Assembly (NCBI GenBank): GCA_002688315.1 | Contig: NZCN01000015.1 | Location: 2,137 to 66,136 of the forward strand | DNA length: 64,000 nucleotides | Source: Candidatus Woesearchaeota archaeon | Lineage (GTDB): Archaea; Nanobdellota; Nanobdellia; Woesearchaeales; UBA10216 | Direction: 5' to 3' | Shown: one piece after another, positions 1 to 64,000 of the stretch | Layout of the letters: each line of letters opens with the position of its first letter | Position numbering within the stretch: position 1 is the stretch's first letter | Program-made: the position numbers and the translations under genes | Notes under the pieces: model-generated | Database searches by the model: none | What the model was told of the DNA's origin: nothing | Seen by the model: the letters and a program-made list of their open reading frames with translations, nothing else

Positions 1-142
1 TTCTGCACAACAATATCCAGAATTTTGTCATGATGTTCTTTTTCTTTCTGCATGCAAGTTATTTTATGAATCTTAGTATATAAAGATATCTGATAATTTC
101 GGAGAAATCTTTATAAAACAAGATAAACCATCAGATGATATT

Positions 143-227
143 GGGCCTGTGATCTAGTGGCTATGATGTCGCCTTTACACGGCGAATATCCCCAGTTCGA
201 ATTTTAGCGAAAGTCTGGGCAGGCCCA
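143..227 (+). tRNA. tRNA-Val(UAC) with a 12-nt T-loop intron (202..213, position 59/60)
   Basis: Hand-folded cloverleaf. Acceptor GGGCCTG/CAGGCCC, anticodon stem TCGCC/GGCGA, loop TTTACAC. T-stem CCCAG/CTGGG enclosing TTCGAA + ttttagcgaaag + T. Discriminator A, no encoded CCA. Confidence 0.85.
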
Positions 228-232
228 TTTAA

Positions 233-303
233 GCGCCGGTGGTTGAGTGGCACAATACGACCTTGCCAAGGTTGTGGCCCGGGTTCGATTCCCGGTCGGC
301 GCA
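233..303 (+). tRNA. tRNA-Gly(GCC), intron-less
   Basis: Acceptor GCGCCGG/TCGGCGC, anticodon stem CGACC/GGTTG with loop TTGCCAA, T-arm CCGGG TTCGATT CCCGG, discriminator A. Confidence 0.9.
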
Positions 304-398
304 TACCCATTGTATTCGCAACGTTGATCAGGTCACGAATAAAATGAGCCACTTATTCAACGCATACTTTTTATAAGATTCAAAATTCACTTTCTTGC

Positions 399-728
399 AT
401 GGGTGAAAGCTATACTAAAAGCGGAACATTAGTAGACTATAATAGTGAACAATCTGGAAATGGGACAAAAGTATCTATAGAAATAAAACCAGATGAAGAA
501 GAACTACTAAAAGTTACTGCTTATTTTCTGCGCAGTGGAACTGCTGAAGTGCAATTACAACCTTTTCTTGACGAACTTGACAATTCTCTAGACCAAAAAG
601 TAGAAGTTACGTTTAACGAAAGCAGGCCGCACAACTTTGCTCCGCCAACGCGAACAGTTCAGCGTATAGGATTGGCAAACGCGAGATTTAGAAGGATTGG
701 AAAAGCAAGAACACTTACCAAAAGATAA
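399..728 (+). CDS. hypothetical protein (109 aa), no recognisable domain
   Basis: ORF between tRNA genes. A TATA-like tttttataag (368..377) lies about 26 nt upstream of the ATG. No motif recognised. Confidence 0.35.
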   Translation: MGESYTKSGTLVDYNSEQSGNGTKVSIEIKPDEEELLKVTAYFLRSGTAEVQLQPFLDELDNSLDQKVEVTFNESRPHNFAPPTRTVQRIGLANARFRRIGKARTLTKR

Positions 729-740
729 GTAACATAACAA

Positions 741-750
741 CTTTTATAAA
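741..750 (+). promoter_or_regulatory. TATA box (cttttataaa) for tRNA-Ile
   Basis: aaCTTTTATAAACGAAAT lies about 27-35 nt upstream of the tRNA 5' end. It is near-identical to the element upstream of srp54 (1321..1330). Confidence 0.45.
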
Positions 751-776
751 CGAAATATTCATGCTTATTTCTTAAT

Positions 777-944
777 GGGCCCGTAGCTCAGCTTGGTTAG
801 ATGGTGTGATTACATCACACTAGACGAAAGCGCCAGTCTTATATGGCTACGCTTTAGGACAGCTGGATGTCGCCAGTTCAAACGAGAAATCGGAGATTTC
901 TGGTATCCCAGAACTCCGGTTCTGTGATAATCTGGTCGGGCCCA
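777..944 (+). tRNA. tRNA-Ile(UAU) carrying three introns: D-arm about 802..829, anticodon 844..860 (37/38), T-loop 883..930 (59/60)
   Basis: Exons assemble into a 75-nt cloverleaf. Acceptor GGGCCCG/CGGGCCC, D-arm GCTC-AGCTTGGTTA-GA|GC, anticodon stem CCAGT/GCTGG, loop CTTATA|A, variable ATGTC, T-arm GCCAG-TTCAAA|T-CTGGT, A73. The anticodon intron gives a 4-bp BHB central helix CTTA/TAGG. Confidence 0.75.
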
Positions 945-993
945 CCTTTTCTTAAACAAAAAATATTAAAAGAAGCATTGCTAAAGGAAACTT

Positions 994-1308
994 ATGGAAG
1001 ATGAAACAGCAACTCTAGGAGGAAACATACAACTTGTTGGATTTTCAGATTTAGAGCCTGCACAAATGATAGTTCTCAAAAAGATTGTAGGAACATATGC
1101 AAGAAAATTTTCCACCAAATACAGTAAATTCGAGCTGCTGAAACTGAGCATGAAAAAAATTCATGGGCAAAAACACTCTGAAAAATATGAAGTTCACACT
1201 CTGGTTGTGGATAACGGAACCCGAAACACTTCTACAGTAACAGAAAGAAACCTATTCTTCGCAATAAACGCTGCACTCAAAAAAGTTGAAAATGAGATAA
1301 GTAAATAA
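994..1308 (+). CDS. small protein, possibly HPF/YfiA (S30AE)-like ribosome-associated factor
   Basis: The 104-aa ORF has a C-terminal ...TERNLFFAINAALKKVENEI that resembles the HPF/RaiA ...DMYxAIxxxxxKLERQL helix. Similarity was judged by eye only. Confidence 0.45.
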   Translation: MEDETATLGGNIQLVGFSDLEPAQMIVLKKIVGTYARKFSTKYSKFELLKLSMKKIHGQKHSEKYEVHTLVVDNGTRNTSTVTERNLFFAINAALKKVENEISK

Positions 1309-1320
1309 AACTCTCACAAC

Positions 1321-1330
1321 CTTTATATAC
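1321..1330 (+). promoter_or_regulatory. TATA box (ctttatatac) for srp54; transcript probably leaderless
   Basis: aaCCTTTATATACGAAAT lies about 25-30 nt upstream of ATG 1352. There is no Shine-Dalgarno sequence in between. Confidence 0.5.
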
Positions 1331-1351
1331 GAAATTCTAGCACTATAGAGC

Positions 1352-2707
1352 ATGGTATTAGACAAATTAGGAGAGTCTTTGAAGAACACTCTGCAAAAGG
1401 TAGCAAAGAGTGTTTTTGTAGATGACAGACTAATTAACGAGCTTGTTAAAGACATACAGCGCGCTTTATTGCAGTCAGATGTAAATGTTCAGCTTGTGTT
1501 TAAGCTAAGCAAGGACATCAAAGAACGTGCTTTGAAAGAAGAAGTGCCTAGCGGAATAACACAAAAAGAGCACCTCATAAAGATAGTGTATGATGAGCTT
1601 GTTAAATTCCTTGGAGAGAAAGAAAGCGAAATAAAAACAGATAAAAAAAATACGAAAATAATGCTTCTAGGGTTATTTGGCTCAGGAAAAACAACAACAG
1701 CAGGAAAGCTAGCAAGGTATTTTCAGAAAAGAGGCTTAAAACTGGCTTTAGTGCAGCTCGACGTTTACAGACCTGCTGCTTTTGAACAGTTAAAACAGCT
1801 TGGTGAACAAATTAATGTTCCTGTTTTTGGAGATAAAAAAGAAAAGAACCCTCTGAAAATTTACAACAGCGTAAAAAAAGAATTAAGCAAGTTTGACGTA
1901 GTAATCATAGACACCGCTGGAAGAGACGCGCTTTCTAATGCATTAATTAAAGAGCTTAAAGAGCTTGGCAAGAAAATACAGCCTGAAGAAAGCCTTCTTG
2001 TTATGAGTGCAGACATAGGCCAAGCTGCACAAAAACAAGCAGAAGCATTCCATGAAGCAAAAACCATAACAGGAGTCATAGTAACAAAACTAGAAGGAAC
2101 TGCAAAAGGAGGCGGTGCCTTAACATCATGCGCAGCAACAGGAGCAAAAGTCAAATTTATTGGAATAGGAGAAAAAACAGAAGACCTTGAACGATTTGTT
2201 CCTGAAAGATTCGTAGGAAGACTTCTTGGAATGGGCGATTTGGATACTTTGCTTGAAAAAGCAAATGAAGCCATATCAGAAGAAGAAGCTCAAGATATGG
2301 GCAAAAAATTCCTGAAAGGAGACTTTAACCTGCTTGATTTGTACGAGCAAATGCAAACAATGAAAAAAATGGGATCATTAAGTAAAATAGTGGAAATGGT
2401 TCCTGGATTTGGGCAGTTAAAACTTCCAAAAGAAATGCTTGACGTTCAAGAAGGAAAATTGCAAAAATGGAAAATAGCAATGGCTAGCATGTCTAAAAAA
2501 GAGCTTGAAAATCCTGAAATAATTGATTCAGAACGCATTGATAGAATAAGCAAGGGCTCTGGAATTCCGGCTTCAGAAATAAGAGAGCTGATTAAACAGC
2601 ACAAGCAAAGTAAAAAAATGGTTAAAATGTTCAAAGGCGGCTCTCCAAAACAAATGGAAAAGATGATGAAAAAGATGGGCGGAATGAAAGGCCTGAAGAT
2701 GAAGTAA
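1352..2707 (+). CDS. srp54: signal recognition particle protein SRP54
   Basis: GTPase motifs GLFGSGKTTT, DTAGR and TKLEG are present, with a Met-rich C-terminal M domain. Confidence 0.97.
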   Translation: MVLDKLGESLKNTLQKVAKSVFVDDRLINELVKDIQRALLQSDVNVQLVFKLSKDIKERALKEEVPSGITQKEHLIKIVYDELVKFLGEKESEIKTDKKNTKIMLLGLFGSGKTTTAGKLARYFQKRGLKLALVQLDVYRPAAFEQLKQLGEQINVPVFGDKKEKNPLKIYNSVKKELSKFDVVIIDTAGRDALSNALIKELKELGKKIQPEESLLVMSADIGQAAQKQAEAFHEAKTITGVIVTKLEGTAKGGGALTSCAATGAKVKFIGIGEKTEDLERFVPERFVGRLLGMGDLDTLLEKANEAISEEEAQDMGKKFLKGDFNLLDLYEQMQTMKKMGSLSKIVEMVPGFGQLKLPKEMLDVQEGKLQKWKIAMASMSKKELENPEIIDSERIDRISKGSGIPASEIRELIKQHKQSKKMVKMFKGGSPKQMEKMMKKMGGMKGLKMK

Positions 2708-2801
2708 ACATATATTGTATATATTGCATTGAACAAAGTTTATATATTAAAATCAATAACTTTAATTCTTGTATAAAAAACTTTGTGGAAGGTGTTTATG
2801 A

Positions 2802-3242
2802 ATGATTTACGATAATATGCCAAAACTTTGGGTTAGTGCAGTTACGTTCCCGCAAGCAGGTAGCATAGGTTGGATGGGAAATATCGTCACTGTAGTGGCT
2901 GATTATTTTATGAAACCAATATCGTCTGGTTTAGATGAATGTGCTGGAAAAGAATGCGGTGATCAAGTTATTTTTCCTGGAACAATTACAACACTTGCAA
3001 GCGATGAAGGCAAGCCAGAAGATATTGCCAGATTATTGAGAAACAGCAATGTTCAAGCTAAATTGCCTAATGCTATGGGAATAGCTGTGCATGTAGACGG
3101 CGTGAACAATCCGTTTGATGTGGTAAATGACGCAAGAGACTACCTTCAAAATCAAGGTTATTCAGTAGGCCCTTCTGTCGGAGTAGCTGTTGGCGATCAC
3201 AGCAGAATGAGAACTCACGTTGTTCTTCCGATTGAGCAATAG
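2802..3242 (+). CDS. hypothetical protein (146 aa)
   Basis: ORF preceded by the SD-like GGAAGGTG. Its lysine-poor composition is atypical for this window. No motif recognised. Confidence 0.5.
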   Translation: MIYDNMPKLWVSAVTFPQAGSIGWMGNIVTVVADYFMKPISSGLDECAGKECGDQVIFPGTITTLASDEGKPEDIARLLRNSNVQAKLPNAMGIAVHVDGVNNPFDVVNDARDYLQNQGYSVGPSVGVAVGDHSRMRTHVVLPIEQ

Positions 3243-3336
3243 TTTTTCTAAATTTTTATTTTTTTATTAGTTAATAGCAAAGATAGCTATAATGACTGCA
3301 AACATTTAAAAGCCAACTAAATTCTCTAGTCGACAT

Positions 3337-3450
3337 GCCGGGATCGCATAATCTGGCATTGCGTAGCCCTGGAAACACGCATAGTCAGGCTATTTCCGTT
3401 GAGGATGTCTGGGTTCAAATTGCGAAAGCATGAAAGTCCCAGTCCCGGCG
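3337..3450 (+). tRNA. tRNA-Ser(GGA), class II, with two introns: anticodon 3375..3386 (37/38) and T-loop 3420..3436 (59/60)
   Basis: Acceptor GCCGGGA/TCCCGGC, G73, anticodon stem TAGCC/GGCTA, loop CTGGAA|A, long variable arm. T-arm CTGGG-TTCAAA|T-CCCAG. The T-loop intron contains a TGC-GAAA-GCA hairpin. Confidence 0.8.
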
Positions 3451-3507
3451 TATACATTTTATCACTAATTTTAAATACTAGCTGCTGATTTACAATTTAG
3501 TATTCTA

Positions 3508-4461
3508 ATGAAAGGAATTAAGCTTATAGCCGGAACAGCAAGCAAAGAGCTTGCTAAAACTGTTGCAACGCGTCTTGGTGTAACTCTTGTTGATGCAGAC
3601 ATTGGAAAATTCCCTAATGGAGAAATACGAGTGGAACTAAAAGAATCTGTAAGAAAGCAGGATATTTTCATAATACAGTCAACCTGTCCTCCGGTTAACG
3701 ACAATCTAATGGAACTTCTTATCCTAATAGATGCGCTAAAAAGAGCTTCTGCTGGTTTTATAACAGTAATAATACCTTATTTTGGCTATTCAAAACAAGA
3801 TAAGAAAAAAACCGGACGAGAACCTATTTCCTCAAAACTTGTTGCAAGAATGCTTGAAATGGTTGGAGTAAAAAGAGTTGTAACTTTTGATTTGCACGCA
3901 ACCCAAATAGAAGGATTTTTTGACATACCTGTAGAGAATTTAACAGCCATTAACATGATAGCAGATTATTTCAAGAAAAATAATATTAAAGACACGGTTA
4001 TTGTTGCTCCAGACGCCGGAGGCGTAAAGCGAGCCAGAGATTTGGCAAATGCAATGAATGCAAACAGACTGGCAATAATTGATAAATATCGCGAAGATTT
4101 TACAAAAGCCACTGCAATGAATGTTGTAGGCAAAGTAGAAAATATGAACGCCATAATAATCGACGATTTCATTGATACCGGAGGAAGCATAGTTGAAGCT
4201 GTAAAAGCTGTTAAAAACCATAATGCAGCAAAAATATGGGTAGCATGCACCCATCCATTGTTTACCGAGCCTGCAACACAAAGACTCAAAGAATTAGATG
4301 AATTAGAAGAAGTAATAGTCACCGACACTATACCCTTAGCAAAAGAAAAAATGTTCAAAAAAGTAAGAGTTCTAAGCACTGCTGATATAATCAGTGATGT
4401 AATTCAAAGGATTAGTGGCGGTAAATCCTTGCACCAACACAGGCCTAATAATAAGCATTAG
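3508..4461 (+). CDS. prs: ribose-phosphate pyrophosphokinase (PRPP synthetase)
   Basis: Contains PYFGYSKQDKK, DLHATQIEGFF and the PRPP-binding loop IIDDFIDTGGS. Confidence 0.95.
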   Translation: MKGIKLIAGTASKELAKTVATRLGVTLVDADIGKFPNGEIRVELKESVRKQDIFIIQSTCPPVNDNLMELLILIDALKRASAGFITVIIPYFGYSKQDKKKTGREPISSKLVARMLEMVGVKRVVTFDLHATQIEGFFDIPVENLTAINMIADYFKKNNIKDTVIVAPDAGGVKRARDLANAMNANRLAIIDKYREDFTKATAMNVVGKVENMNAIIIDDFIDTGGSIVEAVKAVKNHNAAKIWVACTHPLFTEPATQRLKELDELEEVIVTDTIPLAKEKMFKKVRVLSTADIISDVIQRISGGKSLHQHRPNNKH

Positions 4462-4464
4462 GAA

Positions 4465-4824
4465 TTAAAGTACAAAGAAATTATCGTCTCTTGTTTTATG
4501 ACCAAGAAAAATGTTTGTAGAATATCTAGATTTTCTTAATACACCTGTGATCTCGATACTTTCTAGTAACTCCTCTAAGTGTCCTTCTGTCTCTGCAACA
4601 GAATCAAAGGATTGTTTAGTTATAATAGCGTATTGAAATGGGGTATTGAATAAAGCAACATATATTTTTATATCGTAATCACCTACTAAAAATGCTTTGT
4701 ATTCATCAGGTGTATCAGGAAAGTTTTCTCCGCCAAGAGTTATGGCAGTCACTCCTGTATATGTACCCCAAGGAGTTTCAAAGCAATGATCATACTTACA
4801 TATGTTGTTTTTTTCTGCAGACAT
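4465..4824 (-). CDS. hypothetical protein (119 aa)
   Basis: ORF fills the gap between prs and pfdA. No motif recognised. Confidence 0.4.
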   Translation of the reverse strand: MSAEKNNICKYDHCFETPWGTYTGVTAITLGGENFPDTPDEYKAFLVGDYDIKIYVALFNTPFQYAIITKQSFDSVAETEGHLEELLESIEITGVLRKSRYSTNIFLGHKTRDDNFFVL

Positions 4825-4898
4825 GGTTATTAGCTAATGAGCATAACTATTTAAAATATAGCCAAAGTTTTTTAAAGTGTCCTAAATTCTAGTCTTGT

Positions 4899-5312
4899 AT
4901 GGCCGAAGAAGAAATAAAGCAGAAATACCTTGAACTTCAAATGGGTGCAGAGCAGATGAAGCATATGCAAACGCAAATGCAGGCTCTTGAAGAAAAAAAC
5001 CAGGAAGTTCAAGGAAATATGCAAAGCCTTGAAGATTTGAAAGGGCAAAAAAACTCTGAAATGCTTACTCCGATAGCTGAAGGAATTTTCTTAAAAGCAG
5101 AACTTAAGAATGACGATGAAGTTATTGTCAATGTAGGTGCAGGAGTTTGCGTTAAGAAAACAATTGATGAAGCTAAGAAGATGCTGCAGGGAAGGCAAAA
5201 TGAGGTAAACCAGTATGCCAGGGAAATGCACGGTGAAGTCGAAAAAGTGGCTATTGCAATGAAAAAGCTTGAAGAAGACCTTGGCAACATGCTTAAAAAT
5301 AAAAATGTTTAA
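4899..5312 (+). CDS. pfdA: prefoldin alpha subunit
   Basis: Coiled-coil N and C termini flank a beta-hairpin core (IVNVGAGVCVKKTIDEAKKML). It sits upstream of ftsY, as in many archaea. Confidence 0.85.
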   Translation: MAEEEIKQKYLELQMGAEQMKHMQTQMQALEEKNQEVQGNMQSLEDLKGQKNSEMLTPIAEGIFLKAELKNDDEVIVNVGAGVCVKKTIDEAKKMLQGRQNEVNQYAREMHGEVEKVAIAMKKLEEDLGNMLKNKNV

Positions 5313-6405
5313 GTTTCTCAAAAAGAATTTTAAAAAAGTTGTAACGAATTTCTCTAAGAAAACAGAAGAAGAGCTAGAGAAAGAACCTATTGTTGAAGAA
5401 AAAATAGTGCAGCCTGAAAAAAAAGAAAGCAGTTTTGAATCTGCAGTTGAAGAAATAAAAAAAGATCTGAAAGAAAAATCCGAGGAAATAGACGAAAAGG
5501 AGAAAAGAGATGAAGAAGAAAAGAAAAAAAGCGTTTTTAAAAAGTTGACAGATGTTGTTAAAGCAACTAAGATTTCTGAAGAAAAATTCGACAATTTGTT
5601 TGAAGAACTGGAAATAAGCCTTCTAGAGAACAATGTGGCGCTAGACGTGATTGAGAAAATAAAAAAAGACCTAAAAAGAAGCCTTGTTGACAAGCCATTG
5701 CAACGCGGAAAAGTTCAGGATATGGTAACTGAAAGCCTGAAAGAAAGTATTGAAAGCCTTTTCGAAACTGAAAAAATTGAATTGATTAAAAAAGTTAAGG
5801 AAAAGAAACCGTACATCATTATGTTTGCAGGAATAAACGGCTCAGGAAAAACAACCACCATAGCAAAAGTAGCAAAAATGTTCAAAAATAATAAGCTAAA
5901 ATGTGTAATAGCAGCGTCAGATACTTTCAGAGCAGCAGCCATACAGCAACTCCAGGAACATACTGACAAACTTAAATTAAAGCTCATAAAACACGATTAT
6001 GGCTCAGATCCTGCTGCTGTTGCGTTTGACGCTATAAAATATGCTGAAGCAAAAAAAATGGATGTTGTTCTTATAGACACGGCAGGAAGGCAGCATTCAA
6101 ACAGCAATCTGATAGAAGAAATGAAAAAAATTGTCAGAGTAGCGAAGCCTGACCTAAAGATATTTGTTGGAGAATCCATAACAGGGAATGACTGCATAGA
6201 GCAAGCGAAAAAATTCAATGAAGCTATTGGAATAGACGGCATAATACTATCAAAAGCAGACGTTGATGAGAAAGGCGGAGCTGCAATTTCTGTTTCTTAC
6301 GTAACAAAGAAACCAATTATTTACTTGGGAACAGGGCAAGAATATGAAGACCTGACACCATTTAAGTCTGAGTTGGTTGTTGAAAGTTTAGGATTGGCAA
6401 GTTAA
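5305..6405 (+). CDS. ftsY: signal recognition particle receptor FtsY
   Basis: Acidic N-terminal region, then GINGSGKTTT, DTAGR and SKADVDEKGG. Start re-picked to the ATG at 5305, which overlaps the pfdA stop (ATGTTTAA). Confidence 0.93.
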   Translation: MFKFLKKNFKKVVTNFSKKTEEELEKEPIVEEKIVQPEKKESSFESAVEEIKKDLKEKSEEIDEKEKRDEEEKKKSVFKKLTDVVKATKISEEKFDNLFEELEISLLENNVALDVIEKIKKDLKRSLVDKPLQRGKVQDMVTESLKESIESLFETEKIELIKKVKEKKPYIIMFAGINGSGKTTTIAKVAKMFKNNKLKCVIAASDTFRAAAIQQLQEHTDKLKLKLIKHDYGSDPAAVAFDAIKYAEAKKMDVVLIDTAGRQHSNSNLIEEMKKIVRVAKPDLKIFVGESITGNDCIEQAKKFNEAIGIDGIILSKADVDEKGGAAISVSYVTKKPIIYLGTGQEYEDLTPFKSELVVESLGLAS

Positions 6406-6744
6406 ATGAAAAAGAAAACATCAAAAAAAGCCGGAAAGAGAAAAATAGTTCGTAAAGTAGTTGAAAGCAAGCCAAGCATGTTGCTTGCTGTTACTGTTTT
6501 GATATTAAACACAATGATATGGCCTGGATTAGGAACACTCTTTTCAGGCAGAATAAAAATAGGAGCAATACAATTAGTAAGTTGCTTAACCGGATTTATT
6601 CTTGGAATTTTGGGATTTGTATTTGCGTTAATAAATCCAATACTAGGACTGGTTCTTGCAATGCTCGGAAGCGTAATGATAGTTGCTGCATGGGTTTGGG
6701 CTTTAGTAACCAGCATAATAATTGTAAGAAAAGCAAGCGAGTAA
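6406..6744 (+). CDS. small membrane protein (basic N terminus, 2-3 TM segments)
   Basis: The ATG immediately follows the ftsY stop. The hydrophobic profile (WPGLGTLFSGRIKIGAIQLV...) indicates a membrane protein. Confidence 0.6.
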   Translation: MKKKTSKKAGKRKIVRKVVESKPSMLLAVTVLILNTMIWPGLGTLFSGRIKIGAIQLVSCLTGFILGILGFVFALINPILGLVLAMLGSVMIVAAWVWALVTSIIIVRKASE

Positions 6745-6745
6745 T

Positions 6746-7411
6746 CTATTTCTTAAATTCTATTTTATCATCTAAGTAAATGCCTTGGTGGAGGGTTACT
6801 GGACGCCAACTGTCAATGATTAATTTTGCGTTCAACCATTCTGCAAGTTCTTCTGAATTGCCAATAGTTGCAGATAGTCCGATTAATTGCATTTGAGGCA
6901 GTAATTGCTTTAGAATCGTAATGAGAATCTCTAATGTAGGGCCTCTGCCAGGGTCGTTAAGAAGATGAATCTCATCAATAACAACCACTTTAACTGATTT
7001 TATCCATGGAGTGTGATGGCGGAGGAGAGAGTCTAATTTTTCTGAAGTCATAAACAGCAAATCATAATTTGCTAAGTAAGAATCTGAAGAATCTAAATCA
7101 CCTGTAGAAATTGCTATCTTAATCAGGTTGCCGTAACGCTGCTTGAAATCTTTGTATTTTTCAGCTGCTAACGCTTTTAATGGAACAATATAAATTGCCT
7201 TGCCTTTTCCGTTTAATATAGCAGATAATGCTGCTAATTCAGCTATTAAAGTTTTGCCAGAAGCAGTTGGAGTGCAAACCAGCAAGTTTTTTTCTTCCAA
7301 AAGGCCTGCTTTTACTGACTTAACTTGAGCAGGACGCAATTCAGCTATGTTAGATGCTACAATAGTGTAAAGCTGCTGCGGTAACTTGTCTTTTAACTCT
7401 GTAACGTTCAT
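6746..7411 (-). CDS. Hel308/Ski2-like helicase, RecA1 domain only (truncated or split gene)
   Basis: Q-motif/motif I (RPAQ...TPTASGKT), Ia, II (DEIH) and III (SAT) are present. The ORF stops right after RPVTLHQGIY, at the RecA1/RecA2 boundary. No RecA2 or later domains lie downstream in any frame. Confidence 0.8.
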   Translation of the reverse strand: MNVTELKDKLPQQLYTIVASNIAELRPAQVKSVKAGLLEEKNLLVCTPTASGKTLIAELAALSAILNGKGKAIYIVPLKALAAEKYKDFKQRYGNLIKIAISTGDLDSSDSYLANYDLLFMTSEKLDSLLRHHTPWIKSVKVVVIDEIHLLNDPGRGPTLEILITILKQLLPQMQLIGLSATIGNSEELAEWLNAKLIIDSWRPVTLHQGIYLDDKIEFKK

Positions 7412-7706
7412 AACATAAAGAACTTTATAGAAGTTTAAATGGTTTTTGAATAAAAATTAAAAAAAAGGCGAAAGTGATAAACGCCTTAACTATACCAACA
7501 GTCTAAGAGTTGTAGAGTAGAGCTCATTAATAAACTTTTTGGAAATTAACCCGAAAATATTTTAATTTTGTTGGAAGATTTTCAGGAGCTTTAAATACGC
7601 TTTGAAAATTTCTACAGTAAAACCGTAAGATTTCTAAGTTTTCTGAAAATTTTGCGGAAAATCAGCAGTTGAACTTAATAAGAAGCAATAACAGAAATAG
7701 TAATAC

Positions 7707-18720: not shown

Positions 18721-18806
18721 ATGTAGAAGGGATAAGTAAGCGATTTAAAAAGCTATCGGTGACCTAACAAGCAAATCTTTATAAGAGTTGTTTAGTTGCT
18801 TTTTTC

Positions 18807-20006
18807 ATGGCAGAACTTATTTTTGAAGATTTGAAGTTCGAGGAGAAAGAGGATAAGATAGTTGTAACTTTTCTCGATAACTTTTATTTTGAGGTTGGAA
18901 AGGAAGCGTTTAATGATGCCAAATTTGATTCTAACAAAGTAGAATTTGCTGGGTTAAGCGAAGAAGAAGCAAGGAATAAGATAAATGTTATTCTTGACAA
19001 TGGTTTTGAGAATTTGAAGAGTAAAATAACCAACAAGCCAACTATTTACGTTAACAAATACTTTGGTTTGCCTCTTATTGGCAATGCTGGCTTTGGAATA
19101 ACTGACAGAAACAGCAACATGATAGAGATAAAACCGGTTACAGGCTGTAATATGAACTGCAGTTTCTGTTCTGTTGATGAAGGATTAACAAGCAAAAAAA
19201 CTTCAGAGTTGGTTATTGACAAAGATTATTTAGTGGAAGAAACAAAAAAGCTAATAGAAACAAAAGAGTGCGAGATGCACATTACAATAAATGCGCATGG
19301 CGAACCAACATTATACAAGCCAATGCCCGGATTGATTAAAGATTTATCGCAAATCAAGAATGTGAAAACAGTTTCTTTGATAACAAACGGTACATTACTA
19401 ACAGAAGAATACATAGATAAGTTAGAAAAAGCTGGACTAACCAAATTAAATGTCTCTCTTAATGCTGTTAGTGAAAAAATGGCTAAAATTCTTGAAGGAA
19501 GCGGAAAATATGATGTTAATCACGTCAAAAGAATTTGCGAATATGCTGCTAAAAAGATAGAAGTTATATTAGCTCCTGTATTTGTTCCTGGCTATAATGA
19601 TAATGAGCTTGGAGAAATGATTAAATTCGCCAAGAAGATTGGAGCGAAAATGGGCGTTCAGAACTTTCTTTATTACAAGCAAGGAAGAAAGCCTGCCAAT
19701 ACAGAACAAATGCCTTGGGAGCAGTTTTACGAAATGCTTAAGAAGCTGGAAAAAGAAAATGATTTTAAGCTTATGTTAGATGAAAGCGATTTTGGAATAA
19801 AGAAACTAAAGCCGCTTCCAAAACCATTCAAAAAAGACAATGTTGTTGATGCAGTGATAAAATGCGCTGGAAGATACCCAAACGAAGTAATTGCTGCTTC
19901 AGACAATAGAAATATAACTGTTACAAACTTCAAAGGAAACAACAAAAAAGTCAAAATAAAAATAACTGGAGATAAACATAACATATTTTACGGGAAAGCA
20001 CTATGA
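18807..20006 (+). CDS. radical SAM protein
   Basis: The CNMNCSFC (CxxxCxxC) cluster motif sits after an approximately 110-aa N-terminal domain. It overlaps the next gene by 4 nt. Confidence 0.85.
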   Translation: MAELIFEDLKFEEKEDKIVVTFLDNFYFEVGKEAFNDAKFDSNKVEFAGLSEEEARNKINVILDNGFENLKSKITNKPTIYVNKYFGLPLIGNAGFGITDRNSNMIEIKPVTGCNMNCSFCSVDEGLTSKKTSELVIDKDYLVEETKKLIETKECEMHITINAHGEPTLYKPMPGLIKDLSQIKNVKTVSLITNGTLLTEEYIDKLEKAGLTKLNVSLNAVSEKMAKILEGSGKYDVNHVKRICEYAAKKIEVILAPVFVPGYNDNELGEMIKFAKKIGAKMGVQNFLYYKQGRKPANTEQMPWEQFYEMLKKLEKENDFKLMLDESDFGIKKLKPLPKPFKKDNVVDAVIKCAGRYPNEVIAASDNRNITVTNFKGNNKKVKIKITGDKHNIFYGKAL

Positions 20007-21403
20007 AATTAAAAAGCATTGGATTGATTGTGTTTGTGATTGCAGCGCTGGTATTTCTCAGTGTTAAATTAAGTGCAATAGGTTATTCTGCGAGTGATGA
20101 GAATACTTATTACAAAATGGGGGAAATGGTTAGTGAAGGAAAGATGCCTTACAAAGATTTCTTTTTTGCTCATCCGCCACTGCAGATTTATTTGTATGCT
20201 GTTGTGTTTATGCTTTTTGGGTTTAATATTGGTGTTTTGAAATTTCTTTCTGCAATTGCAGCTGTGGTGACTGCTTATTATATTTTCAAGCTGCTTAATG
20301 AAAAATCAGAAGCTGCTGGAATGATTGGAACTGTATTATTTTTCTTCTCTCACTCTGTGCTGCTTTTCACGAGTTTTCCGACAGGAACTGAGTTTGTTAT
20401 GATGTTCTCAATGGCAGGATTTTATTATTTCCATAAAAAAAAGAGTGTAAAAAGCGGCTTGTTGTTTGGAATAGGAGCATTAACAGGATTGCTTGCATTA
20501 ATACCATTTGCTGTGATAAGTGTATGGCTTTTTATCAGGAATTTGAATGAGCTGAGAAAATTCTTAACAGCTTTCCTTGCTGTGTTTGTGATTGTAAACG
20601 CGTTTTTTGTGATAATAAGTAAAGGCGCATACATAACTCAAATAATCACTTACAACCTGCTTAAGCCAGAAGGAGTTATGGACAAATCTGCTCTAATTTC
20701 CAGGGTTATCGGCAAGAACTGGCTGATATTAGCTGCTGCTGCAACAGCTGTTTTTGCAAAAGGAAAATTCAGCAGCAGAGTAGCTGTTCCTTTGTTCATA
20801 GTAATAGCGTATGCTGCTGCGTTTACATTCATGAAAACAATTTTTGATTACTACTCGCTGGCTGTTGTTCCGTTCCTTGCTGTTCTTGCCGGACAAGGCT
20901 TGGCAGGAACTATGCAAAGTTTTAGGTTAAAGAAATTTTTTGCTTACCCAGCAATTGCTATTGTTATTCTTGTTATAAGTTATTTTAACTATAGCGACTT
21001 TTCTTCTAATGATACGTATGACTTTGAAACTGCAAGGGAAATTGCGAAGTTTGTGGAAGAAAATTCTGATAAAAACGAACTTATTTTTGGAGAAGATGCA
21101 ACAACGCCTTTAATTTCCTTGCTTTCTCGTCGAGATATTGCGCTTGATTTTGTAGACAGCAATGACTTAAGATTCAGAACAGGACTGGAAGATTCTGAAA
21201 AAACACTAACTGAACTTAAAGAAAACTTAAGATTTTTTATTGTTAGAAGATTGAATTTTGGGGAAGGGGTTAAGCTAACTTATGGATTAACTACGCTTCC
21301 TGAATTTGATTTGTTTCTGAAGGAAGAATGTGAAGTTGCTAAGAAATTTGAAACACCATGGAATGGTAAAATGAAAGAATATTATGTTTACGATTGTGAT
21401 TGA
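20003..21403 (+). CDS. polytopic membrane glycosyltransferase (GT-C fold, PMT/ArnT-like)
   Basis: About 10 TM segments. An early loop reads DENTYYKMG...PYKDFFFAHPPL, and the C-terminal domain is soluble. Confidence 0.65.
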   Translation: MKLKSIGLIVFVIAALVFLSVKLSAIGYSASDENTYYKMGEMVSEGKMPYKDFFFAHPPLQIYLYAVVFMLFGFNIGVLKFLSAIAAVVTAYYIFKLLNEKSEAAGMIGTVLFFFSHSVLLFTSFPTGTEFVMMFSMAGFYYFHKKKSVKSGLLFGIGALTGLLALIPFAVISVWLFIRNLNELRKFLTAFLAVFVIVNAFFVIISKGAYITQIITYNLLKPEGVMDKSALISRVIGKNWLILAAAATAVFAKGKFSSRVAVPLFIVIAYAAAFTFMKTIFDYYSLAVVPFLAVLAGQGLAGTMQSFRLKKFFAYPAIAIVILVISYFNYSDFSSNDTYDFETAREIAKFVEENSDKNELIFGEDATTPLISLLSRRDIALDFVDSNDLRFRTGLEDSEKTLTELKENLRFFIVRRLNFGEGVKLTYGLTTLPEFDLFLKEECEVAKKFETPWNGKMKEYYVYDCD

Positions 21404-21654
21404 AATAAGAGTTTTCTAATGAGTTTTGGTTTGAAAAGCAGTCAAAAACGTCCCAAACAACCCTAAAAACAGGTAAAATATTATTTGGATTTAACCCCTG
21501 TAACAACCTCAAAAAGCAGTATAAACGCGAAAAAAGGTGATAAAACGGCAAATTAAGGGTTAGCAAGATGAGGTAAAAGAGAAAAAGAGGTAGCGATTGG
21601 GATTTTTAACTATTCTTAGCAGAAGCTAAGATAATAAAAATAAATTTAGAAAAA

Positions 21655-21690
21655 AGGGTTAAAAAAAGAAAAGGTGGCTTTTAAGCCACT
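21655..21690 (-). terminator. hairpin plus oligo-T terminator after the S-layer gene
   Basis: On the minus strand, GTGGC-loop-GCCAC (21674..21689) starts 3 nt after the stop and is followed by CTTTTCTTTTTTT. Confidence 0.45.
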
Positions 21691-21691
21691 T

Positions 21692-24451
21692 TTACTCAGT
21701 TGTTTCTTCTGTGGTTTCCTCAGTAGTCTCTTCGGTTGTTTCTTCTTCAGTAGTTTCTTCAGGTTCTTCAACCACAACTGGCTTTGGAGCAGGTGCAGCA
21801 ACACTTATGTCGCTGAAACTTGTTCCAGTAACTTCAACTTCCATACCACTTAGCTTCTCAGTGTCTTGCCATTGTTCATAGTTGGCGACTACACGAGCTG
21901 CTCTTCTGGTATCAGAAGCATCCATACCAGCTACAAGCATTGCAACTTTTCCGTTTGCATTCTCGTAAAGCTTAATCATGGCTTTTCCTGTTGTGAAATC
22001 TTGAGCACAGTTGTCTGCACTTGGATTTCCCATAAGCTCTGATGCTATAGCGTTAGCACATGGACCGCCTACAACAATTGCGTTGTTGCTAGCAAGACCT
22101 CCTGCACTATCGAACTCCTGAGCAAGCTTAGCTGTACCAACAGCAATTGGACTTGTCTCGTAGTAGACAATTGAACCTCCTTCTGTTGCTTCGCCAGTGC
22201 TTATTTCAGCTCCAGGTGCGGATATGTAAACCAAAGGCAATCTTTGCACGCTTGGATAGTCAATAGTTACTGTTGGAGGGTCGTTAGTTGGGTTTTGCCA
22301 GTCAACGAATGCACCTAATGTTGTGTATGCATACTTCAAGGTGCTGTCTCCTACAGGACTCTTGTACTCGTGGTCTGCAACGTCTGTTCTTTCAGCAATT
22401 CTTACTTCACCAGTTGCAGCTGTTATGTTGAATTCAATAGCACTTGGTACTTTGTTGTCATAGTCGTCAGCATCCACAGTTTGCACAGATACAACAACCC
22501 CAGAGTTTGGCTGGATGGAAGTGTTCCATGTTGCGTTTGCGAGAGACGGGTCAGGTGACCATATTGCGATTTGTGCACCTGCTTTTGTGGTTATGTTGAC
22601 GAGGTTTGAAAAGTCGCCTCCATCTCCACCAAGGCTTCCTTGAGATCCTAACAGTGTTCCGTCAGCATCCAAGTCAACTTGGATGTTAAAGTCGTTAGAA
22701 TCTGCTGCACCAGCAGCCCAAACCTTAAAGGTAGCTCCGCCTATCGTTATCGTAGCTATATTTGAGGTACTTCCGCCTATCTTATCCTGTGAGTAAGGCG
22801 CAGTTAGAGACTTCTCAATTACTGAGCCATCTCCCAAGTTCTCGAATTTTATAGTCTTACTTCCAGTAGTGTCGTTTCTAGTAGCTTTACTATATTGCAA
22901 AGCATAAGATGCTCTAGCACCTGGGTTCTGACTTTCGTCACTCACTATAAAGTAGTCGTCTTTGTTTATTGTTTGGTTTTCATCCCAAATTGTGTCTTGG
23001 CTGTCGTCTCCTAACTTTAGGTTGTTGCTGCTGTCTGTCCATACAAATGGCAGACTTACAGCATCTCCATTTCCGTCAGTGAACTCAAGGTAATACTGAT
23101 CTGAGCTTGGATTTAATTTTATTGTTTCAACAGGCACGTTTTCCATACCTTGATATTCAATATCCCAAGCGTCCAACAATGCTTGTGGCTCTTCCAATTG
23201 TTCAGATAACTTGCCACCAGCGCCTATGTAGATTTTATCATCAGCTGTTACGTTAAGCTGAATAGTGTCAATCTTATATAGACTGTTAGCACTGTCATTA
23301 GTACCTGTTATGATAACAGATGTTTCGTCAACAGTTGTTGTTCCAACCTTTAATGAGTTACTGCTTATCCCATCTGTTATATCTGTGTCTTCAAGTTCTA
23401 TCTTGTTAGCACCAACATAGAACTCTGTTTTTCTAACACCGCCTGAAAAGTCTTGCACTGAAATATCCTTTACTCCGATAAGGGATTTGTCAGCAAGTGT
23501 ATAGGTGTCTCCTTCTTGCATAGAGTCTGTTAGTTCTCCATTGACAGTAAACTTAGCAGTTGTACTACCAACAAAGTCAAGACTTACGTCATAATCTTTT
23601 CCACCAACAGTGTAGGTTTTAGATTGGTCTTGGTCAAGTGTGTCTTGAACAGCTCCGCCCATTAAGGTAAGCTTTACACCTGTTGTTGAAGTTCTTGCTT
23701 TAACTATAGACCAGGTTTTTCCCAAAATGTCTATTGTTTTGTCTTCAAAACTCCACAAGTAAGTTCCTGCACTAGATAGAGTTCCTGCGCTGTCAGTCAA
23801 ATCTGCTTCAGCAGATGTTGTGAATTCTAATGCATACCTAGCAATTTGCTTTCTGCCATTAGCACTGTCAACGAAAAAGAAATCTCCGATTTCGTTTTTG
23901 TTAGCATCGTTTGTGCTCTTATCATAAGCAACAGTTCTGCTAACAGGCTTATATGAAGTTGTAGCAGTGTTCTTTGAGTTTACATTGTCAAAATATAGAT
24001 ATTGGTGGTAGTCAAAATCTCCTTTGCTGTTTCTGTGTGTTCCGTCTGCCAATAAAGTTGGCAATTCGTCGTCAGTTATGAAAGTTGTTATGTCACGAAT
24101 AGTTTCGTTAACAGAAGTGCCTTTTTCTGACATTTCAAATTTCTTTGCAGATGTTCCAACACGCCATGCTTCGCCACTTACAGATACTGTGCCTGAAGCC
24201 GATGACTGTACGGTTTTCTTAACTCTTGCAGCAAATTGCAAACTTGTAGCAATATCAACTGCGCCGAGAGTGTCTGCTGCTGCAGCGTTATCGCCAACAA
24301 CAATTAGAGCATCGAATTTACCATCTGCTACAAATGGTGCAGGGTAGTTTGCTAGGTCTGTAGCGGCACTAGCACTTAGAACAGTAGCACCCATCATAAC
24401 AGCTCCTGTACTTAGAGCCATAATCTTCTTAACGGTTTTTATCAACTTCAC
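21692..24451 (-). CDS. S-layer / surface protein with signal peptide and acidic Thr/Glu-rich C-terminal tail
   Basis: Start re-picked to GTG 24451, 6 nt after GGAGGTG. The signal-peptide-like KLIKTVKKIMALSTGAVMMGATVLSASAA precedes DLANYPAPFV...DALIVVGDNAAAAD, typical of archaeal S-layer N-termini. The C terminus is EEPEETTEEETTEETTEETTEETTE. Confidence 0.75.
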   Translation of the reverse strand: MKLIKTVKKIMALSTGAVMMGATVLSASAATDLANYPAPFVADGKFDALIVVGDNAAAADTLGAVDIATSLQFAARVKKTVQSSASGTVSVSGEAWRVGTSAKKFEMSEKGTSVNETIRDITTFITDDELPTLLADGTHRNSKGDFDYHQYLYFDNVNSKNTATTSYKPVSRTVAYDKSTNDANKNEIGDFFFVDSANGRKQIARYALEFTTSAEADLTDSAGTLSSAGTYLWSFEDKTIDILGKTWSIVKARTSTTGVKLTLMGGAVQDTLDQDQSKTYTVGGKDYDVSLDFVGSTTAKFTVNGELTDSMQEGDTYTLADKSLIGVKDISVQDFSGGVRKTEFYVGANKIELEDTDITDGISSNSLKVGTTTVDETSVIITGTNDSANSLYKIDTIQLNVTADDKIYIGAGGKLSEQLEEPQALLDAWDIEYQGMENVPVETIKLNPSSDQYYLEFTDGNGDAVSLPFVWTDSSNNLKLGDDSQDTIWDENQTINKDDYFIVSDESQNPGARASYALQYSKATRNDTTGSKTIKFENLGDGSVIEKSLTAPYSQDKIGGSTSNIATITIGGATFKVWAAGAADSNDFNIQVDLDADGTLLGSQGSLGGDGGDFSNLVNITTKAGAQIAIWSPDPSLANATWNTSIQPNSGVVVSVQTVDADDYDNKVPSAIEFNITAATGEVRIAERTDVADHEYKSPVGDSTLKYAYTTLGAFVDWQNPTNDPPTVTIDYPSVQRLPLVYISAPGAEISTGEATEGGSIVYYETSPIAVGTAKLAQEFDSAGGLASNNAIVVGGPCANAIASELMGNPSADNCAQDFTTGKAMIKLYENANGKVAMLVAGMDASDTRRAARVVANYEQWQDTEKLSGMEVEVTGTSFSDISVAAPAPKPVVVEEPEETTEEETTEETTEETTEETTE

Positions 24452-24529
24452 ACTTAACACCTCCGTGTTACTTTGTTTTAACGTTATAGACGCACGTATA
24501 GCGCCATTCTCTCCATTTGACAAGGGGAG

Positions 24530-24537
24530 TATATAAA
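24530..24537 (-). promoter_or_regulatory. TATA box (TTTATATA) for the S-layer gene
   Basis: On the minus strand, aaaaAGTTTATATACTCC lies about 80 nt upstream of the GTG start. This implies a leader of about 55 nt containing the SD. Confidence 0.4.
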
Positions 24538-24805
24538 CTTTTTGTTTTAATGTATAATGCAAAATATTTGTTCTTGTATATGCTTTATTTTTTCTTTCAT
24601 GCTACCTAGTGATATATGTCGAATTGCACTTTAATGAAAGGACTAGTTTATAAAGATTTATATCCTATAGACGACACATCCATATTGCTTCTCAACGGAG
24701 TACGCATAATGTTAGCAGTATATAATAATAGGTAAAGGATAAGGGGAAATAAAAGAAGAGTGAGTAAAGGATAAGTGAAAGATAAACAAATGATAAGCGA
24801 AGAAA

Positions 24806-24823
24806 TAATGAGGGGACGAGGAT
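24806..24823. repeat. 18-nt direct repeat of the tRNA-Leu 3' end (second copy at 24892..24909)
   Basis: taatgaggggacgaggat occurs twice, 86 nt apart. The second copy is the T-stem/acceptor 3' end of tRNA-Leu plus 3 nt of trailer. Confidence 0.6.
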
Positions 24824-24894
24824 CCAGAACAATTTTTTAAGAAAAAATTGAGTAAAAGATGGTTAAGTGGAGCGTAAAGCTCCACGAACCGTAA

Positions 24895-24978
24895 TGAGGG
24901 GACGAGGATTCGAACCCCGGAAGGCACTAAGCCAATGGGTCCTAAACCCATCACGTTTGACCACTTCGTTATCCCCTC
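24895..24978 (-). tRNA. tRNA-Leu(UAG), class II, intron-less
   Basis: Acceptor GAGGGGA/TCCCCTC, anticodon stem ATGGG/CCCAT with loop TTTAGGA, long variable arm, T-arm CGGGG TTCGAAT CCTCG, discriminator A. Confidence 0.9.
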
Positions 24979-25093
24979 AGTAGAATTAATGAAAAGTTGG
25001 GGTGTGTTATAAATATATTGCTATTATCAGTAGTAATAAGGGTTGTTATAGAAAGCAGCAACCTTTTTAAACCAGTGCTATTTCTCAAATGTT

Positions 25094-25588
25094 ATGCCAA
25101 AATCGTTTGAAGTTAACCCGTCGGAACTGGTAGAAAAAGTAGCTGGCGAACTAAAGAAAGAGTCAGAGATAAAAACTCCAGACTGGGCTGGGTTTGTAAA
25201 AACAGGAATGCATAAAGAAAGGCCTCCAAGCAAAGAATGGTGGCATATGAGAGCAGCTTCAATGCTTCGCACAGTTGCAAAGTTAGGCCCTATAGGCGTG
25301 TCAAAGTTAAAAATTAAGTATGGTGGAAAGAAAAACCGAGGCCACAAGCCATCACATTTCTATAAAGGTTCAGGCAGTATTGCCCGCAAAACACTCCAAC
25401 AGCTTGAGAAAGCAGGGCTTGTAAAGCAGGCAACAAAAGGCACGCACAAAGGCAGGGTCATAACAAAGAAGGCTGCTGAATTGATGAACTATATTGCTAA
25501 AGATTTAGGCGCTACAAAATCTGCTGATAAAAAGACTGCAACTCCTGCCAAAGTAGAAAGTAAAGACAACACGCCAACACAAAAATAG
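25094..25588 (+). CDS. rps19e: ribosomal protein S19e (with Lys-rich C-terminal extension)
   Basis: Contains PDWAGFVKTG...ERPP...WWHMRAASMLR and GRVITKKA. Confidence 0.92.
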   Translation: MPKSFEVNPSELVEKVAGELKKESEIKTPDWAGFVKTGMHKERPPSKEWWHMRAASMLRTVAKLGPIGVSKLKIKYGGKKNRGHKPSHFYKGSGSIARKTLQQLEKAGLVKQATKGTHKGRVITKKAAELMNYIAKDLGATKSADKKTATPAKVESKDNTPTQK

Positions 25589-25599
25589 AAGAAACGAAA

Positions 25600-25773
25600 A
25601 TGGCACAATACAAACATCCAAGCAGAAAGAAAAGGCTGAACAAGAAAGCTTCCCAGACAAAATGGGCTCCTTTCTGGACAGTTCCTAAAATATATGGCAG
25701 GGGCAGGCGTATTCACCCTGGAAGACATACTGCTGTTAAAAGAAACTGGCGCAGGAACAAATTAAAGGCTTAA
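25600..25773 (+). CDS. rpl39e: ribosomal protein L39e (57 aa; below the ORF-track cutoff)
   Basis: Hand translation gives MAQYKHPSRKKRLNKKASQTKWAPFWTVPKIYGRGRRIHPGRHTAVKRNWRRNKLKA. It lies between S19e and L31e, the conserved order. Confidence 0.85.
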   Translation: MAQYKHPSRKKRLNKKASQTKWAPFWTVPKIYGRGRRIHPGRHTAVKRNWRRNKLKA

Positions 25774-25774
25774 A

Positions 25775-26296
25775 ATGGCTGAAAAAACTTACAACATACC
25801 TCTGAGAAAGGAAATAATGAAAGTCCAAAGGTACAAAAGAGCGAAAAAAGCAGTTAGTTCTGTACGGGCTTATGTTATCAAGCATTCAAAATCATCCGAC
25901 GTGAAAATTGGAAAATATCTTAACCTTAAATTATGGGAGCATGGAATAAAAAACGTTCCCCACATGGTAAAAGTGGACATAACAAAAGACAACAAAGGAA
26001 CTGTTACTGCAGAACTTTTCGGAGCACCAAAAGAAGTGAAGAAAGAAGAGCCAAAGAAGCCTGAAACAGCAGTGGACAAGGTAAAAGCAGCAGTTGCAGG
26101 AAAAAAAGAAGAAAAAGAAAAGAAAACAGAAGTAAAAGCAGATGTTAAAAAAGAAGAAACAACTGAGAAAAAAGAAACTGAAACTAAAAAAGAAGAAAAA
26201 GTAACTGAACCAAAGAAAGAAAGTAGTAGTAGCGAAGAAAAAGTTATTGCAACAACTGATTCTAAAAGCAATAGCAGCAATAACGAAAAAAAGTAG
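25775..26296 (+). CDS. rpl31e: ribosomal protein L31e with long Lys/Glu-rich C-terminal tail
   Basis: Contains YNIPLRK...RYKRAKKAVSSVRAYVIKH...LNLKLWEHGIKNVP, followed by a low-complexity KE tail. Confidence 0.9.
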   Translation: MAEKTYNIPLRKEIMKVQRYKRAKKAVSSVRAYVIKHSKSSDVKIGKYLNLKLWEHGIKNVPHMVKVDITKDNKGTVTAELFGAPKEVKKEEPKKPETAVDKVKAAVAGKKEEKEKKTEVKADVKKEETTEKKETETKKEEKVTEPKKESSSSEEKVIATTDSKSNSSNNEKK

Positions 26297-26365
26297 TAAA
26301 GTTCTTTAACTAATCTTTATTTTCTAGTTATATGAAAACCTTATTGCCTTTTGAAAAGTTTGAGA

Positions 26366-27814
26366 TCAAAACTTTTCTAAGTTTGTAATTAATTTAAGAA
26401 AATCTTTCCCTTCTTTACTGATAGATATAAGAAAAGGATTTCTATTTATACCTAAACCCTCTATTTTGATATATGTTTTGTACTGCTTTTTTCTTAATGT
26501 ATCTAAAATGGAGTCCTCTCTAATTTTTAATAACATAGATAATTTTTTCACAGTTATACGATGATTTTTATTTATAACTGACAAATATTTAATCATAGTT
26601 TTTGTAAAACTGTGGTTCAAGAAACCTTCAAATGCTCTCTTTCTTCTTACACTATGGGTTCTAAAAGGAACTACTTCATTAAATAGAAAGGTTTTGAAGA
26701 AAGAATATAAGTTAGTCCATCCTTCAATTACAAAAGTTTTTGATTGTTGATCTTTGCATAATTCTACTATGCCAGTCTGACGCAATATTTTTTCAAAAAG
26801 CGTTTTCTCTTGCATATTGTAGCTGAGAGTTATTTTATGAAGACCTTTCTTACCAATCTGCGCACCGCCTTCTGCAGCTAATAAACCATTTAACGCGTGA
26901 AAAGCATTTTGTTTCTCCATGTTATTTTTTATTTTTTCAAAAACGTATCTGAAAATTAAAGAGACAATTGTTTTATCCATCACAATTCGCAAATTACCTG
27001 CAGGACTAGTTCTTAATATGCACTTAGAGTTTGAGTAGAATTGCTGTTCGTTTAAACATACTGCATTCTTCCAATATTCTTTTGCATAGAGACCATGTCT
27101 TAAATCATGCAATAAAATCCTCGATCTCCACACAGCTTTTGGTAATCGGAATATTTTCTCAAACTCATCAATCACAAACACATGGAGCTCTGGTAATTTA
27201 TTAGCAAAATATAGTTTATACGCGTAGTGTCCATCCCCATGGACTAAAAAGAATAACTCAATCAAATTTGAAGATAACTGAATAAATCTTGGAATTGTAA
27301 TAGGTTCTTTTTGTTTACGATAAATAGTAATATAGTTTTTAGCTCTAGGAATAATTTTGACATTTTTGTCGTAATGTACTATTTGTGCCAAGTCTATCTG
27401 TTGGTAACTTTCTGGAAGACATTTATCTCTTGCTATAATCTTTACAAAAATATTTTCGTTATTCTGTATGTTGAGTTTATCAACAATGATTTGGGGAATA
27501 TGTAGCTTTCTCCATTTATACATTTTAGTTACAAATTCAACTTCTTGATTTTCTCTACAAATCCTAACAAGCAGCACATCAGTTTCTTTTATCCCTTCCG
27601 ATTTCCTAGATTCTGCAGGATAAGTAATAAATGGACGACCGGTCCCCATTCTAAGAGGAGATTTAAATTCACACATAGGTCTTTCCTGTTTGTATAATCT
27701 GGCAAAGTCAACAGGATGGGCAATTTCTTTATAGTAAACTCTTTTGTCCTCTATATCTGCGTAAAATAGACTTCCTCTTTGTTTTGTTAAAGCTTGGTTA
27801 ATAATTGTTTTCAT
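26366..27814 (-). CDS. free-standing LAGLIDADG-like protein with extra N- and C-terminal (wHTH-like) regions
   Basis: Two candidate LAGLIDADG motifs, ELFFLVHGDGHY and LNGLLAAEGGAQ, lie about 130 aa apart. The SD-like GAGGT lies 5 nt upstream of the ATG. The motifs are divergent. Confidence 0.55.
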   Translation of the reverse strand: MKTIINQALTKQRGSLFYADIEDKRVYYKEIAHPVDFARLYKQERPMCEFKSPLRMGTGRPFITYPAESRKSEGIKETDVLLVRICRENQEVEFVTKMYKWRKLHIPQIIVDKLNIQNNENIFVKIIARDKCLPESYQQIDLAQIVHYDKNVKIIPRAKNYITIYRKQKEPITIPRFIQLSSNLIELFFLVHGDGHYAYKLYFANKLPELHVFVIDEFEKIFRLPKAVWRSRILLHDLRHGLYAKEYWKNAVCLNEQQFYSNSKCILRTSPAGNLRIVMDKTIVSLIFRYVFEKIKNNMEKQNAFHALNGLLAAEGGAQIGKKGLHKITLSYNMQEKTLFEKILRQTGIVELCKDQQSKTFVIEGWTNLYSFFKTFLFNEVVPFRTHSVRRKRAFEGFLNHSFTKTMIKYLSVINKNHRITVKKLSMLLKIREDSILDTLRKKQYKTYIKIEGLGINRNPFLISISKEGKDFLKLITNLEKF

Positions 27815-28097
27815 TTTTTACCTCTGGAAACCCCATCTAACGTGAGATTTCCTTCATTCAGTAAGGAAATCTCTTTTTGGAGTGAAGGGCATGTATAGCC
27901 AAGCTGCGTAAATGATTTTAGGCCGAAAAGCCGACCCTCGAAGAGGGGAAAATCATAATTTAGCAGCTCTGCGTGTGTCTTGAACTCACTTTAACACCAA
28001 TAGAACAATTACTTAATAAGGGCTACGCCTCCATGTCCAGTGGCCAATGGGAAATATTCTTAAAGGAAAGCTTAATCCAAAGGAGTGGAGGTGGGTG

Positions 28098-28329
28098 ATG
28101 AAAAAAAATTTATTACCATTCGAACGATTTGAAAGAGAAGTAATCATGAAAAAAGAAGCGGAAACTAGCAGCAGTTACGGTTGCAACCCTGACGAAAGAA
28201 GCGCTGACGAGCTAATTAATTTTGGCATCATAAACCTTGACAAACCTTCAGGACCAAGCTCACATCAAGTTTCTGCTTATATCAAACAAATTCTTGGCAT
28301 TAAAAAAGCCGGTCACTCTGGGACTCTAG
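28098..28329 (+). CDS. cbf5: tRNA/rRNA pseudouridine synthase Cbf5, exon 1 (ends in the first two bases of the catalytic Asp codon)
   Basis: Contains ...INLDKPSGPSSHQVSAYIKQILGIKKAGHSGTL. Start re-picked to ATG 28098, just after GGAGGTG. The unspliced frame runs into a stop at 28332. Confidence 0.85.
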
Positions 28330-28342
28330 AATAAAAGGAGAC
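28330..28342 (+). other. 13-nt BHB-type mini-intron in cbf5 (aataaaaggagac)
   Basis: Removal restores GTL-D-PKVTG and a 331-codon frame. The flanks form GGGA-CTCT / GGAG-aca-TCCC, with 3-nt bulges on opposite strands of a 4-bp helix. Both cuts fall after the second bulge nucleotide. Confidence 0.7.
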
Positions 28343-29103
28343 ATCCCAAAGTAACAGGAGTTCTGCCAGTAGCTTTAGGCAGAGCCACAAGAATAGTTCA
28401 AGTGCTTCTTACAGCAGGAAAAGAATACGTGTGCGTAATGCAGCTCCACAAAAACGTTGAAGAGGTAAAGCTTAGAAAAGTATGCGAAGAATTTGTTGGA
28501 AAAATAAAACAATTACCTCCTGTAAAAAGCGCTGTGGTAAGAAAACTTAGGGAAAGAACTATCTATTATATAGACATAATTGAAATCAGCGGAAAATACG
28601 TGCTGTTCAGAGTTGGTTGTGAAGCAGGAACATACATAAGAAAACTTGTTTCAGACATTGGAAGCAAAATAGGAGGAGCGCACATGCTTGAGTTAAGAAG
28701 AACCAAAGCAGGACCGTTCAAAGAAGAAGAAATTTTCACCTTACATGATGTCATGGACAGCTACCATTATTATAGAAAAGAATCAAACGAAAAATATTTG
28801 AGAAAAGTCATACTTCCAATAGAAGCAGCAGTTGCGCACCTTCCAAAAGTTTGGATTCTTGACGGAGCAGTTGATAGTGTCTGCCATGGAATGAGCTTAA
28901 AAATGCCTGGCATAAGCAAATTTGAAAACCACATAAGAAAAAAAGATATTGTAGCAATTATGACGCTGAAAAACGAGCTTGTTTGCTACGGGATAGCAAC
29001 TGTCGACTCGAAAAAAATGCAGACAGGAAGAACAGGAGTAACTGTAAAACCAGACGCTGTTTTTATGAAGATAGGAACTTATCCTTCTAAGAAACATGAA
29101 TAA
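28343..29103 (+). CDS. cbf5: Cbf5, exon 2 (TruB core continuation and PUA domain)
   Basis: (D)PKVTGVLPVALGRATRIVQVLLTAGKEYVCVMQLH...AGTYIRKLVSDIG...LPKVWILDGAVDSVCHG... matches archaeal Cbf5 along its whole length. Confidence 0.9.
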
Positions 29104-29113
29104 ACTTATTTTA

Positions 29114-29407
29114 CTAATCCACAGTAAACAAATTAGAACTGCTATCAACTTTGAAAAGTCCTGCTCTTGCCCCTGCATCTAACCAAGCATGAGCGTAACT
29201 TGCAGCTGCCAATGCAGTCAGCAAATCGCCTTTTTTCCGGAAATGTTTAGCGTCGGAAAGATAATTCTTAGCCATAGAAAGAAAATCCTGTGCAACCTCT
29301 TGCTTGACAGACGGAAGCTCAACTAAAGTGATTGCTTTCTCTGTCATTGCAAAGTATTTGTCCAGCTTTTTGTTTATTTCTTCTTCTGATATTGACATAG
29401 AAATCAT
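29114..29407 (-). CDS. DUF357-like small helical protein
   Basis: The 97-aa ORF has ...GDLLTALAAASYAHAWLDAGARAGL, a motif I associate with the archaeal DUF357 family. This identification is from memory. Confidence 0.55.
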   Translation of the reverse strand: MISMSISEEEINKKLDKYFAMTEKAITLVELPSVKQEVAQDFLSMAKNYLSDAKHFRKKGDLLTALAAASYAHAWLDAGARAGLFKVDSSSNLFTVD

Positions 29408-29430
29408 GAATAAACTGTTGTTTTTAAGGG

Positions 29431-29877
29431 TTATGCACTTTCAGGCGGAGGTACGTATTTATACCCTAAGCCATATCTATTAATTATAAGTTGAGGATTG
29501 CTTGGATCTGATTCAAGTTTCAATCTTACGTTTTTCGCATGCGTGGCCAAAGCTTGTCTATCTCTTAGATTAAAAAGAGGAATACTTGTAATAGCTTCAT
29601 AGCATTCTCCTTGCGAGAAAAATATGCCAGGGTTTGATACTAATGTTGATAAAAAACGATATTCAGATGGAGTAAGTCCAACAGGTTCTCCTCGCACACT
29701 TATGGTTACTGATTCTTCATACATAGTTATTTCTGGATCTGAATAAAAAGGAATAACTCCATTTTCAGGAGCAACTTCAGCTATTAAAACATCTTCCAAA
29801 TCAGTACCTTTTACTGTTTTCAAAACTGCATCAACCTGTTCTTGCGTTCCAAAAAAATACATTGGTTTTTTAGACAT
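29431..29877 (-). CDS. protein with C-terminal OmpR/PhoB-type winged-helix DNA-binding domain
   Basis: LTPSEYRFLSTLVSNPGIFFSQGECYEAI...HAKNVRLKLE...NRYGLGYKY follows the trans_reg_C pattern. The N-terminal half is not receiver-like. Confidence 0.6.
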   Translation of the reverse strand: MSKKPMYFFGTQEQVDAVLKTVKGTDLEDVLIAEVAPENGVIPFYSDPEITMYEESVTISVRGEPVGLTPSEYRFLSTLVSNPGIFFSQGECYEAITSIPLFNLRDRQALATHAKNVRLKLESDPSNPQLIINRYGLGYKYVPPPESA

Positions 29878-29911
29878 TATGAATTTTGGAACTTTCCATC
29901 CATTTATAAGG

Positions 29912-30643
29912 TTAATTGTGCCAGTTTATTTTATTCAAAACCCAGTCAGAAACAAGATTTATTAATTGCTCGAAATGATTTGCATCAGAATAACGGTGGT
30001 CAGCATCTTCAATTATTTCGAGCTTTTTTTCGCAATTTAAATGTTTGATTAATTCTTTGCTTTGCTCAACAGGAACATCAACATCATTACTTCCATGCAC
30101 GATAATTGTTGGAGTTTTTATTTTCTCAGCAGTTTTGTAGATGTCATACTTTGCAGAGTCGTCAAAAAACTGTTGTTGCTTGTTTCTTGCTACCAAAGGA
30201 ACTTCTTTTATTCCACTGTAATCAGATACAGGAGATTTCAATGCCAAAACTTTCAAATCTTTTTCAGCAGCAAATAAAACAGCAACAGAACCACTAAAAC
30301 TACTGCCTAACAAAGCAATTTTATTTTTATCAACATTTTCAATGTTTTTCACAAAATTAAATGCAGCGTTCAAATCATCAATACCTTGCGTTATTGTTAA
30401 TTGATAAAGTTCGCCTTCACTCTCACCGCAACCAGTAAAGTCAAATCCAAAAGAAGCAATTCCTTTTTCCAGCAATTGCCGGGATAATGCAGAACGTGTT
30501 TTACTTTTTGTATTGCTGGCATAGCCATGGCAAATAATCACGATAGGAAAATTTTCTGAATCTGGAATTGTAACGACGCCGTGCAGTTTTCTTCCTTTGC
30601 TGTTAGTAAACATTACATCTTTTTCCATTTTTGCATCAAACAA
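29912..30643 (-). CDS. alpha/beta hydrolase (S9/dienelactone hydrolase-like)
   Basis: Contains HGYAS, the nucleophile elbow LLGSSFSG, and a C-terminal DHRY. Confidence 0.8.
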   Translation of the reverse strand: MFDAKMEKDVMFTNSKGRKLHGVVTIPDSENFPIVIICHGYASNTKSKTRSALSRQLLEKGIASFGFDFTGCGESEGELYQLTITQGIDDLNAAFNFVKNIENVDKNKIALLGSSFSGSVAVLFAAEKDLKVLALKSPVSDYSGIKEVPLVARNKQQQFFDDSAKYDIYKTAEKIKTPTIIVHGSNDVDVPVEQSKELIKHLNCEKKLEIIEDADHRYSDANHFEQLINLVSDWVLNKINWHN

Positions 30644-30878
30644 AAGTTATTTTTCCTTTTTTATTAATCAGCACTGTAACTTTAAAATCTAATTCTCCGT
30701 TGTAAAATCTTATTTTTTTCTTAAATGTTTTTTTATTTTTAATTATAGTTGCTTTAAACCCGAGCTTTAAAAAATATTCTTTCAAATCCAAAGCAATTAT
30801 TTTTCGCATAAGCAAAAAATCATTCTTATATTTATCAAAATCAAGAATTCTGTTGTTGACAACGATAAATCGTTCCAT
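30636..30878 (-). CDS. hypothetical protein (80 aa)
   Basis: The ORF overlaps the hydrolase start by 8 nt. No motif recognised. Confidence 0.4.
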   Translation of the reverse strand: MERFIVVNNRILDFDKYKNDFLLMRKIIALDLKEYFLKLGFKATIIKNKKTFKKKIRFYNGELDFKVTVLINKKGKITFV

Positions 30879-30891
30879 TTTTAATCATAAA

Positions 30892-30967
30892 GGCGCCTGA
30901 GTTTCAGGCGCCAAACGTCAGAAGCTTTAGCTTCTGATCGTGATCAGAAACGCTTTAGCGTTTCTGA
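30892..30967. repeat. three consecutive perfect stem-loops / palindromes
   Basis: GGCGCCTGA-gtt-TCAGGCGCC (30892..30912), TCAGAAGC-ttta-GCTTCTGA (30918..30937) and TCAGAAACGC-ttta-GCGTTTCTGA (30944..30967). They are separated by 5 and 6 nt. Confidence 0.75.
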
Positions 30968-31049
30968 CATGCCAAGGGAATGTGCAAAAATTTTATAAAC
31001 TATTATCAATCAAATAACTAATTCGACGAGGGATGATTGTGCTAGGCTT

Positions 31050-31118
31050 TGTGAGCCAGTCAGGGGACTCGACCCCCTGCTCGGGTTGTCAACTCTTTGC
31101 TCCATCCATTGAGCTACG
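31050..31118 (-). pseudogene. tRNA-like fragment (D-arm and T-arm recognisable, no foldable acceptor or anticodon stem)
   Basis: The minus strand reads TA-GCTC-AATGGATG-GAGC-A-AAGAG-TTGACAA... then AGGGG-GTCGAGT-CCCCT. The 5' AAGAG has no partner, and the 7 nt before TA do not pair with the 3' end. Confidence 0.4.
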
Positions 31119-31150
31119 TTTTCTTTATTTTTCATTTTCTTTGATTTTAA

Positions 31151-31255
31151 TGGCGCCGCGGCTGGGGTTTTCGCCCAGAGATGAGTATCGAACCCAGATG
31201 CCTTCCCAGGCAGAGTGGTATCAACACTCCACGCTTCCAATTGCGCGTCCGCGGC
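31151..31255 (-). tRNA. class-II tRNA (long variable arm, G73, encoded CCA) with anticodon GAU and a 19-nt T-loop intron (31168..31186)
   Basis: Acceptor GCCGCGG/CCGCGGC, D-arm GCGC-AATTGGAA-GCGT. Perfect anticodon stem GAGTG/CACTC with loop TTGATAC (anticodon 31220..31222). Variable arm TGCC-TGGGAA-GGCA, T-arm CTGGG-TTCGAT|C-CCCAG with BHB central helix TTCG/CGAA, then G-CCA. Confidence 0.6.
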
Positions 31256-31295
31256 ATAAAAAGCTTTAAATATCTGTTATTCCCTCTCTTTTGTT

Positions 31296-31325
31296 GGTAT
31301 CAACACTCTGCGCTCCTAATTGCGC
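31296..31325 (-). pseudogene. partial copy of the preceding tRNA (D-arm to anticodon loop only)
   Basis: The minus strand GCGC-AATTAGGA-GCGC-A-GAGTG-TTGATAC-CA parallels 31217..31246. It lacks an acceptor strand and a 3' half. The flank ttcattttcttt is also repeated near 31125. Confidence 0.5.
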
Positions 31326-31494
31326 ATTTTTTCTTTTCATTTTCTTTTAACAGAAGTAGTGGTTTAAATACCCTATCCGTGCATGTCCAGTGCTAATGGT
31401 CAAAAGGGCTGAAAGCCCAATTTTTAGAGGTTTCAGGGCTTGAAAGCTTATTGCGCAAATCTTCCGGATTGTCCAGTGGTTTATTCGGAATTAT

Positions 31495-33285
31495 CTAAGA
31501 ATATTGTTTAACTTTTTGAGTATAAACATTATTTTCTGGTTGTAAAGAAGATGCTGTCAGGAAGTTTTGTCTTGCTTTGGTTGTTTCTTCAAGAGCTTCG
31601 TATATAATACCTAGATTGTAGTAAGCTTCATGGTTCCATGGGTTTAATTGAATGGATCTTTCAAACAAAGAAATAGCAACTGTTAAATTTCCTTGCTGTG
31701 CATAAACAATTCCTAAATCACTGTACGATTTATAATATCTTGGTTCGACTATTATCGCTTTTTCAAAACTTTGCTTAGCTTGATCAGAAAAAAAATCTCT
31801 TTGCTCAGGTATTTCAAGAGAAGCATAATAATAAGTTAAACCTAACGAGTCGTATGCTTTAACATAGGACGGGTTGTTGTTGATTGCTGAAATAAACGCA
31901 TCAGTTGCTTTGCCATAATTTTTTTGTTTCATATAAACAATACCCAGGTTATAATGAGCTTTTTCGTTTAAAGGGTCAAGAGAAACAGCAGTTGATAATG
32001 CTGATTTAGAGTCAACTAAACGGTTATTTTGTTCATAGGCAAATCCCAAGTTGCTCCATACAACAGATGTTTTTGAAGATGTTTTAGAAGTTTCCTCCCA
32101 TAAAGTTAAATCATTTTTCCAGTCAGCATTTCTGTCAATAGTAATAAAAAGAAAAGATGTTATAACCGCAACAGACAGTAATAAAGATACAGTTTTCTTT
32201 TTTGGAATTTTAAAGAAAAAGTAAGAGAATAAAATTGCCGAGCTAACAGAAGGAAGATATAAGTAACGGTCTGCCATAAGAGTTTGAAGCGGAAGAATAT
32301 TTGAGAAAGGCAAAAACGTAATGAAAAACCAGCCAATTGAAAAAGCAAGCAGCTTATTTCTTTTATAATATTTTATCGCGATGAAAGAAACCGCCAATAT
32401 AACCAGCAGCGAGAAAATAACCATTGGGTCAAAAAGAGATGTGCTTGTTTTTATTTCCCGGTAAAGCGTTAACGGATAAGGAATAAAAATAAGGTAAAAA
32501 TAGTAAAAAACAATTTTAATCATAGTTAGAAAAGTAGTAAAGAAACTGCCGGTTACGTATTCATTTGTTCTTGCACCAAGACCTATTACAATAAATCTAA
32601 AATAAACAAAGATAGCAGTAACTGCAAAAAATGAAGCAAGCCTGTAAATTTGTTTCTTATGCTTTTCAAAATCAAATGTTAAATTATTGAATACTATTTC
32701 ATACAATAACAAAAGGGGCGGTAAAATAAAAGCTTCTTCTGAAGAAAATAATGCTGCTATGAATGACATTACTGACACAATCAAATAACCTTTTTTTTGA
32801 TTTTGTCTGTAAAGAATGTAAAGATAAAATGAAAGCAAAATTAACGCTATTCCAAGCAAATCAAATCCGCCAGTCATGTTAGTTACACGTTCTGTATGGA
32901 TGGGATGGACAGCAAATATTGATGCTGCAACTACTGGAATAAATTTGTGGCTTGTTAATCTAGTCAAAATCAGCAGAACAAGTATTGAATTTAAAGTATG
33001 CCAAAGTAAACTGTTTAGATGGTAACCAAACTTGTTATCTCCCCAAACAGAATAAGTGAATGCGTACAGCGTTGTTCGCAAAGGTCTATAAAGGCCATCG
33101 GTAGTATCGAAGAAAAAAACAGGGATATTATTTAGGGAACGAATGCCTATGTTTTCCTGAATAAATTTTTTGTCATCCCATACAAAATCGTTAGTGAAAG
33201 AGTTAGCATAAGTAACTGCTGAAAACAAAGTCACTATAAGAATAAAAAATAGTTTTTGTTGCATCTGCAATAAGAAAAAGCCCAT
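31495..33285 (-). CDS. polytopic membrane protein (GT-C/PMT-like) with C-terminal TPR repeats
   Basis: There are about 11 TM segments. After them come at least five TPR-like units (AHYNLGIVYMKQKNYGKA..., AYYNLGIIYEALEE...). Confidence 0.8.
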   Translation of the reverse strand: MGFFLLQMQQKLFFILIVTLFSAVTYANSFTNDFVWDDKKFIQENIGIRSLNNIPVFFFDTTDGLYRPLRTTLYAFTYSVWGDNKFGYHLNSLLWHTLNSILVLLILTRLTSHKFIPVVAASIFAVHPIHTERVTNMTGGFDLLGIALILLSFYLYILYRQNQKKGYLIVSVMSFIAALFSSEEAFILPPLLLLYEIVFNNLTFDFEKHKKQIYRLASFFAVTAIFVYFRFIVIGLGARTNEYVTGSFFTTFLTMIKIVFYYFYLIFIPYPLTLYREIKTSTSLFDPMVIFSLLVILAVSFIAIKYYKRNKLLAFSIGWFFITFLPFSNILPLQTLMADRYLYLPSVSSAILFSYFFFKIPKKKTVSLLLSVAVITSFLFITIDRNADWKNDLTLWEETSKTSSKTSVVWSNLGFAYEQNNRLVDSKSALSTAVSLDPLNEKAHYNLGIVYMKQKNYGKATDAFISAINNNPSYVKAYDSLGLTYYYASLEIPEQRDFFSDQAKQSFEKAIIVEPRYYKSYSDLGIVYAQQGNLTVAISLFERSIQLNPWNHEAYYNLGIIYEALEETTKARQNFLTASSLQPENNVYTQKVKQYS

Positions 33286-33372
33286 AGCTTATATTTTTTT
33301 ATGTTTATTGCTTTCTTTCGTAGCTTTTGATATCAACAAAAGCTTTATATACGAAAAAATAAAAAAAGAATT

Positions 33373-34227
33373 GTGAAACCGATAACTGACATCAAAAAAC
33401 TTGAGAAGAAAGCCAATCTCATCAGGCAAGACCTGATAAATATGCTTCTCAAGGCAGGCTCAGGCCATTCTGCTGGATCGCTTGACATGGCAGATGTTTT
33501 TACTGCGCTTTATTTTAACATACTCAATCACAATCCAAAACAGCCATTGTGGACGGATAGAGACAGACTGTTTTTGTCATGCGGCCATATTGTTCCAATA
33601 AGATATGCAGCAATGGCGCACGCAGGATACTTTCCTCGGTCTGAGCTTAATACTCTAAGAAAGCTTGGAACAAAACTGCAAGGACATCCTGAACGAACAA
33701 TGCTTCCGAGCATGGAGAGCACTTCAGGACCTCTTGGTTCTGGCTTAGCACAAGCAGCAGGCTATGCTTATGCTGCTAGAATGGATAATAAAAAATTTCG
33801 AGTTTACTGCGTAACTTCAGATGGCGAACATGATGCAGGAAATCATTGGGAAGCTGTCTTGTTTGCAGGGAAGAATAAGCTTTCAAACTTAACAGCAATC
33901 ATTGACAGAAATAACATACAGATTGACGGGCATACAGAAGATATAATGCCTCTAGAGCCATTAGAAGACAAATACAAAGCGTTTAACTGGCATGTTTTGC
34001 ACATTGACGGCCATAATTTCCAGGAGATACTTGATGCTGTTAAGCATGCAAAAGCAGTTTATGAAAAGCCTACTGTTATTATTGCGCATACAATTCCTGG
34101 CAAAGGAATTTCTTTCATGGAAAACTTGCCTGAATGGCATGGCAAGCCACCAAAAGAAGATGAAGCTAAAAAAGCAATTGAAGAACTAAAAGCTGCAGAA
34201 AAAAAAATAGATGAGGAGCAAGAATGA
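33373..34227 (+). CDS. transketolase, N-terminal (TPP-binding) subunit
   Basis: Contains GSGHSAGSLDMADV, GHPE and SDGEHDAGNHWEA. GTG start. Separate N and C subunits are normal in archaea. Confidence 0.93.
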   Translation: MKPITDIKKLEKKANLIRQDLINMLLKAGSGHSAGSLDMADVFTALYFNILNHNPKQPLWTDRDRLFLSCGHIVPIRYAAMAHAGYFPRSELNTLRKLGTKLQGHPERTMLPSMESTSGPLGSGLAQAAGYAYAARMDNKKFRVYCVTSDGEHDAGNHWEAVLFAGKNKLSNLTAIIDRNNIQIDGHTEDIMPLEPLEDKYKAFNWHVLHIDGHNFQEILDAVKHAKAVYEKPTVIIAHTIPGKGISFMENLPEWHGKPPKEDEAKKAIEELKAAEKKIDEEQE

Positions 34228-35204
34228 TTAATCCTGAAGCAAAACTATCAAAGAAACTGCTCACAAAAGAAGTAGACATGGTTCCTACCAGAAACGGTTA
34301 TGGTGAGGGCTTAGTTGAAGCTGGGGAAAAAGATAAAAGAATTGTTGCTTTATGCGCAGATTTAACAGAGTCTACACGAACACAAGCTTTCGCAGAAGAA
34401 TTCCCTAAACGTTTTATAGAGGTTGGAGTTGCTGAGCAACTTCTTATAACTGTTGCTGCTGGAATGGCGAACTATGGTAAAATTCCATTCATTACTTCTT
34501 ACGCTGCATTCTCTCCAGGAAGAAACTGGGAACAAATAAGAACAACAGCTGCACTAAATGACGTGCCAGTAAAAATAGGAGGAATGCATGCCGGCATTTC
34601 TGTAGGGCCTGACGGAGCAACTCACCAAGCTTTAGAGGATATGGCAACAATGCGCTCAATTCCCAACATGATTGTTATTGCTCCAACTGATTCAATAGAA
34701 TCAAAAAAAGCTACGATAGCTGCAACAAAACATAAAGGGCCTGTTTACATGCGATTTGGAAGAGAAAAAGTTCCTGTTGTCACAACAAAAAAAACACCTT
34801 TTAAGATCGGAAAAGCAGAAGTATTTAGAGACGGAAAAGATGTAGCTGTGATTGCCTGCGGTTCACTGGTGTATGAAGCATTAATGGCTGCTGAACAATT
34901 AAAAGGCCAAGTAGACGTCATGGTTGTGAATAATCATACTATAAAGCCAATCGATGTTGAAACAATAACAGCTGCTGCTAAAAAAACAGGAGCAGTTGTA
35001 ACAGCAGAAGAACACCAAATCAATGGAGGCATGGGCAGTGCTGTAATGGAAGTTCTTGGAGAACACATGCCTGTCCCTGTTAAACGCGTTGGTATTAAAG
35101 ACCTTTTCGGGCAATCCGGAGAACCAGATGAGCTGATGGACCTTTACGGCCTTAAAAGCAAAGACATAATTGCTGCAATAAAAGAAGTTGTCAAAAGAAA
35201 ATGA
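34224..35204 (+). CDS. transketolase, C-terminal (pyrimidine-binding) subunit
   Basis: Contains FIEVGVAEQ and GPDGATHQALEDMATMRSIPNM. It overlaps the N-terminal subunit gene by 4 nt. Confidence 0.93.
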   Translation: MINPEAKLSKKLLTKEVDMVPTRNGYGEGLVEAGEKDKRIVALCADLTESTRTQAFAEEFPKRFIEVGVAEQLLITVAAGMANYGKIPFITSYAAFSPGRNWEQIRTTAALNDVPVKIGGMHAGISVGPDGATHQALEDMATMRSIPNMIVIAPTDSIESKKATIAATKHKGPVYMRFGREKVPVVTTKKTPFKIGKAEVFRDGKDVAVIACGSLVYEALMAAEQLKGQVDVMVVNNHTIKPIDVETITAAAKKTGAVVTAEEHQINGGMGSAVMEVLGEHMPVPVKRVGIKDLFGQSGEPDELMDLYGLKSKDIIAAIKEVVKRK

Positions 35205-36172
35205 CTAAGTTTGACATAATAACAATAGGAGATGCATCTGAAGACGTATTCTTACAACTATTGGAAGCAGAAGTCCACTGCAATAAAGGCACAAATAAAT
35301 GCGAGTTGTGCATGATTTATGCTGACAAAATACCAATAGGAAGAGTTGACAGGCTTGTTGGAGGAAACTCAATAAACCTTGCAATTGGAATGAACAGGCT
35401 TGGTTTCAAAAGCGCTTTTGTTGTTGTTTTAGGAAACGACGAGCAAGGCAGTAAAGTAATGCAAGCGCTTAAGCAAAATAAAGTCAGCACAAAATACGTT
35501 CAAATAGATAAAAAATCCATGACAAATCACAGCACAATCCTCAACCTAAATGCTGAACGAACAATTTTAATATACCATGTTGACAGAAAATACAAGCTGC
35601 CTAAACTCGACAAGGCAAAATGGCTGTATTATTCCTCAATGGGGCATGGGTTTGAGGTCATTCACAAAGAACTGCTAAAATACCTAAAAAAATACAATGT
35701 AAAACTCGGATTTAATCCAGGAACACATCAACTGAGAAAAGCAAAATCGCTTAAAGAATTCTTCCTCTTGTCAGACGTCATATTACTGAATAAAGAAGAA
35801 GCACAATTGGTATTAAAAACAAAAAGCAACAATTTCAAAGAACTGCTCAAAGGGCTGAAAAAATTAGGAGCAAAAATTGCAGTTGTAACAGACGGACCAA
35901 AAGGCTCGTATGCTTATGACGGATCTGAATTTTATTTCCAGAATATTTATGACTGCCCTGTTGTTGAACGAACAGGCTGCGGTGACAGCTACTCTACAGG
36001 ATTCATCGCTGCGCTGATGTCTGGGCATGACATCAAAGAAGCAATGAGATGGGGAACAGTTAATGCTGCCTCAGTAATCCAGCAAATAGGACCACAGCCA
36101 GGCTTAATTAAGCTGGCAGAATTAAAGAAGATACTCAAATCTCATCCAAAATTCAAGCCAAGAAAATTCTGA
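35201..36172 (+). CDS. PfkB-family sugar kinase
   Basis: Contains GGNSINLA and the C-terminal signature ERTGCGDSYSTGF. It overlaps the transketolase C gene by 4 nt. Confidence 0.85.
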   Translation: MTKFDIITIGDASEDVFLQLLEAEVHCNKGTNKCELCMIYADKIPIGRVDRLVGGNSINLAIGMNRLGFKSAFVVVLGNDEQGSKVMQALKQNKVSTKYVQIDKKSMTNHSTILNLNAERTILIYHVDRKYKLPKLDKAKWLYYSSMGHGFEVIHKELLKYLKKYNVKLGFNPGTHQLRKAKSLKEFFLLSDVILLNKEEAQLVLKTKSNNFKELLKGLKKLGAKIAVVTDGPKGSYAYDGSEFYFQNIYDCPVVERTGCGDSYSTGFIAALMSGHDIKEAMRWGTVNAASVIQQIGPQPGLIKLAELKKILKSHPKFKPRKF

Positions 36173-36181
36173 AATGTAAAA

Positions 36182-37159
36182 ATGAAACCAAAAGTTTTCG
36201 TTTCAAGGGAAATTCCTTCTGTAGGCATAGACCTTCTAAAGAAAAAATGCGATGTTACAGTTAGCAAGAAAAACCGTGTTCTTACAAAAAAAGAATTGAT
36301 TTCAGGAGTTCGAGGAAAAGACGCGCTACTTTGTCTGTTAACTGATAAGATTGACCTTGCTGTAATGAAAGCAAGCAAAAAGCTAAAAGTTGTTGCAAAC
36401 TATGCTGTAGGGTTTGATAACATAGATGTAAAAGCAGCAACAAAACTAAAAATACCTGTAACAAACACACCAGGCGTTCTTACAGATGCAGTTGCCGACC
36501 ATGCTTGTGCTTTAATACTGAGTATTTCCAGAAGAATTGTAGAGTCAGACAAATTTGTTCGAGCAGAAAAATACAAATCATGGGAACCTCTGCTTATGCT
36601 TGGCAGCGACTTTAAAGGAAAAACCTTGGGGATTCTTGGGCTTGGAAGAATTGGCTCAGCAGTTGCTGAACGCATGGCAAAAGGTTTTGGCATGAAAATT
36701 CTTTACTATGACATTAAACGCAATCCAAAATTTGAAAAAAGCGTGAAGGCAAAGTATACAAACGTCAAGCAATTGTTGAAAAATTCTGATTATGTTTCAC
36801 TACATGTTCCTTTATTGCCTGCAACTAAACATTTGATTGGATTAAAAGAGCTTAAGATTATGAAAAAAACAGCTTACCTTATCAACACCTCAAGAGGCCC
36901 AATAGTTGATGAGAAAGAATTAGTAACTGCCTTAAAGAAAAAACAAATTGCCGGAGCCGCACTGGATGTTTTTGAAAAAGAACCAAAAACAATGCCTGGA
37001 TTGACAAAGCTGGATAATGTAATCTTAACTCCGCATACAGCTTCAGCAACAATTACAGCCAGAAACGCTATGTCAACCATAGCAGCAAAAAATGTGCTTG
37101 CTGTTTTAAGCAGTAAAAAAGCACCAAACATAGTTAATCCTGAAGTTTATCAGAAATGA
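36182..37159 (+). CDS. glyoxylate/hydroxypyruvate reductase-type 2-hydroxyacid dehydrogenase
   Basis: Contains GILGLGRIGSAVAER, LINTSRGPIVDE, and LDVFEKEP...TPHTASAT. Confidence 0.9.
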   Translation: MKPKVFVSREIPSVGIDLLKKKCDVTVSKKNRVLTKKELISGVRGKDALLCLLTDKIDLAVMKASKKLKVVANYAVGFDNIDVKAATKLKIPVTNTPGVLTDAVADHACALILSISRRIVESDKFVRAEKYKSWEPLLMLGSDFKGKTLGILGLGRIGSAVAERMAKGFGMKILYYDIKRNPKFEKSVKAKYTNVKQLLKNSDYVSLHVPLLPATKHLIGLKELKIMKKTAYLINTSRGPIVDEKELVTALKKKQIAGAALDVFEKEPKTMPGLTKLDNVILTPHTASATITARNAMSTIAAKNVLAVLSSKKAPNIVNPEVYQK

Positions 37160-38031
37160 AAAAATATATTGGCATAGACGTAGGAGGAACCAAAATTGAA
37201 GGAGTTCTAGTCAATGAAAATCTAAAAGTTATCAAACATGCTAAAACACCAACTGAAACCACCAAAAGCAGAACTGCTTTAATTGAAAAAATAATCAAAG
37301 TCGTAAATGAGCTTAAAACAAGCAATGTTTATGGCTTGGGAATAGGAGTTCCTGGCTTTGCTAACCAAGAAGGAAAGATAAAACTTACGCCAAATATCAC
37401 TCAATTCGAAAATTTTAATCTGAAGAAAGCTTTAGAGAAAAAATTAAAGCATAAAATCTTGATTGGGAATGATGCTAACCTCTTTACTCTTGCAGAGCAA
37501 CGCGCAGGAGCTGCCAGAGGAATGAAAAATGTCCTTGGCTTGACCTTAGGAACAGGCGTAGGAGGAGGAGCAATCATTGATGGAAAATTATATAGAGGAA
37601 AAAGCGGAGGAGCAGCTCATTTCGGGCAAATAATAATAGACAAAAGCGGAATGAAATGCTGGTGCGGATTAAAAGGAGACTTAGAATCATGGTGCGGCGG
37701 AAGATACATGGAAAAAAACTACAAAGCGTTAACTGAGAAAAACAAGACAGCACGTGAAATTTTTGAATCAAATGAAAAAATTGCAAAAAAAATAGTTGAA
37801 AATTTTTATGAAAAACTCAGCATTGGAATAGCGAATCTAATCTATACCTTCAATCCTGAATGTATTGTTTTAGGAGGAAGCATAAGCAACAGAGTAAATA
37901 TTATCAGTCTAAAGAAAGCAATAGGAAAATACACGCATAAAACACTTGTTAAAGATGTTAAAATTTTAAAAAACAAGCTAGGCAATTCTGCAGGAATGTA
38001 TGGAGCAGCATTCTTAGCTATGAACCACTAA
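37156..38031 (+). CDS. ROK-family sugar kinase (glucokinase-like)
   Basis: Contains GIDVGGTKI, GNDANLFTLAE and the zinc motif CWCGLKGDLESWC. Confidence 0.88.
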   Translation: MKKYIGIDVGGTKIEGVLVNENLKVIKHAKTPTETTKSRTALIEKIIKVVNELKTSNVYGLGIGVPGFANQEGKIKLTPNITQFENFNLKKALEKKLKHKILIGNDANLFTLAEQRAGAARGMKNVLGLTLGTGVGGGAIIDGKLYRGKSGGAAHFGQIIIDKSGMKCWCGLKGDLESWCGGRYMEKNYKALTEKNKTAREIFESNEKIAKKIVENFYEKLSIGIANLIYTFNPECIVLGGSISNRVNIISLKKAIGKYTHKTLVKDVKILKNKLGNSAGMYGAAFLAMNH

Positions 38032-38147
38032 GCTTCTTCATATCCTTTCAGAAAACCAGCCTCATTGGCATTTATTTCATCATTATCCAATTCTTCAATT
38101 TCCAAGTCCCCTATCGATAACAAATCTTCTTCAATTTCATCAGGCAT
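38028..38147 (-). CDS. candidate small acidic protein (39 aa)
   Basis: Hand translation gives MPDEIEEDLLSIGDLEIEELDNDEINANEAGFLKGYEEA. It is preceded by the SD-like GGGAGAGTGA. Support is weak. Confidence 0.25.
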   Translation of the reverse strand: MPDEIEEDLLSIGDLEIEELDNDEINANEAGFLKGYEEA

Positions 38148-38372
38148 ACGATCACTCTCCCAAAAGTTAATTTTCTTAATAAAAAGCGAACAAGAAAGTA
38201 AATTATATAATTAACCGTTATAATTTATAAAATGTTTAAATATTTATAAAAATAGCAAGATTTAAATAAAAGCTAAATATCTTGAAGTATATTGACTGAT
38301 TTATATAATTGCTATAAAACAGTAAAAGAAATTTAAATCCGATATAAGATTATAAAAGAGAGGGGGTTTATT

Positions 38373-39290
38373 ATGAAAAGAAAAGTAATCCAGATAGCAG
38401 GCTCAACACAACTAGTTTCTCTGCCAAGACAATGGGCTAAGAAGAATAACCTGATTAAAGGGCAGGAGATTGAAGTTATTGAAAATGGTAACAAAGTAAT
38501 AGTCACTACCGAAGCAAATCCGGAAAAAAGAAAGATAACAGTTGATGTCAGTAACTTAATGCCAAAAATGGCAGATAGGCTTCTAACAAGAGCTTACCAA
38601 CAAGGGTATGATGAACTAACAATAAAGTTTGATAAGATAGAATCAGGAATAGCATTGCAAAACAAAATAAGAGAATTGCTGGGATTTGACATTTTTGAGC
38701 AAACAGAAAACGAAATGGTGATAAAAAGCATATCTTCAAAATTAGATGTTGATTTTGAATCTTCTTTAAGAAAAGCTTTTTTGATAGCATTAGACATCAG
38801 CCAGATTTGCGTGACTGCTTTCAAAAAAGAAGACAAAAAAACGCTTGAAAACCTTCATTACAGAGATCTTGAGTTAAACAAGTTTTGCTACTTTTGCCTC
38901 AGAGCAATAAACAAAGGGCAGTATGATGAATATGACAAGTACATTCTTTATTACATCATAGAAACCTTGGAAGATGTTGGAGATGCTTACAAAGAATTAA
39001 TTAGTACTCTTTTAAAAATTTCTCCAAAATCAAAAATGGTCAACATTCTTGAAAAAATCAATGAAGTGCTAAGGCTTAGCTATCAATTTTTCTATAAACC
39101 AGAAAAAGAATATGCTTTCGAGGCTTATGAAAAATTGCAAAAAACAAAAAAACTGGTAGAAAATGCGCTAACAAGTTCATCTATAGATGAAATAAAAACA
39201 CTAATGGTATTTGACAACATACTAAAACTTATCTATCACTTTAGCACTATGAGACTTGACAAGTTAAAAGAGTTAAAAGAAATAAAGTGA
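38373..39290 (+). CDS. AbrB/SpoVT-domain plus PhoU-domain regulator (phosphate uptake regulator-like)
   Basis: The N-terminal swapped-hairpin motif is KVIQIAGSTQLVSLPRQWAKKNNL. The remainder is helical and PhoU-like. An SD-like GAGGGGG precedes the ATG. Confidence 0.75.
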   Translation: MKRKVIQIAGSTQLVSLPRQWAKKNNLIKGQEIEVIENGNKVIVTTEANPEKRKITVDVSNLMPKMADRLLTRAYQQGYDELTIKFDKIESGIALQNKIRELLGFDIFEQTENEMVIKSISSKLDVDFESSLRKAFLIALDISQICVTAFKKEDKKTLENLHYRDLELNKFCYFCLRAINKGQYDEYDKYILYYIIETLEDVGDAYKELISTLLKISPKSKMVNILEKINEVLRLSYQFFYKPEKEYAFEAYEKLQKTKKLVENALTSSSIDEIKTLMVFDNILKLIYHFSTMRLDKLKELKEIK

Positions 39291-39315
39291 TTAAATCATT
39301 GCTGAGCTACAGATA

Positions 39316-40767
39316 CTACCAATTAAATCGGGTATACTGTGACTGTGGTCGATTTTTCATTATGATAGACCCAGAAGGCGCACCATAAAGTGCCAACTTA
39401 ACACGTTGAGGGTCGCCTCCAACCAATTGAACACGGGAAGGGGTTGATCCTCTCTCAAGATCGTCCAACCCATTAGATTCTAAGACATGTCCGCCTTCCA
39501 ATCTTTTTCTATCTGCACTCCAACCTTCTGTGCTGATATTATTACGAAACTGATTTGTAGAAACTCTTTTTATAGGAACAGCATCGCCTCGAAATTGCTC
39601 AGGAAGACCTTCAATCGCTTCTGTTGGCAAATTAGGATCTCTGCTGTAAATCCCATCTGGCGTGTATTTCATAAATATAGCCGGACCACCTAAAGCTCTG
39701 GCAACTGAAATCGACAGTTTATCTGATTGGTTAGGATCAATAGGTTCTGGCACGCCTTTCCCTTGTCTAGCAGGCATACTTAATATAATAGGAATATATC
39801 CCAGCCAATCGCTTTGAGCTGCAGCAACAACGTCCCATGCATTAATTCTGCCTTCAGGCAAATCAGGCCCTTCTTCTCCGATTATACGAACAGGCAAATC
39901 AGGATGGCGACTAGTAATGATTTGCTTAACTAATGCGGCTGCTTGCCCATATGCGCCCCATCCTATATCAGTGGCATTATCACCAATGCTTGCAAGGACA
40001 CCTTTATACGGTTCACCAAATAAACCAGAGCCTACTGTTAAAACAGGATTATTGCCGTTTTTATAAAAATCAACTATAACATCAGTCATTTCTCCAAAAA
40101 TTTCTACTGCAACTGCATCTCCTCGAGCAAAAAGATCCAAATAACTCCCACCGACTTTTAAAGATCGCGATATTGGAACATTAGGATCTGGTCTACGTCT
40201 TCCAGACATTTCTAAATCTCTTCTGTAAAATCCATGCACTAAAGCATCGACAGAAGCAATATCATCAGGCATATAAGCTTCCCTTGATGGCAAAAATCTT
40301 TCAATTTTTTCCACAATACTCTTGGCAAGATCATCAACAGTATCTTCTAAAAGAGGAACAGGTACGCCTAAATAAGGTGTAAGGTCAAAAACAGGCAGGT
40401 CAGGGTGCTTCATTAGATCTTGAACCCATGTGCGGCTTTTGCGGCCTTCTCCTCTTTGCATGTCAGGACCAACAATGGTTTGTACACCAAGGTAACCGTG
40501 AGCTCTTAATAATTCAACCAAATCAACAGCTGTTGGAACCGTTGCCACAGAAGGTGTTTCAGGGCCCAAGTTAGACTCGCCGAGCTTGAACTCCAAAGAA
40601 CGAGCTAGATATCCAAAGCCAGGTCGTCTATCTGTAACAACAACTATAGTTGGGGTAAGTGTTTGCACTATACCGTCAACTGAATAAAACTGATTATCTG
40701 AATAGGCTTTATCGTTCATTGTGAAAAAGTCTGAAAGGGGATTAGGTCTTGCAGTAGACAATGTCAT
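39316..40767 (-). CDS. unknown N-terminal domain fused to an amino-acid-kinase (AAK) fold domain
   Basis: From about residue 213: LKVGGSYLD..., VLTVGSGLFGE, ...PAIFMKYTPDGIYSRDPN follows the AAK/UMP-kinase pattern. The composition is Pro/Asp/Gly/Arg-rich and Lys-poor, and the DNA is visibly GC-richer. An SD GAGGT lies upstream. Confidence 0.6.
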   Translation of the reverse strand: MTLSTARPNPLSDFFTMNDKAYSDNQFYSVDGIVQTLTPTIVVVTDRRPGFGYLARSLEFKLGESNLGPETPSVATVPTAVDLVELLRAHGYLGVQTIVGPDMQRGEGRKSRTWVQDLMKHPDLPVFDLTPYLGVPVPLLEDTVDDLAKSIVEKIERFLPSREAYMPDDIASVDALVHGFYRRDLEMSGRRRPDPNVPISRSLKVGGSYLDLFARGDAVAVEIFGEMTDVIVDFYKNGNNPVLTVGSGLFGEPYKGVLASIGDNATDIGWGAYGQAAALVKQIITSRHPDLPVRIIGEEGPDLPEGRINAWDVVAAAQSDWLGYIPIILSMPARQGKGVPEPIDPNQSDKLSISVARALGGPAIFMKYTPDGIYSRDPNLPTEAIEGLPEQFRGDAVPIKRVSTNQFRNNISTEGWSADRKRLEGGHVLESNGLDDLERGSTPSRVQLVGGDPQRVKLALYGAPSGSIIMKNRPQSQYTRFNW

Positions 40768-40984
40768 GTAACAATTACCTCGTCGTATAAATCATTAAAT
40801 TCAATATTAAAAATGGAATTATTCACTATTTTTAAAGCTTATTATTTTTTGTTAAATACATTTTTTTATAAATTTTTTACAGTTCTAACTACTTATAAAC
40901 CAGTAGCAAATATCTATATTTAAAGGTAATGTATATACTATATCTAGATAACGCCTATGTATAGAAAATAAAAAATAGGTTTAA

Positions 40985-42175
40985 TTATGCTAATTCGCAC
41001 TCTTTCTTCAGCGTTTCAGCCATGTCAGTTTTTTCCCAGGTAAAGTCAGGGTCATCCCTGCCGAAGTGGCCGTACGCAGAAGTTTTCTGGTAGATTGGGC
41101 GGCGCAAGTTAAGCTGTTCAATGATTGATTTTGGCCTGAAATCAAAGTGCTTGTTAACTAATTCCACTATTTTTTCTTCAGGCATTTTATTTGTTTTAAA
41201 TGTGTTAACAAAAATGCCAAGTGGCTTGGCAACACCAATAGAGTAAGCAACCTGGATTTCACACTTATCAGCCAAACCAGCAGCAACAATATTCTTAGCT
41301 ACATAGCGAGCATAATAAGAAGCACTGCGATCAACTTTTGTAATGCATTTTCCAGAGAAGGCACCCCCGCCATGTGCGCCAACCCCCCCATAGGTATCTA
41401 CAATAATTTTCCTACCAGTTAAGCCAGCATCCGCAGGAGGTCCACCTAAAATAAATCTTCCTGTGGAATTGATGAAAATTTTAGTGTTTTCATCTAACCA
41501 ATCTCCACAAACAGGTTTGACGACTTTTTCTTTAATGTCTACTTGAAGCTGTTCTGTGCCAACATCAGCAGAATGATGAGCTGCGATAACAACTGCTTCT
41601 GCTCTTTTAGCTTTGCCATCTTTGTATTCAATAGTCACTTGAGATTTTCCATCGGGTCTTAAGTAAGGCAACTCTCCTGATTTCCTAACTTCAGCCAGTT
41701 TCATTGTTAGTTTATGAGCTAAAGTTATAGGCAAAGGCATTAATTCTGGCGTTTCATTACAAGCGTAACCAAACATCAAACCCTGATCTCCGGCACCCTG
41801 CTCCTTAAAATCTCCTTTGCCTTCTTCTACACCTTGAGCAATATCTGGAGACTGCTCATGTAACGTTACGATTACCCCAACGTCATCACAGCAGAAGCCG
41901 TATTCTGACTTGTCATAGCCAATGTTTTTTAGTATTTTCCTAACAGTAGCTTGAATATCAACATAGGATTTGGTTTTAGCTTCTCCACCAACTAAAACCA
42001 AGCCTGTTGTAGTGAAGCACTCAATCCCGGCATGCGTATCCATGTTTTTGTCAATTTCCAAATCTTGCTTTAGCATTTCATCGTATATGCCGTCTGATAT
42101 TTGGTCACAAACTTTGTCGGCGTGCCCTTCAGTAACGCTTTCAGATGTAAAAAATTGTTTGTTGTTATTAGTCAT
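40985..42175 (-). CDS. metK: S-adenosylmethionine synthetase, bacterial/eukaryotic MetK type
   Basis: [41 protein letters not shown] and [20 protein letters not shown] align along the whole length with E. coli MetK as I recall it. Confidence 0.96.
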
Positions 42176-42305
42176 TTTTTCTTGCCTCCATTTTTAACAT
42201 TATTGCGAAATGTTCGTTTATAAACAATCCTGAAAGAAATATTCTTATGAGAATAAATAACAGCAATCAAATAGATTTATATACGTAAATGAAATTTAGA
42301 AGACT

Positions 42306-42842
42306 ATGCCAATACTCTCACCCAGGTTCACTGAAAGTTATCTTGGAGAATTTGTTTATGGTGCAATAGATGGAGCTATAACCACTTTTGCGATTGTTGC
42401 AGGCGCTGCAGGCGCAAATTTATCTTCTTCAATTGTTTTGATACTTGGCTTTGCAAATTTGTTTGCAGACGGCTTTTCAATGGCTGCAAGCAACTATCTC
42501 AGCACAAAGACAAAACTGGAAATTCTTTCCAAAAAAGGGCATGAGCATCCTGAAGTAAGGCCTACAAAAACAGCAGTGGTTACGTTTGGCTCATTTTTTG
42601 CAATAGGATTCATCCCATTGATATCATACGTAGCAGGATTATTTTTTCCTGCAATAAAAGACAACCAATTTGAAATAGCAATAGTTCTTACAGGACTTGC
42701 ATTCTTTACAGTAGGATCTATTAAAGCCAAAGTTGCTAAAAAAAGCTTGGTAAGTTCAACAACTGAAACATTGCTTCTTGGCGGAGCTGCTGCAACAATA
42801 GCTTACTTTGTAGGGGCATTCCTTAGAAGCATTGTTGGGTAA
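42306..42842 (+). CDS. VIT1/CCC1-family iron/manganese transporter
   Basis: Contains GAIDGAITTFAIVAGAAGA and ADGFSMAASNYLS, with C-terminal TM helices. Confidence 0.85.
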   Translation: MPILSPRFTESYLGEFVYGAIDGAITTFAIVAGAAGANLSSSIVLILGFANLFADGFSMAASNYLSTKTKLEILSKKGHEHPEVRPTKTAVVTFGSFFAIGFIPLISYVAGLFFPAIKDNQFEIAIVLTGLAFFTVGSIKAKVAKKSLVSSTTETLLLGGAAATIAYFVGAFLRSIVG

Positions 42843-42886
42843 AGAATAATTAAGATTTATAAAGAAGAACAGATTCAACAATTGTA

Positions 42887-43294
42887 ATGGGAAACAATCC
42901 AAATCCTAAACTAATAGATTTAGGAATAAGAACAATTGTAGAGCAATTTAATAAGCTATCTTTCATTCAAACACTAGGTTCTTGTTCAGGCCATCCGCTC
43001 TGGGAGAGTAATGAGCAATATGGACGACCGTATATAGAATACCGTGCATATGAAAACGAAGCGTATACATTTACACAAAGCCTCATAGATGAAGTGCGGA
43101 GAAGACAAGGCTTAGATGCTTCTGTAGTGCCAAAGGGAGAATTACACGGAGAAAATAGAATAATTTTCGCTGCATATCAATCAGGAATATTTGCTGACAG
43201 AGAAAGTATTAGAAAACACGTGGAAACTTTTTGGGAAGACGTACAGGTATCACTGCAAGAAATAATTGAAAGAGACTATGCGCGACAGGAATAA
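42887..43294 (+). CDS. hypothetical protein (135 aa)
   Basis: Clean ORF, Lys-poor. No motif recognised. Confidence 0.45.
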   Translation: MGNNPNPKLIDLGIRTIVEQFNKLSFIQTLGSCSGHPLWESNEQYGRPYIEYRAYENEAYTFTQSLIDEVRRRQGLDASVVPKGELHGENRIIFAAYQSGIFADRESIRKHVETFWEDVQVSLQEIIERDYARQE

Positions 43295-43385
43295 GAAACA
43301 TCTGCGTATAAATAACAATTCGTTTCTAATATGATAGAACTGGTATCAAAAGGTTTTTAAACAAACATTCCAGTAATAAGCTAGG

Positions 43386-44090
43386 ATGGCAAGAGTAAGG
43401 AGAAAAGGGGTTTGCATAATTTGTTCTAGAAAACTTGAGCGACGTAATCTTTATCTTGGAAAAGTAATGCGCCAAGGAGTTTATGAGCTTGTAAAAAACA
43501 AAAACAAAGAGTTTGGAGAAAAAAGCAAACTATGCGGGAAATGTTTGAGCGAAACCAGAGCAGAATACATTATAGGCACGCTAAAGGATGAAGAAGCAGA
43601 CATCAGCCATTTAGAAAAAGACGTTCTCACAAGTATAAAAAAGCAAGACACAATAACAAGAAATATTTACAAAGATTACAGGAAAAAACTGAAAATTTCT
43701 GATGCAATTTCTGACAAACTGGCAGAGTTTGGAGGAAGCTGGACATTCATAATAATGTTTGGTCTTTTCCTTGCAGGATGGATTATGGTTAATATCTATT
43801 TGCTTTCTCAAAAACCATTTGATCCTTACCCATTCATACTTCTAAATTTGATACTTTCCACTTTGGCAGCAATACAAGCACCAATAATCATGATGAGCCA
43901 GAACAGGCAGGAATCACGCGATAGATTAAGATCAGAGCACGACTACAAAATAAACTTGAAAGCAGAACTTGAAATAAGATACTTGCATGAGAAGATTGAC
44001 CTGCTGCTTAAGAATCATTGGAACAGACTGCTGCAAATACAACAAATGCAAGTAGACGTTCTCGAAGAAATAAAAAAGAGAAAGAAGTAA
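43386..44090 (+). CDS. DUF1003-family membrane protein with N-terminal zinc-ribbon-like region
   Basis: Contains FGGSWTFIIMF..., DPYPFILLNLILSTLAAIQAPIIMMSQNRQESRDR and DYKINLKAELEI. Confidence 0.8.
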   Translation: MARVRRKGVCIICSRKLERRNLYLGKVMRQGVYELVKNKNKEFGEKSKLCGKCLSETRAEYIIGTLKDEEADISHLEKDVLTSIKKQDTITRNIYKDYRKKLKISDAISDKLAEFGGSWTFIIMFGLFLAGWIMVNIYLLSQKPFDPYPFILLNLILSTLAAIQAPIIMMSQNRQESRDRLRSEHDYKINLKAELEIRYLHEKIDLLLKNHWNRLLQIQQMQVDVLEEIKKRKK

Positions 44091-44125
44091 AAATTTAAAA
44101 ACAAACTCCAAGTTGCTTATCTTCT

Positions 44126-44494
44126 ATGGCGGATATAGAAACAGTAGTAGCAGAACAAGAACTAGGTGTTTTTTTAGCTGGCAAAATAGTTGGAGAATAC
44201 TTATTTTATATATTAAGCATGCCTACCCCTGATAAAGTTTTAGGGATTATCGTCCAGGGAAAACCACAATCTTATTATCCTTGGAGAAAGAATAGAGAAA
44301 TAAAGTTTAGACGAATTAGTGATTCACCGATAGTTTCACAACGAAGATTAGTTGATGTTCATGACTTTAGAGGGTCATCTATTGATTTCTTTGAGGCAGA
44401 AATCGATGAAAGCGAGCTTATTCCAGCTGAACACATCCCCAACCCAACTAGAAATTTCAGACGGTATCACTCTTTGATTAATTCTTCTTTCTAA
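44126..44494 (+). CDS. hypothetical protein (122 aa)
   Basis: ORF with a convergent 17-nt overlap with lgt. No motif recognised. Confidence 0.4.
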   Translation: MADIETVVAEQELGVFLAGKIVGEYLFYILSMPTPDKVLGIIVQGKPQSYYPWRKNREIKFRRISDSPIVSQRRLVDVHDFRGSSIDFFEAEIDESELIPAEHIPNPTRNFRRYHSLINSSF

Positions 44495-45233
44495 CCAGCT
44501 TATACAGCATATAACCGCCAATCACAAACATTGGCAGGCTCCAGACTTGGCCCCAAGTTAGATTAAGCAGATATGGCGGAAGGTCTTTGTAGAATTCTAG
44601 AGAAAAGCGAAATCCGCCGTATAATGTTATGAACATCCAAAACAGCATGCCTCTTGGAAGCTTGTGTGTTTTTACGTGCCACAGTACTGCAAATATAAGG
44701 AAGTTTTTTGCTGACTCATAAAGCTGTACAGGATGCCTGAAGCCTTCAACACCCTGAAATTGCACAGCCCATGGAAGATTAGTTACTGTGCCGTAAAACT
44801 CTCCGTTGATAAAATTAGCAATGCGTCCAAGGCCAAGAGCAAAAGCAAGAGGTATGGCTGTCAAATCTGCCACATCATAAAAACTAATGTTTTTTCTTTT
44901 GCTGTAATAATATCCTGCTATTACCAGCCCAATTAAGCCTCCGTGAAAAGCCAAACCTCCATTCCAAACTGCAAATATTTGCAAAGGATTTGCAGCGTAG
45001 AAGCTGAAATCGGAAATAACACTGCCAAGCCTTGCCCCAACCAAAACGCCAACAACACCATAAAGAATATAGTCATCAAAGTCCTTGTTTGAAAGAGGCA
45101 GTTGACGCTTTTTAGCAAGATGCTTAAAAATAAGATAAGTTAGAAAAATACCAAAAACAAAAATAAGCCCGTAATATCGGATTTGAAACGGCCCCAAACC
45201 TATGAGAACAGGGTCTATATTGTGATAGAACAT
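44478..45233 (-). CDS. lgt: prolipoprotein diacylglyceryl transferase
   Basis: Contains YYGLIFVFG, WNGGLAFHGGLIG, GRIANFINGEFYG, FRHPVQLYES, YGGFRFSLEF and WGQVWSLPM. These are all the hallmark Lgt blocks. Confidence 0.92.
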   Translation of the reverse strand: MFYHNIDPVLIGLGPFQIRYYGLIFVFGIFLTYLIFKHLAKKRQLPLSNKDFDDYILYGVVGVLVGARLGSVISDFSFYAANPLQIFAVWNGGLAFHGGLIGLVIAGYYYSKRKNISFYDVADLTAIPLAFALGLGRIANFINGEFYGTVTNLPWAVQFQGVEGFRHPVQLYESAKNFLIFAVLWHVKTHKLPRGMLFWMFITLYGGFRFSLEFYKDLPPYLLNLTWGQVWSLPMFVIGGYMLYKLVRKKN

Positions 45234-45263
45234 TTTAACCAGTTAACAATAAAAAAAGCGGGA

Positions 45264-45308
45264 TTATTTTACACCGCCGTCACAAGAGCAGTCTTGTCCA
45301 GGACACAT
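45264..45308 (-). CDS. candidate 14-codon Cys-rich micro-ORF upstream of lgt
   Basis: GAGGTGA (45316..45322), a 7-nt spacer, then ATG TGT CCT GGA CAA GAC TGC TCT TGT GAC GGC GGT GTA AAA TAA = MCPGQDCSCDGGVK. Confidence 0.25.
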   Translation of the reverse strand: MCPGQDCSCDGGVK

Positions 45309-45387
45309 TAGCAAATCACCTCAAAAATAATTCTAAGAATTAGATTTTATAAAGTTTGTGTTGAAGTTGAAAATCTCATTCCACTGC

Positions 45388-45466
45388 TGTTCTTTTTTCC
45401 TTTTCCTTTTTATCTCTCTTTCTAAATTTTAAGGGAGAGATAAAAGAGAAAGAAGGCGAAAACGAG
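45388..45466 (-). terminator. long imperfect hairpin (pyrimidine arm / purine arm) directly after lysA
   Basis: The core is TTATCTCTC (45410..45418) / GAGAGATAA (45435..45443). Imperfect arms extend it to about 30 nt each. It starts 2 nt after the lysA stop. Confidence 0.35.
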
Positions 45467-45468
45467 AC

Positions 45469-46701
45469 TTAGTTATCTTCCTGCATCAAATCATGAATCT
45501 TCTCAGCCGGCCTAATAACGCTCATTTTCTTTCCAGAAACAAGAATTTCTGCAGGTCTTGGATGCATGTTATAGTTAGAAGACATTGAATAGCCATAAGC
45601 GCCTGCCATCATTATAGCAAGAACATCATTGTTTTTAACAGAAGGCAATTCTCTGTCTTTAATACCCTGTTTAGAAGCTGTAAACAAATCTGCTGAGTCA
45701 CTTAAATTGCCTGAAACAACAATCTTTTCTTTATTTTTGCTTTCAACATTGTTTATGTTAACAATAGGATGATAAGAACCGTAAAGAGCCGGCCTTAACA
45801 AATGATTAAATCCTGTATTAACGCTTACAAAAGTGTGCTTAGGTGTCGTCTTAACAGCGTTCACAGAACACAATAACACCCCTGATTCTGCAACCAAGTA
45901 ACGTCCTGGCTCAAAAACAAACAGCAAATCTTTGCCATAATTAATCGCAAATCGTTTAAGGATAGAAGAGATTTTTTCCCCTAATTTATTAATGTCCAAA
46001 GGAGTTTGGTCAGGAAGGTAAGGAACACCTATGCCCCCTCCAAAATTAATGAAATCAAGGTTCTTGAAGCTTTTTGCAACTGCCAGCAGAACATCAATAG
46101 AGTTTATGTAATCTTTAGCATCTAAAAGTTCAGTGCCTACATTGTGATGCAATCCCACGATATTGAGATTGTAAGCGTCTGCAGCTGAAATTGCCTGGTC
46201 CAAATTTCCCGCCCAGATTCCAAATTGAGTGTCAGGGCCGCTTAAAACATGCTTGCTTGACTTAACTGCGTGATTAATCCTTATAGAAACATTTGAGCGT
46301 GGATTCAACTTGCCATATCTTTCCAGCTGTGAAACAGAATCAATATTTATCAAAATTTTCTTGCTAATAGCAAATTTCATTTCCTGATTAGTAAGAGAAG
46401 GAGATGCAAGCATTATTTGATTTGGCTTAAAGCCAGCATTTAAAGCAACAAGAATCTCACCTATAGAAGCAGCTGATATTCCTGCTTTTTCTTCACGAAG
46501 AATTTGAAGAATTTTTTTATTAGCATTTGCTTTAGCAGCATAAAAAATCTTAAGTTTAGGATAAGAAATGCTTTCAGCCAATTCACGGTACTTATAGCGA
46601 ATTACATCTTCATCATAAACATAAACAGGAGTGCCAAACTTCTTAACAACGTCAGAAGCAGGTATTTCTCCAACATAAAGTTTGTTTTCAATGATATTCA
46701 T
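45469..46701 (-). CDS. lysA: diaminopimelate decarboxylase (PLP-dependent Orn/DAP/Arg decarboxylase family)
   Basis: Contains YAAKANAN (PLP Lys), GGGIGVPY, EPGRYLVAESG and GAYGYSMSSNYN. Substrate assignment is by family resemblance only. Confidence 0.8.
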   Translation of the reverse strand: MNIIENKLYVGEIPASDVVKKFGTPVYVYDEDVIRYKYRELAESISYPKLKIFYAAKANANKKILQILREEKAGISAASIGEILVALNAGFKPNQIMLASPSLTNQEMKFAISKKILINIDSVSQLERYGKLNPRSNVSIRINHAVKSSKHVLSGPDTQFGIWAGNLDQAISAADAYNLNIVGLHHNVGTELLDAKDYINSIDVLLAVAKSFKNLDFINFGGGIGVPYLPDQTPLDINKLGEKISSILKRFAINYGKDLLFVFEPGRYLVAESGVLLCSVNAVKTTPKHTFVSVNTGFNHLLRPALYGSYHPIVNINNVESKNKEKIVVSGNLSDSADLFTASKQGIKDRELPSVKNNDVLAIMMAGAYGYSMSSNYNMHPRPAEILVSGKKMSVIRPAEKIHDLMQEDN

Positions 46702-46754
46702 ATTATAAATATTAGAAGATGTCTTTTTAATCTTTTCTAATCTAACAGAAGAGT

Positions 46755-47309
46755 CTACTTCTTAACTTTCAATTTTTCAGTAACTGCCCTATCACTTAAA
46801 ATTGCAGAGTTTCCTGAAGGATCTTCTATTATGATTTTAGTTTTTTCATCGCCCCACATGACACGATTTATTTTTTTCAGAATGTTTTTTGCTTTTTTAA
46901 CGTTAGAGTTATCCTCTTCTGTATCACGAACTGCCTCAACCTGTTGCTTAACACGTTTTAAAAGCCCTTCAACATTAGTAACGTAACCATTAGATGATTC
47001 ACCAGGCTCAATGTCTGCAATGTAAGGTATCTTAACTTTCCCATTAGAAGACCTTACAATTTTAATTTCCATATCCTTTTCTCCAGAAACTTCAATAGAA
47101 GTCTTAACAGGCTCGCGTTTCTCAACAGATTCAACATCAGCCTTATGGAACTTGCACGCTTCGCAAGTCATGGAAAACAACGCAACTTTTCCAAAGTAAG
47201 GAATATCATCCTCGCGCTCAGTCAACGAAAGGGTTTTTTTATTGCAAACAGGGCAGGCTTCTCCATTAATAACATCAGCAACTGCAGGACTGTTTTCTTT
47301 AGCTGTCAT
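46755..47309 (-). CDS. ZPR1-type zinc finger protein
   Basis: Contains CPVCNKKTL...IPYFGKVALFSMTCEACKF, followed by the ZPR1 beta-barrel region. Confidence 0.85.
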   Translation of the reverse strand: MTAKENSPAVADVINGEACPVCNKKTLSLTEREDDIPYFGKVALFSMTCEACKFHKADVESVEKREPVKTSIEVSGEKDMEIKIVRSSNGKVKIPYIADIEPGESSNGYVTNVEGLLKRVKQQVEAVRDTEEDNSNVKKAKNILKKINRVMWGDEKTKIIIEDPSGNSAILSDRAVTEKLKVKK

Positions 47310-47352
47310 TTATAGAAAATTCTGCGCAAATCAATTTAAAAATGTTGTGGTG

Positions 47353-49446
47353 CTACTTAATCTTAGCTCTATCGTCAGCGTCAACAACCACGTCACTTTT
47401 TTCTGTCTTTAGAATTCGTTCGCCGTAGAAAATTCGTTTTCCTTCCACTGATAAACCGAGAGAGTAAAACTTTTCAATATCCACTTCCTGCGTTGATGAT
47501 TCCAAGCCTTCAGCAAAAACAGAGTCTCCGGAAGAAGCTTTAGGGGCTGCTAAGAGCATTGGCTTGCTGTTTTTTTCTGCTGTAAGCAGCATGCCTTGGC
47601 TTTCAATACCTCTAAGCTTTGCATGCTTCAAATTTGTAACAACAACAACTTGTTTGCCTTTCAATTCTTCTTTTGAATAAAACTCTTTCAAGCCTGCAAC
47701 CAAAGTTCTTCCCTCATTTCCAATTTTTATTTTAAGCACGTAAAGCTTGTCAGCATTAGGATGGTCTTCTACTGAATCAACAACAGCTATTTTGAGATTT
47801 GCAAGGAATAATTCAGAGCCAAGCTGAGGAGTTTCCTCTATATTGGTAAAGATTATTCGGCCCATGTTTATCTTACAGTTAGCAAGGCCAAAATTCAAAT
47901 CATTGAAAGTAAGCTTGTTAAGTCCTAATTGCTTTTGTATTTTTACAGAGAAGTTTGGCAATACAGGATAGAGAAGAATGGCCAAATTTTTAACAATGTT
48001 TGCTGAGAATGTTAAAATTTCATGGCATTTCTTTTTATCTTCTTTCAAGAGTTTCCATGGTTCATTATCTTGAAGATATTTATTTCCTTCACTGCTGATT
48101 TCCAAAATAACTTTTACTGCGTCTCTGAAATTATAAGCAGCATAACTCTTAAGGATGTCATTAAACTTTGACTGTAAAGTTGCTGCTAAAATAGTATCTT
48201 CATTTGTTTTTGAGATTTTGCCAAGTTTTGAGTCAAAGTTTTTATTAATAAAATTCAAAGAGCGGTAAATAAAATTAGAAATATTAGAAACAAGTTCGTT
48301 GTTGACTTTGCTCTGAAAATCCTTGAAATCAAGATCAATATCAGAAGTTGTCTTAGCAAGATTGGAAGCATAGTAAAATCTCAAAAGTTCTGGGTCATAT
48401 TTGTCAAGATACTCGCGAGCTGTAAAAAATGTGCCTCTTGACTTAGACATTTTCTCACCGTTTATAGTGAGGAAGCCATGAACTACAACATCTTTTGGAA
48501 GATTGTAACCGACACCCATCAACATTGCAGGCCAAAACAACAAGTGAAAATAAATAATGTCTTTTCCGATGAAATGTATTATTTCAGAGTCTTTTGACTG
48601 CCAAAATATTGAAGCATCTTTTTTTAACTTGTCTTTAGCATATTTTTCAGATGCTGAAACATACCCAATAGGAGCGTCAAGCCATACATAATAATATTTG
48701 TTAAGCTGTTCAGGAATCTTAAAGCCAAAATAAGGCCCGTCTCTTGTTATGTCCCAGTCTTCCAACCCTGATTTAATCCAGCCCATAACAAAGTTTTTAA
48801 TCTCTGGCTGTAAATTTTTGTTTTTTGTAATCCAATCTTTCAATTTATCAGAGAACTTGCTTAAAGTAAAGAAATAATGTGAGGATGTTTTTCTTATTGG
48901 AGCAGCACCGCAAATAGAGCATTTTGGCTCAATCAAATCAATAGGCTTGTAAACTGAGTTGCATTTCTCGCATTGATCGCCGTATTGTTCTGTTGCTTTG
49001 CATTTAGGACAGGTTCCTCTAACAAACCTATCAGGAAGAAAACGCTTGTCTTTCTCGCAGTAAGTCTGCTCTATCAATTTTTCATGGATAAATCCTTTTT
49101 TCTTTAAAGTGTTGTAAAAGAAATCACTGTAAGTTTTGTTTTCTTTGCTGTGAGTGGTATGGTAAACATCAAAATCAATCAGAAAGTCGTTAAAATCAGT
49201 TATGTGTTCCTTGCCGTACTTTTCTATGAGCTCTTCAGGCTTAATTCCTGCCTTTGAAGAAGCAATTTCAATAGGAGCGCCATGTGAATCATCAGCGCAA
49301 ACAAAAACCACTTCAGTTCCTGACATTTTAAGGAAACGAACAAACACGTCAGTCTGCACGTACTCAACCATGTGCCCAAGATGCAAAGAGCCATTAGCAT
49401 AAGGCAATGCAGACGTTACTAATATCTTATTCTTATTCGAAACCAT
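47353..49446 (-). CDS. metG: methionyl-tRNA synthetase with C-terminal tRNA-binding (Trbp111/EMAP-like) domain
   Basis: Contains the HIGH variant PYANGSLHLGH, the zinc knuckles CPKC...CEKC and CSIC, KMSKS, and a C-terminal OB-fold (VEDHPNADKLYVLKI). Confidence 0.97.
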   Translation of the reverse strand: MVSNKNKILVTSALPYANGSLHLGHMVEYVQTDVFVRFLKMSGTEVVFVCADDSHGAPIEIASSKAGIKPEELIEKYGKEHITDFNDFLIDFDVYHTTHSKENKTYSDFFYNTLKKKGFIHEKLIEQTYCEKDKRFLPDRFVRGTCPKCKATEQYGDQCEKCNSVYKPIDLIEPKCSICGAAPIRKTSSHYFFTLSKFSDKLKDWITKNKNLQPEIKNFVMGWIKSGLEDWDITRDGPYFGFKIPEQLNKYYYVWLDAPIGYVSASEKYAKDKLKKDASIFWQSKDSEIIHFIGKDIIYFHLLFWPAMLMGVGYNLPKDVVVHGFLTINGEKMSKSRGTFFTAREYLDKYDPELLRFYYASNLAKTTSDIDLDFKDFQSKVNNELVSNISNFIYRSLNFINKNFDSKLGKISKTNEDTILAATLQSKFNDILKSYAAYNFRDAVKVILEISSEGNKYLQDNEPWKLLKEDKKKCHEILTFSANIVKNLAILLYPVLPNFSVKIQKQLGLNKLTFNDLNFGLANCKINMGRIIFTNIEETPQLGSELFLANLKIAVVDSVEDHPNADKLYVLKIKIGNEGRTLVAGLKEFYSKEELKGKQVVVVTNLKHAKLRGIESQGMLLTAEKNSKPMLLAAPKASSGDSVFAEGLESSTQEVDIEKFYSLGLSVEGKRIFYGERILKTEKSDVVVDADDRAKIK

Positions 49447-49491
49447 GACAAACTAGAAAGGAAGATGGTTTAAATAGTTTGTTGCTATAGA

Positions 49492-49920
49492 TTATCGTTT
49501 CTTTTCCTTCATCTTCTTGGTAACGTCAAGATTTCCAGCACATTTATTGCAGGTAAAACGCAATGTTTTGACTCCGTCAATATTTTTTCGCACAAAAGGA
49601 ATCTCAGTTTCACCTTTATTGCTGCAGCCAGGGCAAGTGTATTCTGCACAAGCAACCAAAGAATCTTCATATTCCTGTTTTTCAACAGTGTGATTGCATT
49701 CAGGGCAAACGTACTCTTTAGCGCGCATTTTAACTTTGCCAGACTTATCGCGAGGCTTGCCCATCTTTTCCTTGCCGCATTTCGTGCAAGTTCCTTTGAA
49801 CACCCAAGTCATAATCTCCCCCTTAGGCTCACCATTTTCATCATTTAAAGAACGCTGGGTAAAGTAAACACACTCGTCCATTGACTCTGGCTTACGGGCT
49901 GGCATGAAAAAATCAATCAA
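49492..49920 (-). CDS. multi zinc-ribbon protein (four CxxC pairs)
   Basis: The four pairs are CTKC, CPEC, CPGC and CNKC, regularly spaced. The start is uncertain (M1 or M6). Confidence 0.55.
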   Translation of the reverse strand: MIDFFMPARKPESMDECVYFTQRSLNDENGEPKGEIMTWVFKGTCTKCGKEKMGKPRDKSGKVKMRAKEYVCPECNHTVEKQEYEDSLVACAEYTCPGCSNKGETEIPFVRKNIDGVKTLRFTCNKCAGNLDVTKKMKEKKR

Positions 49921-49954
49921 ACGGCTGTATTTAAATCTTTCGTCACTAAAATTA

Positions 49955-50584
49955 TTATTTTAAATATTTTAAAAACCAGTCAGACGCAAGCCCAGAAACA
50001 GTCTCTAAAGTCCCTGGCTCTTCAAACAAATGAGTAGCACCTTCAACTATTTCCATTTTCTTCTCAGAAGTAATCTTGTCATAAGCCTGCTTATTGAGCT
50101 CAATAACAACATCATCATTACCACCAACTATGAGCAGGGTAGGTGCTTTAAGCTTACTCAAATAATCTCCAGAAAGGTCAGGCCTACCTCCGCGAGAAAC
50201 AACAGCTTTGACAAAGTTAAGCCGTGCAGCCACGTTAATAGCTGCAGCAGCACCTGTGCTTGCGCCAAAATAGCCAATGTTTAGGCGTTTGCATTTAGGA
50301 TGTTTTATAATAAAATTAGTGGCTGTAACGAGTCTTTCAGTAATAAGGTTAATGTCAAAACGAGTTTCATAAATTACATCTTCCTCTTCTGTAAGAAGGT
50401 CGAAGAGAAGTGTTGCGATTCTTGCTTTTTGCAAGACCTCTGCTACAAACTGGTTTCTTGGGCTTAATCTGCTTGAACCAGCACCATGGGCAAACAATAC
50501 CAAGCCTTTTACATTTTCAGGAATAACAAGTATTCCCTCTAGCTTTACAGAATCTGCAGGGATAGTAACAGATTGCGATACCAT
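49955..50584 (-). CDS. dienelactone hydrolase-family alpha/beta hydrolase
   Basis: Contains FAHGAGSS, the nucleophile elbow YFGASTGAAAA, and a C-terminal ...GATHLFEEPG. Confidence 0.8.
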   Translation of the reverse strand: MVSQSVTIPADSVKLEGILVIPENVKGLVLFAHGAGSSRLSPRNQFVAEVLQKARIATLLFDLLTEEEDVIYETRFDINLITERLVTATNFIIKHPKCKRLNIGYFGASTGAAAAINVAARLNFVKAVVSRGGRPDLSGDYLSKLKAPTLLIVGGNDDVVIELNKQAYDKITSEKKMEIVEGATHLFEEPGTLETVSGLASDWFLKYLK

Positions 50585-50677
50585 AAAAACTAGTATGATA
50601 CTGCTGCTTATAAAATTTTTTCATTGAAATTGCAAAGTGTTTGATAAAAATGTGGGCATAAGAATTATAATAAAAAA

Positions 50678-50750
50678 TAGCCCTGCCCGGATTTGAACCA
50701 GGGTTTCCAGGCCCAGAACCTAGCGTGCTTGGCCACTACACTACAGGGCT
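50678..50750 (-). tRNA. tRNA-Gln(CUG), intron-less
   Basis: A1-U72 acceptor AGCCCTG/CAGGGCT, anticodon stem CTAGG/CCTGG with loop TTCTGGG, T-arm CCTGG TTCAAAT CCGGG, discriminator A. Confidence 0.9.
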
Positions 50751-50877
50751 ATAAGAAATAAGATTTGTGAACTGATTTTTAAGTGTTTCTGCAATAAACG
50801 TATAAGTAATAATTTATAGGATTATATAGTAAATTATCAAAACATTTAAATATTAGTATAGTAAATAGTATACTAAG

Positions 50878-51123
50878 GTGGTAAAAAGAGTTGTTTTACT
50901 ATACTTCATGACAAAAGAGGCAAGAACGTATTGGGCTTTGATGGCAGTGTTGGTAACGATTGCATTAACTTCTTTCACAGTTCAAGAAATACTTTCTTCT
51001 GACACAAATGAAGAAGTATCAAATGAAATAACAGGCAATGCAATGCTTGAAGCTGCAGAAGTTGAAGATGTTAATTTAAACGGAGCGTTAGTTAAAGTTT
51101 CTAACCGACTTGAAGAATCATAG
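50878..51123 (+). CDS. possible small membrane/secreted protein (81 aa, GTG start)
   Basis: There is one hydrophobic segment (YWALMAVLVTIALTSF). Support is weak. Confidence 0.25.
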   Translation: MVKRVVLLYFMTKEARTYWALMAVLVTIALTSFTVQEILSSDTNEEVSNEITGNAMLEAAEVEDVNLNGALVKVSNRLEES

Positions 51124-51158
51124 CAACTATTAAAAACAGATAATTGTTTCTTTTTCTT

Positions 51159-51767
51159 ATGAAACTCATAACAGAAGGCGCTGAAGCAAGCATTTTCTTG
51201 GATAAAGATAGGATTGTTAAGAAACGCCATAAAAAAAGTTACAGAATTAAAGAGCTTGATGAAAAGCTTCGATTGTTCAGAACGAAGAGAGAAGCCAAGA
51301 TAATGGAAAAGCTGAGAACAATTGGAGTTGCAGTTCCTAAGTTAATTTCTGTCAAAGAGAAAGATACTACGATTGCAATGGAATATGTTAATGGAAAAAA
51401 AGTAAGGGATGTTCTTAACAACAGTAATTGTGCTGAGATTATTGAAAAAATAGGAATAATGGTTGCGATGATGCATAATAATAACATAATTCATGGCGAC
51501 TTAACTACGTCTAACATGATCAAAAACAGCAACAAGATTTACTTTGTTGACTTTGGATTAGGATTTTTTTCTGACAAAACAGAAGACAAAGCTGTTGACC
51601 TGCACTTGCTAAAGCAGGCATTGAACAGCAGCCATAGCAAGATTTCGGATAAATGTTTCGCTGCTGTTGTTAAAGGGTATATGAAAGACAATAGCGATAG
51701 CAGTGAAGTAATGAAACGCTTGGAGAAGGTTGAAAACAGAGGAAAGTATAAAGGAAAGAAGAAATAA
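51159..51767 (+). CDS. bud32: Kae1-associated kinase Bud32
   Basis: Contains LITEGAEASIF, VKKRHKKSYR..LDEKLRLFRTKREAKIM, HGDLTTSNM and VDFGL. Start re-picked to ATG 51159. Confidence 0.85.
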   Translation: MKLITEGAEASIFLDKDRIVKKRHKKSYRIKELDEKLRLFRTKREAKIMEKLRTIGVAVPKLISVKEKDTTIAMEYVNGKKVRDVLNNSNCAEIIEKIGIMVAMMHNNNIIHGDLTTSNMIKNSNKIYFVDFGLGFFSDKTEDKAVDLHLLKQALNSSHSKISDKCFAAVVKGYMKDNSDSSEVMKRLEKVENRGKYKGKKK

Positions 51768-51769
51768 AA

Positions 51770-51982
51770 TCATTCAGACTTAGCTTCTTGCTCAGGTCTT
51801 TTTACTGTAATAGGAATAGCATCTTTTGCAAACTCTAACTTTGCTATCTCAACAGGATTGTAATGAACTGCTTCAAGTTCTTTTTCAGAAAGTTTTACCA
51901 TAAAAGGAGCTCCACTAGCGAGCTGGAGAGCTCTTGCTCCAATTATTCTTGCTTTCTCGTATTTAGAATAGTTTTGAGGCAT
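51770..51982 (-). CDS. rpoK: DNA-directed RNA polymerase subunit K (Rpo6)
   Basis: Contains YEKARIIGARALQLASGAP in a 70-aa protein. Confidence 0.9.
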   Translation of the reverse strand: MPQNYSKYEKARIIGARALQLASGAPFMVKLSEKELEAVHYNPVEIAKLEFAKDAIPITVKRPEQEAKSE

Positions 51983-52030
51983 TTGAGATAAGTTTTCTGG
52001 ATGTGTTTATAAGCTTATTGCTATTGTTAC

Positions 52031-52804
52031 TTACAATAATTTTCTCAATTCTTTTGACTTTGTTTGTGCCAAAGACGCCATAGCTAAAATTTCGTCAGCA
52101 GTTATAGGCTGCTCACCGCCTTTTTGCATTGCCACAACACTTCCATCTTCAAGGACAGCAGCTGTAAGCCTTGCATCAGCAACATCCTCTTCTTCAGGAA
52201 GCGGGTCTACAATAAGGTGTTTGCCTATCTTGTACACTGTTACAGTAATAGGGATGTTTTTTGATAAAGGAATGCTTTCCTTTGTAAGCTCGGAATAGTT
52301 AACAACACCATCTTCACGCTTTGGAAGCTTTGCATTTAACAGGGCAACAATGGATGCAAAAGCTGAAGCATCAATAAGATTGCCATGAGCGTTTATAGTT
52401 AAAACATCAATCATAACACTCCAAACTTCTTCTTTTGGAGTCAGGCAAAGCTTGTTTCTATCAATGGTATTTGCCTCGCGAATGCCTCTGTCAATAATTC
52501 TTGCCACTTCAATAGCTTCTTCTGATGGTGGGCCAGGCTCAAATCTAGAGTTTGACAATGGAAGAAGCTCAGCATTAACCATAAGATTGCCTTCTTCAGG
52601 ACTGTCAGGATATGGCTGCTCAACAGCTGTCTTAACACCTGCTAAAATTTCAGTATCACCGATTAAAACACGAGCAGATCCTTCTGCATTCTTTGAAACG
52701 TTTTTTTCAACAGTAACTTTTCTTAATTCATCCAGTTTTCGTCCATCAAAACGTATACCTGCGTCAAGTGCCTTCAAAATATGCTCACGAATAGAACTAT
52801 TCAT
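52031..52804 (-). CDS. rrp42: exosome complex component Rrp42
   Basis: RNase PH-like fold (IRFDGRKLDELRKV..., PGPPSEEAIEVARIIDRGIRE). Start re-picked to the in-frame Met 17, which overlaps the rrp41 stop. Confidence 0.9.
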   Translation of the reverse strand: MNSSIREHILKALDAGIRFDGRKLDELRKVTVEKNVSKNAEGSARVLIGDTEILAGVKTAVEQPYPDSPEEGNLMVNAELLPLSNSRFEPGPPSEEAIEVARIIDRGIREANTIDRNKLCLTPKEEVWSVMIDVLTINAHGNLIDASAFASIVALLNAKLPKREDGVVNYSELTKESIPLSKNIPITVTVYKIGKHLIVDPLPEEEDVADARLTAAVLEDGSVVAMQKGGEQPITADEILAMASLAQTKSKELRKLL

Positions 52805-53516
52805 TTTTATCACCAGAGAACTTTGATTTAAGAGCTTTTTTCTGAACATCATATATCTGACTGCATGCTTTTTTGCCTAATTCAAGAGCTTTTTTTAGCT
52901 CATCTTTAGTAACCCGTCCATCCATTTGAAGCAAAGTAAGTTTGCCAGACCGAGGAATGACTGCAATAGGTATATCTGCCACTTCTCCATCGTAAGATTC
53001 TTCTTTATAATCCAAGTCCACTAAAACTTTACCGTCAACTTTGCCTACTGAAACAGATGCTACAAGATCTTTCATTGCAAAGCCTGCATCTGCCAAAGCC
53101 ATGGAAGCAGCGCATATTCCAGCGCAACGAGTTCCTGCATCTGTCTGAGAAAGTTCTATAAAGACATCAACAACTGCATTAGGAAAATCTTCAAGGTTAA
53201 GAACTGATGCTAAAGATGACTCAATAACCATGGATATTTCTTTTGAACGCCTGTTGCCTCCAGGCCTTACTCTATCTCCAGCTCCTGAAAAAGGCATCAT
53301 ATTATATTTGCAGCGCAAAACACCTTTCTCAGGGTTTTGTAAAAACTTAGGGTGAAAATTTCTAGGACCATAAACAGCAGCGTATGCAACAGTATCTCCA
53401 ATTTTAAACATGGCAGAACCATTTGCTTCTTTTATAACACCAACTTTCGCTGATATTTTTCTCATTTCATCAGCTTTCCTTCCATCTAATCTTTTTTCAT
53501 ATGCCATTTTAATCAC
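52797..53516 (-). CDS. rrp41: exosome complex exonuclease Rrp41
   Basis: Contains RLDGRKADEMRKI, PGGNRRSKEIS and TDAGTRCAGICAASMALADAG. Confidence 0.95.
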   Translation of the reverse strand: MIKMAYEKRLDGRKADEMRKISAKVGVIKEANGSAMFKIGDTVAYAAVYGPRNFHPKFLQNPEKGVLRCKYNMMPFSGAGDRVRPGGNRRSKEISMVIESSLASVLNLEDFPNAVVDVFIELSQTDAGTRCAGICAASMALADAGFAMKDLVASVSVGKVDGKVLVDLDYKEESYDGEVADIPIAVIPRSGKLTLLQMDGRVTKDELKKALELGKKACSQIYDVQKKALKSKFSGDKNE

Positions 53517-54199
53517 TTCTTAAGCTCCTTATCCAAAAATTTTTTTATGCGTTCTGTAAGTCCTGGAACATGACTTTCTGCGCTTATCTTTTCGATAGAT
53601 TTCACAGCAACTAACTCGTTATTAGGAGAGCCTTGAATCCATATAATGCCATTTTGACCAACTGAAATTCTGCAGTCAGTAGCTTCTTTAATCATATTAA
53701 CCATGCTGCCTGCTTTTCCTATAACACGAGGCATTTTATTGGGATCAATATGCATAATACGGCCTTCGCCAAGCTTCTTCAATCCAGGAGCTTTAAGTGT
53801 TAAATCAACAATATTTTGCGAGGTAACATTAGTTATGCCTGCAACAATGTAATCGCCAAAAGTAAAGTATCTTGTAAGGTCAGCGCCTTTTGCTATAAAT
53901 TCAGAACTTGCGTCTCTTAAATTGAGTAAAGCTGAATATGCGCTGTTAATATAGCAGCGCCATCCATTAAGAGTAATGTCTTCAACTTTTGCAATTATAA
54001 CATCTCCTCGTTTAGGAAGATATTTTCCTGAAAAAGGAATTATTTTAAGCAGCCTACCTTCAATGTGCAACAGGCCAAGACGAGCTGCAACGATTTTATC
54101 ACCATCTCTGTAAGTTCCATTTGTAGGAAGGTAATCCATGCCTGAAGCAAGTTCTTCTCCAGGAACAACAACTGATTTATCTTTTGTTAATAAGGCCAT
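53513..54199 (-). CDS. rrp4: exosome RNA-binding subunit Rrp4 (S1 + KH)
   Basis: N-terminal domain, S1 (PKRGDVIIAKVEDI) and KH (RVIGKAGSMVNMIKE). Confidence 0.93.
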   Translation of the reverse strand: MALLTKDKSVVVPGEELASGMDYLPTNGTYRDGDKIVAARLGLLHIEGRLLKIIPFSGKYLPKRGDVIIAKVEDITLNGWRCYINSAYSALLNLRDASSEFIAKGADLTRYFTFGDYIVAGITNVTSQNIVDLTLKAPGLKKLGEGRIMHIDPNKMPRVIGKAGSMVNMIKEATDCRISVGQNGIIWIQGSPNNELVAVKSIEKISAESHVPGLTERIKKFLDKELKK

Positions 54200-54200
54200 T

Positions 54201-54920
54201 TTAGTTTTCCTCTGAAATTTTTATATCAACGTCGCCATGAGTAAGCTTGTTAAGTTGCTCTGTAAGTTCTTGCTGAAGTCCTGCAGGAATTTCAATTACT
54301 GAAAGCAGTGTTCCATCGCTATGCCATGTGTCTTTAATTATTCGTCCAAAGCCTTTAAGTGTTGAATAAGCCTTAGATGCATATTTTGAAGGAATTAGAA
54401 GCTGGAGCTTTCTTGTTTCGAAACGAATAGGCAATATAGGCCTTAACAATTTCAGAACACCTTCAAGCTGGTCTTCAGCTTTACGCTCATCAACATGCAC
54501 TTTAGCTTCATTAAAAGCATTTTCCAAACGAGTAACAGGATGAGGAAGGTTTGTTTTTGGGTCAACAGCATTTCGATGAATAAGCTCTATAAGCTGCTTT
54601 TTTTTAGCATCTCTAAGAGAATCACGATATTGCGAAGTTAGTTGAATTTTACCTTTGCTAAGAACAACTTCTGCAATTTTAACAGAGTCAACAGTTTCAA
54701 AAACTTTTTTCATTGACTCTTCAGAAGCAAGCAAGCCTTTTTTTGCATCTGAAAACACTTTTTCATACTTCATTGTTTCCTTAACGTCGGATATAGAACC
54801 ATTTTTATAAGAAATTGCTTTATCCGGTTCTACAATTATTTCAAACTGCTCACCGCCCTTGGTTAAACGGGCAAGGTTAAAATGAGCTTTTTCTTTATCA
54901 AACAGTTCAGAACCTTTCAT
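54201..54920 (-). CDS. SBDS-family ribosome maturation protein
   Basis: Contains ARLTKGGEQFEIIVEPDKA (FYSH domain). Its position between psmA and rrp4 is typical of the archaeal superoperon. Confidence 0.9.
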   Translation of the reverse strand: MKGSELFDKEKAHFNLARLTKGGEQFEIIVEPDKAISYKNGSISDVKETMKYEKVFSDAKKGLLASEESMKKVFETVDSVKIAEVVLSKGKIQLTSQYRDSLRDAKKKQLIELIHRNAVDPKTNLPHPVTRLENAFNEAKVHVDERKAEDQLEGVLKLLRPILPIRFETRKLQLLIPSKYASKAYSTLKGFGRIIKDTWHSDGTLLSVIEIPAGLQQELTEQLNKLTHGDVDIKISEEN

Positions 54921-54923
54921 AAT

Positions 54924-55673
54924 TTACTCCTTTTTCTTATTGTTTTTCTTTAAGTCGTCCGCATATTTTTCTATATCAGCGCGCTTAAGACGAGTGAATT
55001 TACGGCTAGAGGCAGAAATATATGCTCCGTCAATTCTTTCTAGATTGAATTCTTTTCCAAGAAAGTTTGCAAGCCCTTTCAAACCAAGCTTAATGCCATC
55101 CTGCAAAGTCATATCATCCTTGTACTCTTTTTTTAGGAGTTCTTCTATTTCTGTTTCCCCTTCGCCAATAACTGTAGCGCGATATTGGAAGTAAATGCCT
55201 GTAGGATCAGTTTCAAAAAGCTTTGCGCCAGCTTCATCAACACCCACTATAAGAAGAGAAACACCAAAAGGGCGCAACCCGCCGGATTGCGTGCAGATTT
55301 GCTTTAAGTTTGCAACATCTTTAACAATACTAAGCGTATCTATAGGAGTATCATATGTAACACGGTGCTGTTGTGCGCGAACTTGGGCGCGTTCAGTCAA
55401 AACACGGGCATCACTTAAAATACCGGATGCAGTAGCTGCAATATGCTCGTCAATTTCAAATACTTTCTCAACAGCTTCAGGAACAACTAATGAATCAACA
55501 ATGCGCTTGTCAGTAATCAAAAGAACACCGTCCTTGCAAACCATTCCAACTGCAGTACTGCCTTGATGGACAGTTTTTTTAGCGTATTCAACTTGAAGCA
55601 GCCTGCCGTCAGGGCTGAACATTGTAATTGCTCTATCATATCCCATTAACTGATGAGGCATAGGTTGTTGCAT
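54924..55673 (-). CDS. psmA: proteasome alpha subunit
   Basis: Contains YDRAITMFSPDGRLLQVEYA and RPFGVSLLIVG. Confidence 0.96.
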   Translation of the reverse strand: MQQPMPHQLMGYDRAITMFSPDGRLLQVEYAKKTVHQGSTAVGMVCKDGVLLITDKRIVDSLVVPEAVEKVFEIDEHIAATASGILSDARVLTERAQVRAQQHRVTYDTPIDTLSIVKDVANLKQICTQSGGLRPFGVSLLIVGVDEAGAKLFETDPTGIYFQYRATVIGEGETEIEELLKKEYKDDMTLQDGIKLGLKGLANFLGKEFNLERIDGAYISASSRKFTRLKRADIEKYADDLKKNNKKKE

Positions 55674-55677
55674 TTTA

Positions 55678-56004
55678 TCATCCTCCGTTAAAATATTTTG
55701 AAGCTCTTTTTAGAGAGCCGCTCACTCCAATACTACGTAGTATAATAGTACTATTATTAATTCTTTTCACTATTGCCATGGAAGCTTTTACTTTATCAAC
55801 GTATTTTCTGCCAATTCTAACCATGCACTTATTTCCAGATGACTTTATGTTGGAAACATCTGCATTTGCAGCTTCCAAAGAGCCAAACAAGCCGGAAAAG
55901 CTGTTCTTCACAGAACTAACTGCATCGCTGCAGCTGGCATTTCCTATTACCTCAAAAACGAGATAACGCTTTTTCTCTCTTAAACTGGGCAATAAATTCG
56001 CCAT
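55678..56004 (-). CDS. rnp2: RNase P protein component 2 (Pop5/Rnp2)
   Basis: Contains LPSLREKKRYLVFEV in a 108-aa protein. It lies upstream of psmA, the conserved order. Confidence 0.8.
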   Translation of the reverse strand: MANLLPSLREKKRYLVFEVIGNASCSDAVSSVKNSFSGLFGSLEAANADVSNIKSSGNKCMVRIGRKYVDKVKASMAIVKRINNSTIILRSIGVSGSLKRASKYFNGG

Positions 56005-56135
56005 TTGTATTAACTAAGAAGAATCTTAACGTTTCTTCTCTCTTACAATAATAAAGAGTGTAGTTGTAGTATTTAAAGCTTTCGTGAGTGGTTAAAACCA
56101 ACAATTTAAATAACACAGGCTAAGAATTCGGTTGC

Positions 56136-57296
56136 ATGGAAAAAAAAGTATTTACTGTGCTGTTTATTGCAGTGCTGGCTTCAACCATTGGCGTAAGCAT
56201 AATAGAGCCTTTGATGGCTATTTATTCTGAAAGCCTTGGAGCTTCTGGGCTTTATATCGGAATCATATTTTCTGCCTTTACTCTTTCCCGCGGCTTATTC
56301 ACGCCAATAGCAGGCAAGCTGTCAGACCACCATGGCAGGAGAAATTTCATTTCAGGAGGGCTGTTAGTTTACACACTGTCTTCTTTTGCTTACATAATAG
56401 CTATAGACGTGAATAGTCTAATAGTTGTAAGGCTTGTACAGGGAATGGCTTCTGCGTTTGTAGCGCCTTTGGCAATGGCTTACATAGGAGATATTGCCCC
56501 AAAAAAGCAGGAAGGAAGATACATGGGAACTTTCACAATATCTTTTTTCCTTGGCTTTGGAATAGGCCCTATAATCGGAGGAACACTAAATCATGTTTTC
56601 AGTATGAATGCGGCTTTCATTGCAATGGGAGCTCTTGGATTAATATCACTTGCCCTGGTTTTTTTAACACTTCCAGAGTTAGGAGTTCATAAAGAAAAAA
56701 AACCAAGTGCTTTTCTCAAGATAATCAAATACAAAGCAATGCAGGAAATACTGCTCATCAGAGTTGTAACCGCGTTTGGAGTAGCAGGATTCATGGTGTT
56801 TTTCCCGCTTTATGCAACAAGCATTGGACTAAACACAGCGGAAATAGGAACTATCATAACAATAAACTTATTAGTAACTGCTCTGCCTCAAAGATACTTT
56901 GGAAAACTTGCAGATAAGCACAACAAGCTAGCTTTGATAATTCTTGGAAATTTGGTAATGGCAACTACCATTTTACTGATACCTTTAACATGGGACTTTT
57001 ACAGCTTATTAGGGCTGAATATTGCAATGGGACTTGGCGGAGCTATTGGACTGCCTGCAAACACAGCCTTAGCCGCCCAATTCGGAAGACTGCATGGAAT
57101 GGGTTCTGTGATGGGACTGCTTCAGGCAGCTTTTGCAGTTGGCATGACTTTAGGGCCCTTAATAGCAGGAATAATACTCGACTTAGCAGGCCTTACAGTA
57201 GTATTCTTTTATACAGCAGCGATAGTTGCATTCGGAACACTTGCATTCTATATGTTTGTAAAGCGAAATGTCAAGAACCACTTAAGTGGTTCTTGA
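56136..57296 (+). CDS. MFS transporter
   Basis: There are 12 predicted TM segments, and the loop 2-3 motif is GKLSDHHGRR. Confidence 0.9.
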   Translation: MEKKVFTVLFIAVLASTIGVSIIEPLMAIYSESLGASGLYIGIIFSAFTLSRGLFTPIAGKLSDHHGRRNFISGGLLVYTLSSFAYIIAIDVNSLIVVRLVQGMASAFVAPLAMAYIGDIAPKKQEGRYMGTFTISFFLGFGIGPIIGGTLNHVFSMNAAFIAMGALGLISLALVFLTLPELGVHKEKKPSAFLKIIKYKAMQEILLIRVVTAFGVAGFMVFFPLYATSIGLNTAEIGTIITINLLVTALPQRYFGKLADKHNKLALIILGNLVMATTILLIPLTWDFYSLLGLNIAMGLGGAIGLPANTALAAQFGRLHGMGSVMGLLQAAFAVGMTLGPLIAGIILDLAGLTVVFFYTAAIVAFGTLAFYMFVKRNVKNHLSGS

Positions 57297-57377
57297 TCAT
57301 GCTCAGAAATATCGCTAATTACTTATATTAGCGATATTTCCGACATCATCAAAAAGCAGAAGCAATTACTAACTAAA

Positions 57378-57794
57378 ATGCAAGGAGAAAGACGATGTTG
57401 GGGTTGTAAAACAGTTGCAGATATCAAAGAAATGAAGTATGATAGTTCTGGGAAAGACTTAATTTGCGCTGGATGCCTAGCAAAAGAAAACAGAGGAAAC
57501 AAAGAAGACGCTAGCAAAATAACTAAGGAAAATGTGACAAATACTGCTGATACTGTAAAAAGCAACAGCAGTGAAAAAATCGTTATTAATAACAAAATCA
57601 AAAGCGATAACAACAACAATGAAAGCAAAGAAATAAGCTACCAGTGCGGAAGCTGCGGCTTTGGTTTTTCAAAAGAAAAAGGAGCAATGATTAATGTCTG
57701 CCCTTATTGCGGGAAAGGAAACTTCAGGATTGCATTTAGAGACTCTGCGCAAAAGCTAATAGAAGAAGCACAAAGCAAGCAGTTTGATGACTAA
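57378..57794 (+). CDS. protein with N- and C-terminal zinc ribbons and low-complexity linker
   Basis: The ribbons are CWGC...CAGC and CGSC...CPYC, separated by an Asn/Ser/Lys-rich linker. Confidence 0.5.
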   Translation: MQGERRCWGCKTVADIKEMKYDSSGKDLICAGCLAKENRGNKEDASKITKENVTNTADTVKSNSSEKIVINNKIKSDNNNNESKEISYQCGSCGFGFSKEKGAMINVCPYCGKGNFRIAFRDSAQKLIEEAQSKQFDD

Positions 57795-57870
57795 TTCTTA
57801 AAGGAATAAATCAATACAATTTTATGATTATTAGGAAAGTTTTAAATAGCAGAAGCAGTGACTCAATTCT

Positions 57871-58422
57871 ATGTTAGCTGAAATAAATGAAATCAAAATA
57901 TTGAGGAAACACAATAATCTTACTCAAGGCCAGCTTTCAAAGCTTGCAGGAGTCTCCCAAAGCCTGATTGCAAAACTTGAGGCTGGGATGATAGACCCGA
58001 GCTACAGCAATTTTAGAAAGCTTCATGAAGTTCTTACAAGCATTGGAGAAAAAAAAGAGCCAAAAGCAGGCGATGTAGTTAGCGATAAAATATTAAGTGT
58101 TGGTAAAAATGATTCGCTTTCTGAAGCCATTAGAAAAATGAAGAATTACGGAATATCACAGCTTCCTGTAACAGAAAAAGAAAATGTAATCGGGTTAGTA
58201 GCTGAAAGCGATGTTATAGAAAGCATACACCAAGGAAAAGATATTAAAAAATTAAAAGCATCAGATGTTATGGAAGACTCCCCGCCAACAGTTCCGGTAA
58301 AAACTCCTTTGAAAGTTGTTACAGAACTTTTAAGAGTAAGCCAGTTAGTTGTAGTAACAGATAAAGGAAAAGCTAAAGGTGTAATTACGAAAGCCGATGT
58401 TCTGAATAAGCTGGCAAAATAG
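57871..58422 (+). CDS. XRE-type HTH plus CBS-pair domain regulator
   Basis: The HTH is LTQGQLSKLAGVSQSLIAKLE. Two CBS repeats follow (GISQLPV..., QLVVVTDKGKAKGVITKADV). Confidence 0.85.
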   Translation: MLAEINEIKILRKHNNLTQGQLSKLAGVSQSLIAKLEAGMIDPSYSNFRKLHEVLTSIGEKKEPKAGDVVSDKILSVGKNDSLSEAIRKMKNYGISQLPVTEKENVIGLVAESDVIESIHQGKDIKKLKASDVMEDSPPTVPVKTPLKVVTELLRVSQLVVVTDKGKAKGVITKADVLNKLAK

Positions 58423-58423
58423 A

Positions 58424-59164
58424 TTATAACTCGCTTAACTTACTTCCAACCATTTTTATCTTGCTTTTTTTGCAATAACCAAGATAACTTCTTTTGGTTT
58501 TAAGAATCTTTGAAGCAACAGTATCTGCGCTAACTGCGTCTTTGCTTGCAATTGCAAGCGAAGTCTTTAGATTTGTTTTCACAGAATCGAAACCGTCAAT
58601 TACTGAGAGGCCAGGCCTAATTAATTTGAAAATCTCAGAAGTGTTGCGTAAGAATGTTTTGCTCTTGTAAAAATCAGTTTTATCGTTTTCTGAAACACTT
58701 CCAATAACCATGTTAGGAATAGCTCCTAACAAAGATGTTCGGTCGCGCTTAAGCACAGCTACAGAAATTCTGAAGTCTGATTCCAGCAAAGTTTTTGAAA
58801 TGTTAATTGTTGTTTTTCCGAGTTTTATTGGAGCAGAATCATCATTGTTGAGGTTAAGAAATTTAACAGAGTAGTCTTTAAGCAAATCATGATAATTATG
58901 ACGGTGGAAAACATCTTCATCAGAAAAAGAGCCTTCGGCAATAGTTATTTTTTTGTTAGTAAATTCTTCAATAAAATCAAGAACTGCCTTAACAGAATCT
59001 GCATTAGTAAGCTCAGAGCAGCCGTTAAGGTGCAGCAAGTCTGGCTTTATCACAATACGTTTGCTGCTGCTGACTTTATTAATAACATCCTCTTGAATAA
59101 GTTCAAGAGACTTGAAGATGATATCGTAACGTACAACGCCTTTAACCAAAGCAACATTTGCCAT
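58424..59164 (-). CDS. DUF362-like protein
   Basis: VALVKG... and RIVIKPDLLH resemble the DUF362 N-terminal pattern. Assignment is from memory. Confidence 0.5.
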   Translation of the reverse strand: MANVALVKGVVRYDIIFKSLELIQEDVINKVSSSKRIVIKPDLLHLNGCSELTNADSVKAVLDFIEEFTNKKITIAEGSFSDEDVFHRHNYHDLLKDYSVKFLNLNNDDSAPIKLGKTTINISKTLLESDFRISVAVLKRDRTSLLGAIPNMVIGSVSENDKTDFYKSKTFLRNTSEIFKLIRPGLSVIDGFDSVKTNLKTSLAIASKDAVSADTVASKILKTKRSYLGYCKKSKIKMVGSKLSEL

Positions 59165-59199
59165 AAACTAAAACTGAAGAAATAGGTATAAATAGTTTG

Positions 59200-59940
59200 C
59201 TACTTCAAATCCTTTACTTTGCCAAAATAGTAGACATTGCCTGCGATAACAAACACTTCAAAACTGTTTATGTCCTGATTGAGGAAAGGGCTTATGAACT
59301 GCTCTTTCAAAACATCAGTGCCAATAGTGATTGGATTGAATGAAGGCATAACAATCATATCTTTGTTTTTGAAAGTTCCTTTCAGAAAGCATTTGAAAGT
59401 TTCTGAACGAGGGCCTTCTTTAATGGAAACAGCAGGGTGCTCATTTCCAATGATAAGCAGTTTTGATTTCTTGAAAACATCAGTGGTTGGTATCTGATGA
59501 CCATGGCATATGAAAATTCCATCCTTACTGTAATCGTCTACTACTTTGATATTTCTTTTCTTTGCAACTGGCCCAATAATAGGATCGTGATTGCCTTTGA
59601 CTAAGATTATTTTTTCGCAATGTTTTGAAAGAATGTCAAAGAACTTTAATATTTCGCGCCATTCCTGGTTTGAAATCAAGCCGAACTCGTGCTTTAAATC
59701 ACCATTTATAATGATGTTGCTTAATTTTTTCTTCTTTGACTTTTTTAACAGCGGTTCCAAAAGATAAAAAGTGTGGTTTAAGCTGGCAAGTACATCTTTG
59801 AAATGATGCCTTGGAATCAAAACACCGCGCTTGTTAAGCTCTTCCTCATAGCCAATATGGACATCTCCAAGAACAAGAGAGTTTAAGCTTTTGATGTATA
59901 ATGCAAGGTTAACGATATTCAAGTCTTTTATTATCTGCAT
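59200..59940 (-). CDS. calcineurin-like metallophosphoesterase
   Basis: Contains LGDVHIGYE, NGDLKHEF, VKGNHD and CHGH. Confidence 0.85.
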   Translation of the reverse strand: MQIIKDLNIVNLALYIKSLNSLVLGDVHIGYEEELNKRGVLIPRHHFKDVLASLNHTFYLLEPLLKKSKKKKLSNIIINGDLKHEFGLISNQEWREILKFFDILSKHCEKIILVKGNHDPIIGPVAKKRNIKVVDDYSKDGIFICHGHQIPTTDVFKKSKLLIIGNEHPAVSIKEGPRSETFKCFLKGTFKNKDMIVMPSFNPITIGTDVLKEQFISPFLNQDINSFEVFVIAGNVYYFGKVKDLK

Positions 59941-59976
59941 AGCAATAATGGAGAAAACTAGGGTAAATAAAGTTAA

Positions 59977-60372
59977 TCACTCTGGAAACTGTATTTCGCC
60001 AACAGAGCATCTCTGGCAGATCATGCCTTCTGTGCTTAAGCCGTGAAGCTTTACAATATTGAACTCTCTCTTGCAGTTTGAACACGCAACAGTAACCTGC
60101 TCAAGTGGGTCAAACATCATGCTTCGGGAAGGACGGGAAGGCTTAGGCTTAGTTCGCTTTTGCGTAGAACGAGACTTTGAAGCTCTTGAAGCTCTGCGCT
60201 TGGTTTTTTTCTTATTAATAGAACGCTTAACACTTTTAGAAGCAGTTCGCTTTACCTTAGCTTTAGATTTTTTAGAAGTTGCCTTCTTTTTAGACTTAAC
60301 TTTAACCTTTCTTCTAACCTTTTTAGCAGTTTTCTTAGCTCTGGTTTTCTTAACCCTACTACGCCCTTTCAT
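59977..60372 (-). CDS. highly basic Lys/Arg/Ser-rich protein ending in a C4 zinc ribbon
   Basis: About 85 aa of KKxxKK low complexity is followed by CSNC...CQRC. Confidence 0.6.
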   Translation of the reverse strand: MKGRSRVKKTRAKKTAKKVRRKVKVKSKKKATSKKSKAKVKRTASKSVKRSINKKKTKRRASRASKSRSTQKRTKPKPSRPSRSMMFDPLEQVTVACSNCKREFNIVKLHGLSTEGMICQRCSVGEIQFPE

Positions 60373-60414
60373 CTCGATGAATTCCTGATATTAAACTATT
60401 TATGTGTTTTGGTT

Positions 60415-63030
60415 TTAAGCAGCCTTTGCTTTTTCCTCTATTCTTTCCATTATTCGTGCATGCATTCTCTTAAGGAATTCTATCTTATCTTCTATCTTGA
60501 GAACATCTGTGTGGGATTCCAAAACTATTTTGAATGCGAATGGGGAAGGCAGGTCTGTCTGGACATTTTTTATCTTTATCTTCCTGTCTTCAATGGCTTT
60601 AAGCAAGTTTTTTGTAGTAGGCATATCCATTAAATCCTCCAAAACTTCACGCCTTGCTTCTTTGAGAATACAAAAATCAGGAGAAACTCTCTTAACAGCA
60701 TTTATTAAAATCATTGAAGAAACTTGTTGTCTACCAACACGTTTTCGCCTTCCTTTATAGTTTCTAAGAATCATCAAAGAACGAGCAGCGCAATGGCGGA
60801 ATCGCCTTTTCAGTATTTCAGTTTTTTCAATAGCATTATTCATTAGCAACTCCATTTTTTCTGATTTAATCAGCTTAAGAGCCGCAGAAACATTGACGTT
60901 TTTTTCATAAGAAACGTAAAAGCCATTATCAGTTATTCCTAGCTCAACATCTTTGCGTTGTGAGCGTGCTATTACAAAAGCAACAGCTCTGCTAAGTGCA
61001 TCATTAACGCGCCTGCCATAAAGAGAATGCACAACAACGTGTTTCCGCCCTCTGTCAGTAAAGTTTTCAATTATTATTTTTTTATCAGTAGGTATTTCTG
61101 CATAAAGATATTGCTCACGCAAATAGTTATAGATTGAACTAGCAGTGTTCTTGTCAACGTAAAGATAATCATTAATGAACTTTAAGACTTCTTTCTTTGT
61201 TTTGTTATGGTTGAATTTTTCCTCCATCAAACGCCTGAATTTGCCAATCTCTAACGCCAAGTCAAAACTTAACGGAAGCATTTCAGAAAACCATGAAGGG
61301 ATAGTAGGAGCCCTGTAAACACTTGCATTAACATAAGCAACCATTCCTTTAGCGTAAAGAAATTCGTATTTATCACCGCCAAGAACAAAAACATCAGTTT
61401 TTCTTAATCGTTCAAGGAACGACTCATCAATCTTCCCTACAACATGATCTGTACCTGCAATCTTTACAGAAACAAAAGTTTCATCAGGAATTGTGCCTAT
61501 ATTAGTCATGTAAATAACACGGCTCATGCGACCTTTTCTGCCAATTAGTCCTGTTTCTTCATCAACCCAAATTTTTGCATAGATATGCCGGTCTTCAAGA
61601 GAAATGTGCTTGCCGCTCAGGTAATCCAAAACTTCATTGAAATCTTTTAATGTTAAGTCTTTATAGCAGTAACTTTTTTTAATCACATTGTATAAGTCAG
61701 TCTTGTGAACTTTAGAAGCTATTGCAATTCCATAAATTTGTTGAGCTAAAACATCCAAAGCATTTTCTGGTATATGAATACGATCAATCTTTTTTTCAAT
61801 AGCAGATTTCAAAAGAACAGAGCATTCAATCATATCATCCCTATCAAGAACAATAATCCTGCCTTTTGAAACAGAATGTAATTTGTGACCGCTTCTTCCA
61901 ATACGCTGTAAAGCGCGCGCAACAGATTTAGGACTGCCTAGAAGAATCACTAAATCAATATAGCCAATATCAATGCCCAGTTCAAGGCTTGTAGAGCTTA
62001 CAACAACCTTTAATTTTCCTTCTCTTAGCCTCTTTTCAATACTATGACGATATTCTTTTGAAAGAGAACCATGATGAGCGCCGATAGTAGGATCATCAGA
62101 AGCGTAACGTTTTGGAAATTTTTCTTTCAAATGGTGTATAACACGCTCAGTAGCAGCTCTGGTATTTGTGAAAATAAGAGTTGTTTTATGAGTTTGGATT
62201 AAATCATCAATCAAAGAATACATTGAATCCTGCATTTTACCATGCTCAACATTAATCAAATCAGGAACAGGAGACAAAACTTTCAAATCCGTTTTCTTAA
62301 CAAACTGAACATTGCAAATCTTGCAGTTTCTTGGCACTTCATTTTCATTTCCAACAAGAAAATGTGCAATTTTATCCAAAGGCGCTATGGTTGCTGACAA
62401 ACCAATTCTAGTCATTGCAGGAGAAAGATGTTGAAGACGCTCCAAGCTAAGAGAAAGATGCACTCCACGTTTGTTTTCTGCCAAAGCATGCACTTCATCA
62501 ACAATACACCATTCTACTGCCTGAAGCAAATCTATGAAACGATAACTGCTCAGAACAATTGCAAGACTTTCAGGAGTTGTTATGAGAATGTGTGGAGGTT
62601 TTTTCAGCATCTTTGATTTTTCAGAAGCTGACGTATCACCAGTTCTAACAGCAACTCTGATTCCAAGTTTTTTGCCAGCTATTTTTTCCATTTCTTTCAA
62701 AGGTTCAATCAAGTTGAGTTGCACATCGTTGCTGAGCGCTTTCAAAGGCGAGATATATATACAATAAACTTTATCTTCAAGTATGTCGCTTTCTGAAGCA
62801 TTTATAAGCTCATTAAGAATTGAAAGAAATCCAGTAAGAGTTTTTGTTGCACCAGTAGGAGCAGAAACTAAAATATTATTTCTGCTGTGAATCTCCATAA
62901 CTCCAAATAATTGAGGAAGACTAAATTCTTTAAACTTAGAGAAAAACCATTTTTTAATAAGAGGGTTTAATATGTTGCGCAATTCTTGCGGTTTATTAGA
63001 ATTTAATTTGTATTCTATCATCACTACCAA
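60415..63030 (-). CDS. lhr: Lhr-type large DEAD/DEAH-box helicase
   Basis: Contains SAPTGATKTL, DEVH, SAT and QRIGRSGH, followed by the Lhr-specific winged-helix / domain 4 region (DEAD_assoc-like). Confidence 0.92.
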   Translation of the reverse strand: MVVMIEYKLNSNKPQELRNILNPLIKKWFFSKFKEFSLPQLFGVMEIHSRNNILVSAPTGATKTLTGFLSILNELINASESDILEDKVYCIYISPLKALSNDVQLNLIEPLKEMEKIAGKKLGIRVAVRTGDTSASEKSKMLKKPPHILITTPESLAIVLSSYRFIDLLQAVEWCIVDEVHALAENKRGVHLSLSLERLQHLSPAMTRIGLSATIAPLDKIAHFLVGNENEVPRNCKICNVQFVKKTDLKVLSPVPDLINVEHGKMQDSMYSLIDDLIQTHKTTLIFTNTRAATERVIHHLKEKFPKRYASDDPTIGAHHGSLSKEYRHSIEKRLREGKLKVVVSSTSLELGIDIGYIDLVILLGSPKSVARALQRIGRSGHKLHSVSKGRIIVLDRDDMIECSVLLKSAIEKKIDRIHIPENALDVLAQQIYGIAIASKVHKTDLYNVIKKSYCYKDLTLKDFNEVLDYLSGKHISLEDRHIYAKIWVDEETGLIGRKGRMSRVIYMTNIGTIPDETFVSVKIAGTDHVVGKIDESFLERLRKTDVFVLGGDKYEFLYAKGMVAYVNASVYRAPTIPSWFSEMLPLSFDLALEIGKFRRLMEEKFNHNKTKKEVLKFINDYLYVDKNTASSIYNYLREQYLYAEIPTDKKIIIENFTDRGRKHVVVHSLYGRRVNDALSRAVAFVIARSQRKDVELGITDNGFYVSYEKNVNVSAALKLIKSEKMELLMNNAIEKTEILKRRFRHCAARSLMILRNYKGRRKRVGRQQVSSMILINAVKRVSPDFCILKEARREVLEDLMDMPTTKNLLKAIEDRKIKIKNVQTDLPSPFAFKIVLESHTDVLKIEDKIEFLKRMHARIMERIEEKAKAA

Positions 63031-63926
63031 CCCAGCTTATAAGTGTTAACTAATTTGTACATTTTCCTCTTAATTGTGAAACCAATCATGTCTTTAAATA
63101 ACTTGAGATTCTCTTTTCGATTAATATATAATTTCGGATATTTTTTCTGTTGAAACTTATTCTCTATGCCTAGTTTACTAAGCAGTTTAGATACGTCAAT
63201 CAACCCTTTGCGACTACCTGAAAGAATCATTACATAATACTTGCTAACCCAACCATCACTATCGTATAGCCCTTTCAAAAAAGTAGAAATTATTTTCTTG
63301 TTATTTGAATTTAGAATTTCTTGTGGTACGCGCCAAGTCATAGTTCTAAAAGTTCCGTAGCGTAACAAATCTTTTGAAAGCAACATTGCAGAAACTTTGA
63401 ATAAAAAAGTGTTCCTATTAGTCTTGTAAACATAAATGTATTTAATCCCGTACACAGCTTCCATACATCGTGTGAATTCTTTAATAAATTCTTCATCCTT
63501 TCTTATTTCGAGTGCGATAACTTTATTGTTAATGTAACCATCTCCAGCAAGGACCCCTAAGATATATGCTTTTTCTAAAGTCAAATTTTTATATTTTTTC
63601 AGAGGCCTTTTTAATTTTAAATTAGCTAATTCTTTCTTAATTTGCGGAGTGTTCATGGATTCTTTATGCGTTCTTACTTTAATTCCATAGGATCGAAGCC
63701 AGTTTATAACTATAATCGTAGAAACTTTAGATTTAAGACCGATATCACTTGCGCTTAGTTTTTGCTTTACGTAAAGATCGTACAAAGTCTTCTTTTCTAA
63801 TTTAGGTTTAGTTTTAAATTGCGTTCTTTCTTGATTATAAGGAATATTGTGATGATGTATCCAGCCAGAAATAGTTGCTTCAGAAATGGTTATTCCAAAC
63901 TTTTTATTAATTTCTTTTCTTATCAA
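63024..63926 (-). CDS. free-standing double-motif LAGLIDADG endonuclease-like protein with N-terminal HTH region
   Basis: The motifs are YILGVLAGDGY and FLKGLYDSDGW, about 95 aa apart. Its stop overlaps the lhr start by 7 nt. The TTG start in the track is uncertain, and the N terminus may lie near the window edge. Confidence 0.8.
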   Translation of the reverse strand: MIRKEINKKFGITISEATISGWIHHHNIPYNQERTQFKTKPKLEKKTLYDLYVKQKLSASDIGLKSKVSTIIVINWLRSYGIKVRTHKESMNTPQIKKELANLKLKRPLKKYKNLTLEKAYILGVLAGDGYINNKVIALEIRKDEEFIKEFTRCMEAVYGIKYIYVYKTNRNTFLFKVSAMLLSKDLLRYGTFRTMTWRVPQEILNSNNKKIISTFLKGLYDSDGWVSKYYVMILSGSRKGLIDVSKLLSKLGIENKFQQKKYPKLYINRKENLKLFKDMIGFTIKRKMYKLVNTYKLGW

Positions 63927-64000
63927 ACGTTGCCCAACATTTTTTTCTTTTCTTAACTTTAATACGTAATTATAGATTCTTAGAACTAATTTTTTTGGAG

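Follow-up and report, generated by a model that had tools for sequence, protein, structure and literature searches.

The analysed stretch, hereafter the window, spans 64,000 nt (contig C15, positions 2137-66136) of a small Woesearchaeota-type DPANN archaeon, whose 912-kb genome (G000; 36.7% G+C, completeness score 99.7%) is distributed over 15 contigs (C1-C15). Four of the eight tRNA genes in the window are interrupted at one and the same T-loop position, between bases 59 and 60, by inserts of 12, 48, 17, and 19 nt, matching the preliminary description to the base. The genes and their predicted introns, in window coordinates, are as follows.

143-227, plus strand: tRNA-Val(UAC) gene including A73; the mature form is a 72-nt cloverleaf after intron removal
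196-214, plus strand: T-loop of tRNA-Val(UAC), 19 nt; deletion of 202-213 leaves TTCGAAT
202-213, plus strand: predicted 59/60 intron of tRNA-Val(UAC), TTTTAGCGAAAG, 12 nt, without inner helix (BHL, relaxed hBH form)
777-944, plus strand: tRNA-Ile(UAU) gene with three predicted introns (D-loop, 801-828; 37/38, 844-860; 59/60, 883-930)
883-930, plus strand: predicted 59/60 intron of tRNA-Ile(UAU), 48 nt, within T-loop 877-931; TTCA faces TGAT, forming three of four pairs
3337-3450, plus strand: tRNA-Ser(GGA) gene of class II with G73, containing two predicted introns, one of 12 nt at 37/38 (3375-3386) and one of 17 nt at 59/60
3420-3436, plus strand: predicted 59/60 intron of tRNA-Ser(GGA), TTGCGAAAGCATGAAAG, 17 nt; TTCA pairs with TGAA, and the inner hairpin TGC-GAAA-GCA gives the strict hBHBh' form
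31151-31255, minus strand: class-II tRNA gene with anticodon GAU, G73, and encoded CCA, carrying a 19-nt predicted 59/60 intron
31168-31186, minus strand: predicted 59/60 intron of the GAU tRNA, ACTCATCTCTGGGCGAAAA, 19 nt; TTCG pairs with CGAA, with bulges AT/A and AA/C (slash, predicted junction) and a 4-bp inner helix

In each gene, T-loop bases 54-57 face the four intron bases located 2 nt before the 3' junction, and a 5-bp T-stem flanks the insert as the outer helix, exactly as initially described. The central helix of Val(UAC) joins TTCG (196-199) to CGAA (208-211), bordered by bulges AA/T and AG/T, the 3' bulge lying at 212-214; its MFE fold contains the T-stem and all four central pairs. 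The Ser inner hairpin, the incomplete Ile helix, and the bulges of the Val and GAU tRNAs likewise emerged from parsing as described. A GCGAAA(G/A) element proposed as common to the introns dissolved into unrelated parts, being the TTCG-complementary strand plus an A-rich 3' bulge in the Val and GAU tRNAs and the inner hairpin in Ser. The acceptor stem of the GAU tRNA is shared with tRNA-Ser(GCU) on contig C5.

ARAGORN and Rfam together report four tRNAs in the window and 29 genome-wide, recognizing none of the four genes above. The T-loop inserts account for this failure, as their deletion restores ARAGORN recognition in 17 of 19 genes so treated. Because the genome is essentially complete, 29 tRNA genes are far too few. 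A scan requiring stems of 7 bp in the acceptor and 5 bp in the T-arm, with TTCRA opening the T-loop, yielded 19 genes with T-loops 19-55 nt long; a paralogue with one T-stem mismatch (C12:35275-35395) is the 20th gene with a 59/60 intron. Allowing for T-loop introns thus brings ~20 further tRNA genes into view beyond those from standard finders, and 49 were located altogether, 12 uninterrupted and 37 disrupted, some with up to three introns. Genome-wide tabulation, set beforehand as the check on a positional pattern, placed introns at 37/38 in at least 23 genes, at 59/60 in 20 (41% of 49), in the D-loop in five, near 30/31 in two, and at 53/54 in one, making 59/60 the second most used intron site after 37/38 and bearing out the pattern. 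The parse of the Lys(CUU) gene (C6:7115-7217) is incomplete. The tRNA scans did not locate genes for initiator Met, Ala(UGC), Pro(GGG), or Arg(CCG), which may be split, permuted, or stem-interrupted. DPANN annotation, and inferences about missing tRNAs or altered codes, depend on recognizing the 59/60 architecture.

Several tRNA loci merit separate description. Separate genes are present for all five Leu and four Ser isoacceptors. A further group of class-II G73 tRNAs bears anticodons outside the normal Ser/Leu set (UAU, GAU, UAA, or AAG) or an 8-nt anticodon loop, and lies at window positions 7706-7794 (plus strand) and 31151-31255 (minus strand) and at C2:101123-101230, C1:52293-52406, C12:52242-52354, and C12:35275-35395; three paralogues with a GCCGGCC acceptor strand carry AAG or the 8-nt loop. 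Adjoining the GAU tRNA is a tRNA-like remnant (window 31041-31117, minus strand; Rfam E = 0.2) composed of a D-arm, a T-arm (AGGGG GTCGAGT CCCCT), and the 3' acceptor strand GACTGGC, lacking a 5' acceptor strand and a pairing anticodon stem; considered as a split tRNA, it was set aside after a search for the 5' acceptor strand gave nothing convincing. Outside the window, tRNA-Ala(GGC) (C8:2222-2336, minus strand) contains two introns, one of 30 nt at 53/54, which is the second T-arm site known to hold introns, and one of 12 nt at 37/38; its predicted mature anticodon loop has U at position 37. Of two tRNA-His(GUG) genes (C12:96727-96827 and 102700-102769), one has weaker stems and a 30-nt 59/60 intron of the strict hBHBh' form, and the other is intron-free.

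The 19 enlarged T-loops share one motif, in which the T-stem is followed by a 3-nt bulge, a 4-bp helix, and a second bulge or a loop (hBH or BHL). At the exact register, 72 of 76 central-helix pairs are formed, and the helix is complete (4/4) in 15 T-loops. Four-pair complementarity at other offsets of the same introns occurs in 6/363 placements, and 15 complete helices were not attained in any of 2000 shuffles of the introns. AG/T is the predominant 3' bulge and AA/N the predominant 5' bulge. In every case, the exon supplies the outer helix as the 5-bp T-stem, above the 2-bp minimum. Inner helices of at least 3 bp, defining the strict hBHBh' form, are present in seven introns, including those of Ser and the GAU tRNA, while the other 12 have 2 bp or fewer; of the 120 matches from related genomes, 68 have 1 bp or fewer. 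Most 59/60 introns thus lack an inner helix and are predicted to be relaxed BHL substrates; in the 12-14-nt introns of this kind, the 5' cut site would therefore fall in the hairpin loop (BHL, relaxed hBH). MFE folds contain both the T-stem and the central helix in 10 of 19 T-arms, which is weak evidence either way; the central helix is often absent from these folds because A/U-rich 4-bp helices (TTCA with TGAA) are marginal.

Excision in silico gives a cloverleaf with a 7-nt T-loop. Upon deletion of loop positions 7 to n-1, ARAGORN recognizes a full-length tRNA in 17 of the 19 genes. Cloverleaf parsing by hand and by program gave concordant results, with sensible anticodons.

Base 57 and its intron partner covary. 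Within the genome, TTCG occurs with CGAA and TTCA with TGAA. Searching relatives with the pattern GTTCRAW-N(5-35)-YGAAAGTC, in which R and Y were left free, produced 120 distinct matches in 40 related genomes, with A-T in 82, G-C in 29, G-T in seven, and A-C in two, so that the mismatch class is nearly empty (Fisher p = 6e-19, the relatives not being independent).

The T-loop inserts are very probably BHB introns at position 59/60, spliced by EndA and the RtcB ligase and recurring through site geometry, duplication or conversion, and movement. In the precursor, T-loop bases 54-57 (TTCR) would pair with intron YGAA two bases before the 3' junction, with the 5-bp T-stem serving as the outer helix. 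The predicted 5' bulge comprises bases 58 and 59 and the first intron base, becoming part of the loop in the shortest introns, and the predicted 3' bulge comprises the last two intron bases and base 60. We infer that EndA cuts after the second base of each bulge and that RtcB joins the halves, which would return the T-loop to its normal length of 7 nt (TTCGAAT, TTCAAAT, and the like). Until its removal, the intron would block tertiary contacts between the T-loop and the D-loop. Counting against splicing are the lack in EndA of the loops found in N. equitans and ARMAN-2 and the relaxed BHL form of most introns.

The alternative that the inserts are kept, giving mature tRNAs with enlarged T-loops of 19-55 nt, draws on that same endonuclease, which lacks the loops linked to relaxed-motif cleavage, and appears highly improbable. 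It is contradicted by an exact BHB register maintained with compensatory changes, by lengths and sequences that vary freely save for the four pairing bases, and by orthologues with plain 7-nt loops. Conserved T-loop/D-loop contacts need bases 54-57 unpaired, and from established tRNA structure a T-loop in which they are paired could not make these contacts.

Splicing at 59/60 would use a local geometry already present in the anticodon arm. Sites 37/38 and 59/60 share an architecture consisting of a 5-bp stem, a 7-nt loop, and a predicted cut after the sixth loop base, and at both sites the first four loop bases pair with the intron. This equivalence would explain why 59/60 recurs and, since the pairing engages the conserved TTCR, predicts that such an intron works in any tRNA. 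It lends support to site preference, one of two causes offered in the preliminary description for the shared position. The modal intron size at 37/38 in this genome is also 12 nt. The 12-nt Val(UAC) intron, initially judged near the lower size limit for a BHB substrate, instead represents the commonest minimal size in the genome, 37/38 introns included, and 11-nt examples occur in relatives.

Transposition, the second cause offered, finds support in a family of 48/49-nt introns. The Ile(UAU) 59/60 intron is identical at 46/48 positions to the intron of tRNA-Tyr on contig C3, whereas the Ile and Tyr mature tRNAs match at 45/74 positions and their T-stems differ. A 49-nt version occupies 59/60 in tRNA-Val(CAC) of one congener (G001) and tRNA-Gln(UUG) of another (G002), the two copies being identical. 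The family, 88-100% identical, thus extends over four tRNA species with unrelated T-stems and exons in three congeneric genomes. Its helix base is C in the Val(CAC) and Gln(UUG) copies, whose hosts have G57, and T in Ile and Tyr, whose hosts have A57. At least this one family appears to have moved recently between different tRNA genes, making the lineage a clean natural experiment in how tRNA introns are gained.

A second family links the introns of Arg(UCG) and Glu(CUC), which are mutually related at 59/60 and have a 14-nt block, CTCACTGnCGTTCG, in common with the 37/38 intron of tRNA-Asn. The presence of this block at both sites suggests that introns have been exchanged between these geometrically equivalent positions.

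Other similarities follow lines of gene descent. The Ser(GGA) intron has a paralogous counterpart in Ser(CGA) on contig C6, with 15/16 aligned bases identical. The Val(UAC) and Val(GAC) genes are identical outside the anticodon arm, with near-identical 12-nt introns. The Val(UAC) T-loop is intron-free, a plain 7-nt loop, in both congeners examined (2/2) and in eight further relatives, and Val(GAC) carries a 59/60 intron in four genomes, measuring 12, 15, 12, and 58 nt. The Val(UAC) intron therefore most likely derives from Val(GAC), through gene duplication or conversion instead of transposition.

On this reading, new intron copies arise by two routes, duplication or conversion among isoacceptors and movement between unrelated tRNA genes, the mechanism of the latter being our inference. 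A rival account, in which old intron-bearing genes were only passed on vertically and duplicated, the shared site reflects endonuclease and structural constraint alone, and nothing moves, fits the similar pairs confined to isoacceptors and paralogues (Val(UAC)/Val(GAC), Ser(GGA)/Ser(CGA), and the three GCCGGCC paralogues). It also fits the window itself, where the four introns, compared mutually, gave no score above the shuffled null. This account is nevertheless improbable, given the 48/49-nt family in unrelated hosts, the plain, intron-free T-loops that the Val(CAC) and Gln(UUG) orthologues have in this genome, and the block that the Arg(UCG)/Glu(CUC) family has in common with a 37/38 intron.

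Directly after tRNA-Arg(GCG), at G000:C14:21420-21470, lies a partial second copy of the 3' end of that gene (...CCCGAGGGAGCA), enclosing a 20-nt stretch that matches the Asn 37/38 intron in reverse orientation.

The presence or absence of 59/60 introns differs among orthologues of close relatives. The Ile(UAU) T-loop intron measures 48, 15, or 31 nt across relatives or is absent, and orthologues without an insert show the uninterrupted 7-nt loop that splicing is predicted to produce. Matches to the narrow search pattern number 8-9 per genome in the genus and ~5 in the family. At the order level, they average 1.9 against a control of 1.0, with a patchy distribution in which some families reach 6-8, and other orders of the class show no excess of the narrow pattern.

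A single EndA gene is encoded, running from the end of contig C5 (34471-34932) through the start of C13 (1-165); because the gene continues from one contig onto the other with overlapping end sequence, C5 and C13 are adjacent in the genome. The 175-aa, alpha-type protein possesses N- and C-terminal Pfam EndA domains and the Tyr/His/Lys triad, and is 66-82% identical to its counterparts in relatives deposited as Candidatus Woesearchaeota or Nanoarchaeota. Structurally, it best matches the catalytic subunit of the heterotetrameric N. equitans enzyme (3iey_A), and it also matches the M. jannaschii alpha4 enzyme (1a79), with which it aligns colinearly. Our alignments reveal no specificity-loop insertion of the L1/CSL, L2/ASL, or L3/N. 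equitans type, leaving gaps of six residues relative to the N. equitans loop and of seven and five residues relative to the two ARMAN-2 loops. The same compact, loop-less EndA is found in 29 relatives, its catalytic half almost invariant. Lysine K37, which aligns with ARMAN-2 K161, was considered as a substitute for the ASL loop and rejected, as the position is not conserved among these relatives. No link emerged between EndA sequence and how many T-loop introns a genome carries, the catalytic half being near-invariant across genomes with 0 to 9 pattern matches.

The RtcB ligase is also encoded. Outside the window, the rtcB gene itself contains a BHB intron of 32 nt (G000:C14:44186-44217, minus strand) in the context ...GAAGGCT/CGATTGCC...CCCTTAG/ACGGA..., with a complete AAGG/CCTT central helix (4/4 pairs) and a 6-bp inner helix. 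With this intron deleted, the gene regains the conserved MPDAHEGYGFPIGGVA motif and a reading frame of 474 aa.

Cleavage at 59/60 could need an additional factor beyond the EndA homotetramer, such as a strongly diverged structural subunit, an RNA chaperone, or a protein that binds tRNA and presents the relaxed motif. Alpha4- and alpha'2-type EndAs without a specific loop cleave relaxed substrates (hBH/BHL) poorly in vitro (PMC3488258, PMC5829648), and the best structural match of the enzyme is one subunit of a heterotetramer. A search with Pfam and with phmmer --max over all six-frame ORFs of this near-complete genome, however, returned no second EndA-like gene, and each of the 38 related genomes with an EndA match has one locus, the two pieces in one of them (G036) being non-overlapping fragments on two contigs. 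We regard an additional factor as unlikely, although it keeps appreciable weight. Put forward tentatively, as less likely than not, is the proposal that in Woesearchaeota of this order a compact loop-less EndA of the homotetramer type routinely cuts relaxed BHL introns, constituting a fourth, as yet undescribed route to broad specificity, and that 59/60 is the main landing place for still-active mobile introns exchanging with 37/38. The landing-place role is proposed because 59/60 mimics the 37/38 site of the anticodon loop. If a loop-less, single-subunit EndA does cut relaxed substrates, the rule that loop insertions decide broad specificity needs revision.

The 59/60 BHB intron type is already known in archaea and is unusually common here. 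Its local geometry is identical to that of the canonical 37/38 intron, which also resembles it in the enzymes that would process it and in the 12-nt modal size in this genome, and differs in occupying the anticodon arm instead of the T-arm.

Among characterized systems, ARMAN-2 (Candidatus Micrarchaeum acidiphilum) provides a close parallel. The 13-nt hBH intron at 59/60 of its tRNA-Cys(GCA) is cleaved in vitro by the epsilon2 EndA (Fujishima et al. 2011, PMC3239211), and its tRNA-Pro(GGG) has introns at both 53/54 and 59/60 (PMC3239211). The 59/60 cut requires the ASL loop (K161) of the epsilon2 enzyme and is barely made by A. fulgidus EndA (PMC3488258). Both organisms are DPANN archaea and share the 59/60 position, the relaxed hBH/BHL motif, the T-stem as outer helix, a similar intron size (13 nt versus 12-19 nt here), and an additional 53/54 intron, which here lies in Ala(GGC). 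They differ in extent and in enzyme: a few ARMAN-2 genes carry such introns and the EndA there is a three-unit epsilon2 enzyme, against 20 genes in the present genome, whose single EndA is a 175-aa alpha-type protein lacking the ASL loop.

Thermoproteales offer a parallel in abundance. Non-canonical and multiple tRNA introns are described in this group, along with large-scale transposition inferred from evidence like that presented here (Sugahara 2008; Fujishima 2010, via PMC4033280, PMC4090602). Common to both are a high share of disrupted genes (37/49 here), up to three introns per gene, and near-identical introns in tRNAs of different identity, indicating movement. Thermoproteales belong to TACK and possess a heterotetrameric EndA with the crenarchaeal loop, in contrast to the single loop-less alpha subunit of this DPANN archaeon, and their non-canonical introns are spread over many sites, whereas those described here are concentrated at 59/60.

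A survey of DPANN archaea with alpha4-type EndA, whose sample includes one Woesearchaeota genome, reports many disrupted tRNA genes and explains the cleavage of relaxed motifs by the loop insertions L1-L3 (Kaneta et al. 2018, PMC5829648). As in the present genome, disrupted tRNA genes are numerous there, and standard tools fail to recover the complete tRNA set. Broad specificity is tied in that survey to the L3 loop, whereas in our alignments with M. jannaschii the EndAs of this genome and of 29 relatives show no insertion there. As far as our literature search extended, three features extend what has been published: a single non-canonical site that dominates, occupied in 41% of genes; direct evidence of a currently mobile intron family in DPANN; and, in the alignments made here, an EndA without an insertion at any of the three loop sites.

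Follow-up and report, generated by a model that had tools for sequence, protein, structure and literature searches.

The window, by which we mean the whole stretch of 64,000 nucleotides that was analysed, contains at positions 777-944 of its plus strand a tRNA gene of 168 nt which is interrupted by three introns and whose letters are as they had been given in the preliminary description. Following the cut points of that description the inserts lie at 802-829 (28 nt), 844-860 (17 nt) and 883-930 (48 nt), leaving exons at 777-801, 830-843, 861-882 and 931-944. Joined together these exons give a product of 75 nt, which ARAGORN calls as tRNA-Ile(tat) and folds into a cloverleaf with stems of 7, 4, 5 and 5 bp, all four of them paired. 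U8, the GG of the D-loop, the T-loop TTCAAAT and the discriminator A73 are present in the spliced product, as are an Ile-type body, the anticodon UAU and A37, and when only inserts 1 and 3 are taken out ARAGORN places the 17-nt intron after A37 unaided. With 57% the G+C content of the exons compares to 36–37% for the window and the genome. The assignment to tRNA-Ile, its anticodon and the introns with their number, lengths and positions had all been proposed before from the letters, and they are confirmed by ARAGORN on the spliced form and by the exon junctions of orthologs; the introns also make up more than half of the transcript as claimed (93 of 168 nt, 55%).

With the first intron cut in the register that is favoured below, exon 1 (777..800, plus strand, G1-G22) comprises the 5' strand of the acceptor stem, U8 and A9, the 5' strand of the D-stem, the D-loop and G22. 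It is followed on the same strand by exon 2 (829..843, A23-A37) with the 3' strand of the D-stem, G26, the 5' strand of the anticodon stem, C32 and U33, the anticodon U34 A35 U36 (840-842) and A37, by exon 3 (861..882, A38-A59) with the 3' strand of the anticodon stem, the variable loop AUGUC, the 5' strand of the T-stem and U54-A59, and by exon 4 (931..944, U60-A73) with the 3' strands of the T-stem and the acceptor stem and the discriminator A73. The predicted exon junctions read GGUUAG|AGCGCC, CUUAUA|AGCUGG and UUCAAA|UCUGGU, and CCA is not encoded at the 3' end of the gene. From its sequence we consider it highly probable that the locus is a functional gene for tRNA-Ile(UAU), which would decode AUA and whose transcript would lose BHB-type introns at positions 22/23, 37/38 and 59/60.

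For the motif analysis we used the BHB rule, according to which each cut falls after the second nucleotide of a 3-nt bulge, the two bulges are separated by the 4-bp helix H, with h as the outer and h' as the inner flanking helix. Intron 2 (17 nt, 844..860, plus strand) sits at the canonical position 37/38 and has a near-canonical BHB, in which h is the 5-bp anticodon stem and H is formed by four base pairs between C838-A841 and U855-G858, corresponding to C32-U33-U34-A35 paired with UAGG. The bulges are U842 A843|U844 and A859 C860|A861, and h' consists of two G-U pairs only. Both the helix and the bulges UA|U and AC|A agree with those that had been suggested for this intron at the outset.

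Intron 1 (28 nt, 801..828, plus strand) lies in the D-arm at position 22/23 and shows a relaxed HBh' motif. Its helix H has 3 bp (G796-U798 with G823-C825), its 5' bulge is A799 G800|A801 and its h' is a 9-bp hairpin between 802-810 and 814-822, so that the 7-bp hairpin GTGTGAT/ATCACAC reported earlier for this insert is indeed present and extends by two pairs. At the 3' site, AA|A (827, 828|829), which is located two nucleotides past H, the closing helix is absent. The intron can be written as 801-828 (22/23) or as 802-829 (23/24) with an identical product, and the BHB geometry favours the 22/23 register, as this would put the 5' cut into the clean 3-nt bulge A21 G22|A23. The same scheme of the D-arm site, namely AGA, a hairpin, GAC-N-AAA and GCG, was found in 10 distinct sequences, and 10 loci besides that of the window share the site and the GAC-N-AAA tail. 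Nearly all of these sequences have a hairpin of their own, yet 98% of the cells are paired, with compensatory changes on both sides in all five outer pairs of h'. In a slid control, for which the partner strand was moved by 1–3 columns, pairing falls to 18–47%.

Intron 3 (48 nt, 883..930, plus strand) interrupts the T-loop at position 59/60 with a near-canonical but imperfect BHB-type motif. Here h is the 5-bp T-stem, the 5' bulge is A881 A882|C883 and the 3' bulge is A929 A930|U931, and H is composed of 3 bp between U878-A880 and U925-A927 (U55-C56-A57 with UGA) plus a U877-U928 mismatch that involves U54. After a further mismatch (G884-G924) h' begins as a long irregular hairpin spanning 885-923; this inner hairpin is a predicted structure drawn from folding alone. 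The intron can be placed in three equivalent registers, all giving the identical product. Inserts following TTCRAA are present in about 26 distinct sequences, among them the tRNA-Val and the tRNA-Ser of the window, and throughout these sequences 92% of the cells show pairing between U54-U55-C56-R57 and the four intron nucleotides located before the final two, the pair at position 57 varying between A-U, G-U and G-C. No close homolog of the 48-nt intron was found in a metagenome scan for similar T-arms with an insert of 20–50 nt, which returned 8 loci. Judged by sequence, the motifs of introns 1 and 3 are imperfect yet fall within the published relaxed classes. The unspliced pre-tRNA folds with -68.6 kcal/mol (z = -4.9 against shuffles), and one nested structure that holds all three motifs together with the acceptor stem has -50.2 kcal/mol; the BHB-competent fold is therefore not the computed minimum-energy structure.

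To compare the gene with its relatives we scanned for the acceptor stem and the 5' strand of the D-stem followed after 10–40 nt by GCGCCNNNCTTATA, keeping one genome per species. The scan gave 58 loci with a tRNA-Ile(UAU) 5' half of the same type, all of them from DPANN-type MAGs (Woesearchaeota, Aenigmatarchaeota, Micrarchaeota, Nanoarchaeota and some mislabelled bins). The 37/38 intron is present in 58 of these 58 loci, not a single ortholog being without it, and the search pattern did not demand an intron there. In locus L027, from a Woesearchaeota contig, the D-arm carries a 28-nt insert at the corresponding place and the anticodon loop a 17-nt intron with one difference to that of the window, and the T-arm GCCAGTTCAAATCTGGT is contiguous without intron 3. 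Two further loci, L032 and L057, lack intron 1: the exon 1 region GGTTAGAGCGCC is contiguous and GGTTAGAGCGCCAG runs uninterrupted in both. They carry near-identical 17-nt introns at 37/38 and inserts of 15 or 13 nt at the T-loop site, and the downstream flank of L057 is shared with the window. As the orthologs without introns 1 and 3 have exactly the predicted exons in contiguous form, the sequences mark both introns as dispensable.

Three-intron versions of this tRNA were found in at least five related genomes and were validated by ARAGORN after in-silico splicing. An identical layout of 22/23, 37/38 and 59/60 introns occurs in L065/L043, introns at 22/23, 37/38 and 43/44 in L011 and L041, at a D-loop site, 37/38 and 43/44 in L017, and at 37/38, 43/44 and 59/60 in L026, and copies of the same tRNA in DPANN archaea of similar type commonly have two to four introns. 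The rarity that the preliminary description attributed to three-intron tRNAs thus holds for archaea at large and is overstated for this clade. The host of the gene belongs to the marine DPANN archaea of Woesearchaeota type. The H+-pyrophosphatase (PPase) of the window is 82–84% identical to proteins of Woesearchaeota MAGs, the 82% match being located on the same contig as L027, and the gene order around it (PPase, split DEAD helicase, FtsY, prefoldin, PRPP synthase and SRP54) is common to the window and these MAGs. Furthermore, a stretch of 5.7 kb (25938-31603 of the window) recurs with 100% identity in contig Ga0211525_10000626 of JGI metagenome 3300020423.

The unspliced locus gave no match with ARAGORN and none with Rfam, at gathering as well as E-value thresholds and with the whole window as well as the 241-nt locus alone as query. 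In the window as a whole ARAGORN called four tRNA genes, and with the Rfam tRNA model the set was the same. The recovery of a tRNA by covariance-type tools, which had been proposed as a check, therefore failed for the unspliced locus and succeeded for ARAGORN once the inserts were removed; the failure is expected for a gene with three inserts and does not count as evidence against it. Three free deletions nevertheless give much freedom, and any stretch of 168 nt might by chance be trimmed to a tRNA-like form. We therefore granted the same freedom to the whole window and aligned the spliced tRNA-Ile(UAU) of locus L047 to both of its strands, allowing up to three inserts, charging the intron cost per nucleotide and collecting the scores in 640 bins. 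This template is independent and comes from another genome; as the gene of L047 has only the canonical intron, ARAGORN finds it unaided, although its anticodon call is ambiguous. For the locus that ends at 944 the score was 73, compared to a background with a median of -12 and a 99th percentile of 11, and the next distinct loci were ordinary tRNAs with scores of 35 and 20. Together with the orthologs, which back the junctions, this whole-window control effectively refutes the explanation by chance, whose probability is practically negligible.

A decaying tRNA pseudogene with three insertions, which would not be processed to a functional tRNA, might also explain that the standard tools make no call, that two of the three motifs are imperfect and that the 48-nt T-loop insert is without a close homolog elsewhere. 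We nevertheless regard it as most unlikely, since the exons are intact and agree with those of the orthologs without any change that breaks a stem, since the position of every insert matches exactly the cut sites given by a BHB-type motif and since the same insert sites recur across many genomes with compensatory changes; in addition AUA is heavily used as Ile and the window has no other Ile-type decoder for it. It is very unlikely, too, that the gene is real and one or more of its junctions differ from those given here, for instance with intron 1 at 23/24 or with intron 2 one nucleotide later so that the exon would resume with U38. The two registers of insert 1 and the three of insert 3 leave room for this, and an intron 2 moved by one nucleotide would still give a 7-nt anticodon loop. 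However, the alternatives for introns 1 and 3 lead to the same mature RNA and alter nothing functional, and for intron 2 both the BHB rule, with NN|N in both bulges, and ARAGORN point to 37/38; moreover, A38 is the first exon nucleotide after this intron in every relative whose gene was parsed and spliced. A functional tRNA-Ile(UAU) gene with introns at 22/23, 37/38 and 59/60 is hence the reading that we follow.

The use of codons in the window agrees with the need for such a tRNA. AUA accounts for 31.5 per 1000 codons in the window genes, which is about 40% of the Ile codons, and this heavy use as Ile requires a decoder for AUA. A reassignment of AUA was considered and rejected, since its columns match Ile in related proteins: in an alignment of the H+-pyrophosphatase with 60 homologs they hold Ile in 69% of the residues, AUU and AUC columns in 67–69%. 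Among the tRNAs of the window there is no second one of Ile type with an anticodon matching AUA. Neither TiaS nor a tRNA-Ile(CAU) was seen within the 64-kb window, which represents a small part of the genome.

The flanks of the gene carry putative signals for its transcription. A TATA-box-like element TTTTATAA is located at 742..749 on the plus strand, 28–35 nt upstream of tRNA position 1, and similar A/T boxes (AACTTTTATAAAC, AATTTTTTAAAC, AACTTTTAAATA) are found at equal upstream distance in the orthologs L022, L039, L048, L035, L010 and L016, so from its sequence the element is likely an archaeal promoter. Directly 3' of the gene a T-rich tract TTTTCTT (947..953, plus strand) likely represents an archaeal terminator, and T-runs are also found 3' of orthologs. 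Along the established archaeal route, transcription from the A/T-box promoter would yield a precursor of about 170 nt, in which EndA would cut each intron twice, two nucleotides into the 3-nt bulges that enclose the 4-bp helix. An RtcB-type ligase would then join the four exons, RNase P and 3' trimming would finish the ends, and CCA would be added afterwards. As the predicted motifs of introns 1 and 3 are relaxed or imperfect, the endonuclease of the host would have to tolerate such motifs, which by analogy would fit reports for DPANN enzymes. No gene for EndA or RtcB was found within the 64-kb window, and among 60 window ORFs, with SRP54, FtsY, prefoldin and PRPP synthase outside the scan, none matched the Pfam families of EndA. 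Since there is no EndA gene inside the window, the type of the endonuclease cannot be deduced from it.

Additional tRNA genes of the window are hidden by inserts. At 143-227 we observed a tRNA-Val(UAC) with a 12-nt intron at 59/60 and at 3337-3450 a tRNA-Ser(GGA) with a 12-nt intron at 37/38 and a 17-nt intron at 59/60, both of which give a valid cloverleaf once the inserts are removed and both of which were missed by ARAGORN as well as by Rfam. A 59/60 intron is present in three of the seven tRNA genes of the window.

A separate observation concerns an odd Ser-like tRNA at 7707-7793, which scores 50 bits with Rfam, carries a long variable arm and G73, and shares its acceptor stem with the tRNA-Ser of the window. 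Its anticodon loop CUUAUGA corresponds to the anticodon UAU followed by G37. We rejected an assignment as tRNA-Leu(UAA) on account of the discriminator, which is G73 and not A73, and we also rejected a hidden intron, as no removable segment leads to a 7-nt loop with a Ser anticodon. When the syntenic regions of three relatives were checked, this tRNA was absent from the syntenic spot in one relative, and no homolog was found by nhmmer against 542 kb of fetched loci or in the viral contigs scanned.

The only well-known intron in an archaeal protein gene is, to our knowledge, the one of cbf5 in Crenarchaeota. In the window cbf5 is interrupted as well: one ORF ends with ...AGHSGTLE* at 28334 and a second one begins at 28402. 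Once the 13 nt at 28330-28342 are taken out, GTLDPKVTG and a Cbf5 protein of 330 aa are recovered, with the predicted junction GGGACTCTAG|ATCCCAAAG. The insert is located between the first and the second letter in the triplet encoding the catalytic Asp, and in an unconstrained fold a 5-bp outer helix is followed by the 3-nt bulge AC|A, by a 4-bp helix CUCU/GGAG and finally by a 9-nt loop, which makes the insert a candidate for a mini-intron of bulge-helix-loop BHB type with the modelled cuts at the right places. The same C-terminal fragment of cbf5 is found on 13 contigs, of which one that was read back (L070) has the identical insert, while other Cbf5 relatives are full-length (119 of 119 among those listed). 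The two nearest ones, with 86% and 81% aa identity, have a contiguous GGAACACTCGATCCG without an insert, and with their synonymous codons no outer helix would form. In Crenarchaeota the cbf5 pre-mRNA intron has been assigned to the same position in the Asp codon (PMC2738675), and in the literature searched we found no cbf5 introns linked with DPANN. If the insert is spliced, it would represent an independent, convergent gain of a cbf5 pre-mRNA intron outside Crenarchaeota and would imply that the endonuclease acts on mRNA in DPANN. Based on the 59/60 introns in the tRNAs, the three introns in the AUA decoder and the cbf5 insert, we see about an even chance that this lineage has an unusually permissive RNA-splicing system which seeded BHB introns widely.

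For genome annotation these results have direct consequences. A genome of this kind annotated by ARAGORN or Rfam alone would seem to be without a decoder for AUA and hence for about 40% of its Ile codons, and its tRNA set would be scored as incomplete; in this one window both programs overlooked three intron-containing tRNA genes. With its relaxed motif in the D-arm and the imperfect one in the T-loop the gene offers concrete natural substrates for testing proposals about DPANN endonucleases, and the 59 related genes form a compact data set for the gain and loss of introns at fixed sites in one tRNA. What is known about the working of such introns is unchanged by the finding.

As far as is known, eukaryotic tRNA-Ile(UAU) genes always bear an intron, and yeast needs this intron for the formation of pseudouridine at positions 34 and 36. 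The gene described here shares with them the use of UAU for AUA and an invariable 37/38 intron that pairs with the anticodon, but in eukaryotes there is one intron, which is recognised in another way, and an intron-dependent modification in the DPANN tRNA-Ile(UAU) would be pure speculation by analogy. Among archaea, the intron positions, multi-intron tRNAs, tRNA-Ile(UAU) and the heavy disruption of tRNA genes in DPANN are already published. Positions 22/23 and 59/60 are listed as archaeal intron sites and three-intron tRNA genes are listed as well (review PMC4090602), one example being the tRNA-Pro(UGG) of Pyrobaculum islandicum, which is interrupted at 25/26, 37/38 and 56/57 (Sugahara et al. 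2007/2008, summarised in PMC4090602). As in the multi-intron tRNAs of Thermoproteales, one canonical intron is combined here with two non-canonical ones in the D-arm and the T-arm that have relaxed motifs. In contrast, the host is a low-G+C marine DPANN archaeon and not a hyperthermophilic crenarchaeon, and compared to P. islandicum the gene encodes a different tRNA species and has another exact pair of non-canonical positions. The endonuclease probably differs from the Thermoproteales type, too, since according to PMC5829648 DPANN archaea are without the crenarchaeal L1 loop in this enzyme.

A D-region intron next to a canonical one has been described for the pre-tRNA-Glu(UUC) of Methanopyrus kandleri, where it has a relaxed HBh' motif in the D-loop (Kaneta et al. 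2018, PMC5829648) and is cleaved poorly by the M. kandleri enzyme. That intron resembles intron 1 in having a good 5' bulge between H and h' and a poor second bulge, whereas the tRNA and the position are others and there are two introns instead of three. The ARMAN lineages (Micrarchaeota) belong to the same superphylum as the host. ARMAN has a tRNA-Ile(UAU) with a canonical 37/38 intron and no TiaS (Fujishima et al. 2011, PMC3239211), its tRNA-Cys(GCA) carries a 13-nt intron at 59/60 with a relaxed motif, and the epsilon2 endonuclease of ARMAN-2 cleaves the tRNA-Ile(UAU) 37/38 intron and this 59/60 intron in vitro (PMC3239211). Both have a canonical intron of the strict type in tRNA-Ile(UAU) and a relaxed motif at 59/60, but in ARMAN the introns sit in different tRNAs while here all three are in one gene, and the 59/60 intron of 13 nt there is opposed to one of 48 nt with a long inner hairpin here. 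For DPANN including a Woesearchaeota genome, Kaneta et al. 2018 (PMC5829648) report an alpha4-type EndA with an L3 loop and markedly more disrupted tRNA genes; their figure scores multiple-intron genes as one class, and no specific description of the present gene or lineage was found there. The authors also attribute the incomplete prediction of DPANN tRNA sets to unidentified disrupted genes (Kaneta et al. 2018, PMC5829648), and the three-intron tRNA-Ile(UAU) gene fits this picture, being itself hidden from standard prediction.

An intron at position 37/38 is present in every tRNA-Ile(UAU) gene that we recovered from other genomes and metagenome contigs (loci L001–L058, L064, L065 and L069), and in these loci the 3' part of the 37/38 intron pairs with C32–A35. 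The search pattern used for tRNA-Ile(UAU) imposed no intron requirement. Further inserts, one to four per gene, are located at 15/16, about 20/21, 22/23, 43/44, 59/60 and at further T-arm sites, and the loci L065/L043 carry three intron sites identical to those of the tRNA-Ile(UAU) gene of the window.

Three of the seven tRNA genes of the window show an intron at 59/60. For tRNA-Val(UAC) (143–227, + strand) neither ARAGORN nor the Rfam tRNA model gave a call on the unspliced sequence, but removal of a 12-nt T-loop insert at this site (202–213, + strand, TTTTAGCGAAAG), whose central helix is UUCG/CGAA, results in a 73-nt tRNA that is valid in ARAGORN; in relatives, a tRNA-Val without interruption adjoins tRNA-Gly. 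Unspliced tRNA-Ser(GGA) (3337–3450, + strand) was likewise undetected by both tools and becomes ARAGORN-valid after removal of its two introns, one of 12 nt at 37/38 (3375–3386, + strand) and one of 17 nt in the T-loop at 59/60 (3420–3436, + strand). A 59/60 T-loop intron of 29–35 nt was also observed in other tRNAs of metagenome contigs (L062/L066 and L063, L067, L068), namely in tRNAs with a UAC (Val) and a CAU anticodon (Met or Ile2), both with the acceptor stem GGGCCCG. The 59/60 site is not specific to tRNA-Ile.

A type-II tRNA (7707–7793, + strand, 50 bits with Rfam) shares its acceptor stem with the tRNA-Ser of the window; its variable arm is long and its discriminator is G73, but its anticodon is again UAU, followed by G37. 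As AUA encodes Ile in this genome, a UAU tRNA charged with Ser would mistranslate. The gene is missing at the syntenic site of one relative and no homologue was found among the fetched loci or viral contigs.

Among the other genes of the window, an ORF of 221 aa (6746–7411, − strand) covers a helicase only in its N-terminal half (DEAD/ResIII). Matching syntenic ORFs of 221–222 aa are present in the relatives L060 and L061, which makes this a conserved split or truncated gene and not an error. Elsewhere, an ORF of 300 aa with a LAGLIDADG_3 domain (63024–63926, − strand) is the immediate upstream neighbour of an Lhr-type helicase gene (60415–63030), the two overlapping by 7 nt. Between the lgt and decarboxylase genes a long, A/T-rich and near-perfect hairpin is located (45385–45472, + strand), with a folding energy of about −26 kcal/mol and weak, sub-threshold Rfam matches to miRNA-precursor models.

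An interruption was also found in a protein-coding gene, as cbf5 (28098–29103, + strand) is split by a 13-nt insert (28330–28342) that is absent from relatives at 81–86% amino acid identity. The same cbf5 fragment is present on 13 contigs, and in the one contig read back the insert is identical. It folds into a bulge-helix-loop motif with an outer helix of 5 bp, the bulge AC|A (| marking the predicted cut) and the central helix CUCU/GGAG, and appears to be a candidate mini-intron within the mRNA of a DPANN archaeon, of a kind for which our literature search found no report in these archaea. The insert separates the first letter of the catalytic Asp codon (GTL|D|P) from the second, and this position is that of the crenarchaeal cbf5 pre-mRNA intron.

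Follow-up and report, generated by a model that had tools for sequence, protein, structure and literature searches.

A probable 13-nt endonuclease-type intron in the catalytic aspartate codon of cbf5 from a marine Candidatus Woesearchaeota archaeon

Introduction

In a 64-kb stretch of DNA from a marine Candidatus Woesearchaeota archaeon (the window), the gene of the RNA-modification enzyme Cbf5 is broken by 13 nt within the codon of its catalytic aspartate. Is this insert a lesion, an error of assembly, a site of translational recoding or an intron? An earlier reading of the letters alone (the sequence-only reading) proposed an intron of the bulge-helix-bulge (BHB) type. In the analysis reported here, the insert at 28330..28342 is very probably a genuine archaeal endonuclease-type intron of the BHB family in the cbf5 pre-mRNA. 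From the sequence we infer that the transcript is cleaved and ligated and that Cbf5 activity depends on splicing.

Results

The interrupted gene and its restored reading frame

The features of the locus are as follows.

28098..28329, plus strand: cbf5 exon 1, M1 to L77 and the first base (G) of the Asp78 codon; DKCLD domain and start of TruB_N
28330..28342, plus strand: predicted cbf5 intron of 13 nt, AAUAAAAGGAGAC; without it, frame and GTLDP motif are intact
28332..28334, plus strand: in-frame TAA stop of the intron; unspliced translation would end after ...GTLE
28343..29103, plus strand: cbf5 exon 2, from the last AT of the Asp78 codon to the stop; TruB catalytic core and PUA domain
28320..28347, plus strand: predicted bulge-helix-loop splicing motif (minimum free energy fold, family-wide pairing)

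The unspliced reading frame (28047..28334) has the C-terminus ...KKAGHSGTLE followed by TAA, and reading picks up again one frame over as ...HPKVTGVLPVALGRATRIVQ. The end of this frame, the frame shift and the coordinates agree with those reported previously. Without 28330..28342 (AATAAAAGGAGAC) the junction reads cta g|at ccc (L-D-P) and GHSGTLDPKVTG is rebuilt. The earlier length of 993 nt from ATG 28098 (331 codons) is likewise recovered and corresponds to 330 codons and a stop. The 330-aa protein is assigned to the Cbf5 equivalog of NCBIfam with 444 bits. It aligns with the Pyrococcus Cbf5 structures (PDB 2aus, 3lwo) with no gap at the junction, and Asp78 takes the position of the Asp in the GGTLD motif of Pyrococcus Cbf5. 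Gene callers annotate exon 1 as a separate 78-aa DKCLD protein, and the ATG-started 221-aa part of exon 2 is annotated as a further protein (P0026), found on 13 contigs. A second, intact cbf5, which the sequence-only reading had named as an objection to its claim, was not found in the 64-kb window.

The splicing motif and the predicted cut sites

The minimum free energy fold of 28320..28347 is ((((((((.........))))...)))) with -6.0 kcal/mol. Both helices of the sequence-only reading are recovered in it. The outer helix joins 28320-28323 to 28344-28347 (GGGA/UCCC). In the transcript, exonic GGGA (the Gly codon GGG and the A of Thr) would thereby pair with UCCC (the U of the Asp codon GAU and the Pro codon CCC). 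The central helix joins 28324-28327 to 28337-28340 (CUCU/GGAG) and contains one G-U pair; here exonic CUCU from the Thr and Leu codons would pair with GGAG of the intron. The helix is weak at -6 kcal/mol, and there is no inner helix.

The sequence-only reading had described 3-nt bulges on both strands. The 3' bulge (ACA, 28341-28343) is indeed present, but the proposed 5' bulge AGA is the start of a 9-nt loop (28328-28336), so the motif is a relaxed bulge-helix-loop and not a full bulge-helix-bulge. In this relaxed form the geometry of BHB introns is seen: the central helix has 4 bp and each cut is predicted after the second bulge base. The splicing endonuclease EndA would cut after G28329, in the loop and two bases 3' of the central helix (AG|A), and after C28342, two bases into the 3-nt bulge (AC|A). 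The intron would accordingly be composed of 1 nt of the 5' bulge, a 6-nt loop, GGAG (28337..28340) and 2 nt of the 3' bulge. The junction had previously been written as GA|T. The bulge rule places it at G|AT and the cuts after 28329 and 28342; since 28330 and 28343 are both A, the spliced product is the same for either junction.

Ligation of the exons by RtcB would re-form the GAU codon of the catalytic Asp78, and the full 330-aa Cbf5 would be translated. From the unspliced mRNA, translation would stop at the UAA of the intron and yield only a 78-aa fragment. Genes for EndA and RtcB were not found in the 64-kb window when 58 of the 59 selected ORFs were scanned against Pfam (the remaining one, cbf5 itself, was scanned against NCBIfam).

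The bare geometry is no more frequent than expected by chance: the window contains 71 identical sites and shuffled sequences contain 49-68. These counts rule out bulge-helix-loop geometry as a detection signal in its own right. The significance of the motif comes from its context, namely the reading frame, the catalytic codon and homologous sites elsewhere.

tRNA introns with the same geometry

Two tRNA genes of the window contain introns.

143..229, plus strand: tRNA-Val(TAC) with a 12-nt T-loop (59/60) intron at 202..213, bulge-helix-loop
3337..3450, plus strand: tRNA-Ser(GGA) with introns at 3375..3386 (canonical position 37/38) and 3420..3436 (T-loop)

The sequence-only reading had pointed to 202..213 and 3420..3436 as introns of the same geometry. 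Removal of 202..213 gives a tRNA-Val(TAC) that is recognized by ARAGORN, and the region folds with the same shape as the cbf5 motif. The intron at 3420..3436 is real as well; its removal together with 3375..3386 gives tRNA-Ser(GGA). The tRNA-Val intron and the tRNA-Ser with its two introns are indirect evidence that the host endonuclease may accept relaxed motifs. Loop-bearing forms of EndA have been reported in DPANN (PMC5829648). Matches to Rfam in the window are confined to four tRNAs. A self-splicing group I or group II intron is ruled out by size, as the insert has 13 nt and the ribozyme cores have hundreds of bases.

Inserts at the same codon in other genomes

The sequence-only reading could not say whether the insertion site matches the one in Crenarchaeota. 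It is the published site: the crenarchaeal cbf5 intron follows the first letter of the catalytic Asp codon and is cut between bulge residues 2 and 3 (PMC2738675). A search of genome contigs with the spliced protein returned no relative above 62% identity, and it revealed introns in Bathyarchaeia and Jordarchaeales. Inserts of 18-33 nt are present at the same G|AT in 14 GTDB genomes (13 Bathyarchaeia and one Jordarchaeales) and form the same helices plus an inner hairpin.

A pattern scan of metagenomes found at least 119 stretches with inserts of 11-17 nt at the Asp-codon site. In most of these, removal of the insert restores an ORF of at least 300 aa across the junction; the shorter restored ORFs mostly belong to short loci ended by a contig edge. 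Overall the inserts at this site range from 11 to 33 nt and occur in Bathyarchaeia, one Jordarchaeales and many low-GC DPANN-like contigs. For many metagenome loci the best taxonomic matches reach only 45-69% identity in a small labelled set without Sulfolobales and Desulfurococcales, and bins such as 'Asgard-like' are therefore treated as unassigned. In viral contigs the intron pattern gave one repeated chance match, from one phage family. Putative mini-introns at the cbf5 Asp codon are not peculiar to this host, and inserts of 11-17 nt at this position are common in metagenomes.

Among the matches listed, 96 distinct junctions from genomes and metagenomes were compared, and the central helix is paired in 384 of 384 cells. 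Its second pair occurs as C-G, U-A, A-U, G-C and U-G in these junctions. When the register is slid, pairing of the central helix falls to 40-65%. The covariation score was reached by none of 500 shuffles, and double changes are found in two pairs. Furthermore, an in-frame stop is present in 72 of these 96 distinct introns, compared with 24.7 +/- 3.9 after shuffling of the loop. The metagenome search pattern fixed exon bases, and conservation of the outer helix in that set is thus partly imposed.

Closer relatives of the window allow a more direct comparison. Related Woesearchaeota (L212, L214 and L215) carry a homologous 13-nt insert, AAUAAUCGGAGAA. In L212 and L214 (~76% amino-acid identity) the insert is identical to that of the window at 10 of 13 positions and the helix is intact. 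The 15 flanking exon bases are identical although dS exceeds 1.4. The dN/dS of the exons is 0.05-0.13 between the window and the related intron-bearing MAGs; purifying selection on both cbf5 exons is strong between two lineages that carry the intron. In close relatives without it, the synonymous codons differ such that the helices cannot form, and the site of one of them (L206) reads GGAACACTCGATCCGAAAGTGACTGG. Presence of the intron among close relatives is patchy.

A LAGLIDADG-like gene beside cbf5

A second feature of the locus lies upstream of cbf5 and is divergent from it.

26366..27814, minus strand: 482-aa LAGLIDADG homing-endonuclease-like ORF

In the protein, an AbrB-like domain at the N-terminus is followed by a double LAGLIDADG core and by a winged helix at the C-terminus. 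The two LAGLIDADG helices read ..LIHGDGHY.. and ..LNGLLxAEGG.., and each ends in an acidic residue (D194 and E315, respectively) that does not vary among 40 aligned family members. Pfam gave no match for the window protein, even at E <= 1, and a sequence search of the PDB returned nothing useful; the fold was resolved by structure prediction and fold search. The AlphaFold model (pLDDT 92, pTM 0.88) is matched by Foldseek to E-DreI, I-DmoI and I-Tsp061I with probabilities of 0.97-1.0 and TM (target) values of 0.45-0.52, and it also matches PI-SceI. Four close family members match LAGLIDADG_3 of Pfam weakly, and more distant ones, retrieved with a profile of the family, score above its cut-off. 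The family was found to comprise ~200 members. As judged from the predicted model, the protein is LAGLIDADG endonuclease-like and has the LAGLIDADG core fold. The ORFs of 482, 483, 466 and 300 aa in the window are not paralogues of each other.

In every context of this family that could be judged, cbf5 is interrupted. These contexts are 16 neighbourhoods and 15 of 17 in-frame fusions to cbf5. Twelve of the informative fusions stop at the Asp-site intron and three at a second site; the remaining two stop earlier, probably at a contig end, and are uninformative. The ORF was found in 0 of 51 intron-less cbf5 loci. In these contexts the ORF adjoins interrupted alleles and is missing from intron-less ones, as in collaborative homing.

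Possibly, then, the intron and its neighbour form one mobile unit, a tentative proposal that is more doubtful than not and that would add to the intron explanation without replacing any part of it. The target would be the conserved stretch coding for GTLDPKVTG: the endonuclease would cut it in intron-less cbf5 DNA, and the mini-intron would split it. Repair of the cut allele would then introduce exon 1 and the intron along with the endonuclease gene, a process termed collaborative homing. The invariant acidic residues, the matches of the model to homing endonucleases and the Pfam assignment of distant members are consistent with such a unit. So are the association with interrupted cbf5 and the patchy occurrence of the intron among close relatives, and F-CphI with the psbA intron provides a precedent (PMC6083498).

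Other observations argue against it. The divergences of the endonuclease and of Cbf5 correlate with r = 0.80, which fits long co-inheritance and not recent spread. Exons 1 and 2 show no discordant similarity of the kind that recent co-conversion with the endonuclease gene would give. Within the sequenced flanks, L212, L214 and all Bathyarchaeia have the intron without the ORF, and the association is weak when centred on cbf5 (7 of 28 versus 0 of 15, p = 0.08). An alternative role for the 482-aa protein would be that of a domesticated regulator or a maturase.

Alternatives to an intron

The split annotation into 78-aa and 221-aa ORFs and the absence of the insert from the closest full-length relatives could indicate that cbf5 is a pseudogene, decaying in a reduced genome after a frameshifting insertion of 13 bases. 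This is very unlikely, as the exons show no other lesion and evolve under strong purifying selection (dN/dS about 0.05) and the insert lies exactly at the published intron site. Pairing is kept while the loop bases vary, and among the matches listed more than 100 independent cases share the architecture and show compensatory changes. Random frameshifts in relatives, which the sequence-only reading had regarded as a sign of decay, were not observed: the relatives are either cleanly intron-less or carry an insert at the exact site with covarying helices.

Bridging of the gap in translation, by a programmed +1 frameshift or ribosomal bypass, is highly implausible. The stop codon directly after the break does resemble some recoding sites. 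However, the frame of exon 2 read upstream gives ...NKRRHPKVTG, where the catalytic position lacks an Asp. The in-frame inserts of 18-33 nt at the same site in Bathyarchaeia contain stops as well, and the covarying helix sets the cut sites according to the endonuclease rule.

Finally, an assembly or sequencing artefact, conceivable for a short, AT-rich insert in a metagenome assembly, has a negligible probability, as the split gene is found on 13 contigs of several assemblies in NCBI, JGI, ENA and Logan, a 35.7-kb JGI contig (L001) is 100% identical to the window over 3666 nt including the insert, and related MAGs of another project contain a diverged version of it. Removal of the insert as an endonuclease-type intron is by far the best explanation of the locus.

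Discussion

Implications of the cbf5 intron

No report of a cbf5 intron outside Crenarchaeota was found in the literature searchable without subscription. The same cbf5 codon is interrupted in Woesearchaeota, other DPANN-like lineages, Bathyarchaeia and at least one Asgard genome, with inserts down to 11 nt. In such genomes, gene callers and annotation pipelines systematically render the essential enzyme Cbf5 as fragments or as a pseudogene. Additionally, the origin of the intron would have to be reconsidered; it may be much older or may have been acquired repeatedly at one hot spot.

Close linkage to a LAGLIDADG endonuclease-like gene suggests a concrete and testable way in which tiny protein-spliced introns might be moved. 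If the mobile unit exists, archaeal bulge-helix-bulge introns without an ORF would for the first time have a proposed mechanism of mobility. The interruption of one and the same codon across Thermoproteota (Crenarchaeota and Bathyarchaeia), at least one Asgard genome and DPANN would then have an explanation.

Comparison with known systems

The closest known counterpart is the cbf5 intron of Sulfolobales and Desulfurococcales, for which splicing was shown by experiment (Watanabe 2002; Yoshinari 2006; Yokobori 2009, PMC2738675); for the present intron, splicing is predicted from sequence. Gene, insertion point, cut rule and patchiness are alike, and the motif is mostly relaxed in Crenarchaeota, too. 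The patchy presence there was earlier read as lineage-specific loss (PMC2738675). The present intron differs in its host, a member of the Woesearchaeota (DPANN), and in its length of 13 nt, compared with the published 16-44 bp (PMC2738675). It also differs in its bulge-helix-loop without an inner helix and in the adjoining LAGLIDADG-like gene.

In geometry and size the intron resembles bulge-helix-loop introns of archaeal tRNAs (e.g. at 59/60), such as the 12-nt tRNA-Val intron of the window. Presumably, EndA and RtcB act on both. The cbf5 substrate, on the other hand, is the coding region of an mRNA, and its helices are built from codons, which constrains synonymous sites. A BHB intron in the 5' UTR of Haloferax volcanii HVO_1309 is another mRNA substrate of EndA outside Crenarchaeota (PMC7714728). 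That intron lies in a UTR and interrupts neither a codon nor a catalytic residue, whereas the cbf5 intron does both.

The arrangement with a neighbouring gene is comparable to F-CphI and psbA of cyanophage S-PM2, where a free-standing endonuclease gene likewise adjoins a gene with an ORF-less intron (Zeng 2009; PMC6083498). Both introns are located at a highly conserved coding site. The psbA intron belongs to the self-splicing group I ribozymes, and F-CphI has been shown to cleave (PMC6083498). The cbf5 intron, in contrast, has 13 nt and is predicted to be spliced by proteins.

A LAGLIDADG protein and an archaeal endonuclease-spliced intron are also paired in crenarchaeal rRNA genes. There, long BHB introns encode LAGLIDADG endonucleases (I-DmoI, I-PorI, I-Tsp061I) inside the intron, and the Foldseek matches of the 482-aa model include enzymes of this group. 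The cbf5 intron is too short to encode a protein, and its endonuclease-like gene is located outside, either upstream of cbf5 or fused N-terminally to it.

The interrupted cbf5 gene and its restored product

The region 28311..28350 reads GGTCACTCTGGGACTCTAG-AATAAAAGGAGAC-ATCCCAAA (G+C content of the window 36.7%). The cbf5 gene and its neighbour are arranged as follows.

26366..27814 (-), 482-aa ORF upstream of cbf5
28098..28329 (+), cbf5 exon 1
28330..28342 (+), 13-nt intron
28343..29103 (+), cbf5 exon 2

ORF 28047..28334 ends with ...KKAGHSGTLE followed by TAA, and reading resumes one frame over as ...HPKVTGVLPVALGRATRIVQ. As the sequence-only reading had proposed, excision of 28330..28342 joins cta g|at ccc and restores the frame. 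The ORF from ATG 28098 comprises 993 nt; the 331 codons counted earlier encode 330 amino acids, and residue 78 of this product is Asp. The 13-nt excision also stands, but the junction is moved from GA|T to G|AT by the bulge rule, which places the cuts after 28329 and 28342. With A at 28330 as well as at 28343, the product is the same for either junction.

Against the NCBIfam Cbf5 equivalog NF003280 (cut-off 242), the spliced protein reaches 443.7 bits. It aligns with the Pyrococcus Cbf5 structures 2aus and 3lwo (E ~1e-110) and the junction is free of gaps (query aghsgtldpkvtgvlpval, structures AGHGGTLDPKVSGVLPVAL). No second cbf5 locus was found in the window, which has this single locus only.

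By name, the closest Cbf5 proteins belong to Candidatus Woesearchaeota. The 482-aa ORF has an identical entry at NCBI, 'hypothetical protein CMO88_04985 [Candidatus Woesearchaeota archaeon]', and is present in the Tara Oceans catalogue too. A single-assembly artefact is excluded, because the split gene is found on 13 contigs from NCBI, JGI, ENA and Logan (as protein P0026, a 221-aa, ATG-started portion of exon 2) and a piece of a 35.7-kb JGI contig (L001) matches the window with 100% identity across 3666 nt including the insert.

RNA fold at the junction

The minimum free energy fold of 28320..28347 is ((((((((.........))))...)))) with -6.0 kcal/mol. Its elements are:

Outer helix, GGGA/UCCC, stacked on the central helix
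Central helix, CUCU/GGAG, including one G-U pair
3'-side bulge, ACA, 3 nt
5' splice site, two bases into a 9-nt loop

A bulge-helix-bulge had been described for this site. Both helices and the 3' bulge are present, but the 5' bulge is not, as the 5' site lies within the 9-nt loop. Because the inner helix is absent, the motif is of the relaxed bulge-helix-loop form reported for non-canonical archaeal introns (PMC5829648). As a stand-alone signal the geometry is weak: 71 sites of the same 8-bp layout occur in the window versus 49–68 in shuffled copies. Since the bare geometry is near shuffle frequency, the case for an intron is built on context and comparison.

Close relatives of the window cbf5

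The G..GT.DP motif is uninterrupted in 119 of the 119 best full-length relatives (60–86% identity). In the intron-less relatives this stretch is written with different synonymous codons (GGA ACA CTC GAT CCG, GGC ACG CTT GAC CCA and others), with which the helices are impossible to form. Short fragment relatives were retrieved by searching with exon 2 alone. Proteins P0122 and P0124 (loci L212, L214 and L215; two NCBI MAGs; ~76% identity) are encoded with GGGACTCTAG-AATAATCGGAGAA-ATCCC. This 13-nt insert matches that of the window at 10 of 13 positions and keeps GGAG; the three differing positions are confined to the loop and bulge. P0128 (locus L216) has a 12-nt insert, AATAAAGGAGAA, and the exon-2 match P0123 is without an intron on inspection.

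When the window is compared with L212 or L214, dS is above 1.4 (saturated) and dN/dS is 0.05–0.13 in both exons, while the 15 helix-forming exon bases are identical. This is the opposite of the decay that had been named as a refutation. Identical helix bases despite saturated dS are what selection on RNA structure within a functional gene would predict. Neighbour-joining places the window together with the intron-less P0001, and L212/L214 together with the intron-less P0003/P0004. The presence of the intron is therefore patchy even between close relatives.

Wider distribution, covariation and in-frame stops

Of the 80 GTDB loci retrieved with the spliced protein, 14 are interrupted by an insert at this very G|AT:

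Bathyarchaeia, 13 loci, inserts of 18, 21, 30 or 33 nt, all in frame
Jordarchaeales, 1 locus, insert of 30 nt

These 14 inserts adopt the complete motif, GGGA-CUCU-AGA-[hairpin]-AGAG-AAA-UCCC. The window intron has the same design minus the hairpin.

A metagenome pattern scan, in which 8–17 nt were required between GGGACNYTNG and ATCC..., gave at least 119 stretches. Among the matches listed, the inserts measure 11–17 nt and their removal yields a junction-spanning ORF of at least 300 aa in most loci; the shorter restored ORFs come mostly from short loci with the gene cut by the contig end. Affiliation was assigned by the best match to labelled genome loci. Within the same listed matches, ~40 loci (G+C 0.27–0.39) are nearest to Woesearchaeota, Nanoarchaeota or an unclassified low-GC archaeon and ~38 to Bathyarchaeia, the remainder being poorly assigned. 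One contig labelled Candidatus Krumholzibacteriaceae bacterium (L066, DATKLC010000122.1) has a typical archaeal cbf5; the bacterial label of this public record probably reflects a binning error.

The exon bases are fixed by the search pattern and the independent test of pairing is therefore limited to the intron-side partners, which pass it. Across 96 distinct junctions from genomes and from the metagenome matches listed, 384 of 384 central-helix cells are paired. Pair 2 of these junctions is C-G (61), U-A (27), G-C (5), A-U (2) or U-G (1), and pair 3 is C-G, U-A or U-G. When the partner is shifted by one to three bases, pairing at the listed junctions falls to 40–65%. In a formal count over 46 distinct 22-mers from the matches listed, the central helix is 100% paired with 31 doubly changed cells, and the observed covariation is matched by none of 500 shuffles.

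Furthermore, an in-frame stop lies inside 72 of the 96 distinct introns from genomes and the matches listed (window, L025 and L048–L205), compared to 24.7 ± 3.9 with shuffled loops. The GAA-TAA of the window is one of these. The stops are mostly UAA at intron codon 2–3 and also occur in introns with a length that is a multiple of three.

tRNA introns and proposed splicing

Four tRNAs are seen by ARAGORN and Rfam in the intact window and two further ones after removal of short inserts:

143..229, tRNA-Val(TAC), 12-nt T-loop (59/60) intron 202..213, bulge-helix-loop; found after intron removal
3337..3450, tRNA-Ser(GGA), a 12-nt intron 3375..3386 (37/38) and a 17-nt T-loop intron 3420..3436; found after removal of both

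The sequence-only reading had cited tRNA introns at 202..213 and 3420..3436, correctly: removal of the former exposes tRNA-Val(TAC), and that of the latter tRNA-Ser(GGA) once 3375..3386 is also removed. The local fold of the tRNA-Val intron, (((((((((........))))...))))), has the same shape as the cbf5 motif. With these intron-bearing tRNAs, the organism would presumably be able to process bulge-helix-loop substrates of such size. Loop-bearing EndA forms, associated with disrupted tRNA genes, are reported from DPANN archaea (PMC5829648). No EndA or RtcB gene was found within the 64-kb window by a Pfam scan of 58 of 59 selected ORFs.

Very likely, the cbf5 pre-mRNA would fold into the bulge-helix-loop, EndA would cleave after G28329 and after C28342, and ligation of the exons by RtcB would recreate the GAU codon of Asp78. 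The enzymatic steps are proposed because of the crenarchaeal precedent, and the sequence-level facts are observed directly. Unspliced mRNA would lead to termination at UAA 28332..28334.

The LAGLIDADG-like neighbour and a second cbf5 intron site

Relatives without the intron have the genes in the order S19e, 57-aa ORF, L31e, cbf5. In the window the 482-aa ORF, for which no Pfam match and no PDB sequence match was found, sits between L31e and cbf5. Homologues (31–58% identity) adjoin intron-bearing cbf5 in the loci L088, L099, L104, L111, L128, L134, L135, L141, L144, L176, L184 and L216, and accompany interrupted cbf5 also in the context of P0126, in L217 and in L218 (27-nt intron). They are divergent from cbf5 or lie immediately upstream on the same strand. 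None was found at 51 intron-less loci with at least 1.2 kb of upstream sequence. Starting from the endonuclease, cbf5 is interrupted in every context that could be judged; starting from cbf5, the link is modest (homologue at 7 of 28 low-GC intron-bearing loci versus 0 of 15 intron-less ones, p = 0.08).

The family has 74 members in a 90%-clustered database. In 17 of these a C-terminal Cbf5 DKCLD domain is present, so they are in-frame fusions to cbf5 exon 1. Twelve fusions end with ...GHSGTLE, ...GTLVM, ...GTLEN, ...GTLAI or ...GTLAE, exactly at the intron, and three end at KPxGPT. In the last two the sequence breaks off after KPxGPT, probably because the contig ends there, and they are uninformative. 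No strong match to the family reaches the length that a fusion to an uninterrupted Cbf5 would have.

In the Woesearchaeota-like MAG GCA_023265925.1 (L217), cbf5 forms a fusion with the LAGLIDADG-like ORF and contains two mini-introns:

~3595..3614, 20-nt insert with a bulge-helix-bulge fold, separating the GPT and SH codons
within ~3677..3708, 17-nt insert at the Asp codon

Proteins P0191 and P0221 terminate at the same GPT point as the 20-nt insert.

Two LAGLIDADG-like motifs, LIHGDGHY and LNGLLxAEGG, are visible in an alignment of 40 family members, in which D194 and E315 are invariant. In the AlphaFold model of the 482-aa protein (pLDDT 92.1, pTM 0.88), Foldseek matches the N-terminus to PHS018 (AbrB-like fold), the centre to the LAGLIDADG enzymes E-DreI, I-DmoI, I-Tsp061I (archaeal, intron-encoded), PI-SceI and bI3 maturase, and the C-terminus to MarR-type winged helices. 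Weak Pfam signals are consistent with this AbrB-like/LAGLIDADG/winged-helix layout, and distant relatives found with the family profile score above the LAGLIDADG_3 cut-off and have MazE/AbrB N-termini. The divergences of endonuclease and Cbf5 are correlated (r = 0.80, 36 non-independent pairs); thus, the pair is largely co-inherited.

Possibly, if rather doubtfully, the neighbour is an active free-standing homing endonuclease that targets the conserved catalytic-site DNA of intron-less cbf5, a target that the mini-intron would split. A parallel would be F-CphI with the psbA intron, a case of 'collaborative homing' (PMC6083498). Two other roles would also be compatible with the long shared inheritance and the in-frame Cbf5 fusions: the protein may be a maturase-like helper, or a DNA-binding regulator that has been domesticated.

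Other features of the window

A 300-aa ORF with Pfam LAGLIDADG_3 (63024..63926, -) overlaps by 7 nt with the start of an Lhr-type helicase gene (871 aa, 60415..63030, -); here, too, an endonuclease-like gene lies immediately upstream of a conserved one. The 221-aa ORF 6746..7411 (-) corresponds to a DEAD-box helicase reduced to its DEAD domain; the Helicase_C part does not follow, and the gene may be split or truncated. The tRNA called tRNA-Ile(TAT) at 7706..7794 has an unusually long extra arm, ttactgtaccaacagt, which is unusual in tRNA-Ile and may conceal a further non-canonical intron or reflect a mis-call. The ORFs 20003..21403 (+, 466 aa), 39316..40767 (-, 483 aa) and 2802..3242 (+, 146 aa) have no Pfam match and no similarity to each other.

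Comparison with known cbf5 introns

The kind of intron, the host gene cbf5 and the insertion site are already known. A 2020 paper gives crenarchaeal cbf5 as the only additional bulge-helix-bulge intron reported. Compared to the openly accessible literature searched, the host phylum of the cbf5 intron is new, as are the spread over DPANN-like lineages, Bathyarchaeia and one Asgard genome, the excess of in-frame stops within the introns, the second intron site (20 nt, GPT/SH, L217) and the linkage of a LAGLIDADG-like gene to interrupted cbf5. The motifs of the crenarchaeal cbf5 introns are mostly unconventional (Yokobori et al., PMC2738675). Whether the window insert matches their position had been left open by the sequence-only reading; the position matches exactly and the cut rule is identical. 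The size is new as well: with 13 nt, in a family reaching down to 11 nt, the window intron is shorter than the crenarchaeal cbf5 introns, for which the published minimum is 16 nt.

Follow-up and report, generated by a model that had tools for sequence, protein, structure and literature searches.

Natural tRNAs whose body and anticodon are mismatched supply the starting material for changes of the genetic code and for deliberate mistranslation. In CTG-clade yeasts a class II tRNA of serine identity, tRNA-Ser(CAG), reads a hydrophobic leucine codon and carries a Leu-like G37 by A35/A36-type loop features, and the codon is reassigned or ambiguous genome-wide. Mismatched tRNAs are also documented in Bacteria (allo-tRNAs) and in nematodes (nev-tRNAs), and no archaeal report was found in the searchable literature. 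The allo-tRNAs are bacterial serine-type class II tRNAs with UAU among their predominant anticodons (Mukai et al. 2017, PMC5389517). They possess a long variable arm and G73 or U73, are predicted or shown serine acceptors, carry mostly non-serine anticodons, of which 35 are represented, and are accessory and patchily distributed; their acceptor/T arrangement is 8/4 or 9/3 and their D arm is Sec-like, with a long stem and a tetraloop (PMC5389517). In nematodes, the class II body of nev-tRNA-Ile(UAU) determines its charging, and IleRS does not charge it (Hamashima et al. 2012, PMC3333845). The nev-tRNAs are derived from tRNA-Leu, retain A73 in 115/115 cases, accept leucine, are weakly expressed and coexist with class I tRNA-Ile (PMC3333845).

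The strong determinants for SerRS in Bacteria, Archaea and Eukarya are G73 and a large variable arm, the anticodon being irrelevant, whereas archaeal tRNA-Leu requires A73, and replacing A73 with G73 switches its identity from leucine to serine (PMC9976931). Here, we describe a tRNA gene that joins a serine-like body to the anticodon GAU. It lies in a 64,000-nucleotide stretch of DNA (the window) from a metagenome-assembled genome (MAG) of a marine Woesearchaeota archaeon, a member of the DPANN. The contig is core chromosome, and its genes include those for SRP54, FtsY, enolase, MetRS and ribosomal proteins.

Results

Structure and splicing of the GAU tRNA gene

The minus-strand sequence 31255..31151 is a well-formed class II tRNA gene with the anticodon GAU and consists of the following parts:

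31151..31255, minus strand: class II tRNA gene, anticodon GAU, A8, G73, encoded CCA (from folds and a covariance model)
31187..31255, minus strand: 5' exon, tRNA positions 1-59, containing the D arm, anticodon arm and variable-arm hairpin
31168..31186, minus strand: 19-nt bulge-helix-bulge intron at 59/60, ACTCATCTCTGGGCGAAAA
31151..31167, minus strand: 3' exon, containing position 60, the 3' strands of the T stem and acceptor stem, G73 and CCA

The 7-bp acceptor stem (GCCGCGG/CCGCGGC) is followed by A8 and C9 and then by a 4-bp D stem (GCGC/GCGU, with G10.U25) bearing the 8-nt D loop AAUUGGAA. After G26, the anticodon stem GAGUG/CACUC carries the loop UUGAUAC, in which G34 is at 31222, A35 at 31221 and U36 at 31220, followed by A37. 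The 15-nt variable arm (UGCCU-GGGA-AGGCA+U, 31212..31198) has a GGGA loop on a stem of 5 bp, which an earlier note on this DNA had counted as 4 bp. A 5-bp T stem (CUGGG/CCCAG) completes a 7/5 acceptor/T arrangement, and the 3' end is G73 plus CCA. The tertiary nucleotides A14, G18, G19, A21, U33, U54, U55, C56 and A58, the G53-C61 pair and A15/U48 are all present, and U8, here A8, is the only universal one replaced.

The intron forms a full hBHBh' motif comprising the outer helix CUGGG/CCCAG, a 4-bp helix UUCG/CGAA, a short inner helix and two 3-nt bulges (AU|A and AA|C), and this motif is the minimum free energy (MFE) structure of the isolated T-arm stretch. Neither ARAGORN nor Rfam calls the unspliced gene; once the intron is removed in silico, ARAGORN at default settings reports an 86-nt class II tRNA(GAU), and the class II cloverleaf is the MFE structure of the spliced sequence. 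The precursor has a folding z-score of -4.9 against shuffles. A covariance model built from relatives only, with zero window sequences, ranks the gene first in the window at 63.4 bits (E ~1e-11), as compared to 41 bits for the canonical tRNA-Ser and 39 bits for the canonical tRNA-Leu. The earlier note's description of an intact, foldable class II gene with G73, GAU and a well-formed 59/60 intron in the T arm is thus borne out by the cloverleaf, the splice motif and the covariance model, and the gene is predicted to be processable. A second intron in place of the variable arm, which would leave a class I tRNA-Ile, was rejected; the arm is a perfect 5-bp hairpin without 3-nt bulges. Standard finders miss genes of this kind, with their 59/60 intron, or mislabel them as tRNA-Ile.

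A serine-like body with a non-serine anticodon

The other tRNA genes of the window are as follows:

143-227: tRNA-Val, no encoded CCA
233-303: tRNA-Gly, no encoded CCA
3337..3450, plus strand: canonical tRNA-Ser(GGA), introns at 37/38 and 59/60, acceptor stem GCCGGGA/TCCCGGC, G73
7707..7793, plus strand: class II UAU tRNA, G73, G37, U8, intron-free, acceptor stem GTCGGGA/TCCCGGC
24895-24978: tRNA-Leu(UAG), A73, no encoded CCA
50678-50750: tRNA-Gln, no encoded CCA

The tRNA-Ser(GGA) served as the reference serine body for the genome. Its T stem is that of the GAU tRNA, and its acceptor stem is nearly that of the UAU tRNA; both the GAU and UAU tRNAs are nearer to it than to tRNA-Leu(UAG) (58 vs 53 identities). 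The canonical Val, Gly, Leu and Gln tRNAs have U8, A73 and acceptor stems unlike that of the GAU tRNA. The D-loop core that the earlier note found common to the GAU and UAU tRNAs gave two matches in a pattern search where none were expected, and the UAU tRNA is of the same kind as the GAU tRNA. As the earlier note had stated, CCA is encoded by the GAU tRNA alone, and the other window tRNAs (Ser and UAU included) lack it.

The GAU tRNA therefore has the two elements of SerRS identity, G73 and the long variable arm. Its anticodon is not that of a serine tRNA (NGA or GCU), GAU being one substitution from GCU. The earlier note's combination of a Ser-like body and a non-Ser anticodon accordingly stands for this gene.

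The locus in relatives

Relatives were reached through the flanking proteins; in DNA-pattern searches for close relatives, the window's own species was absent from the genome and metagenome collections. The slot of the GAU gene is kept across these relatives and the tRNA that occupies it is not. In L064 (GCA_016185705.1) the slot holds a class II GAU tRNA with A8, G73, a variable arm and the identical loop UUGAUAC. It is occupied by a class II UAA/G73 tRNA in L063, by a class I GAU/U73 tRNA in L068, again with the loop UUGAUAC of the window and L064, and by a class I CGC/U73 tRNA in L052, and it is empty in L066/67, where the tRNA has been lost. The slot is thus not conserved as that of an isoleucine decoder. 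Homologs of the 19-nt intron occupy position 59/60 in the same-locus tRNAs of L052, L068, L064 and L063. The encoded CCA is not conserved, the relatives' tRNAs ending in GCA, GCG or UCA at this position.

Between the L064 ortholog and the GAU tRNA there are at least six double compensatory changes, distributed over the acceptor, anticodon, variable-arm and T stems. Because these changes have accumulated while A8, G73, the variable arm and the anticodon loop were retained, the comparison indicates that the structure is under selection. The occupants of the slot, in turn, indicate that the gene is accessory and dispensable and that its anticodon drifts within NAN, and an unusual Ile-tRNA lineage, one of the earlier note's candidates, is for these reasons unlikely. 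The ortholog of the UAU tRNA in L072 has the anticodon stem of the UAU tRNA and the acceptor stem of the window tRNA-Ser(GGA), and its anticodon is GAA; no ortholog is present in L070, L071 or L073. A deliberate pairing of the two tRNAs to cover the Ile box is therefore not supported, and their coincidence in the window is incidental.

A group of 17 class II, G73 tRNAs in DPANN

Seventeen class II, G73 tRNAs were collected from marine and groundwater DPANN genomes. The search pattern behind the groundwater members fixed the D loop (and, in one scan, NAU), so that their D-loop likeness to the GAU tRNA is ascertainment. Pair statistics were taken from a hand-segmented alignment; a MAFFT alignment had placed the anticodon loop one column off. 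All 17 members have A35, G73 and G1-C72, and all retain every helix, with covarying variable-arm hairpins; their acceptor ends resemble that of the window tRNA-Ser(GGA). G30-C40 is present in 14/17, the GAU tRNA having G1-C72 and U30-A40; the pairs G30-C40 and G1-C72 rank as minor or methanogen-type determinants of serine identity. A8 is present in 13/17, including some members not selected for A8.

The anticodons are GAU, UAU, AAU, CAU, UAA, CAA, CAC and GAA, all NAN, and the constant feature of the group is A35 and not the Ile box. UAA and CAA are the commonest in an unbiased metagenome scan. A single N35-to-A step links serine anticodons to several of those observed (GCU to GAU, GGA to GAA, UGA to UAA and CGA to CAA). 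Members with GAU, AAU or CAU combine U36 with A37, and the UAA members have a Leu-like loop, CUUAAGA, with G37. In 4/17 members position 37 is not co-adapted to the anticodon, UAU occurring with G37 and GAA with A37 instead of G37. Partial tRNA copies persist upstream at every locus. In the groundwater members the leader and trailer also pair in a covarying helix, which would cover the 3' end; the GAU tRNA has no such helix.

The GAU tRNA is thus no isolated accident, as the earlier note had held, and no description of such archaeal tRNAs was found in the searchable literature. As judged from these sequences, the 17 appear to be a previously undescribed, dispensable group of mismatched tRNAs reading hydrophobic NUN codons.

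Meaning of the AUH codons and charging by IleRS or LeuRS

In the enolase encoded in the window, 30/31 ATT/ATC/ATA codons align with I, V or L of Methanocaldococcus jannaschii enolase. This alignment rules out a reassignment of AUH codons, and AUU, AUC and AUA still mean isoleucine. The GAU tRNA is therefore not their main decoder if it is charged with serine, and its dispensability leads us to infer a canonical tRNA-Ile(GAU) elsewhere in the genome.

That AUH codons do mean isoleucine also suits an alternative in which the gene is a genuine Ile isoacceptor. IleRS would read GAU and A37, both of which the tRNA has, and would tolerate G73, A8 and the extra arm; the family would be a generic body given its identity (Ile, Val, Phe, Leu or Met) by the anticodon alone. 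A35 is invariant in the 17 members, and it is read by the synthetases (Ile, Val, Met, Phe) of the amino acids to which all their anticodons are assigned (PMC9976931 Table 1), A37 stands beside U36 as t6A predicts, and the window, L064 and the class I tRNA of L068 share one loop sequence, UUGAUAC. However, a tRNA-Ile(GAU) has A73 and a class I variable loop of 4-5 nt, which the GAU tRNA lacks, and no member of the group has A73, the discriminator common to all tRNAs for Ile, Val, Leu, Phe and Met. Close relatives have lost the gene or carry a different anticodon in it, four members show no adaptation of position 37 to the anticodon, and another DPANN contig, L046, has a normal class I tRNA-Ile(UAU) with A73. 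Given also that C. elegans IleRS does not charge a class II tRNA(UAU) (PMC3333845), we consider an Ile isoacceptor unlikely.

Charging with leucine would account for the restriction to NAN differently. If LeuRS read the long variable arm and tolerated G73 in this lineage, leucine would be placed at Ile, Val, Phe and Met codons, as with nev-tRNAs (PMC3333845); since the substitution is conservative, only NAN anticodons would survive. The frequency of UAA and CAA in the unbiased metagenome scan and the Leu-type loop of the UAA members fit this explanation. Archaeal and all other studied LeuRS nevertheless need A73, and G73 turns leucine identity to serine (PMC9976931). The GAU tRNA, with its long variable arm and G73, departs from archaeal tRNA-Leu at just this position; A73 and U8 are found in the tRNA-Leu(UAG) of this genome as well as in its orthologs, and the nev-tRNAs all keep A73 (PMC3333845). 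Leucine charging is accordingly improbable.

Surroundings of the gene

Three elements flank the GAU tRNA:

31361..31373, minus strand: P1, conserved TATA-type sequence GGGTATTTAAAC, a putative promoter
31295..31347, minus strand: unit A, in which the A-rich leader AAAGAAAATGAAAAGAAAAAAT precedes an incomplete copy, in the same sense, of the GAU tRNA's D arm and 5' anticodon arm
31055..31142, minus strand: unit C, the same A-rich leader as unit A followed by a 5'-truncated tRNA-Val(GAC)-like remnant (Rfam tRNA, 18 bits, partial)

The copy in unit A matches the GAU tRNA at 27/31 positions, GAGTGTTGATACCA being identical, and scores 42 against a shuffle maximum of 26. Unit A stands where relatives have the first tRNA of the cluster, and is probably part of the pre-tRNA leader of the GAU tRNA. 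P1 is at the canonical distance (~-33) from the first cluster tRNA in L063 and L064, and is likely to be the promoter of unit A and the GAU tRNA. Unit C comprises a D arm, a broken anticodon arm, a T arm and a 3' acceptor strand. A split or permuted tRNA with the flanking fragments as its halves was rejected, the fragments lacking a 5' acceptor strand and complementary leaders, and a tRNA-Val that has recombined or decayed accounts better for unit C than a tRNA half does. A small ORF or leader peptide across the upstream copies was not adopted as an explanation; its frame relative to the tRNA is unconserved, and protein-level conservation is absent between the conserved boxes. The ORFs over these copies have MKRK... 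starts, run through the tRNA in 4/5 groundwater loci and in some cases have ATGA overlaps with their neighbours. A search by eye of the strand opposite the upstream copy revealed no boxes of a C/D-box guide RNA.

The locus is recombinationally active, and a non-functional product left by recombination at a hot spot of tRNA genes, either a chimera or an anticodon-mutated duplicate awaiting decay, has to be considered. Partial tRNA copies abound here (units A and C) and occur near 3/5 window tRNAs tested, a relative has a filled site beside an empty one as well as internally deleted stubs (L052, L066), relatives lack the tRNA or have a different one, and the CCA is unconserved; a mobile-element model has been put forward for such 5' fragments (PMC3293823). 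Set against this are a perfect cloverleaf and splice motif, the compensatory changes relative to L064 with 7/7 anticodon-loop identity, and the retention of all helices, A35 and G73 throughout the group, which make a non-functional by-product rather improbable. Mobile-element cargo, as suggested in the earlier note, is not supported: the neighbours are core genes, and two IMG/VR scans, with exact patterns only, yielded no viral homolog (one gave 0 matches, the other 4, all in GC-rich coding DNA and not tRNA).

A role outside decoding, in which the tRNA supplies its aminoacyl group to a tRNA-dependent transferase or acts as a regulatory or decoy RNA that needs an A35 anticodon loop, would agree with a conserved body in which positions 34 and 36 drift, the recurrence of A8, the leader-trailer helix of the groundwater members and the upstream partial copies. 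The window contains no Fem/MprF/CDPS-like gene, and no tRNA-dependent transferase gene was found there or in the related loci inspected. Moreover, the elements for ribosomal function (U33, T loop, 7/5 arrangement, CCA) are complete and the GAU tRNA has no leader-trailer helix, so that such a role is improbable.

Discussion

The reading that we favour, though tentatively, is that the GAU tRNA is an accessory tRNA of serine identity, predicted to be charged by SerRS regardless of its anticodon, and would be the archaeal counterpart of allo-tRNAs and nev-tRNAs. The anticodon of a serine-type class II body would have moved to a hydrophobic codon box. Transcription would start from the conserved putative promoter ~110 nt upstream and include unit A, the archaeal splicing endonuclease would cut the 59/60 bulge-helix-bulge intron, and the exons would then be ligated. 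The 86-nt product would be serylated through G73 and the long variable arm even though it pairs with AUU/AUC, because SerRS does not read the anticodon. The tRNA may then cause Ile-to-Ser missense incorporation at a low level, or be retained as a Ser-tRNA for some use that requires A35.

Several observations argue against serine. SerRS recognition does not predict the invariance of A35, which a hydrophobic amino acid, either the cognate one or leucine, explains better; serine at hydrophobic codons should be harmful; the GAU tRNA has U30-A40 in place of the minor determinant G30-C40; A8 is unusual; and the loops of the UAA members are Leu-like.

Like allo-tRNAs, the GAU tRNA is class II, has G73 and a long variable arm, and is an accessory, predicted serine acceptor, but it is archaeal, has a 7/5 arrangement, a 4-bp D stem with an 8-nt loop, A8 and a bulge-helix-bulge intron, and belongs to a group that is NAN-only; the 8/4 or 9/3 arrangement and Sec-like D arm that define allo-tRNAs are absent (PMC5389517). 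With nev-tRNAs it shares a class II body and a mismatched anticodon; unlike those eukaryotic, Leu-derived tRNAs with A73, the DPANN group has G73 and a Ser-like acceptor end (PMC3333845). The intron and the partial copies recall the transposition of non-canonical bulge-helix-bulge introns in Thermoproteales and the tRNA fragments that mobile elements left at the tRNA-Thr locus of Caldiarchaeum, where a 59/60 hBHBh' intron is common to different tRNA genes and 5' partial copies lie upstream, but the tRNAs there are canonical with matching identity, and the GAU locus has no recombinase gene (PMC3293823). In contrast to the situation in CTG-clade yeasts, AUH, UUA and UUG keep their standard meaning here, and the genes are dispensable.

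The orthologs switch anticodon (UAU to GAA, GAU to UAA) while their stems co-vary, and the same locus also has class I U73 variants with mismatched anticodons. A wider and more speculative proposal is that DPANN keep, under selection, dedicated NUN-only tRNAs of serine identity (G73, long variable arm, often A8). This may reflect a programmed, lineage-wide, low-level hydrophobic-to-serine ambiguity, that is, a statistical proteome in reduced-genome symbionts, or it may reflect a new identity system in which a hitherto unrecognised synthetase charges A35 class II tRNAs or a hitherto unrecognised enzyme uses them. Should these tRNAs carry serine and gain access to the ribosome, archaeal symbionts with reduced genomes would live with, or make use of, Ile/Leu/Val/Phe-to-Ser ambiguity; charging by anticodon would instead call for revised identity rules (A73, class I body) for IleRS, ValRS and PheRS in this lineage.

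Results

The GAU tRNA gene is a class II, G73 tRNA gene at 31255..31151 on the minus strand of the window, and its parts, all within that interval and on that strand, are as follows:

Acceptor stem: GCCGCGG/CCGCGGC, then AC (A8-C9)
D arm: stem GCGC/GCGT, loop AATTGGAA, then G
Anticodon arm: stem GAGTG/CACTC, loop TTGATAC
Variable arm: TGCCTGGGAAGGCA, then T
T arm: stem CTGGG/CCCAG, loop TTCGAT + intron ACTCATCTCTGGGCGAAAA + C
3' end: discriminator G, encoded CCA

Sequence reading, in silico splicing and folding bore out an earlier note's description of the gene in every detail save the variable-arm stem, which had been given as 4 bp and is 5 bp long. The universal tertiary nucleotides are complete but for U8, which is A8. 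Both ARAGORN and the Rfam tRNA model miss the unspliced gene. The 19-nt intron sits in a textbook bulge-helix-bulge (BHB) motif with an outer helix CUGGG/CCCAG, a central helix UUCG/CGAA, 3-nt bulges AU-A and AA-C, and a short inner helix, and the minimum free energy (MFE) structure of the isolated T-arm stretch is this BHB fold. With the 19 nt removed, ARAGORN at default settings reports an 86-nt class II tRNA with anticodon GAU, whose MFE structure is a cloverleaf including the 5-bp variable-arm hairpin; the precursor is more stable than shuffled sequences (z = -4.9). Being free of bulges, the variable arm was ruled out as a BHB intron.

The MFE structure of the unspliced precursor (-53.9 kcal/mol vs -42.7 for cloverleaf plus BHB) pairs the 5' anticodon-stem strand and loop (GAGUGUUGA) with the T loop and start of the intron (UCGAUACUC) over 9 bp; its counterpart in the relative L064 is weaker (5 bp). 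This pairing may be due to chance, or may represent a precursor-specific alternative fold.

The contig corresponds to Tara Oceans scaffold ERZ2773064 scaffold_280, and three further assemblies that extend to the locus match it at 100% identity. Its transketolase has an identical counterpart among NCBI proteins, assigned to 'Candidatus Woesearchaeota archaeon'. The window is core chromosome, carrying SRP54, FtsY, PRPP synthetase, PEP synthase, enolase, eIF2-alpha, MetRS, Cbf5, S19e, L31e, S-layer protein and H+-PPase genes, and no Fem-, MprF- or cyclodipeptide-synthase-like gene was found within it. Its tRNA genes and tRNA remnant are:

143-227, plus strand, tRNA-Val(UAC), 12-nt 59/60 intron
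233-303, tRNA-Gly(GCC)
3337-3450, plus strand, tRNA-Ser(GGA), two introns, 12 nt at 37/38 and 17 nt at 59/60
7707-7793, plus strand, class II tRNA, anticodon UAU (the 7707 tRNA)
24895-24978, tRNA-Leu(UAG)
31151-31255, minus strand, GAU tRNA
31062-31116, minus strand, Val-like tRNA fragment, lying in unit C (31055-31142, minus strand), a 5'-truncated tRNA-Val-like remnant downstream of the GAU tRNA
50678-50750, tRNA-Gln(CUG)

As had been claimed, no tRNA of the window other than the GAU tRNA has an encoded CCA. The canonical Val, Gly, Leu and Gln tRNAs have U8 and A73. Since tRNA-Ser(GGA) and tRNA-Val(UAC) both contain 59/60 introns, BHB introns at this position are common in the host lineage; neither of these two genes is reported by ARAGORN at default settings or by Rfam at its gathering threshold. 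When the window enolase is aligned with that of M. jannaschii (PDB 2pa6), 30 of its 31 ATT, ATC and ATA codons fall at I, V or L and none at Ser, while TTA and TTG align to Leu; judged from this alignment, the genetic code is the standard one.

Two other features of the window were observed. The cbf5 gene (28047-29103, plus strand), which gene callers split in two, is interrupted at 28330-28342, within the catalytic GTLD codons, by 13 nt (AATAAAAGGAGAC) flanked by a relaxed BHB (GGGA/UCCC, bulge ACA, CUCU/GGAG, bulge AGA). Removal of these nucleotides yields an ORF of 348 aa, colinear with Cbf5 in five relatives where the gene is intact and has no insert. The insert looks like a BHB pre-mRNA intron in a DPANN genome. 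Such an intron in cbf5 is known from Crenarchaeota. A LAGLIDADG homing-endonuclease ORF (63024-63926, minus strand), which may be free-standing or intein-derived, lies directly upstream of and overlaps an Lhr-type helicase gene (60415-63030).

Syntenic loci were reached via homologs of transketolase and hydrolase, and share the order S-layer, S19e, L31e, Cbf5, DUF357, hydrolase, an ~80-aa ORF, the tRNA cluster, a variable gene (TPR protein or RelA/SpoT) and transketolase. The tRNA slot of the relatives contains:

L064 (GCA_016185705.1): class II CAC/G73, then class II GAU with A8 and G73
L063: class II GAA/G73 and class II UAA/G73
L068/69: class I GAU, U73
L052 (1.14-Mb contig): class I CGC, U73
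L066/67: stubs only

The acceptor stem of all slot tRNAs is built of G and C only (GCCGGCG, GCCGCGG or GCCGGGG), and all carry a 59/60 intron, which is homologous in sequence (...GGGCG[A/C]AAA) in the second-position tRNAs of the window, L052, L068, L064 and L063. The L064 GAU gene, with the loop UUGAUAC as in the window, A8, G73 and a 15-nt variable arm, is the ortholog of the window gene. The two differ by double compensatory changes in the acceptor stem (5, 6), the anticodon stem (29-41, 30-40), the T stem (49-65, 50-64) and the variable-arm stem; these changes, together with the unchanged loop, show that structure and loop are under purifying selection in the window/L064 clade. Across the wider group, the GAU gene as such is evidently dispensable.

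In every syntenic locus the tRNA cluster is preceded by a putative promoter, GGGTATTTAA(A/G)C. A conserved non-coding element of ~118 nt (31361-31478, minus strand) was also observed upstream of the cluster in the window, L052, L063, L064, L066 and L068. It contains two CACTGGAC repeats ~95 nt apart, a palindrome TTGCGCAA, two small hairpins, GCTTTCAAGC and GGGCTTTCAGCCC with a T run behind, and beyond them the putative promoter GGGTATTTAAAC; further upstream, the RelA-type relatives have ATTTTGCGC motifs repeated 4-5 times.

Partial tRNA copies accompany these genes. Unit A, upstream of the GAU tRNA, contains a 31-nt same-sense copy (31295-31325, minus strand) covering the tRNA's D arm and 5' anticodon arm, 27/31 identical (score 42, shuffle maximum 26). 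In front of this copy is an A-rich leader, which also precedes the Val-like remnant in unit C. The anticodon-arm segment of the homologous units in relatives follows their own tRNA. In L052 (~7870-8260, minus strand) a 'filled' site (unit, tRNA, TGGAGTTGGAATAA) adjoins an 'empty' one (unit, TGGAGTTGAAATAA), and L066 (5316-5640, plus strand) holds interior-deleted tRNA stubs (GCC-CCCGCCGCGGC); these sites point to repeated duplication and deletion, with putative break points near tRNA positions 3/4 and 60/61. Partial same-sense copies lie beside three of the five window tRNAs tested, among them a copy of the 7707 tRNA variable arm ~200 nt upstream (7477-7502, plus strand) and one of the tRNA-Leu(UAG) 3' end ~65 nt downstream (24809-24830, minus strand), and in all five groundwater DPANN loci examined (L006, L012, L014, L017, L018). 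A regulatory role for the copies is possible; the simplest reading would be that duplication, gene conversion and deletion are at work in a tRNA cluster, and the same kind of footprint has been described at the Caldiarchaeum tRNA-Thr locus (PMC3293823).

The 7707 tRNA lies between H+-PPase and a DEAD helicase. Its ortholog in L072 (GCA_016184345.1) shares the anticodon stem CTCGT/ACGAG, and has A8, G73, a covarying variable arm, a 59/60 intron and the anticodon GAA; no tRNA was found in this slot in L070 (the L064 genome), L071 or L073. The 7707 loop CUUAUGA is one base off the Leu-type CUUAAGA, with G37 kept. The GAU and 7707 tRNAs had been proposed to form a pair covering the Ile box, and these observations indicate that the pairing is coincidental.

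GTDB species genomes were scanned with a pattern anchored on D loop, NAU and T loop, which gave ~12 chance matches, where we had estimated that ~23 were to be expected, together with a few class I tRNAs and nine class II NAU tRNAs, five of them from Nano-, Pace- and Woesearchaeota. Leaving the anticodon unspecified in a metagenome scan recovered tRNAs of this DPANN type, with UAA (6 loci), CAA and AAU. A8, G73, a variable arm of 14 nt and a covarying leader-trailer helix are common to the scan-derived DPANN members, which are chromosomal (neighbors ThrRS, gyrase, transketolase). Groundwater members were ascertained by the D loop (in one scan also by NAU), so that D-loop likeness carries no evidential weight; A8, G73 and the variable arm count as evidence, and A35 only from the free scan and the synteny-derived genes. 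When 17 class II sequences were aligned by hand segmentation, every helix was intact in all 17 and G1-C72, G73 and A35 were invariant, with A8 in 13 and G30-C40 in 14. Their anticodons (GAU, UAU, AAU, CAU, UAA, CAA, CAC, GAA) are all NAN, reading NUN codons. Window sequences were kept out of a covariance model, which scored the GAU tRNA at 63.4 bits and the 7707 tRNA at 56.7 bits, and the canonical Ser, Leu and Gly tRNAs of the window at 41, 39 and 38.

Several further features of the scanned loci were observed. The leader-trailer helix begins 2-4 nt 5' of G1 and immediately 3' of G73, occurs as GCAGAG/CTCTGC, ACAGAGC/GCTCTGT, GCTGGTGG/CCGCTGGC and GCGGGGC/GTCCTGC, and is present beside UAA, CAA, AAU and CAU anticodons in groundwater members L006 (~4985-5095), L012, L014, L017 (~2270-2372), L018 (~5490-5590), L029, L034, L039, L040, L042, L046 and L050. 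Groundwater loci carry a 'D box' CAATTGGAAG and a copy of their own variable-arm hairpin ~70-100 nt upstream, just 5' of the TATA box. In four of five GTDB loci an ORF with an SD-ATG start reads through the tRNA, in some cases with ATGA overlaps with neighboring genes. A Pfam PF18894 'putative phage metallopeptidase' gene lies within ~40 nt 3' of the UAA-type tRNA in L029, L034, L039, L040 and L050, and a threonyl-tRNA synthetase gene immediately upstream of the class II tRNA in L012 and L046. The GTDB scan also returned bacterial class II UAU tRNAs with long variable arms from Acidobacteria (L007, L025), Brachyspira (L013) and Methylococcus (L023); the acidobacterial sequences could correspond to the allo-tRNAs described by Mukai et al.

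Discussion

The GAU tRNA has the structural Ser identity elements G73 and a long variable arm and does not have a Ser anticodon. G73 and a large variable region are strong determinants for SerRS, for which the anticodon has no role, and archaeal tRNA-Leu requires A73, its change to G73 turning Leu into Ser identity (PMC9976931). In the window tRNA-Ser(GGA) the acceptor stem is GCCGGGA/TCCCGGC, the discriminator G73 and the T stem CUGGG/CCCAG. The GAU tRNA has the same T stem and an acceptor stem beginning GCCG, the acceptor stem of the 7707 tRNA and its L072 ortholog is essentially that of tRNA-Ser(GGA), and both the GAU and the 7707 tRNA are nearer to Ser(GGA) than to Leu(UAG). A single substitution at position 35 separates the anticodons GAU, GAA, UAA and CAA from the Ser anticodons GCU, GGA, UGA and CGA, respectively. 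The class I slot variants (L068 GAU, L052 CGC) have G1-C72, C2-G71, C3-G70 and U73, with anticodons one step from GGU and CGU; they match the acceptor set reported for archaeal tRNA-Thr, tentatively a parallel with another acceptor-dominated synthetase.

A TATA-like motif lies at -15, too near the GAU tRNA to serve as its promoter; in the canonical window tRNAs the promoter sits at ~-30. In the likeliest scenario, transcription would instead start from the cluster promoter P1 (31373..31361) and run through unit A; the splicing endonuclease, whose motif is present, would then excise the 59/60 intron to give a mature 86-nt tRNA with CCA, which SerRS is predicted from G73 and the variable arm to serylate. 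The product could support rare Ile-to-Ser decoding in competition with canonical tRNA-Ile, or an A35-dependent use of Ser-tRNA. The main weakness of serylation is that it offers no selective reason for A35, which keeps two alternatives alive. Charging with Ile, driven by the anticodon, is unlikely: the tRNA-Ile features A73 and a class I body are absent, and nematode nev-tRNA-Ile(UAU), whose charging follows its class II body and does not involve IleRS (PMC3333845), speaks for body-driven charging. Charging with Leu, a conservative substitution, would likewise give A35 a purpose and seems quite improbable in a G73 tRNA.

Functionally, bacterial allo-tRNAs and nematode nev-tRNAs are the closest known systems, but the 8/4 or 9/3 architecture of the former and the A73/Leu body of the latter are absent from the GAU tRNA, and no description of archaeal tRNAs of this type was found in the literature searched. 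Its hallmarks are a DPANN archaeal host, 7/5 architecture, A8, a 59/60 BHB intron, NAN-only anticodons and rapid anticodon switching between orthologs. We suggest that the GAU tRNA belongs among the anticodon-mismatched class II tRNAs, in an undescribed form. There is good sequence evidence for a selected, hitherto undescribed tRNA group.
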